From positions 1-21,191 of the forward strand of contig CBDCLR010000001.1 of NCBI GenBank assembly GCA_965218695.1: a stretch of DNA of 21,191 nt, in the 5' to 3' direction. The first letter of the stretch is position 1, and each line of letters begins with the position of its first letter. Below the pieces are notes generated by a model, which ran no database searches, was not told where the DNA came from, and was given only the letters and a program-made list of their open reading frames with translations. A program made the position numbers and the translations under genes. Positions 1 through 21,191 of the stretch are shown here, piece after piece. Source of the DNA: Nitrosopumilus sp. Lineage in GTDB: Archaea > Thermoproteota > Nitrososphaeria > Nitrososphaerales > Nitrosopumilaceae.

Positions 1-1
1 C

Positions 2-88
2 GGGAAGAACCCAGAGGCATGCAGGAAGGAGAAAGATCCCATGGCGGTTGCAAGAATGCTCGCGGTGCACATGCACACCTATGCGTAA
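2..88 (+). pseudogene. IS630-family transposase N-terminal remnant (partial at window edge)
   Basis: Frame 2 reads GKNPEACRKEKDPMAVARMLAVHM then stops. It resembles the N-termini at 5682 (REKNPRAKLRLLA) and 13012 (KKDHKVRARLVAVR). Confidence 0.5.
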
Positions 89-191
89 TCCCTCCAAACC
101 CCACGCCGATAAGTTTAGATCAGACACGATCACCCCACACGCATATGACCAGATGCAACATGCAAAAGGCTAGATCATCGGGTGGCTCTTC

Positions 192-1004
192 TTACACCTT
201 GTCCAGAAATTCGTGTATCTGATCCGAGGCATCTGGAATCTTGGGATCCATGTCCTTCAGGGTGTCTGTGATGATCTTTCCCACTATCCAGTTGCGGTAC
301 CACTTGTCGTCTGCCGGTACCACGTACCACGGAGCCCACGGAGTGCTGCATCTTCCGAGCACCTGCTCATACGCCTCCATGTTCTTGTCCCAGTTCTTGC
401 GTTCCTCGTAGTCCCTGCTGCTGAACTTCCAGTGTTTTTGCGGATTCGTGACCCTCTTGGCCAGCCTTCGCTTCTGCTCGTCCTTGCTTATGTGCAGGTA
501 AAATTTCAAGGTCCGCACGCTCTCGTCCCTGAGCATCTTTTCAAAGTTGTTTATGTGCTTGTATCTCTTGGACCAGCGCTCTTCGGGCAGGAGGTTGTAC
601 ACGCTGACTGACAGAATGTCGCCGTAGTGGGAGCGGTTGAATATGACGATCTCTCCGCCTGCGGGAACCACCCTGTGGATGCGCCACAAAAAGTCGTGCT
701 TTGCTTCCACTGAATTTGGGGCTTTGAACGACACCACCCTGCATCCCTGAGGGTTGAACCCTTGCATGACGTCGCGTATAGTTCCGTCCTTGCCTCCTGC
801 ATCCATCGCCTGCAAGACAATCAGCAGTGCCTGCTTGCCTTCTGCAAACAGCTTGTTCTGGAGTGCGAACATCTCCTCGTGTATCTGATCCAGCTCCCGC
901 CTTGCCTCCTCCTTCTTCACTCTTCCGCCGCCCTTAGTGCTTATCTTGCCAAGATCGACTTTGGATTCAGGCTTGATGCAAAAATCCGACTCCTTGTATG
1001 CCAA
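192..1004 (-). CDS. ppk2: Polyphosphate kinase 2 family protein (single domain)
   Basis: 270 aa with Walker A MDAGGKDG, FKAP, HDFLWR, FNRSHY, KFYLHISKDEQ, WKFS and WYVVPADDKWYRN, all PPK2 motifs. TTG start. Confidence 0.93.
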   Translation of the reverse strand: MAYKESDFCIKPESKVDLGKISTKGGGRVKKEEARRELDQIHEEMFALQNKLFAEGKQALLIVLQAMDAGGKDGTIRDVMQGFNPQGCRVVSFKAPNSVEAKHDFLWRIHRVVPAGGEIVIFNRSHYGDILSVSVYNLLPEERWSKRYKHINNFEKMLRDESVRTLKFYLHISKDEQKRRLAKRVTNPQKHWKFSSRDYEERKNWDKNMEAYEQVLGRCSTPWAPWYVVPADDKWYRNWIVGKIITDTLKDMDPKIPDASDQIHEFLDKV

Positions 1005-1028
1005 ACAAGAATATGAAGATCAAATGCG

Positions 1029-1035
1029 ATATAAG
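1029..1035 (-). promoter_or_regulatory. Putative TATA box of ppk2
   Basis: CTTATAT on the minus strand about 25 nt upstream of the TTG start, the typical leaderless archaeal spacing. Confidence 0.4.
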
Positions 1036-1298
1036 CATGCAGTTGTACTCTGTTTAATCTTATCTATGTGCAGCGTTTTTAAAGATTAGCTGGATTTTTC
1101 CGTGTTGCTGGATGGCCTTGGCTAGAGGTGATACTCCACTCAAAGGATGGTCGGACACTTATCTATACGAGCACTATCACTCAGTACCATTCTTCATCCA
1201 TTCATTAGGGGCAAGTCGCAGTTAGGTGACGAGCATGAAAACTCAAATTGAACACCGCACAAATCCCTAACCACAATCTCCTGACGTTCAGTCATGCG

Positions 1299-1474
1299 TA
1301 TAGCGACACGCAAAAATTCGTGCAGTGTGTAAGCAGACCGTAAGGCTTTGATACGCTTAAAAATCCACTTATGGAGTCAAATCCTTCATGGAATACACTT
1401 TTCTTTTGACTAGTTGTGATCGATTCCAATAGGTGCTGGTCAATGTTCTGCACGAATTTATGATCGGCGCTATA
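1299..1474. mobile_element. IS630-type MITE (176 bp)
   Basis: 27-bp imperfect TIRs: TATAGCGACACGCAAAAATTCGTGCAG and revcomp TATAGCGCCGATCATAAATTCGTGCAG, with TA at both ends. The right TIR matches the IS630 end at 20480-20506 at 25/27 positions. Confidence 0.82.
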
Positions 1475-1854
1475 CCTGCCTGAATCGCAGGCGCACACTG
1501 CCGCCACAACTCCGAGGAGCATCGGAACTAAAATTTGTACTCTTTTCTATTTCTATCACCTCCTTTTTTTCCGTGGCAGGCTGAAGCTGCAACCATCTAT
1601 CAGGGCTCGAGGCCCAGTAACACAGCAGCTCGGACTGCCCCATTCAACTAATAGGTCTCTTTGACCATTGGTACGTGAGGGGTCGGCCCGCCACACTAGG
1701 TGGATAGGAGGGGTTATCATGTGTTTAACTAAGTGCAAACCCTTCCCGGTTCATTCTTCACGTACTTGGGTACTAACTCAGATCTCTCCTTTGCCGGATG
1801 CTGGCCTGTGTATTCGATTGGGTTCTTGCGACAGGCCGCACAGCCGCCCTGCCC

Positions 1855-2289
1855 CTACTCCGGGCTCTGGATCCTTGAGGTGCCGCCGTGAGCCGCAAGG
1901 AACTCCAGCGAGCCCTCGGCACACGAGCGAACCATGGAGCTGGGATCCTTTGTAAGCTCCGTTATCTTTGCGATCCCGTCCAGATCCTTCCTGTTTGCCA
2001 GAACCAGCGCAACAAATGCCCGTATATTCGTGCGGGACGAGCTCAAATGCGGAATTAGGATGTCAGAGATCCTGTTGCTGTTGCTCATCAGGGAGCTAAA
2101 GGCCTCCCCCCTGACCCGGATATCCGGGTCGTCAAGCATCGGTATTATGGCCTCGACAAGCTGCGGCCTGTCCGTATCGGAGAGATCCTCTAAGACTTTG
2201 ATCTTTCTTTCACGGGTGCCGGAGTCCAGTATTGCCATCAGATCGTCAACCGATCCGGATTCGGCATCAGTCTTTGCCACAAAGCTCAC
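1855..2289 (-). CDS. HEAT-repeat protein (C-terminus possibly eroded)
   Basis: Repeats LDDPDIRVRGEA, LSSSRTNIRAFVA and LTKDPSSMVRSCA. Start placed at GTG 2289 (2280 is an alternative) from a CTTAAAT box near 2317-2323. The longer 2427 start looks non-coding. Confidence 0.8.
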   Translation of the reverse strand: MSFVAKTDAESGSVDDLMAILDSGTRERKIKVLEDLSDTDRPQLVEAIIPMLDDPDIRVRGEAFSSLMSNSNRISDILIPHLSSSRTNIRAFVALVLANRKDLDGIAKITELTKDPSSMVRSCAEGSLEFLAAHGGTSRIQSPE

Positions 2290-2579
2290 CCAATATTGCC
2301 AAAGGTCGGATCTTGGATTTAAGTTATGCCAATGCGGGTCGCAAGACTCTGCGTGCATAAGAATGGGGTGACAGCTGCCGTGCGCGATACCGGCCTGAGC
2401 GGGCTTGGCAAAGTCCGGAAGGGGCACGCCCGCACAAGGGCACCATGGCAGAAGAGACAGATGCTGCTGCGTCCCGGGATGCCATGATCATGCCGCTTGG
2501 TGGCCTGTCAGAGCGCGTCCCAAGCGGGATCCGGCAGCAAGAGCTACGACTAGATCCAGACAGCATAAAAAACCCGTAC

Positions 2580-2588
2580 TTTAAATTA
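2580..2588 (+). promoter_or_regulatory. TATA box of alba
   Basis: TTTAAATTA preceded by an A-rich tract, about 25 nt upstream of ATG 2611. Confidence 0.6.
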
Positions 2589-2610
2589 TACTGAAGCTGC
2601 AAACACCCTA

Positions 2611-2898
2611 ATGTCTACCGAAGCAAGAGACACCATCTACATAGGCAAGAAGCCGTTGATGGCGTATGTTACATCTACGCTCATTCAACTGACTAGCTTG
2701 CCGGCCGTTAGCATCAAGGCCAGAGGTCTGAGCATCGGTCGCGCAGTTGATGTGGCACAGATCATATCACGCAAGACCGAAAGCGCCGGATACTCCATCG
2801 GAAGCATAACAATTGGCTCTGAAAGTCTAGAGTCAAAAGACGGCAAAGCAAGAAACGTATCCACCATCGATATCGAAGTAAAGAGAAACATCTCTTAG
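2611..2898 (+). CDS. albA: DNA/RNA-binding protein Alba
   Basis: 95 aa with IYIGKKPLMAYV, IKARGLSIGRAVDVA, IGSE and RNVSTIDI, canonical Alba motifs. Confidence 0.96.
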   Translation: MSTEARDTIYIGKKPLMAYVTSTLIQLTSLPAVSIKARGLSIGRAVDVAQIISRKTESAGYSIGSITIGSESLESKDGKARNVSTIDIEVKRNIS

Positions 2899-2915
2899 AC
2901 ACTCTTTACTTGACA

Positions 2916-2921
2916 TTTTTT
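2916..2921 (+). terminator. Putative oligo-T terminator of alba
   Basis: T6 tract 18 nt after the stop, between convergent genes. Confidence 0.35.
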
Positions 2922-2924
2922 ATC

Positions 2925-3782
2925 CTAGACCGAGCCGTATCTCTCTTCCAGCTCTCTGAACCGGGAGAGATCCACCAGATCGTTGAACTGCTCAAAGTCC
3001 ACCATGTTCCCCTCCAGCTTCTTGGTGGTTCCAGACAGCCGGAGCTCCCTTAGAACGCCCATGGCGGCGTACGAGCTTGCAAACAGGACCGACAGCGGAT
3101 ACAGAATTATCTTAAATCCCATACTGTAGAGATCTTCTGCAGAGCTGATGGGCGTCGCCCCTCCCTCGATCATGTTTGCAACCAGAGGGGCCTTGATCTC
3201 CCGTCCAATCTGTTTCATCTCGTCTATGGATCTTGGAGCCTCGATGAAGATCACGTCTGCGCCAATCTTCCTGTTCTGCCTGCCTCGCTCTATGGCGGCA
3301 TCTATGCCCTCAGTTGCCCTTGCATCGGTTCTGGCCACAATTACAAAGTCCTCGCTGTCCCGCGCGTCAACTGCAGCCTGGAGCTTCTCTGCATATTCTG
3401 CCTGTGGGATCACCTCCTTTCCCTTCATGTGTCCGCAGCGCTTGGGCCAGCGCTGATCCTCAAGAAATATGCCCGATGCTCCTGCGGACTCGAGATCCCT
3501 TACCAGCTTCCATACGCTGAGCGCGTTTCCGTACCCGGTGTCCGCATCCACTATAACCGGAAGCGAGACGGCCTTGCAGATTCTTCTCGCGTTCTCTGTG
3601 GTCTCGGCGGCACCTATGAACCCATAGTCGGGCATTCCAAAGAGGGTGGCGGACGTCCCATAGCCGGTCTGGAACATTGCATCAAACCCCACCTTCTGCA
3701 CTATTTTTGCGCCCATGGCATCGTACACTCCGGGAACGACCAGCGGGCCGTCCCGTCGCAGGATCTGCTTTATGGTCTCCAC
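2925..3782 (-). CDS. prpB: Isocitrate lyase/PEP mutase family enzyme, methylisocitrate lyase-like
   Basis: Motifs PGVYDA, VDADTGYG, LEDQRWPKRCGH, VARTDA and ANMIEGG. Start re-placed at in-frame GTG 3782 with a TTCAAATAA box upstream. Exact substrate is not determinable from sequence. Confidence 0.88.
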   Translation of the reverse strand: METIKQILRRDGPLVVPGVYDAMGAKIVQKVGFDAMFQTGYGTSATLFGMPDYGFIGAAETTENARRICKAVSLPVIVDADTGYGNALSVWKLVRDLESAGASGIFLEDQRWPKRCGHMKGKEVIPQAEYAEKLQAAVDARDSEDFVIVARTDARATEGIDAAIERGRQNRKIGADVIFIEAPRSIDEMKQIGREIKAPLVANMIEGGATPISSAEDLYSMGFKIILYPLSVLFASSYAAMGVLRELRLSGTTKKLEGNMVDFEQFNDLVDLSRFRELEERYGSV

Positions 3783-4048
3783 AGACTGCCGCGGAACGGG
3801 AGTTATTTGAAGCTTGAGTGTTTTTGCGCGCCGCATGCCACCGGCTCCGGACCGGCAGAGCCGGAGCAGACCGGATGCAAGGGATGACAGACACGGACAA
3901 ATGCAGAAGCTTGGCCAGCGCGCGATCCCCGGCTCGGATCTGCAGAGCCTGATACGGCAGGTCGGCATCTGCTGCATCCGGAGGATCGCACAAACACACG
4001 CGCATGTTGAAAAAGCCTAAATTGAGCACGGGTGGCATCCCACTCAAC

Positions 4049-4122
4049 GGGTCTGTAGCGCAGCCAGGTAGCGCACCGGACTTTTAATCCGGCTGTCGTG
4101 GGTTCGAATCCCATCAGACTCA
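4049..4122 (+). tRNA. tRNA-Lys (anticodon TTT), intronless, CCA not encoded
   Basis: Cloverleaf: acceptor GGGTCTG/CAGACTC, D stem GCGC/GCGC, anticodon stem CCGGA/TCCGG with loop CTTTTAA (TTT at 4083-4085), T arm GTGGG-TTCGAAT-CCCAT. Confidence 0.97.
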
Positions 4123-4274
4123 TTTCCTGCCTTGCCTGTCCCAGACATGCCTCTGCCACACTCCATTCCGGGTCTCTCCGACTCCCGTTGCCCCTTGACG
4201 GTGGAGCCGGATTCGCAATATGTGATGCGGTCATGGTATAATAGCGCCGAAGGCGCATTTGATGGTAGTTGAAG

Positions 4275-5234
4275 ATGGACTCTCCGACAGCGCTGGGGAT
4301 CGCGGCGGCCGCAGTGTTGTGCACCTTTGCGGCATTCCTTGCGTACGGTTCGGGAGGCGTTCCAGATCATGTTCCACAGGAGGACGGGATCGCCAAGGAC
4401 GGAGAAGCGCTGCTCGCCATGGTAGAAATGGCGGACGCGTACAGGGACGGCGGGCAGGACGCGGCGGCAGAGGAGCAGGAAGAGGCGTTCCAGCAGAAGT
4501 TGGCGGAGGTCGCGCGCGATCGACTCGGCGTGGAAATATCGTCGGCAAACGCCTATCTTTTCTTCCCGGATCTGCCGGATCCGGCGATGCGTCCCGGCCA
4601 GATCTGCGGCTCCGCGGCGGACATACCGGCCCACCTTGAGAATGTACGCGGGGCCGGGTGGTTCATGGCGTACATGGAAAAGTACTCTTCCTATACGATC
4701 CAGATGCACCTGAACGACGAGCGGCCCGAGCTCGGGTTCCACTACGGGTTCACGGCGGCCTCCAGCGACGGCGGGCACGCCACCACGCACTTCCACGTGG
4801 ACACGTGCACCGGCGAGGTGATCGATCCGGACAGCTACCGGCTGACGTGCCGCGACGAAGGGAGCGACTATGTGCTCAGCACATCAAACTACGACGACAC
4901 GGTAGCGAGCTTGGAATTGGAAGAGTTCTGCGCCATACCGCTGGATCCGTGGCGCCAAGATCTGTACGATTACTCCGTAGAGGAAAGCGAGGCAGCATGG
5001 GATCTGCTCGCAGAAGATCCGGAAGACTACGAATCGCTCATGGCGCGCGAGCGAGAGTTCGACCAGCTCAACTTGCTGAGCAAACTGGCGCACATGGCAT
5101 ACTCCAACAACTTCGGAGACGCGGAGATCCAAGAGCGCATGCTGGAATACTGCGGCAGGTTCGGCCCCCTGCCGGAAGACTTGGCGGATCTCATGGAGGG
5201 CGGCGGACCAGGCAGGAGCCTGTCCGCGTGCTGA
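4275..5234 (+). CDS. Secreted or membrane-anchored acidic hypothetical protein
   Basis: Long ORF with an N-terminal hydrophobic segment (ALGIAAAAVLCTFAAFLAY), acidic composition, several Cys and GC3-rich codons. ATG 4275 (TTG 4269 is an alternative). Confidence 0.8.
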   Translation: MDSPTALGIAAAAVLCTFAAFLAYGSGGVPDHVPQEDGIAKDGEALLAMVEMADAYRDGGQDAAAEEQEEAFQQKLAEVARDRLGVEISSANAYLFFPDLPDPAMRPGQICGSAADIPAHLENVRGAGWFMAYMEKYSSYTIQMHLNDERPELGFHYGFTAASSDGGHATTHFHVDTCTGEVIDPDSYRLTCRDEGSDYVLSTSNYDDTVASLELEEFCAIPLDPWRQDLYDYSVEESEAAWDLLAEDPEDYESLMAREREFDQLNLLSKLAHMAYSNNFGDAEIQERMLEYCGRFGPLPEDLADLMEGGGPGRSLSAC

Positions 5235-5420
5235 GGCGCGCCGGCACCCTGTCTGCACGGGACGGTGCCACAAATAGGCGGCACGATACCAGGCGGGCCA
5301 CAACATCAGGCCCATTGAGCCGACGCTGCCGACACCCCGCCCGGAGGCATCTTGTGCCGGAGCCTTGAAATTTCCCCGCATCCATGTGTGTGGCATGTAA
5401 CAGGTGCACCAGACCTCCTT

Positions 5421-5452
5421 TGCTCCGGGTCGTGGTGATCCGACCCGGAGCA
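5421..5452. repeat. Perfect 12-bp hairpin
   Basis: TGCTCCGGGTCG, 8-nt loop, CGACCCGGAGCA. Confidence 0.8.
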
Positions 5453-5468
5453 CATCTTGCATTAGACT

Positions 5469-5512
5469 CTATGCGTAGTGGCCAAAATGATCCGATCATT
5501 TTCTACGCATAG
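5469..5512. repeat. 19-bp palindrome with a 5-nt bulge
   Basis: CTATGCGTAG[TGGCC]AAAATGATC-C-GATCATTTTCTACGCATAG. Confidence 0.8.
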
Positions 5513-5681
5513 TAGAAGTTTTCACGAAAATGCAAATCCTCAGTCTTGATCAACCGTTTCAGGCCAAGTCAGCTTCATACGAATCAAATGGATCAGGGCG
5601 CGACAATGCCACTGCGTGACGCCTCGAAGCGGTGACGGGAATGGGGGCAGCAGCCCAAGACTGGAGTCTGGAAGCAGGTTC

Positions 5682-6682
5682 ATGCCCGGCACTAGCGAAG
5701 AGAGGCTGGGGAGGATGGCTGGAAGGGAGAAGAATCCGCGCGCAAAGCTCAGGCTTTTGGCGTGCCGGGAGAGGAAGAGGGGCCGCAGCATACGTGGAAT
5801 TGCGGGGGATCTTGGCATCGCGTACTCGACTGCGCGCGATTGGTTGGTGCGGATGCGCGACCGGGGGCTGAGGGGCAGATTCAACAGGAGGTCGAGGGGC
5901 AGAGGTGGCGTATTGTCGCGCGCAGTCCTGCGGGCTGTGCGCGGCTGGCTCAAGAGGAGCCCGCAATGGTATGGCTTCGAGTCGGGCTCGTGGCAGCTTG
6001 ACATGGTAATCGAGATGATCAGGAGGGAGTTTGGGACGGGCGTCAAGACGCGCACGCTGCGCAGGTGGCTGCGCAGGATCGGGTTCTCGGGGAGAAAGGA
6101 CAGGCGCGTACCGCGCAGGTCCGCCTCCCGGAGGAGGCGGGATGAGTTCAAGCGGGAGGTGGGGGAGCGCGCCAGGCAGAGGCGCGCGGCCAGTCGGGCC
6201 GTCTTCACCGAAGACGAGGCCTCGGCCCAGATGGGGCAGAACCCCGCCTACGGATGGGGGCGGGCCGGAGGATGTGAGGAGACAAGGACGAGCTTCTCAA
6301 GGAGGGCCGTCAGGATCTTTGGCGCTATGTCAGAAGACGAGCTTCGAATAAAGGTGGTGGCTCGACAGACTCGCAGACGTTCCGGGAATTTCTGGGGGAG
6401 ATACGCAGGGACTGTCCGCAGTTCCACATGGCTCTTGACAACGCGTCCTACCACAAGTCGAAGGCGGTCAGGGAGTACGTGGAGTCCACGGAAGGAGACG
6501 TCGAGCTGGAGTTTCTCCCGCCGTACACCCCGCAGCTGAACCCTGTCGAGGCCGTATGGAGGGACCTCAAGAGGAGGCTTGCCGGCAGGTTCTTCCGGTC
6601 GGCCGACGAGCTGAAAGCGGCGATAACGGCAATAGTCGAGCGTGAGATGGGCAACAGGCTCAAAGGCTACCTTGTAGCATGA
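5682..6682 (+). pseudogene. IS630-family transposase, frameshifted
   Basis: HTH N-terminus (RSIRGIAGDLGIAYSTARDWL), then TEDEA, LDNASYH and LPPYTPQLNPVE catalytic motifs. A 1-nt deletion near 6360 (GTG G-C TCG) splits it into ORFs ending 6539 and 6682. Confidence 0.9.
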
Positions 6683-6971
6683 TCAAACCTGCCTGTAAAA
6701 ATACGCGATTCTGCACTCCAATAGCGTACGACAGTCGTCCGTTCCAGCATGCAATCCAGAAAAATTGAAGGACATGGAGAATAACGTCACATGGTGGTCA
6801 GTGCCTAGCGGCATTTTTCGTCAAAATGGGCGGATTATTGTGACCAGTACTAGGCATCGCCGTACATCCGGTGCCGGAATCGACAGGTTCGGCCATCCCA
6901 TCTTCTGAATTCCCGGTTCCCTGCACACATGATTAGAAATGCTTCTTAAAAGGCAGCGTCTTGCAGTGTCC

Positions 6972-7400
6972 ATGACGAGCCAGCCAAGCAAGGCAAACGT
7001 TGCTGCCGAATACGACAGCGGGATCAAGAATTTTCCAGACACTAATAGAAACGTCACCTTTGATCCCGGCACTGGAACGATGATAGAGCTGGCAAGGGAG
7101 GAAGACAGGACTAGGTTCTTCGATAGGTTCACCAAGGACGGGCAGCCAATATACGTCATAGGTGCCACCAACAACACAAGCGGCGACTTTAGCGAGGTTA
7201 CCCGAGAGGCATACATCGCATTGAGGATGGAAGGCAGGCGTGCGTTGCTTGGCCAGTGGACGGATCCCGACGGCCATCGATTCAGGGACACCAGTTTTGT
7301 GGTCTCCGGAATAGGCCGCAGAGAGGCGTTAACCTATAAAAGCCTGTACGACCAACAAGAGATACTGGAAGTGGAAAGAGATGGTGTTCGTTCTATCTAA
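6972..7400 (+). CDS. Hypothetical protein (142 aa), possibly DUF3293/SAM-lyase-like fold
   Basis: Clean ORF with natural composition (ATG 6972, or 6939). The family guess rests only on the C-terminal pattern GQW..D.S.VV.GI...EA......Y.Q.EI. Confidence 0.65.
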   Translation: MTSQPSKANVAAEYDSGIKNFPDTNRNVTFDPGTGTMIELAREEDRTRFFDRFTKDGQPIYVIGATNNTSGDFSEVTREAYIALRMEGRRALLGQWTDPDGHRFRDTSFVVSGIGRREALTYKSLYDQQEILEVERDGVRSI

Positions 7401-7578
7401 GCAAAAGAGGTTCAAGAACACGTTTGCGCCCCACTGCCCAGACGAGTCGCTTACAGCAGGCCAAGTGATAGGCCTCTTAAAGTTCTCCGCTCTGCAAAAC
7501 GATGCCTTGCCGGCAGAGGTGAAGCAGGCCGTGCGCGAGGAACTAGAGAGAAGAAGGGCTGAGACGGGCCACAACTGA
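7381..7578 (+). CDS. Small hypothetical protein (65 aa)
   Basis: Overlaps the upstream ORF by 20 nt and has a helical charged C-terminus (LPAEVKQAVREELERRR). Confidence 0.5.
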   Translation: MVFVLSKQKRFKNTFAPHCPDESLTAGQVIGLLKFSALQNDALPAEVKQAVREELERRRAETGHN

Positions 7579-7965
7579 CCGAGGAACCCACCTCTACCCG
7601 TGGGCGTTCATTAGACAGCAATAATTTACCACGCCGACTCTTGCGCTCTGCTGACGCCACGCCGGCAGGACAATCCAATCGATCATGCCCGTCAAAGTTT
7701 GGGCATGAACGGAAGGCCGCGCGCAAGTCGTCGGCCGGGTGGCGCAGACCGGGAAAGGGTCCAAAATAAGCCGTGTATGCTAGGTGGATTCCATCAGACC
7801 CGCCTTACACGGCATCTGGCATGCATCTCAGGTTCCAGGCACGGATCCGGCCACACATGACGGCCCGCAGAGCCCTGAACCCGTATGATAATTGTATTAC
7901 AAGCGATCAGAATTTTTCCTTAAGGTGGCATTTTTTCTCCAACTACAAACATAATACCATGTCCT

Positions 7966-10900
7966 GTGAACACATGTTACGTGGTTTTACCGTCTTTATT
8001 GAAAAGAGCTAGCTATCTCTGCATTCTTACAGTATTGATTTTTGTCCTTGTCGCCGTACCCATGCCTTCTGAGTCTCAAGTGGATGCGGATCCTTTTGTC
8101 ACCACTTGGCGGACAACGACGCCCGGCGAGTCGATAACCATACCTGTAGGTGGCGCCAGAGGCGCGTACACAGTCGACTGGGGCGACGGAACCATATCTG
8201 CTGATGTCTCAGGGGATCAGACCCATGCGTATGCCGAACCCGGAGATCATCAGGTCAGCATATCAGGCGACTTTACCCGCATCCTTCTAAACGGCATGCC
8301 AAACGCGGAAAAACTGCTTTCCATAGATCAATGGGGTGCGATACAGTGGGCGTCAATGAGCTCGTCATTTAGCGGTGCGTCAAATATGGTATATAGTGCA
8401 ACCGATACACCAGATCTCTCTGCTGTGCGCCACATGAGCTATATGTTCCACGATGCCTCCTCCTTTGACGGCGACATCTCCGGCTGGGACACCTCGTCGG
8501 TGACTGACATGAGCGGCATGTTTACCTTCGCCTCCTTTGACGGCGACATCTCCGGCTGGGACACCTCGTCTGTAAGCAACATGCGCTGGATGTTCCACGG
8601 TGCCGATTCATTCAACGGCGACATCTCCGGCTGGGACACCTCGTCTGTGACTGACATGTGGATGATGTTTGCCGAAGCGTCCTCCTTTGACGGCGACCTC
8701 TCCGGCTGGGACACCTCGTCGGTGACCACCATGTATAGGATGTTCCACGGTGCCTCATCATTCAACGGCGACATCTCCGGCTGGGACACCTCGTCTGCGA
8801 ATGACATGTATTGGATGTTCATGGGTGCCTCATCATTCAACGGCGACCTCTCCGGCTGGGACACCTCGTTGCTGACTGACATGAGCTGGATGTTCGGTGA
8901 TGCCACTTCCTTTGACGGCGACCTCTCCGGCTGGGACACCTCGTCTGTGACTGACATGTCGCTGATGTTTGAAAACGCCACATCATTCAACGGCGACCTC
9001 TCCGGCTGGGACACCTCGTCTGTGACTGACATGTCTCGGATATTCCAAGGCGCCACATCATTCAACGGCGACCTCTCCGGCTGGGACACCTCGTCTGTGA
9101 CTGACATGACCAACATGTTCTACAGCGCCGCTTCCTTTGACGGCGACATCTCCGGCTGGGACACCTCGTCTGTGACTGACATGGGCAGCATGTTTTTAGG
9201 TGCCACATCATTCAACGGCGACCTCTCCGGCTGGGACACCCCGTCTGTGACTGACATGACCAACATGTTCTACAGCGCCGCTTCCTTTGACGGCGACATC
9301 TCCGGCTGGGACACCTCGTCTGTGACTGACATGAGCCAGATGTTTCGATTTACCGCCTCCTTCAACGCCGACATCGCCGGCTGGGACGTATCGTCTGCAA
9401 CCAACATGGAACGTATGCTCTCTAGCGCCCTCGAGTTCGACCAGAACTTGGGGAAATGGTACATAGTGCTTAAGGATCCTGCAACTGACCCTTCCACTGG
9501 AATAATCGGAAACATTGCCGCGCAGAATTCGTACCTTGACGGGCAGGATCCCACATACGGCATAGGCTCCGGCGAGGGCTCCGAGTTCTTCGAGATGGAC
9601 GGATCCACCCTAAAGCTAAGCGGATCCCCGACTGACCCGATCCACACAGTCACCATAACCGCTACTGGCGATATCTTTGGCACCGACAACTCCCGCACAC
9701 TTGACATATTCGTGGACGGCACGCCCGTGCCCCCGGTTCCAGCCGACGGCGATCCGTTCGTCACCACTTGGCGCACCACATCCCCCGGCGAGTCGATAAC
9801 CGTCCCGGTCGGCGGCGCCACGGACACGTACACGGTGGACTGGGGAGATGGGACCATATCCGAGGATGTTTCTGGGGATCAGACCCACGCGTATTCCGCT
9901 GCCGGAGATCACACGGTCAGCATATCCGGCGACTTTACAAGGATTTATCTAAACGGCAAGCAGCCCAACGCGGACAGGCTGCAGTCGATAGACAAGTGGG
10001 GCGACGCACGGTGGATCTCAATGAACTCGGCGTTCAGGGGCGCGACAAGCATGGCGTACGCTGCAGGCGACGCACCCGATCTCTCTGCCGTGACAGACAT
10101 GAGCAGGATGTTTGATGGCGTCTCATCATTCAACGGCGACGTCTCCGGGTGGGACACCTCGTCGGTGACTAACATGCTGGGGATATTTGAAGACACGTCC
10201 GACTTTAGCGGCGACGTCTCCGGGTGGGACACCTCGTCGGTCACCGACATGTCACAGATGTTTGATGGCGCCTCCGGGTTTAGCGGCAACGTCTCCGGGT
10301 GGGACACCTCGTCGGTCACAGACATGTCGGGGATGTTTGCCAGTGCCAACTCGTTCAACGGCGACGTCTCCGGGTGGGACACCTCGTCGGTCACCGATAT
10401 GCATGACATGTTTGCAGGTGTATCCTCCTTCAACGCGGACATATCCGGGTGGGACACCTCGTCGGTCACAGACATGCACGGCATGTTCCAAGATGCAGAC
10501 TCTTTTGACGGCGACATCTCGGATTGGGACGTCTCGTCGGTCACTGACATGGAGTACATGTTTGCGGGTGCATCCTCCTTCAACGCGGACATATCCGGGT
10601 GGGACGTCTCGTCGGTCACCGACATGGAGTACATGTTTGCGGGTGCATCCTCCTTCAACGCGGACATATCCGGGTGGGACGTCTCGTCTGTCACCGGCAT
10701 GCGTGAGATGTTTGCGGTTGCATCCTCCTTCAACGCGGACATATCCGTGTGGGATGTCTCGTCGGTCACCGACATGGAGTATATGTTCAACGGAGCCGAC
10801 GAGTTCGACCAGAACCTGGGAAAATGGTACATAGTGCTTGAGGATCCCGCAGCCGATCCCGCCGCCTCCGGAACAATCGGAAGCATCGTCGCGCAGAATT

Positions 10901-12867
10901 CGTACCTTGACGGGCAGGATCCCACGTACGGCATAGGCTCCGGCGTGGGCTCCGAGTTCTTCGAGATGGACGGATCCACCCTAAAGCTAAGCGGATCCCC
11001 GACTGATCCGATCCAAACCGTCAACATAACCGCCGCCGGAAGAATCTTCGGCACCGACAACTTCCGCATGCTTGACATATCCGTGGACGGCACGCCCGTG
11101 CCCCCGGTTCCCGCCGACGGCGATCCATTCGTCACCACTTGGCTCACCACGTCACCCGGCGAGTCGATAACCATCCCCTTCAGGGGAGCTTCAGGCATAT
11201 ACTCGATAGACTGGGGCGACGGACGCGTGTCTGCCAACATCACAGGAGACCAGACACACGCGTATGATGGCGCTGGAACGCATACGGTCAGCATATCCGG
11301 CGACTTTACGAGAATTTACCTTGCAGGCCGGGAGTCCAACGCGCAAAAACTGCAGTCGATAGAACAGTGGGGCAGCATCCAGTGGAAGTCCATGAACTCA
11401 GCGTTCAGGGGCGCCTCAAACATGGCATATAACGCGACTGACGCCCCCGATCTCTCGCGCGTCACTGACATGGAGCGCATGTTTGCAGGAGCGTCCTCCC
11501 TTGACGGCGACCTCTCGAATTGGGACGTCTCCGGCGTGAGGGACATGTCGTACCTGTTCCTGGACGCGACCTCGTTTGACTCTGACCTGTCCGACTGGGA
11601 CGTCTCGCGCGTCACCGACATGGAGCGCATGTTTGCAGGAGCGTCCTCCCTTGACGGCGACCTCTCGAATTGGGACGTCTCCGGCGTGAGGGACATGTCG
11701 TACCTGTTCCTGGACGCGACCTCGTTTGACTCTGACCTGTCCGACTGGGACGTCTCGCGCGTCACCGACATGGACGGAATGTTCTGGAACGCGACCTCGT
11801 TTGACTCTGACCTGTCCGACTGGGATGTCTCAAGCGTGACGGACATGTATGGCATGTTCGCAAGCGCCTCCTCCTTTGACTCTGACCTGTCCGACTGGGA
11901 CGTCTCGCGCGTCACCGACATGCACGCCATGTTCAACCGCGCCTCCTCCTTTGACTCTGACCTGTCCGACTGGGACGTCTCGCGCGTCACCGACATGTAC
12001 GCCATGTTCGCACTCGCCAGCTCGTTTGACGGCGACGTCTCAGACTGGGACGTCTCAAGCGTGACGGACATGGCAGACATGTTCAGGTCGACACAATTCT
12101 TCAACAGCGACATCTCCGGATGGAACATCTCGGATACGACACGCATAACTACTATGCTCTACCGCGCCGAAGCGTTTGACCAAAACCTGGGCCCGTGGTA
12201 CATAGTACTGGACGACGATGCCATCCAAGGCAGCGACGTGCCTGGCACAGTCGGGAGCATCTCCACGCGAAACCCGCACTTGGACAGCCAGAACCCCGAG
12301 TATGGCATAGGCCCTGGAGGGGACTCGGACTACTTTGAGATAAGCGGCAACGTCCTCAGCATGTTATCGGTACCGGACGGGGATGCTGGACCGTACACGG
12401 TGGACATAACATCTACGGGAGACTATGGCACGGACAACTCCCGCACCTATGAGATAACCGTGATTTCATCCGACATCGTCTCTCTTAATTCTACAGTTGA
12501 ACCGGAGCCTCGCACTGCCGCAGACGCGCAAGCTGAACCGGAGCCTCGCACTGCCGCAGACGCGCAAGCTGAACCGGAGCCTCGCACTGCCGCAGACGCG
12601 CAAGCTGAACCGGAGCCTCGCACTGCCGCAGACGCGCAAGCTGAACCGGAGCCTCGCACTGCCGCAGACGCGCAAGCTGAACCGGAGCCTCGCACTGCCG
12701 CAGACGCGCAAGCTGAACCGGAGCCGATGCCGGATCCAAACCAGCCGTCGATTTGCGAGATGGGAACCGAACTGGTAAACGGCACGTGCGAGCTAATCCA
12801 ACAAGATCAGGATATATTCGGCATGATTAAGGGATGGTTTGAGTCCTTGTTCGGCGTGTTCGTCTAG
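7966..12867 (+). CDS. Large DUF285/BspA-type 25-residue repeat surface protein with three PKD-like + repeat + cadherin-like modules
   Basis: 1633 aa. N-terminal hydrophobic segment, three modules starting DPFVTTW..DWGDG, repeats SFxGDxSxWDxSSVTDMxxMF, a Pro/Ala stalk, CEMGTELVNGTC and an amphipathic C-terminal tail. Start codon uncertain. Confidence 0.9.
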   Translation: MNTCYVVLPSLLKRASYLCILTVLIFVLVAVPMPSESQVDADPFVTTWRTTTPGESITIPVGGARGAYTVDWGDGTISADVSGDQTHAYAEPGDHQVSISGDFTRILLNGMPNAEKLLSIDQWGAIQWASMSSSFSGASNMVYSATDTPDLSAVRHMSYMFHDASSFDGDISGWDTSSVTDMSGMFTFASFDGDISGWDTSSVSNMRWMFHGADSFNGDISGWDTSSVTDMWMMFAEASSFDGDLSGWDTSSVTTMYRMFHGASSFNGDISGWDTSSANDMYWMFMGASSFNGDLSGWDTSLLTDMSWMFGDATSFDGDLSGWDTSSVTDMSLMFENATSFNGDLSGWDTSSVTDMSRIFQGATSFNGDLSGWDTSSVTDMTNMFYSAASFDGDISGWDTSSVTDMGSMFLGATSFNGDLSGWDTPSVTDMTNMFYSAASFDGDISGWDTSSVTDMSQMFRFTASFNADIAGWDVSSATNMERMLSSALEFDQNLGKWYIVLKDPATDPSTGIIGNIAAQNSYLDGQDPTYGIGSGEGSEFFEMDGSTLKLSGSPTDPIHTVTITATGDIFGTDNSRTLDIFVDGTPVPPVPADGDPFVTTWRTTSPGESITVPVGGATDTYTVDWGDGTISEDVSGDQTHAYSAAGDHTVSISGDFTRIYLNGKQPNADRLQSIDKWGDARWISMNSAFRGATSMAYAAGDAPDLSAVTDMSRMFDGVSSFNGDVSGWDTSSVTNMLGIFEDTSDFSGDVSGWDTSSVTDMSQMFDGASGFSGNVSGWDTSSVTDMSGMFASANSFNGDVSGWDTSSVTDMHDMFAGVSSFNADISGWDTSSVTDMHGMFQDADSFDGDISDWDVSSVTDMEYMFAGASSFNADISGWDVSSVTDMEYMFAGASSFNADISGWDVSSVTGMREMFAVASSFNADISVWDVSSVTDMEYMFNGADEFDQNLGKWYIVLEDPAADPAASGTIGSIVAQNSYLDGQDPTYGIGSGVGSEFFEMDGSTLKLSGSPTDPIQTVNITAAGRIFGTDNFRMLDISVDGTPVPPVPADGDPFVTTWLTTSPGESITIPFRGASGIYSIDWGDGRVSANITGDQTHAYDGAGTHTVSISGDFTRIYLAGRESNAQKLQSIEQWGSIQWKSMNSAFRGASNMAYNATDAPDLSRVTDMERMFAGASSLDGDLSNWDVSGVRDMSYLFLDATSFDSDLSDWDVSRVTDMERMFAGASSLDGDLSNWDVSGVRDMSYLFLDATSFDSDLSDWDVSRVTDMDGMFWNATSFDSDLSDWDVSSVTDMYGMFASASSFDSDLSDWDVSRVTDMHAMFNRASSFDSDLSDWDVSRVTDMYAMFALASSFDGDVSDWDVSSVTDMADMFRSTQFFNSDISGWNISDTTRITTMLYRAEAFDQNLGPWYIVLDDDAIQGSDVPGTVGSISTRNPHLDSQNPEYGIGPGGDSDYFEISGNVLSMLSVPDGDAGPYTVDITSTGDYGTDNSRTYEITVISSDIVSLNSTVEPEPRTAADAQAEPEPRTAADAQAEPEPRTAADAQAEPEPRTAADAQAEPEPRTAADAQAEPEPRTAADAQAEPEPMPDPNQPSICEMGTELVNGTCELIQQDQDIFGMIKGWFESLFGVFV
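8434..9459 (+). repeat. Coding 75-bp repeat array 1 (13 units plus cap)
   Basis: Constant block GGCGAC(A/C)TCTCCGGCTGGGACACCTCGTC(T/G)GTGACTGACATG alternating with about 30 variable nt. One unit is 72 bp. Confidence 0.9.
10099..10827 (+). repeat. Coding 75-bp repeat array 2 (9 units plus cap)
   Basis: Constant block TCCGGGTGGGAC(ACC/GTC)TCGTCGGTCACNGACATG. Confidence 0.9.
11470..12198 (+). repeat. Coding 75-bp repeat array 3 (9 units plus cap)
   Basis: Constant block TCTGACCTGTCCGACTGGGACGTCTCGCGCGTCACCGACATG. The first two units are duplicated as a 150-bp block. Confidence 0.9.
12499..12725 (+). repeat. Perfect 36-bp tandem repeat x6.3 encoding EPEPRTAADAQA
   Basis: GAACCGGAGCCTCGCACTGCCGCAGACGCGCAAGCT in six identical copies plus 11 nt. 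Confidence 0.97.
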
Positions 12868-12933
12868 TCACGCCATAACTGTGTGATTTTCCAGAGTCAT
12901 ATTTGAATGGTCCAAGGCATGTAATGGGCTAGC

Positions 12934-13091
12934 TATACTGACGCGAAAAAGTTTTTGAGCAGACACCATACAGCCGAAAAGTTTGCAGATCAGATCTCAT
13001 TTCATGAAGGCATGGACGACACTAAACTGGAAGAACTCGAAAAGGCGTGCAAAAAAGACCATAAGGTTCGGGCTAGATTGGTTGCCGTCCG
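12934..13091 (+). pseudogene. IS630-family left end and transposase N-terminal fragment
   Basis: TATACTGACGCGAAAAAG resembles the MITE left TIR at 1299. MDDTKLEELEKACKKDHKVRARLVAVR breaks off where the convergent ATPase ORF ends. Confidence 0.6.
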
Positions 13092-14474
13092 TCATGACGC
13101 GCCCGGCATGGTATCGTCCAACGCCAAACGGAGCAATCCGGCAAACCCGTCCGCGTCGTACCCGGCATGTCCAGCAATGGAGCGCCCCATCACCTCAAAG
13201 TCGGCCATCCTGGTGGACGGCCGGACTCCCGGGGAGTCCCCGAAGGCGCGGTGCAGGGTATCGAACATCTCGTGGTACAGGTGCGGCCTCATGGAGTAGA
13301 ATTCGGCTGCCATATTCTCCATGGTCTTCCATCCTTCCACCGGCGGCAGCTCGTACCGGACAATCTTGCCTGCCAGCGAATGCAGCTGCGCGGGCTTGCC
13401 TTCCGGCACTGCCATTATGAGTCTGACGTTGCCGAATGACGCCGGATGTTTCTGCCCGTCTGGAATTATCGCCAGCCCCTCCAGCGCCCCTGACAGAGTG
13501 TCGGCCGCCTCCCTGCTCATCTGCCGCACGTTGTCAAATGATGCGACCGGCGATCCTGCCAGGATCTTGCGCAGGCAGTCTGCGGACTTTGGCAACACGG
13601 CGGAGGCGTGCTCTAACCCGACCGGATCCACCAACTCCCTTGCCAAGCGGGCGGCCGCCGTCTTGCCGGAGCCGGGCGGGCCGGAGAACAGCATCGCCGG
13701 GGTTTGGTGGTGCATGCAGAGCATGTGGCAGATGTGCGCGCAGAAGAGGGGGCGCTGCCACTCCTGCACGCGCAGCAGGGTACAAAACGCCTCCAGCCAC
13801 CCCTCGCCTCCCCGCTCGGGCTCGGGCATTACATTCCCGTGCCGCTCGATTACCACCTTCATATCCGGGGAGTACGGCACGGCCGGTCCGTGCTTTTCGG
13901 CGGATATCCCGTACAGGCGGCGGGGACGCCCGCCCAGATCCACCCACATGGTATGGCCGTCAAAGCCGGCGCGCTTCCAGACGCGATCCACGCGCAGCCC
14001 GTCGAACTTGGCCCGCAGCCGGTGCGCGGCCAGCGCTGTTCCCATGTAATAGTCGGATATTGCCACGCCGTACTTTCTAAAGTACTCGGCCTGGATCAGC
14101 TCTGCCACCATGCCATCGTCGTGCCGGAACAGATCCCACGAGCCGCCGCTCTTCACCCAGAAGAACGCCCCGCCTGGGCCGCTCTCCGTGCACGCGTGCC
14201 CGGCGATCATCCCGTCGGTTATGGCCACAATGTGCCCCCTCTCGTCGTCGCTGTCGGACTCGGCGTTCTTGACTGCCTCCAGCGCGCCGAGCCTCTTGAG
14301 ATCCTCGTCATTGGGCTTGCCGGGGCCGGCGATCCTCTCCATTACCTGCCGCATCTCCTTTTCCACCCTCTCGTGGCCCGGCACCAGCGTGTGCCGGGAC
14401 GAGTACCTGCACTCGGACCAGTCAAGCGTGTTCTTTTTGCGGAACTCCCTGCACTTCGTGCACCAGAGGATCAT
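13092..14474 (-). CDS. P-loop ATPase of plasmid/integrative-element primase-associated helicase type
   Basis: 460 aa with Walker A GPPGSGKT, LVDP, Walker B-like SFDNV and RMADF. N-terminal CxxC..C..H motif, no primase domain. The family call is from motif recall. Confidence 0.7.
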   Translation of the reverse strand: MILWCTKCREFRKKNTLDWSECRYSSRHTLVPGHERVEKEMRQVMERIAGPGKPNDEDLKRLGALEAVKNAESDSDDERGHIVAITDGMIAGHACTESGPGGAFFWVKSGGSWDLFRHDDGMVAELIQAEYFRKYGVAISDYYMGTALAAHRLRAKFDGLRVDRVWKRAGFDGHTMWVDLGGRPRRLYGISAEKHGPAVPYSPDMKVVIERHGNVMPEPERGGEGWLEAFCTLLRVQEWQRPLFCAHICHMLCMHHQTPAMLFSGPPGSGKTAAARLARELVDPVGLEHASAVLPKSADCLRKILAGSPVASFDNVRQMSREAADTLSGALEGLAIIPDGQKHPASFGNVRLIMAVPEGKPAQLHSLAGKIVRYELPPVEGWKTMENMAAEFYSMRPHLYHEMFDTLHRAFGDSPGVRPSTRMADFEVMGRSIAGHAGYDADGFAGLLRLALDDTMPGAS

Positions 14475-14784
14475 GGCGTCGCCCCCGCGATCTTTCCGCC
14501 GGCATCCACCTGGAATGGCCCCCGACGTTCTGCCTAGCGCGGATGCGTGCAGTCTGCGTCATTCCCGCGCAATGCGTCCTGACTGCCACGTCGGCAAGGG
14601 CCTGCGCCTCCTCGCACGCCTCCAGCGCCTCGAATTGCCTACCGAGCTTGTGGAGTGCTATCCCGACCAGCGCACGCGGCTCCAGGCCGCAATTCTTGTG
14701 CTTGGCGATCCTCCTGAAGATCCGGAGAGCCTTTTCGTGCTCTCCCCTCCGGTACGGTTCGATGCCCGCGTTGATGCCCGACAC
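14422..14784 (-). pseudogene. TPR-like ORF, 5' end apparently cut off by the inverted repeat
   Basis: AGIEPYRRGEHEKALRIF and LVGIALHKLGRQFEALEACEEA fit a TPR pattern. The only start (TTG 14796) lies inside the repeat. Confidence 0.5.
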
Positions 14785-15184
14785 TACACTGTTCAATCTT
14801 CGGGGTTTTTCACCATTTTCACGGGGGCGTTCAATTAGGGCGCCGGGGTGTTAAGTTAGGGAGCTGGCCAGATCATGCCCGCACGCCGTTCAATCTTTAG
14901 GGGGTTTCACTTTCAGGCAACCGTTCAATTAGGGCGCTGGAGTGTTAAGTTAGGGCGCTGGCGGACCACTGTAAAGCGTCGGCATATGGCAGACGGCGCG
15001 GCATTTGGGCCGGAACCGGCTCGCATGGAGGCGGCACGACTGCCGAGTCGCGGCAGTCGGCTCCATGTGCGGTTGTCGCCCCGCTGAAGGGACGGCCACG
15101 CAGAACCGTGCCGGGACAGGTTACCGTCGGTTCTCGAACCAGCTACAGGTAGGCGGTATAGCGCCCGCTATCGTTAAAATTTCG
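14783..15184. repeat. Long inverted repeat, left copy, with internal duplication 14791-14867 / 14888-14961
   Basis: Aligns with the reverse complement of 16515-16818 from ACTACACTGTTCAATCTTCGGGGTTTTTC to CGTTAAAATTTCG, roughly 80% identical by manual alignment. Confidence 0.92.
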
Positions 15185-15486
15185 CATTAGGTCTTACCAC
15201 CCCCGGCTGGCGCATGCGCCGACGGAGGCAAGCCCGTCATCACACTCAGGCGCCTCATGTCTCGCTTTATCCTGATCATAGCGATGTCAGTACTTTCCTC
15301 GCGGTATTCTCACTATCTGGAATTTGTCGGGTGGTACAGTTCCGACTACTGTAATTAGCCATAGGGAATAGCGCTGTCAACACCATGCACTGAATTGATT
15401 CCGTCACATGGTCTCTTTATTCTGTCTAGTTTATTTATCTGCACGATTCCAGATGAATTAAACTCATCTTTTGTTCCCAGGTCGGA

Positions 15487-16077
15487 TCAAAAGTAGTCCC
15501 ACTGCACTAATTTTTCATAGGTTGTTGGCTTTAGACATAATGGCTTTGTGCCATCCTTGATGTACAAATCACGTCCCTCGTTGCAAGCTATTGAAGTAAT
15601 GAATACGCCATCGCGCAGCTGCTTGTATGGGCTATCGAATGGAGGCTCTACAAATACGCTTCGATAACAATCTTCTGCTACCGGTAAGCTTACAATATTG
15701 GGATTGCTGTCAGTATGATATGTATAAAGCATTTTGATCGTAATGGAGTTTTGAGTTGAAATGTCATAATGGACAAAACATTCATCCTCGGTTGTGATCG
15801 AATGTAACTCCTTATTGTCCCCTATCAATATCATGTTATGGGTTGGCATATCTTGTGTCGTTAATAATGGAAATGATTTGGGAATGCTTACAAAAAATGT
15901 CGTGTCTACATTTGATCTCATTGTAAAAAATAGGCCTTCTTCTGGAACATAAGTATAGTTTTCAATAACATTTTGTGTTGTGTGGATTTGAAAGATTTTA
16001 TCAGTAGTATCCGGTGTGGATTCTCCGATCCCCGGAATTAAAATAATAGATAAAAAAATAAAAAGATGTTCGATCAT
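15487..16077 (-). CDS. Secreted hypothetical protein with thaumarchaeal-type C-terminal Cys motif
   Basis: Signal-like N-terminus and C-terminal SPYKQLRDGV...IACNEGRDLYIK...PLCLKPTTYEKL. Low GC. Confidence 0.8.
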   Translation of the reverse strand: MIEHLFIFLSIILIPGIGESTPDTTDKIFQIHTTQNVIENYTYVPEEGLFFTMRSNVDTTFFVSIPKSFPLLTTQDMPTHNMILIGDNKELHSITTEDECFVHYDISTQNSITIKMLYTYHTDSNPNIVSLPVAEDCYRSVFVEPPFDSPYKQLRDGVFITSIACNEGRDLYIKDGTKPLCLKPTTYEKLVQWDYF

Positions 16078-16451
16078 TGTAGATTCAACTGATTGGCCAC
16101 AAAGTCTTGCGGGTGATAGATTCCATACTGCCCACCATTAGCTTGTGATATCAGCATGCCATACAGATATACATTATTAGAACGCGTGCTTGGAAGCCCG
16201 TGGATCTGGCCTGCGTCGCTCCCAAGCACGATCTCGGAAAGCAGCTTCTTTGGAACCGGTATCAGATCAAGTTTTTCCGCATATCTGTCCCAGTCCAACC
16301 ATCTTCTGAGCACGTTATTGAGCATGGTGTTTGGTGAGACGTTGAGCCTGGCGGCATCTGATTTGAGCTCTGCCACAACGTGGTCAGGAATGCGAAATGA
16401 GACGGTCTTTGTACCATCCTTCTGCTCAAAGTGGGGCTTTGACTTCAACAT
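16074..16451 (-). CDS. Ribbon-helix-helix (CopG-like) domain protein, probably C-terminally truncated
   Basis: KTVSFRIPDHVVAELKSDAARLNVSPNTMLNNVLRRWLDW fits the RHH pattern. GC drops abruptly near 16190 and the tail looks unrelated. ATGA overlap with the next gene. Confidence 0.7.
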   Translation of the reverse strand: MLKSKPHFEQKDGTKTVSFRIPDHVVAELKSDAARLNVSPNTMLNNVLRRWLDWDRYAEKLDLIPVPKKLLSEIVLGSDAGQIHGLPSTRSNNVYLYGMLISQANGGQYGIYHPQDFVANQLNLQ

Positions 16452-16514
16452 ACTTCATATCTTGATATGCTGTATGTATTAACATTCTCTCAAGGAGTGG
16501 ATGATGGGACTTTA

Positions 16515-16818
16515 CGAAGTTTTAACGGCAGCGGACGCCTGCCGCTGCCCGTGGCCGACCCGAGTGTCGGCCGTAAACTGTCCCGGCGCAGCTCCGTGCG
16601 GCCGCCTCTTCAACGAGGAGGCAACCACATCCGGGGCTGGCTGTCGCGGCTCAGCAGTCGTACCGCCCCCATGCGGGCCGGTTCCGGCCCAAATGCCGCG
16701 CCGTCTGCCATACCGACGCTTTCCAGCGGTCTTCCAGCTCCCTAACTTAACGCCCCGGCGCCCCAATTGAGCACCTTCGTGAAAATGACGAAAAACCCCG
16801 AAGATTGAACAGAGTAGT
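16515..16818. repeat. Long inverted repeat, right copy
   Basis: Ends AAAAACCCCGAAGATTGAACAGAGTAGT and is the reverse-complement homolog of 14783-15184. Confidence 0.92.
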
Positions 16819-16996
16819 CCAGAAGGCTCTGTTCAGTTTTGGTGATCTGACACGCACCTGTTGGATTGAATTTGGCCTGTTTCACAATTTTGAACAGGCC
16901 CTGGGCGTGCAAAAAGGAGAACCTTATAGGTTAACAGCTGCTCAGCAAGTTGCTTGGCCTTCATTTTTCAACTCCATTTCAAGATTTTGCCTGCTC

Positions 16997-18181
16997 TCAA
17001 ATAACTTTCTTGCTCCAATCTACCCTGTACCCGTAAATTTCGTCAAACTGACTTGAGCCGTGTTTTGCCATGTAAGAAAGAAATTTTGCTCTAAACCATT
17101 TCATCATTGGGTTTTGCATGGTGGAGAACTTTCCTTGTCTTCTTGCCAGTAACACCATCTTCTCTACTCTTGGTTTCCGAAGTTGCTGGTATTTTGCAAA
17201 TGCTTTTTGCGTCTCAGGAGTATCGCGCATGCATTTTGCCAAAACAATTGAGCTTTCAAGCGCTAGAGACGCTCCCTGTCCGGCATGGGGAGTCATTGCA
17301 TGAGCCGAATCTCCTACAAGACAAACGTTGTCCTTATGCCAATATGGAAGGGATTCAATGTCATACAAAGGAATTTGGCTGATGTTTTCTCCGTTTTGAA
17401 TAAAACTTGAGACACAACTTGCATCGTGTTTGTATTGTTTTGAGACTTTTTGCTTCCATTGCTTGTAAGGAATAGATTTTAGATCTGACAAAGAGTCTTT
17501 GGGGATGGGAATCACACCTCCCCACAAGGCCTCTTGTTCAGGGGTTACAAAATAAACCATGTATGCTTTTTTTCCATAATGAAAAGATAATCTGCTCTTG
17601 GGCGCATCAGTTTGGTTTTGAGAAATTCCACCTGCAAGTACATTTCCAGAATATCTGGGAACAGGGCTGTCAGGCATGATAATCTTTCTAGTTTGTGAAT
17701 TAAGGCCATCACATCCAATCACACAATCACATTCAACACTACTATCATCTTTGAAAAACGCTGTAGTCAAATTGCTGGTATTGACATCAACTAATTTTTT
17801 GTTCCATTCTATTTTTATTCCACGCAATTCAAGCTCTTGTCTCAATAGTCTGTGCAATGAAGAGCGTTTGATAACCACTCCATGCGAACCGTATTTTTTT
17901 TCATGGTTAGACGTATCGACTTGAGCTATGGGCATTCCCAAGTGATTTTCAAATACCATGTTTTTACATTCATAGCCATGCTTTCTTACAACATCTTGTA
18001 TCCCTAGTGTTTTGAAGACATTCATCCCATTGGGACCAACATACAAAAACCAACCGCCGCTATTTTCGGTAGCGTCTTGCGATTCGTAAATAGTAGCAGG
18101 GATATCACATTTTTGTAGAGCCATGGCAAGAGCAGGACCTGCAATCCCACACCCAATTATCAGGGTATTTTTCTCAGACAT
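16997..18181 (-). CDS. FAD-dependent monooxygenase (group A flavoprotein, UbiH/aromatic hydroxylase family)
   Basis: 394 aa with IIGCGIAG, GCDGLNS and LVGDSAHAMTPHAGQGASLALE fingerprints. TTTTATAT box about 24 nt upstream. Confidence 0.93.
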   Translation of the reverse strand: MSEKNTLIIGCGIAGPALAMALQKCDIPATIYESQDATENSGGWFLYVGPNGMNVFKTLGIQDVVRKHGYECKNMVFENHLGMPIAQVDTSNHEKKYGSHGVVIKRSSLHRLLRQELELRGIKIEWNKKLVDVNTSNLTTAFFKDDSSVECDCVIGCDGLNSQTRKIIMPDSPVPRYSGNVLAGGISQNQTDAPKSRLSFHYGKKAYMVYFVTPEQEALWGGVIPIPKDSLSDLKSIPYKQWKQKVSKQYKHDASCVSSFIQNGENISQIPLYDIESLPYWHKDNVCLVGDSAHAMTPHAGQGASLALESSIVLAKCMRDTPETQKAFAKYQQLRKPRVEKMVLLARRQGKFSTMQNPMMKWFRAKFLSYMAKHGSSQFDEIYGYRVDWSKKVI

Positions 18182-18259
18182 ATCTAGGCAACAACAAGAA
18201 TACCATATAAAATGGTAACAGTTCGGGCGCCTGAAATTTGGTATTTCTTCCGATCTGGT

Positions 18260-18670
18260 CTAGCCGTGGATTTTATGCAGTGCGGCGTTCTGTATGAGCG
18301 TCATCCACTTGTTCCGACCATCGGCTTTGATGAGGGCGGCCTCGGCCGGGGTCATGCCGCCAATCCCACCGTGCTTTTTGGCATAGTTGTTGCACAGGTT
18401 GAGCTTTGAGAGTTCCATTATCCTAAAGCCCGAGTTTCTGTAGCCCTTGTTTTTCATGGCTATCTCCAGCACGACCTTGATGTGCTTGTAGTCGGCCTTC
18501 CGGTATGCATAGTCAGAACACTCGCAAACCAGCCCGGAGGCGGTTTCCCGCACCATATGCGACTTGTCGGGATCTGTCTGCGACCTTACCCGGAACTCTC
18601 CACAGCCCGTCTGGGTCGCGTAGCCCGGCTCCCACATCATCTGCTACGCTCTCTGTTCTCTCAGGTTCAT
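18260..18670 (-). pseudogene. SWIM-finger DDE-type transposase/integrase, internal deletion derivative
   Basis: MNLREQRA* then an in-frame continuation (stop at 18644-18646). Degenerate SWIM motif CECSD...YKH, and LNLC joined directly to a C-terminal NY..KH.GIGGMTPAEAA motif near 18391, with no catalytic core. Confidence 0.75.
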
Positions 18671-19086
18671 GTGAAAGCCCCCTTGAAAATTAATATGTGA
18701 TGTGATGCAAGAAAAAAGTGAAGGCTCAAGTGTCACGGCCAAATCCTGATTCTTATCACGACTCAGCTGAGGCGCGTAGCACATCGCGCTCGGCCATCTT
18801 TTCATCATCGCCTTCACACCAAAAGAAGGTAGAAAACAAGCTGGATGGGATTCAGGAGGTCTTGATGAAGATAGGGAAACATCTCGGTGCGTCCGACTTG
18901 GATTCAGACAAGCCCAGTGAGTAGCCTGTCTGAGACTTCTTTTTTCTTGTTCATGCATATCGGACTACTTCGAACAGACAAGGTACCTGCTGGAGAAGTT
19001 GTGCTGAGGTGCCCGCCACCCGAAGATTGCATGTCGCCGTAACTTCGTAGAACTTTCGTGGCAACCTTCAGGTCGCCAAGATGTTA

Positions 19087-19286
19087 TATAGCGCAGATCG
19101 AAAGTTCCTGCAGAGTATGTCACTGGCTTCGATCACGTTTGTCTCAAACATGGACGCCAGCCATTGACAATTGCCGCCTAATCCGTTCCTAATCTTGGCA
19201 TACATAACGTTCTGGTATGTGGCTTTGCAGAGAAGCCTGACTGAAATGATTCGTGGATTCTGCAAGAACTTTTAGTCGGCGCTATA
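19087..19286. mobile_element. IS630-type MITE (200 bp)
   Basis: TIRs TATAGCGCAGATCGAAAGTTCCTGCAG and revcomp TATAGCGCCGACTAAAAGTTCTTGCAG (22/27), TA at both ends, same end family as 1299-1474. Confidence 0.82.
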
Positions 19287-19359
19287 GTTAAATGTGGCAA
19301 TAAGGCTATAACTGCGATGCATTCTAATTGGAGCAATAGATCAAGTTGATGATTAGATT

Positions 19360-20331
19360 ATGACAAAGCAATCTAAATCTGATAATCCTAACAGAGGCAA
19401 ACTTCCCGTGATTGGTGTAGTGATTGCCATAGTTGTTGCTGTTGTTGTAATAACATTACTGCTATCTGGCTCATCTGTGTTTGTAGATCCTACTACAAAT
19501 GATGATAACGCAAAATCTAAGGATTCTAAAATAATTGATTGGCGCCATGTTCACGGTTTAGGGTTTGATCCTGATAATCGTTCGATTGTGTATATTGCAA
19601 CCCATGGTGACTTTTACCAAAGTATTGACGGCAAACCGCCAGTAAAAGTAGACAAGATACGTGCTGACTATATGGCATTTAGTGCATCATACGTTTCAGG
19701 GACCCCACTGTATGCAAGCGGTCATCCAGCAACTGGAGGAAATACTGGATTGATTAAAAGTAATGATGGAGGGATTACGTGGGAGCTTGTGTCAAATGTA
19801 ATAGAACCTCCAGTGGATTTTCATGCAATGGCAGTAAGCAACCATAATCCTAAAATTATAATTGGTTTTGATAGTGCAGCAAGAGGCTTATTTAAGACAG
19901 TTGATGGAGGAGAGACATGGGAGTCATTAGTGTATCCAGAGTATGTTTCTGCACTTGCAATATCTCCTGATGAATCACAGCTAATTTTTGCAGGAACTGG
20001 AAAAGGAATATTCAAGTCAGCTGATGGAGGAAAGACATGGATGCTTCTTGATGAATATAATGGAATGGGTGTTTTTGCGTTGGCATTTGATGAAGGGGGC
20101 ACATTGTTTGCATCAGTAGAGACATTTGGAATAGTAAAGTCAGATGACTTGGGGGAGTCATGGGAAGACATGCAGAGAGTTGATCTGACTGTTTTAAGTA
20201 TTGCAGCAGATTCTGAGAATAGCTACTTGTATGTTGGAGGTTATTCTTCTGAAGGATTCCAGCAGGTCTACAAAATTGCGTATGATTTTTCCAGCCATGA
20301 AGTGATTGGAACTAACAAAGGATTAGAGTAA
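19360..20331 (+). CDS. Membrane-anchored BNR/Asp-box beta-propeller protein (F510_1955-like)
   Basis: N-terminal TM helix, motifs HVHGLG, ATHG, ASGHP and DFHAM, and Asp boxes SNDGGITW, TVDGGETW, SADGGKTW, SDDLGESW. Confidence 0.85.
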   Translation: MTKQSKSDNPNRGKLPVIGVVIAIVVAVVVITLLLSGSSVFVDPTTNDDNAKSKDSKIIDWRHVHGLGFDPDNRSIVYIATHGDFYQSIDGKPPVKVDKIRADYMAFSASYVSGTPLYASGHPATGGNTGLIKSNDGGITWELVSNVIEPPVDFHAMAVSNHNPKIIIGFDSAARGLFKTVDGGETWESLVYPEYVSALAISPDESQLIFAGTGKGIFKSADGGKTWMLLDEYNGMGVFALAFDEGGTLFASVETFGIVKSDDLGESWEDMQRVDLTVLSIAADSENSYLYVGGYSSEGFQQVYKIAYDFSSHEVIGTNKGLE

Positions 20332-20479
20332 TAGAATCAATGTAAAACAGTCATCATCATGTAACTTATCCTAAAGAAGGGTTGTTGTTATAGATGCATA
20401 TCATAATAACTGAATCTATAAAAAATAATGCCAGACATATGTATCAATTAAGAGCATGACGTTTACTACAAATTGCCAC

Positions 20480-21191
20480 TATGGCACCGATCATAAATTC
20501 GTGCAGAGTGGCGCTGCCTTTCTGTGGGCAAATTTGAGTATGTCCAGCTTGAATCTCACGGTCCGATAATACGTGATGACGGCATTGCACATGTCAGCAA
20601 ACGTCCGATAGTATTCTGAGACGAGCAGGACCTGTTTTCCTCGGCGCCAGCATTCCTGGACCGCGTTGAGGTACGGGGATCCTTTCGGAAGATATATGAT
20701 CTTGATGTTCTTGTTCTCCCGCAACAATTTCTTGACGGATTTTGCGCGGTGCGGGGAGGCTCTGTCCGTCACCACCGCCACCTTCCCGAAGCGCCTCTGC
20801 ATCTCCTTGAGGTATCCGACGAAGGTGGGCGCGTCAAAGCTCTCGTGCGTCCTGAAGAACTGCCTGCCGTCCTTGGCGATGGCCCCGTAGACCACGATCC
20901 TCCTGTGGCTTCCTGTGTACGGCACGACTATCCTCTCTCCGCGCGGAGACCAATATTTGCGCCCAGATATCACATCGTGGATAAAGAAGGCTTCGTCCTC
21001 GTCCACTATGGTAAATCCGTCTCCCTCTAGGCGTGAAACACGCTTGTCGAAGCGATACTGCCAGCTCCGGACGGTCTCCTTGCCGGCCCTGTTGATGTGG
21101 ACCTTCTGCGGGATCTTGGGGGTCAGGCCGTGCCGGCGCATGGCCTTCCTGACGTTTGTTATGTGCAGCCTAGTGCCTGTATCCTCGCGTA
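20480..21191 (-). mobile_element. IS630-family element, 3' part (transposase frame 20491 to beyond 21191)
   Basis: Motifs DEDEA, TDRASPH and LPKGSPYLNAVQECW. The stop codon lies within the TIR at 20480-20506 and the frame stays open to the window edge. Confidence 0.9.

Follow-up and report, generated by a model that had tools for sequence, protein, structure and literature searches.

The analysed window, a stretch of 21,191 nt from a Nitrosopumilus sp. contig, contains a long inverted repeat that was confirmed over three segments: positions 14985-15152 are 77% complementary to 16545-16712, 14783-14867 are 89% complementary to 16734-16818, and 14907-14985 are 78% complementary to 16710-16788. 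The mean column identity in the arm alignment was 78%. An earlier note on this DNA had described the repeat but missed its context, as the two GC-rich arms (14785-15198 and 16505-16816) enclose low-GC cargo in an element of 2 kb, and the repeat is the long terminal inverted repeats of a mobile element. The window contains exactly two occurrences of the terminal 21-mer of the element, against none in 100 shuffles. In a DNA run from another sample (X5), five contigs carried unlike sequence before position 14785 and one contig matched only from 16816 onward, the contigs breaking exactly at the element tips. There are DNA runs with a depth of 300–2000 over the arms. A target-site duplication is absent at this element, as the 8-nt flanks differ (CCCGACAC vs GTCCAGAA). 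Each arm is a composite, comprising an IS6-like outer end (the outer ~90–180 nt) and an inner hairpin module of ~225 nt. The features of the locus are the following:

14785-16816, no strand assigned: whole cargo element with IS6-like tips TACACTGTTCAATC ... GATTGAACAGAGTA (terminal 21-mer, DNA-run contigs)
14785-14967, minus strand: left outer arm, with IS6-like tip and subterminal repeats (GTTCAATTAGGG, GTTAAGTTAGGG)
14968-15198, minus strand: left module copy, holding the minus-strand hairpins of the earlier note (model R1, nhmmer)
15173-15184, minus strand: BRE/TATA-like box CGAAATTTTAAC of the left module (arm alignment)
15204-15351, plus strand: fragment of another IS end within the "cargo" (match in G006)
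15487-16077, minus strand: cargo ORF of 196 aa with a hydrophobic N-terminus (ORF list)
16074-16451, minus strand: cargo ORF of 125 aa with weak likeness to Arc/ribbon-helix-helix repressors (PHROG matches)
16505-16727, plus strand: right module copy with a degenerate 5' end (TGGGACTTT) (model R1, nhmmer)
16515-16526, plus strand: BRE/TATA-like box CGAAGTTTTAAC of the right module (sequence, likeness to tRNA promoters)
16527-16572, plus strand: two 5' stem-loops, H1 (16527-16549) and H2 (16553-16572), homologous to an IS110 left end
16584-16718, plus strand: two long hairpins with internal loops (minimum free energy (MFE) fold), without sequence likeness to the G371 leader (z 0.8)
16728-16816, plus strand: right outer arm, with subterminal repeats and IS6-like tip

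The left outer arm additionally contains a 94-nt tandem duplication (14814-14868 / 14908-14962). Within the cargo, the 148-nt segment at 15204-15351 is 93% identical to positions 1241139-1241286 of a Cenarchaeum MAG (G006). Judged by eye, the latter segment lies downstream of a transposase-looking reading frame. No family match was obtained for the 196-aa ORF, and the 125-aa ORF matched PHROG 3887 (E = 4.8e-4) and PHROG 582 (E = 4.3e-3). RNA-library contigs from sponge metatranscriptomes (X19 and X20) covered only 16135-16403, inside the 125-aa ORF, and none reached the arms, although such contigs cannot show absence elsewhere.

The outer ends of the element were compared to the IS6/IS26 family, described as having short terminal inverted repeats (14–20 nt) with a GG tip, cTGTt and caaa motifs, and an 8-bp duplication (PMC7986276). 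The outer tips of the elements described here carry cTGTt at positions 5–9 and a CAA(T) motif, but the CAAT is shifted by one position, the tip reads TA or GA instead of GG, the arms measure 110–400 nt instead of 14–20 nt, and the cargo between the inverted ends lacks a transposase. Furthermore, a true IS6-like IS of this genome carries a different terminal inverted repeat (TIR; GGTTCTCCTGCAAAC). DDE_Tnp_IS240 genes were found inside two related elements, one in G094 and one on contig C1 of the genome investigated here (G000), with none in the window element and no matches in G006. The arms of the G094 element comprise 109 nt at 100% and 60 nt at 92% identity, with a differing inner part, and those of the C1 element ~140 nt at 79%, the module being absent. 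The G094 element shares with IS6/IS26 a flanking 8-bp direct repeat (CAAAATAC), found in only one of the five elements examined and absent from the window element and three mini-elements of G006. No empty site for the G094 element was found among 63 congeneric genomes, whose matches began only 150–265 nt past its end; during this search a second element was seen to begin 8 nt after it. Elements with IS6-like tips sit end to end, 6–9 nt apart, and in a number of genera of Nitrosopumilaceae such ends enclose diverse cargo.

The inner module was recovered in both arms, with model R1 scoring 170 bits for the left copy (15025-15189; nhmmer E = 5.6e-60) and 164.9 bits for the right copy (16510-16672; nhmmer E = 2.7e-53). 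The homology had been proposed to begin at the BRE/TATA-like box, but actually starts ~10 nt earlier, at GGTAAGACC, in the left copy and four other long copies. In the left copy this forms a sharp 5' end at position 15198, and the homology of the right copy to copies in other contexts stops at ...CGACGCTTTCCAG. Four long copies from three contexts have a common 3' end point, and the module measures 223–231 nt. The base preceding the tip is T in all eight arms that retain the GGTAAG tip. No terminator-like site was found at the module.

Five module copies are present in this genome, on C2 and C6, and ~10 in the Cenarchaeum MAG. By BLAST, the module was detected in only two of 401 genomes of the family; weak matches in G018, G043, G071 and G113 yielded no modules by nhmmer. 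A pattern scan for the head motif across one genome per GTDB species returned a single matching record, G006, while a metagenome scan returned two matches, both in unrelated AT-rich DNA, and viral contigs gave no match for either pattern. The copies are located in transposon arms and junk-rich islands. They are independent of the outer arm: one copy in G006 is reversed and lies 20 nt away from an IS6-like tip, the module stands alone at C6 13134 and G006 119k, and it is also found in fold-back palindromes. The palindromes in G006 look like replication accidents. Shortened copies were found at C6 28277 (~130 nt) and C6 27330 (~175 nt), along with a partial one at G006 243801. Two module copies share an upstream CTRTAGYGACACG block.

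The BRE/TATA-like box is the most conserved block of the module, the surrounding sequence being 60–77% identical. An RARRTTTTARC-like box was found at the same place in 11 of 12 aligned arms from two genera, the right window copy lacking 2 nt upstream; a diverged copy (G006 361957) has AAAACGTTAAC in place of the box. The box resembles the tRNA promoters of this genome, e.g. ACAAATTTTAACC located 23–28 nt before tRNA-Ser.

A covariance model was built from six module copies and searched in the congeneric genome G371, where it identified six sites of ~76 nt (E 0.002–0.04). The G371 loci share a unit starting with GTAnGAGAC-GT-TATATCAAATCTTATC, followed by H1- and H2-like hairpins and ~130 nt more, and at four of the six loci this unit leads into AGGAGGTGA..ATG and a reading frame that opens with MINIGIDVHKKTC. 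The frame at L064 encodes Pfam domains DEDD_Tnp_IS110 (E = 2.8e-24) and then Transposase_20 (E = 1.8e-24), and a PF01548 match lies at most ~300 nt downstream in three of the six model sites. The module and the G371 left end (LE) share 61–63% identity over ~80 aligned columns, and local alignment of the first 100 nt of the module gave z-scores of 5.1–13.3 over 1000 shuffles for all four long copies, with no likeness to the G371 leader in the remaining ~130 nt (z -0.4 to 1.6). The 5' boundary GGTAAGACC of the module is the counterpart of the tip of the G371 LE. A G371 copy that is inserted within another starts exactly at GTAAGAGAC, and the motif thus belongs to the IS and not to the target. 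The G371 leader measures 215 nt and runs into the DEDD recombinase gene, and most G371 "a" copies themselves end after 190–290 nt. No IS110 recombinase was found beside the module in G000 or G006: the 15 PF01548 matches in G000 are all located on C1 or C4, and none of the seven in G006 is module-adjacent. The module had earlier been left as an unrecognised family; its homology to an IS110 left end means that it is not an unrecognisable new one, the match to a known IS-end family covering only the first ~90 nt with the sharp 5' end and the TATA-like box, while a bridge-RNA-like transcript is still the leading reading, in agreement with the transcript proposed as one option in the earlier note. 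By sequence, the module looks like a recombinase-less IS110 left-end or bridge-RNA-like unit with putative activity.

In IS110 elements the non-coding left end is transcribed into a bridge RNA that directs the DEDD recombinase to its DNA sites, both donor and target, and IS110-group LEs are described with a 5' stem-loop, a target-binding loop and a donor-binding loop (Durrant 2024, PMC11208160). The module similarly consists of ~200 nt of structured non-coding sequence starting at an IS tip, its G371 homologues immediately precede a DEDD recombinase gene and share its orientation, and it is predicted to fold as 5' stem-loops followed by two internal-loop hairpins. The T preceding the module tip is comparable to the CT core of IS621; the accessible text of the same paper also gives AT, GT and TT as tested cores (PMC11208160). 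On the other hand, the window copies lack a recombinase, only the 5' ~90 nt aligns to a bona fide LE, and an internal archaeal BRE/TATA-like box is found instead of a sigma-70 promoter that is re-formed where RE and LE join. When the module interior was compared to its own ends and flanks, no consistent match of at least 7 nt was found in any of the four long copies, a length at which guides of 4–7 nt would escape. Two G371 subfamilies repeat the sequence of their LE tip ~95 nt inside the leader, and the repeat varies together with the tip (GTAAGAGAC in one subfamily, GTAGAC in the other), as would be expected of a donor guide. No Rfam family was found at gathering score and a whole-window scan gave nothing on the arms; the best matches to the 2-kb locus at E≤10 were xerDC (16.9 bits, cut-off 72.5) and RNaseP-T (12.5 bits, cut-off 60).

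A recombinase-less unit of this type has a parallel in ISPpu9, an IS110-family element described as having a native internal promoter driving its bridge RNA and as shedding small recombinase-less units with an sRNA gene, MITEPpu9, that are found alone (Pares-Guillen et al. 2025, PMC12288879). MITEPpu9 is bacterial and carries Ssr9, another sRNA, from downstream of tnp (PMC12288879), whereas the solo unit here is the LE/bridge-RNA region itself, with putative mobility. The position of the module inside inverted arms also resembles IS110/IS1111 members inserted in the inverted ends of another transposon, an insertion type that would give inverted copies in both arms. In contrast to such cases, the two window copies have unrelated flanks on the cargo side, which does not fit two independent insertions into one repeated target; arm duplication is an alternative.

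Regarding the fold, the hairpins H1, H2, H4 and H6 stand at the coordinates given in the earlier note, but its six separate hairpins were not all retained: MFE folding of the right copy joined H3, H4 and a portion of H5 into one long hairpin with internal loops (~16584-16643), and a second long hairpin (~16645-16718) carries H6 at its tip. The six-copy consensus structure supports part of this fold. Folding energies were mildly better than those of shuffles on both strands (z -1.4 to -2.4), and the G371 leader folded like its shuffles (z 0.10).

We consider the inner ~225 nt of each arm to be probably a recombinase-less copy of an IS110-family LE within IS6-like arms. The module would have an archaeal BRE/TATA-like promoter of its own, placed ~12 nt inward of the LE tip. 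Judged by the tRNA promoters of this genome, the RNA would begin close to the end of H1 and extend through H2 and the two long internal-loop hairpins. We infer that the module is transcribed, that it acts or once acted as a bridge RNA, and that its presence in both arms is due either to IS110-style targeting of a repeat end or to duplication of a module-bearing arm. The copies could serve, in trans, the 15 IS110-type recombinase genes located elsewhere in the genome, or alternatively could move as miniature elements.

The module could instead be a dead relic of an IS110 left end, its hairpins persisting by ancestry, transition bias and perhaps quasi-palindrome template switching, which we regard as possible but clearly less likely. 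Much of the pairing between the two window copies can be accounted for in this way. At least seven compensatory pairs with a few broken ones had been claimed, but when scored on the six-copy consensus structure, the window pair has six compensatory pairs, seven single changes kept as G:U and six broken pairs. Most differences are transitions, as had been noted (45 vs 5 transversions), and substitutions are nearly all of this kind (HKY kappa 11.8), with the bias equally strong in unpaired columns (transition:transversion 215:67, vs 314:79 in paired ones). As two substitutions in one Watson-Crick pair automatically yield another such pair under so extreme a bias, the argument from two copies is mostly explained by it; ~1.5–1.8 doubles per window copy were expected in a held-out test. 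A comparison of the bias between module and outer arm was not robust (Fisher P = 0.14 with one alignment and 0.015 with another). A relic would also agree with pairing without strand preference in the six copies (antisense z 3.0 vs sense 3.8; G:U to A:C 31:20 sense, 26:22 antisense), with similar G:U and A:C counts in reference-defined stems (181 vs 212), with the recombinase not being adjacent, and with the several shortened copies and accident-like palindromes.

The six long copies, on the other hand, show more pairing than a relic would predict. Both sides were changed in 15 of 41 pairs, compared to 7.9 ± 2.1 in shuffles (0 of 500 reaching this value) and 2–6 with slid partners. A neutral simulation that began with a fully paired root gave 8.2 ± 2.5 doubles vs the 15 observed (P = 0.007), and 76.7 ± 3.2% of cells paired vs 88.5% observed. 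In leave-one-out analysis, 200 of 237 pairs were paired vs 175.8 ± 6.6 expected, with per-copy P values of 0.08, 0.35, 0.011, 0.22, 0.18 and 0.027. Base pairing is conserved modestly beyond neutral expectation, and the proposed selection on structure is partly supported, as an excess of pairing in six copies, one of modest size and showing no strand preference. The retention of the TATA-like box in 11 of 12 aligned arms across two genera and the shared 3' point of four long copies in three contexts also argue against a relic. In transition-dominated repeats, "compensatory" pairs between two copies are to be expected by chance, which calls for caution in annotation.

It appears unlikely that the module instead has a DNA-level role in the IS6-like TIR, such as transposase binding or bending or the formation of cruciforms or single-strand hairpins that serve transposition or replication, with an incidental likeness to IS110. 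Its presence in both arms, the equal conservation of pairing on both strands and the long arms with different inner parts in the related G094 and C1 elements are consistent with such a role, as is the position of H1, which follows the TATA-like box but precedes the predicted start and would therefore be absent from the predicted RNA. However, the module occurs without IS6-like ends and reversed beside one, the arms of the related elements do without it, and in its 5' part it shows homology to the left end of another IS family.

An extension of the bridge-RNA reading, in which solo bridge-RNA genes with an archaeal promoter are maintained in the absence of an own recombinase, act in trans with IS110 recombinases and form an RNA-guided cassette system in IS6-like arms, is similarly improbable. 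If true, the two inverted module copies would let a recombinase invert, excise or swap the intervening 1.3 kb of cargo.

A further reading, in line with the new-ncRNA option of the earlier note, is a free-standing new host ncRNA gene family unrelated to mobile elements, for which the promoter-like head, the absent Rfam match and some covariation could be cited. We judge this very unlikely, since the module was detected by BLAST in only two of 401 family genomes and by the GTDB-species pattern scan in G006 only, its copies lie in transposon arms and junk-rich islands, it is multi-copy with some copies shortened, and it is homologous to an IS end. A degenerate protein-coding sequence, suggested by long open frames on both strands of the GC-rich arms, can practically be dismissed and was rejected, as the H1 indels are not multiples of three and the copies therefore share no reading frame (as had been stated), stops and frameshifts fall in H1, differences by codon position number 22/15/13, and none of six arm ORFs matched Pfam at E≤1.

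Several other systems were compared and set aside. TnpB/IscB omega RNAs are structured RNAs reading outward at a transposon end and the module resembles them in this respect, but of the PF07282 matches (12 in G000, all on C1, and 16 in G006) none lies beside a module. In IS10, an outward-facing promoter near the transposon end makes the structured RNA-OUT; the module would share this arrangement, with its putative outward-facing promoter and predicted structured RNA, but has no overlapping transposase mRNA for pairing. IS66 transposases occur near the C1 element, but that IS has an unrelated TIR, and IS630-like ISs abut some copies without giving a consistent model. Readings as an origin of replication, an integron attC-like site or a parvovirus-ITR-like structure were dropped once the IS110 link emerged.

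Descriptions of bridge RNAs date from 2024 and mainly concern bacterial IS110 elements. In the literature accessible to us, solo bridge-RNA left ends in archaea are undescribed, although archaeal or solo elements may be listed in the supplementary tables accompanying Durrant 2024 and the ISPpu9 study, and the IS6-like cargo-element family is not covered in the accessible text of a 2019 survey of thaumarchaeal mobile elements. If the reading of the module as an IS110-family left end is true, there would be an archaeal IS110 subfamily in sponge-symbiont Nitrosopumilaceae whose left end has an internal BRE/TATA-type promoter, with recombinase-less solo left ends that include an inverted pair bracketing cargo genes, and with left ends nested within the long arms of a second, IS6-like, family of cargo-carrying elements. 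If the solo copies are expressed, it would become testable whether bridge RNAs act apart from their recombinase gene.

The hairpin region forms the inner part of both arms of a long inverted repeat on contig C2, the complete 21,191-bp window, from a Nitrosopumilus sp. genome of 2.63 Mb and 52.8% GC. Identity between the arms varies by segment from 76 to 89%, and the left arm exceeds the right in length owing to a tandem duplication of 94 nt (14814-14868 / 14908-14962). The GC content of the arms is 62–65%, versus 37–48% in the 1.3 kb of enclosed DNA. The element comprises the following features, where G006 is a Cenarchaeum MAG, i.e. from another genus:

About 14783-15198: left arm, including the left module copy (14968-15198, minus strand)
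About 16505-16818: right arm, including the right module copy (16505-16727, plus strand)
Between the arms, minus strand: cargo ORF of 125 aa, weak Arc/ribbon-helix-helix likeness
Between the arms, minus strand: cargo ORF of 196 aa, without family match
Between the arms: 148-nt cargo fragment, 93% identical to a G006 stretch downstream of a transposase-looking frame (frame judged by eye)

Coverage by RNA-library contigs was limited to the 125-aa cargo ORF. Next to the left arm, a 460-aa ORF (13092-14474, minus strand) with a Walker-A motif (GPPGSGKT) showed only weak AAA_16 and clamp-loader likeness, and a 124-aa TPR-like ORF (14422-14796, minus strand) has a TTG start that falls within the left tip of the element; the promoter-like box of the left module faces both.

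In the window the terminal 21-mer of the arms has exactly two occurrences, versus none in shuffled sequences. In a DNA run from another sample (X5), depth was 300–2000 in the arms, 16 in the left flank, 109 in the cargo and about 210 in the right flank; five contigs carried unlike sequence ahead of 14785, and one aligned only from 16816 on. The arms are therefore multi-copy, with 14785 and 16816 as true junctions. The tip sequence, TAC[A/T]CTGTTCAATC..., also borders other segments in G006, in a further Nitrosopumilaceae genome (G094) and on contig C1 of the Nitrosopumilus genome:

G006: mini-palindrome of two tips, 75 nt
G006: 8.1-kb segment with the same tips
G094: 2.35-kb tip-bounded segment with aldo-keto-reductase-like and epimerase-like genes (named by eye from translations)
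C1 1566985-1586095 (loci L021, L022): 19-kb defence island with related inverted ends, arms about 140 nt at 79%

The arms of the G094 element match at 100% over 109 nt and at 92% over another 60 nt, with an 8-bp direct repeat, CAAAATAC, on either side of the element. The C1 island encodes GmrSD, a type ISP restriction-modification enzyme, AbiV, a DEAD helicase, IS66-family transposases and an IS240-type DDE gene. With up to two mismatches, the tip 20-mer was found in 29 of 401 family genomes (one of them unpublished, G093) and 10 of 27 genera, of which some two-mismatch matches are due to chance, as a reversed control pattern gave about 14 matches in 13 genomes.

IS6 family members are described as generating 8-bp duplications and carrying cTGTt at a set offset in their ends, and the present tips have cTGTt at that offset (Varani et al. 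2021, PMC7986276). DDE_Tnp_IS240 genes are moreover found inside two elements with such tips. However, the tip reads TA or GA where the family has GG, the 8-bp repeat was seen in only one of five elements examined, and a true IS6-like IS of the Nitrosopumilus genome has another TIR. In view of this mixed evidence, we refer to the ends as IS6-like only. Elements with these ends also abut end to end, with 6–9 nt from a right tip to the next left tip (loci L039, L034, L035 and L023 3805-3850), resembling the preference described for IS26 to insert beside another copy; in G094 the 8-nt spacer between abutting elements is its direct repeat.

Elsewhere on the contig, a giant 1633-aa ORF (7966-12867, plus strand) contains three blocks of about 25-aa (75-nt) repeats, FxxAxxFNxDISxWDVSxVTxM, and terminates in six copies of the 12-aa repeat AEPEPRTAADAQ (period 36 nt); giant proteins with similar repeats adjoin related elements on contig C6 and in G006. 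A 323-aa ORF (19360-20331, plus strand) is identical at 315 of 323 positions to L033 5635-6606, inside the 8.1-kb G006 segment, a likeness across genera suggestive of a recent horizontal transfer among sponge symbionts. The sole tRNA gene of the contig encodes tRNA-Lys (4049-4122, plus strand).

The 5' boundary of the module is sharp, falling between T and GGTAAGACC, with CGAA(A/G)TTTTAAC 12 nt on, and four long copies from three different contexts share the 3' end point ...CGACGCTTTCCAG. Five copies are present in the Nitrosopumilus genome: two in the window, an inverted pair on C6 flanking a different ORF (282 aa), and one solo copy. BLAST against the 401 family genomes found the module in this genome and G006 only, and when a single genome for each GTDB species was scanned with a sequence pattern, one record matched, taken to be G006 since the matches lie at identical coordinates. 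Four weak BLAST matches in other genomes were not modules. The G006 copies are:

One long solo copy
12930-13067, 31780-31911 and 36714-36839 (L031, L032): three module-head fold-back palindromes of ~138 nt (head-H1-H2-H1'-head'), centred on the H2 loop
Additional diverged or partial copies

One G006 module is separated from an IS6-like tip by 20 nt and reads inward, opposite to the window arrangement. Given the separate contexts and orientations and the shared end, the module is a unit in its own right, about 225 nt long and not tied to the outer arm. Two of the three palindromes directly abut an IS630-like IS, and 28-nt inverted repeats, TCTGCACGAATTTATGATCGGCGCTATA, at window positions 1298-1325, 1447-1474 and 20480-20507 match the TIR of G006 IS630-like ISs, one pair enclosing 19 kb of the contig. 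A ~154-nt MITE-like unit (L022 2621-2774; C1 ~1579621-1579774) has 26-nt inverted ends, TATACTGACACGCCAAAGTTCTTGCA, whose GACACGCCAAAG block also precedes the module copies at C6 13134 and G006 36714.

A covariance model built from six module copies was searched in genomes including G371, which is congeneric with the Nitrosopumilus genome, and yielded six ~76-nt matches there. The aligned G371 loci revealed a conserved unit beginning GTAnGAGAC-GT-TATATCAAATCTTATC, followed by H1- and H2-like hairpins and then about 130 nt further; at four of the six loci it leads to a Shine-Dalgarno-like AGGAGGTGA and an ORF beginning MINIGIDVHKKTC. The L064 version of this ORF is split in two and encodes DEDD_Tnp_IS110 and then Transposase_20. 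One G371 copy sits within another, its start being exactly GTAAGAGAC, and this nested insertion identifies the motif as the IS tip, not the target. The 5' part of the module thus matches an IS110 left end, and the family is not an unrecognised one as the earlier note had it: identity is 61–63% over about 80 columns, and for the first 100 nt local scores were 5–13 sd over shuffles in all four long copies, while local alignment of the remainder of the module with the G371 left end gave no likeness. The base ahead of the GGTAAG tip is T in the eight arms retaining that tip. The tip sequence reappears in two G371 subfamilies, at a point some 95 nt inside the leader, and co-varies with the tip, as would be expected of a bridge-RNA donor guide. 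Several results weigh against a functional bridge RNA. Most G371 'a' copies are themselves truncated after 190–290 nt. Other IS110 elements of the Nitrosopumilus genome and G006 have leaders from another sequence family, and no IS110 recombinase adjoins any module in these two genomes (PF01548 matches lie elsewhere, 15 and 7, respectively).

In IS110-group elements the bridge RNA is described as being encoded by a long non-coding left end and as comprising a 5' stem-loop plus one loop each for target and donor binding, with recombination around a short core, e.g. CT (Durrant et al. 2024, PMC11208160). The predicted module fold, two 5' stem-loops followed by two long hairpins with internal loops, resembles this layout. 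The TATA-like box of the module resembles tRNA promoters of the same genome, e.g. ACAAATTTTAACC 23–28 nt upstream of tRNA-Ser, and by this likeness transcription would start near the 3' end of H1. Also counting against a functional bridge RNA, no consistent match of at least 7 nt was found between the module interior and its own ends or flanks, real guides being shorter than that. The two window copies have unrelated flanking sequence on the cargo side, which gives no support for two targeted insertions at one repeated site; duplication of an arm already bearing the module is equally possible.

The covariation that the earlier note reported for hairpins H1–H5 was only partly borne out. The two window copies differ by six compensatory pairs, seven single changes kept as G:U and six broken pairs, with 45 transitions versus 5 transversions. 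Unpaired columns show the transition bias (HKY kappa 11.8) almost as strongly; it may stem from deamination of the repeats or from a different constraint. Per pair of module copies, 32–54 transitions were counted versus 3–25 transversions. Under such a bias double hits in a pair stay paired automatically, which makes the two-copy argument weak. Across six long copies, double changes occurred in 15 of 41 pairs, versus 7.9±2.1 when shuffled and 2–6 with slid partners. When neutral change was simulated starting from complete pairing, 76.7±3.2% of cells were paired versus 88.5% observed, with 8.2±2.5 double changes versus the 15 observed; leaving out one copy at a time, 200 of 237 pairs were paired versus 175.8±6.6 expected, these three tests sharing sequences and not being independent. 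The six-copy pairing signal is real but modest. In the pairing test the reverse strand equalled the sense strand, folding energies were alike on both strands, and G:U and A:C counts were alike in reference-defined stems, so that the folding strand, and RNA versus DNA, are indistinguishable.

The observation of the earlier note is confirmed in part and its reading supported in part: the module is under some structural constraint and may plausibly act as RNA, but it is neither of an unknown family nor a free-standing gene. IS1111-group elements are a precedent for residence within inverted repeats belonging to other transposons. The module is most likely a recombinase-less, bridge-RNA-like left end of an archaeal IS110 subfamily, located within the long inverted arms of a cargo element with IS6-like ends, and with ISPpu9/MITEPpu9 the IS110 family offers precedents both for solo mini-elements bearing an sRNA and for native promoters (Pares-Guillen et al. 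2025, PMC12288879).
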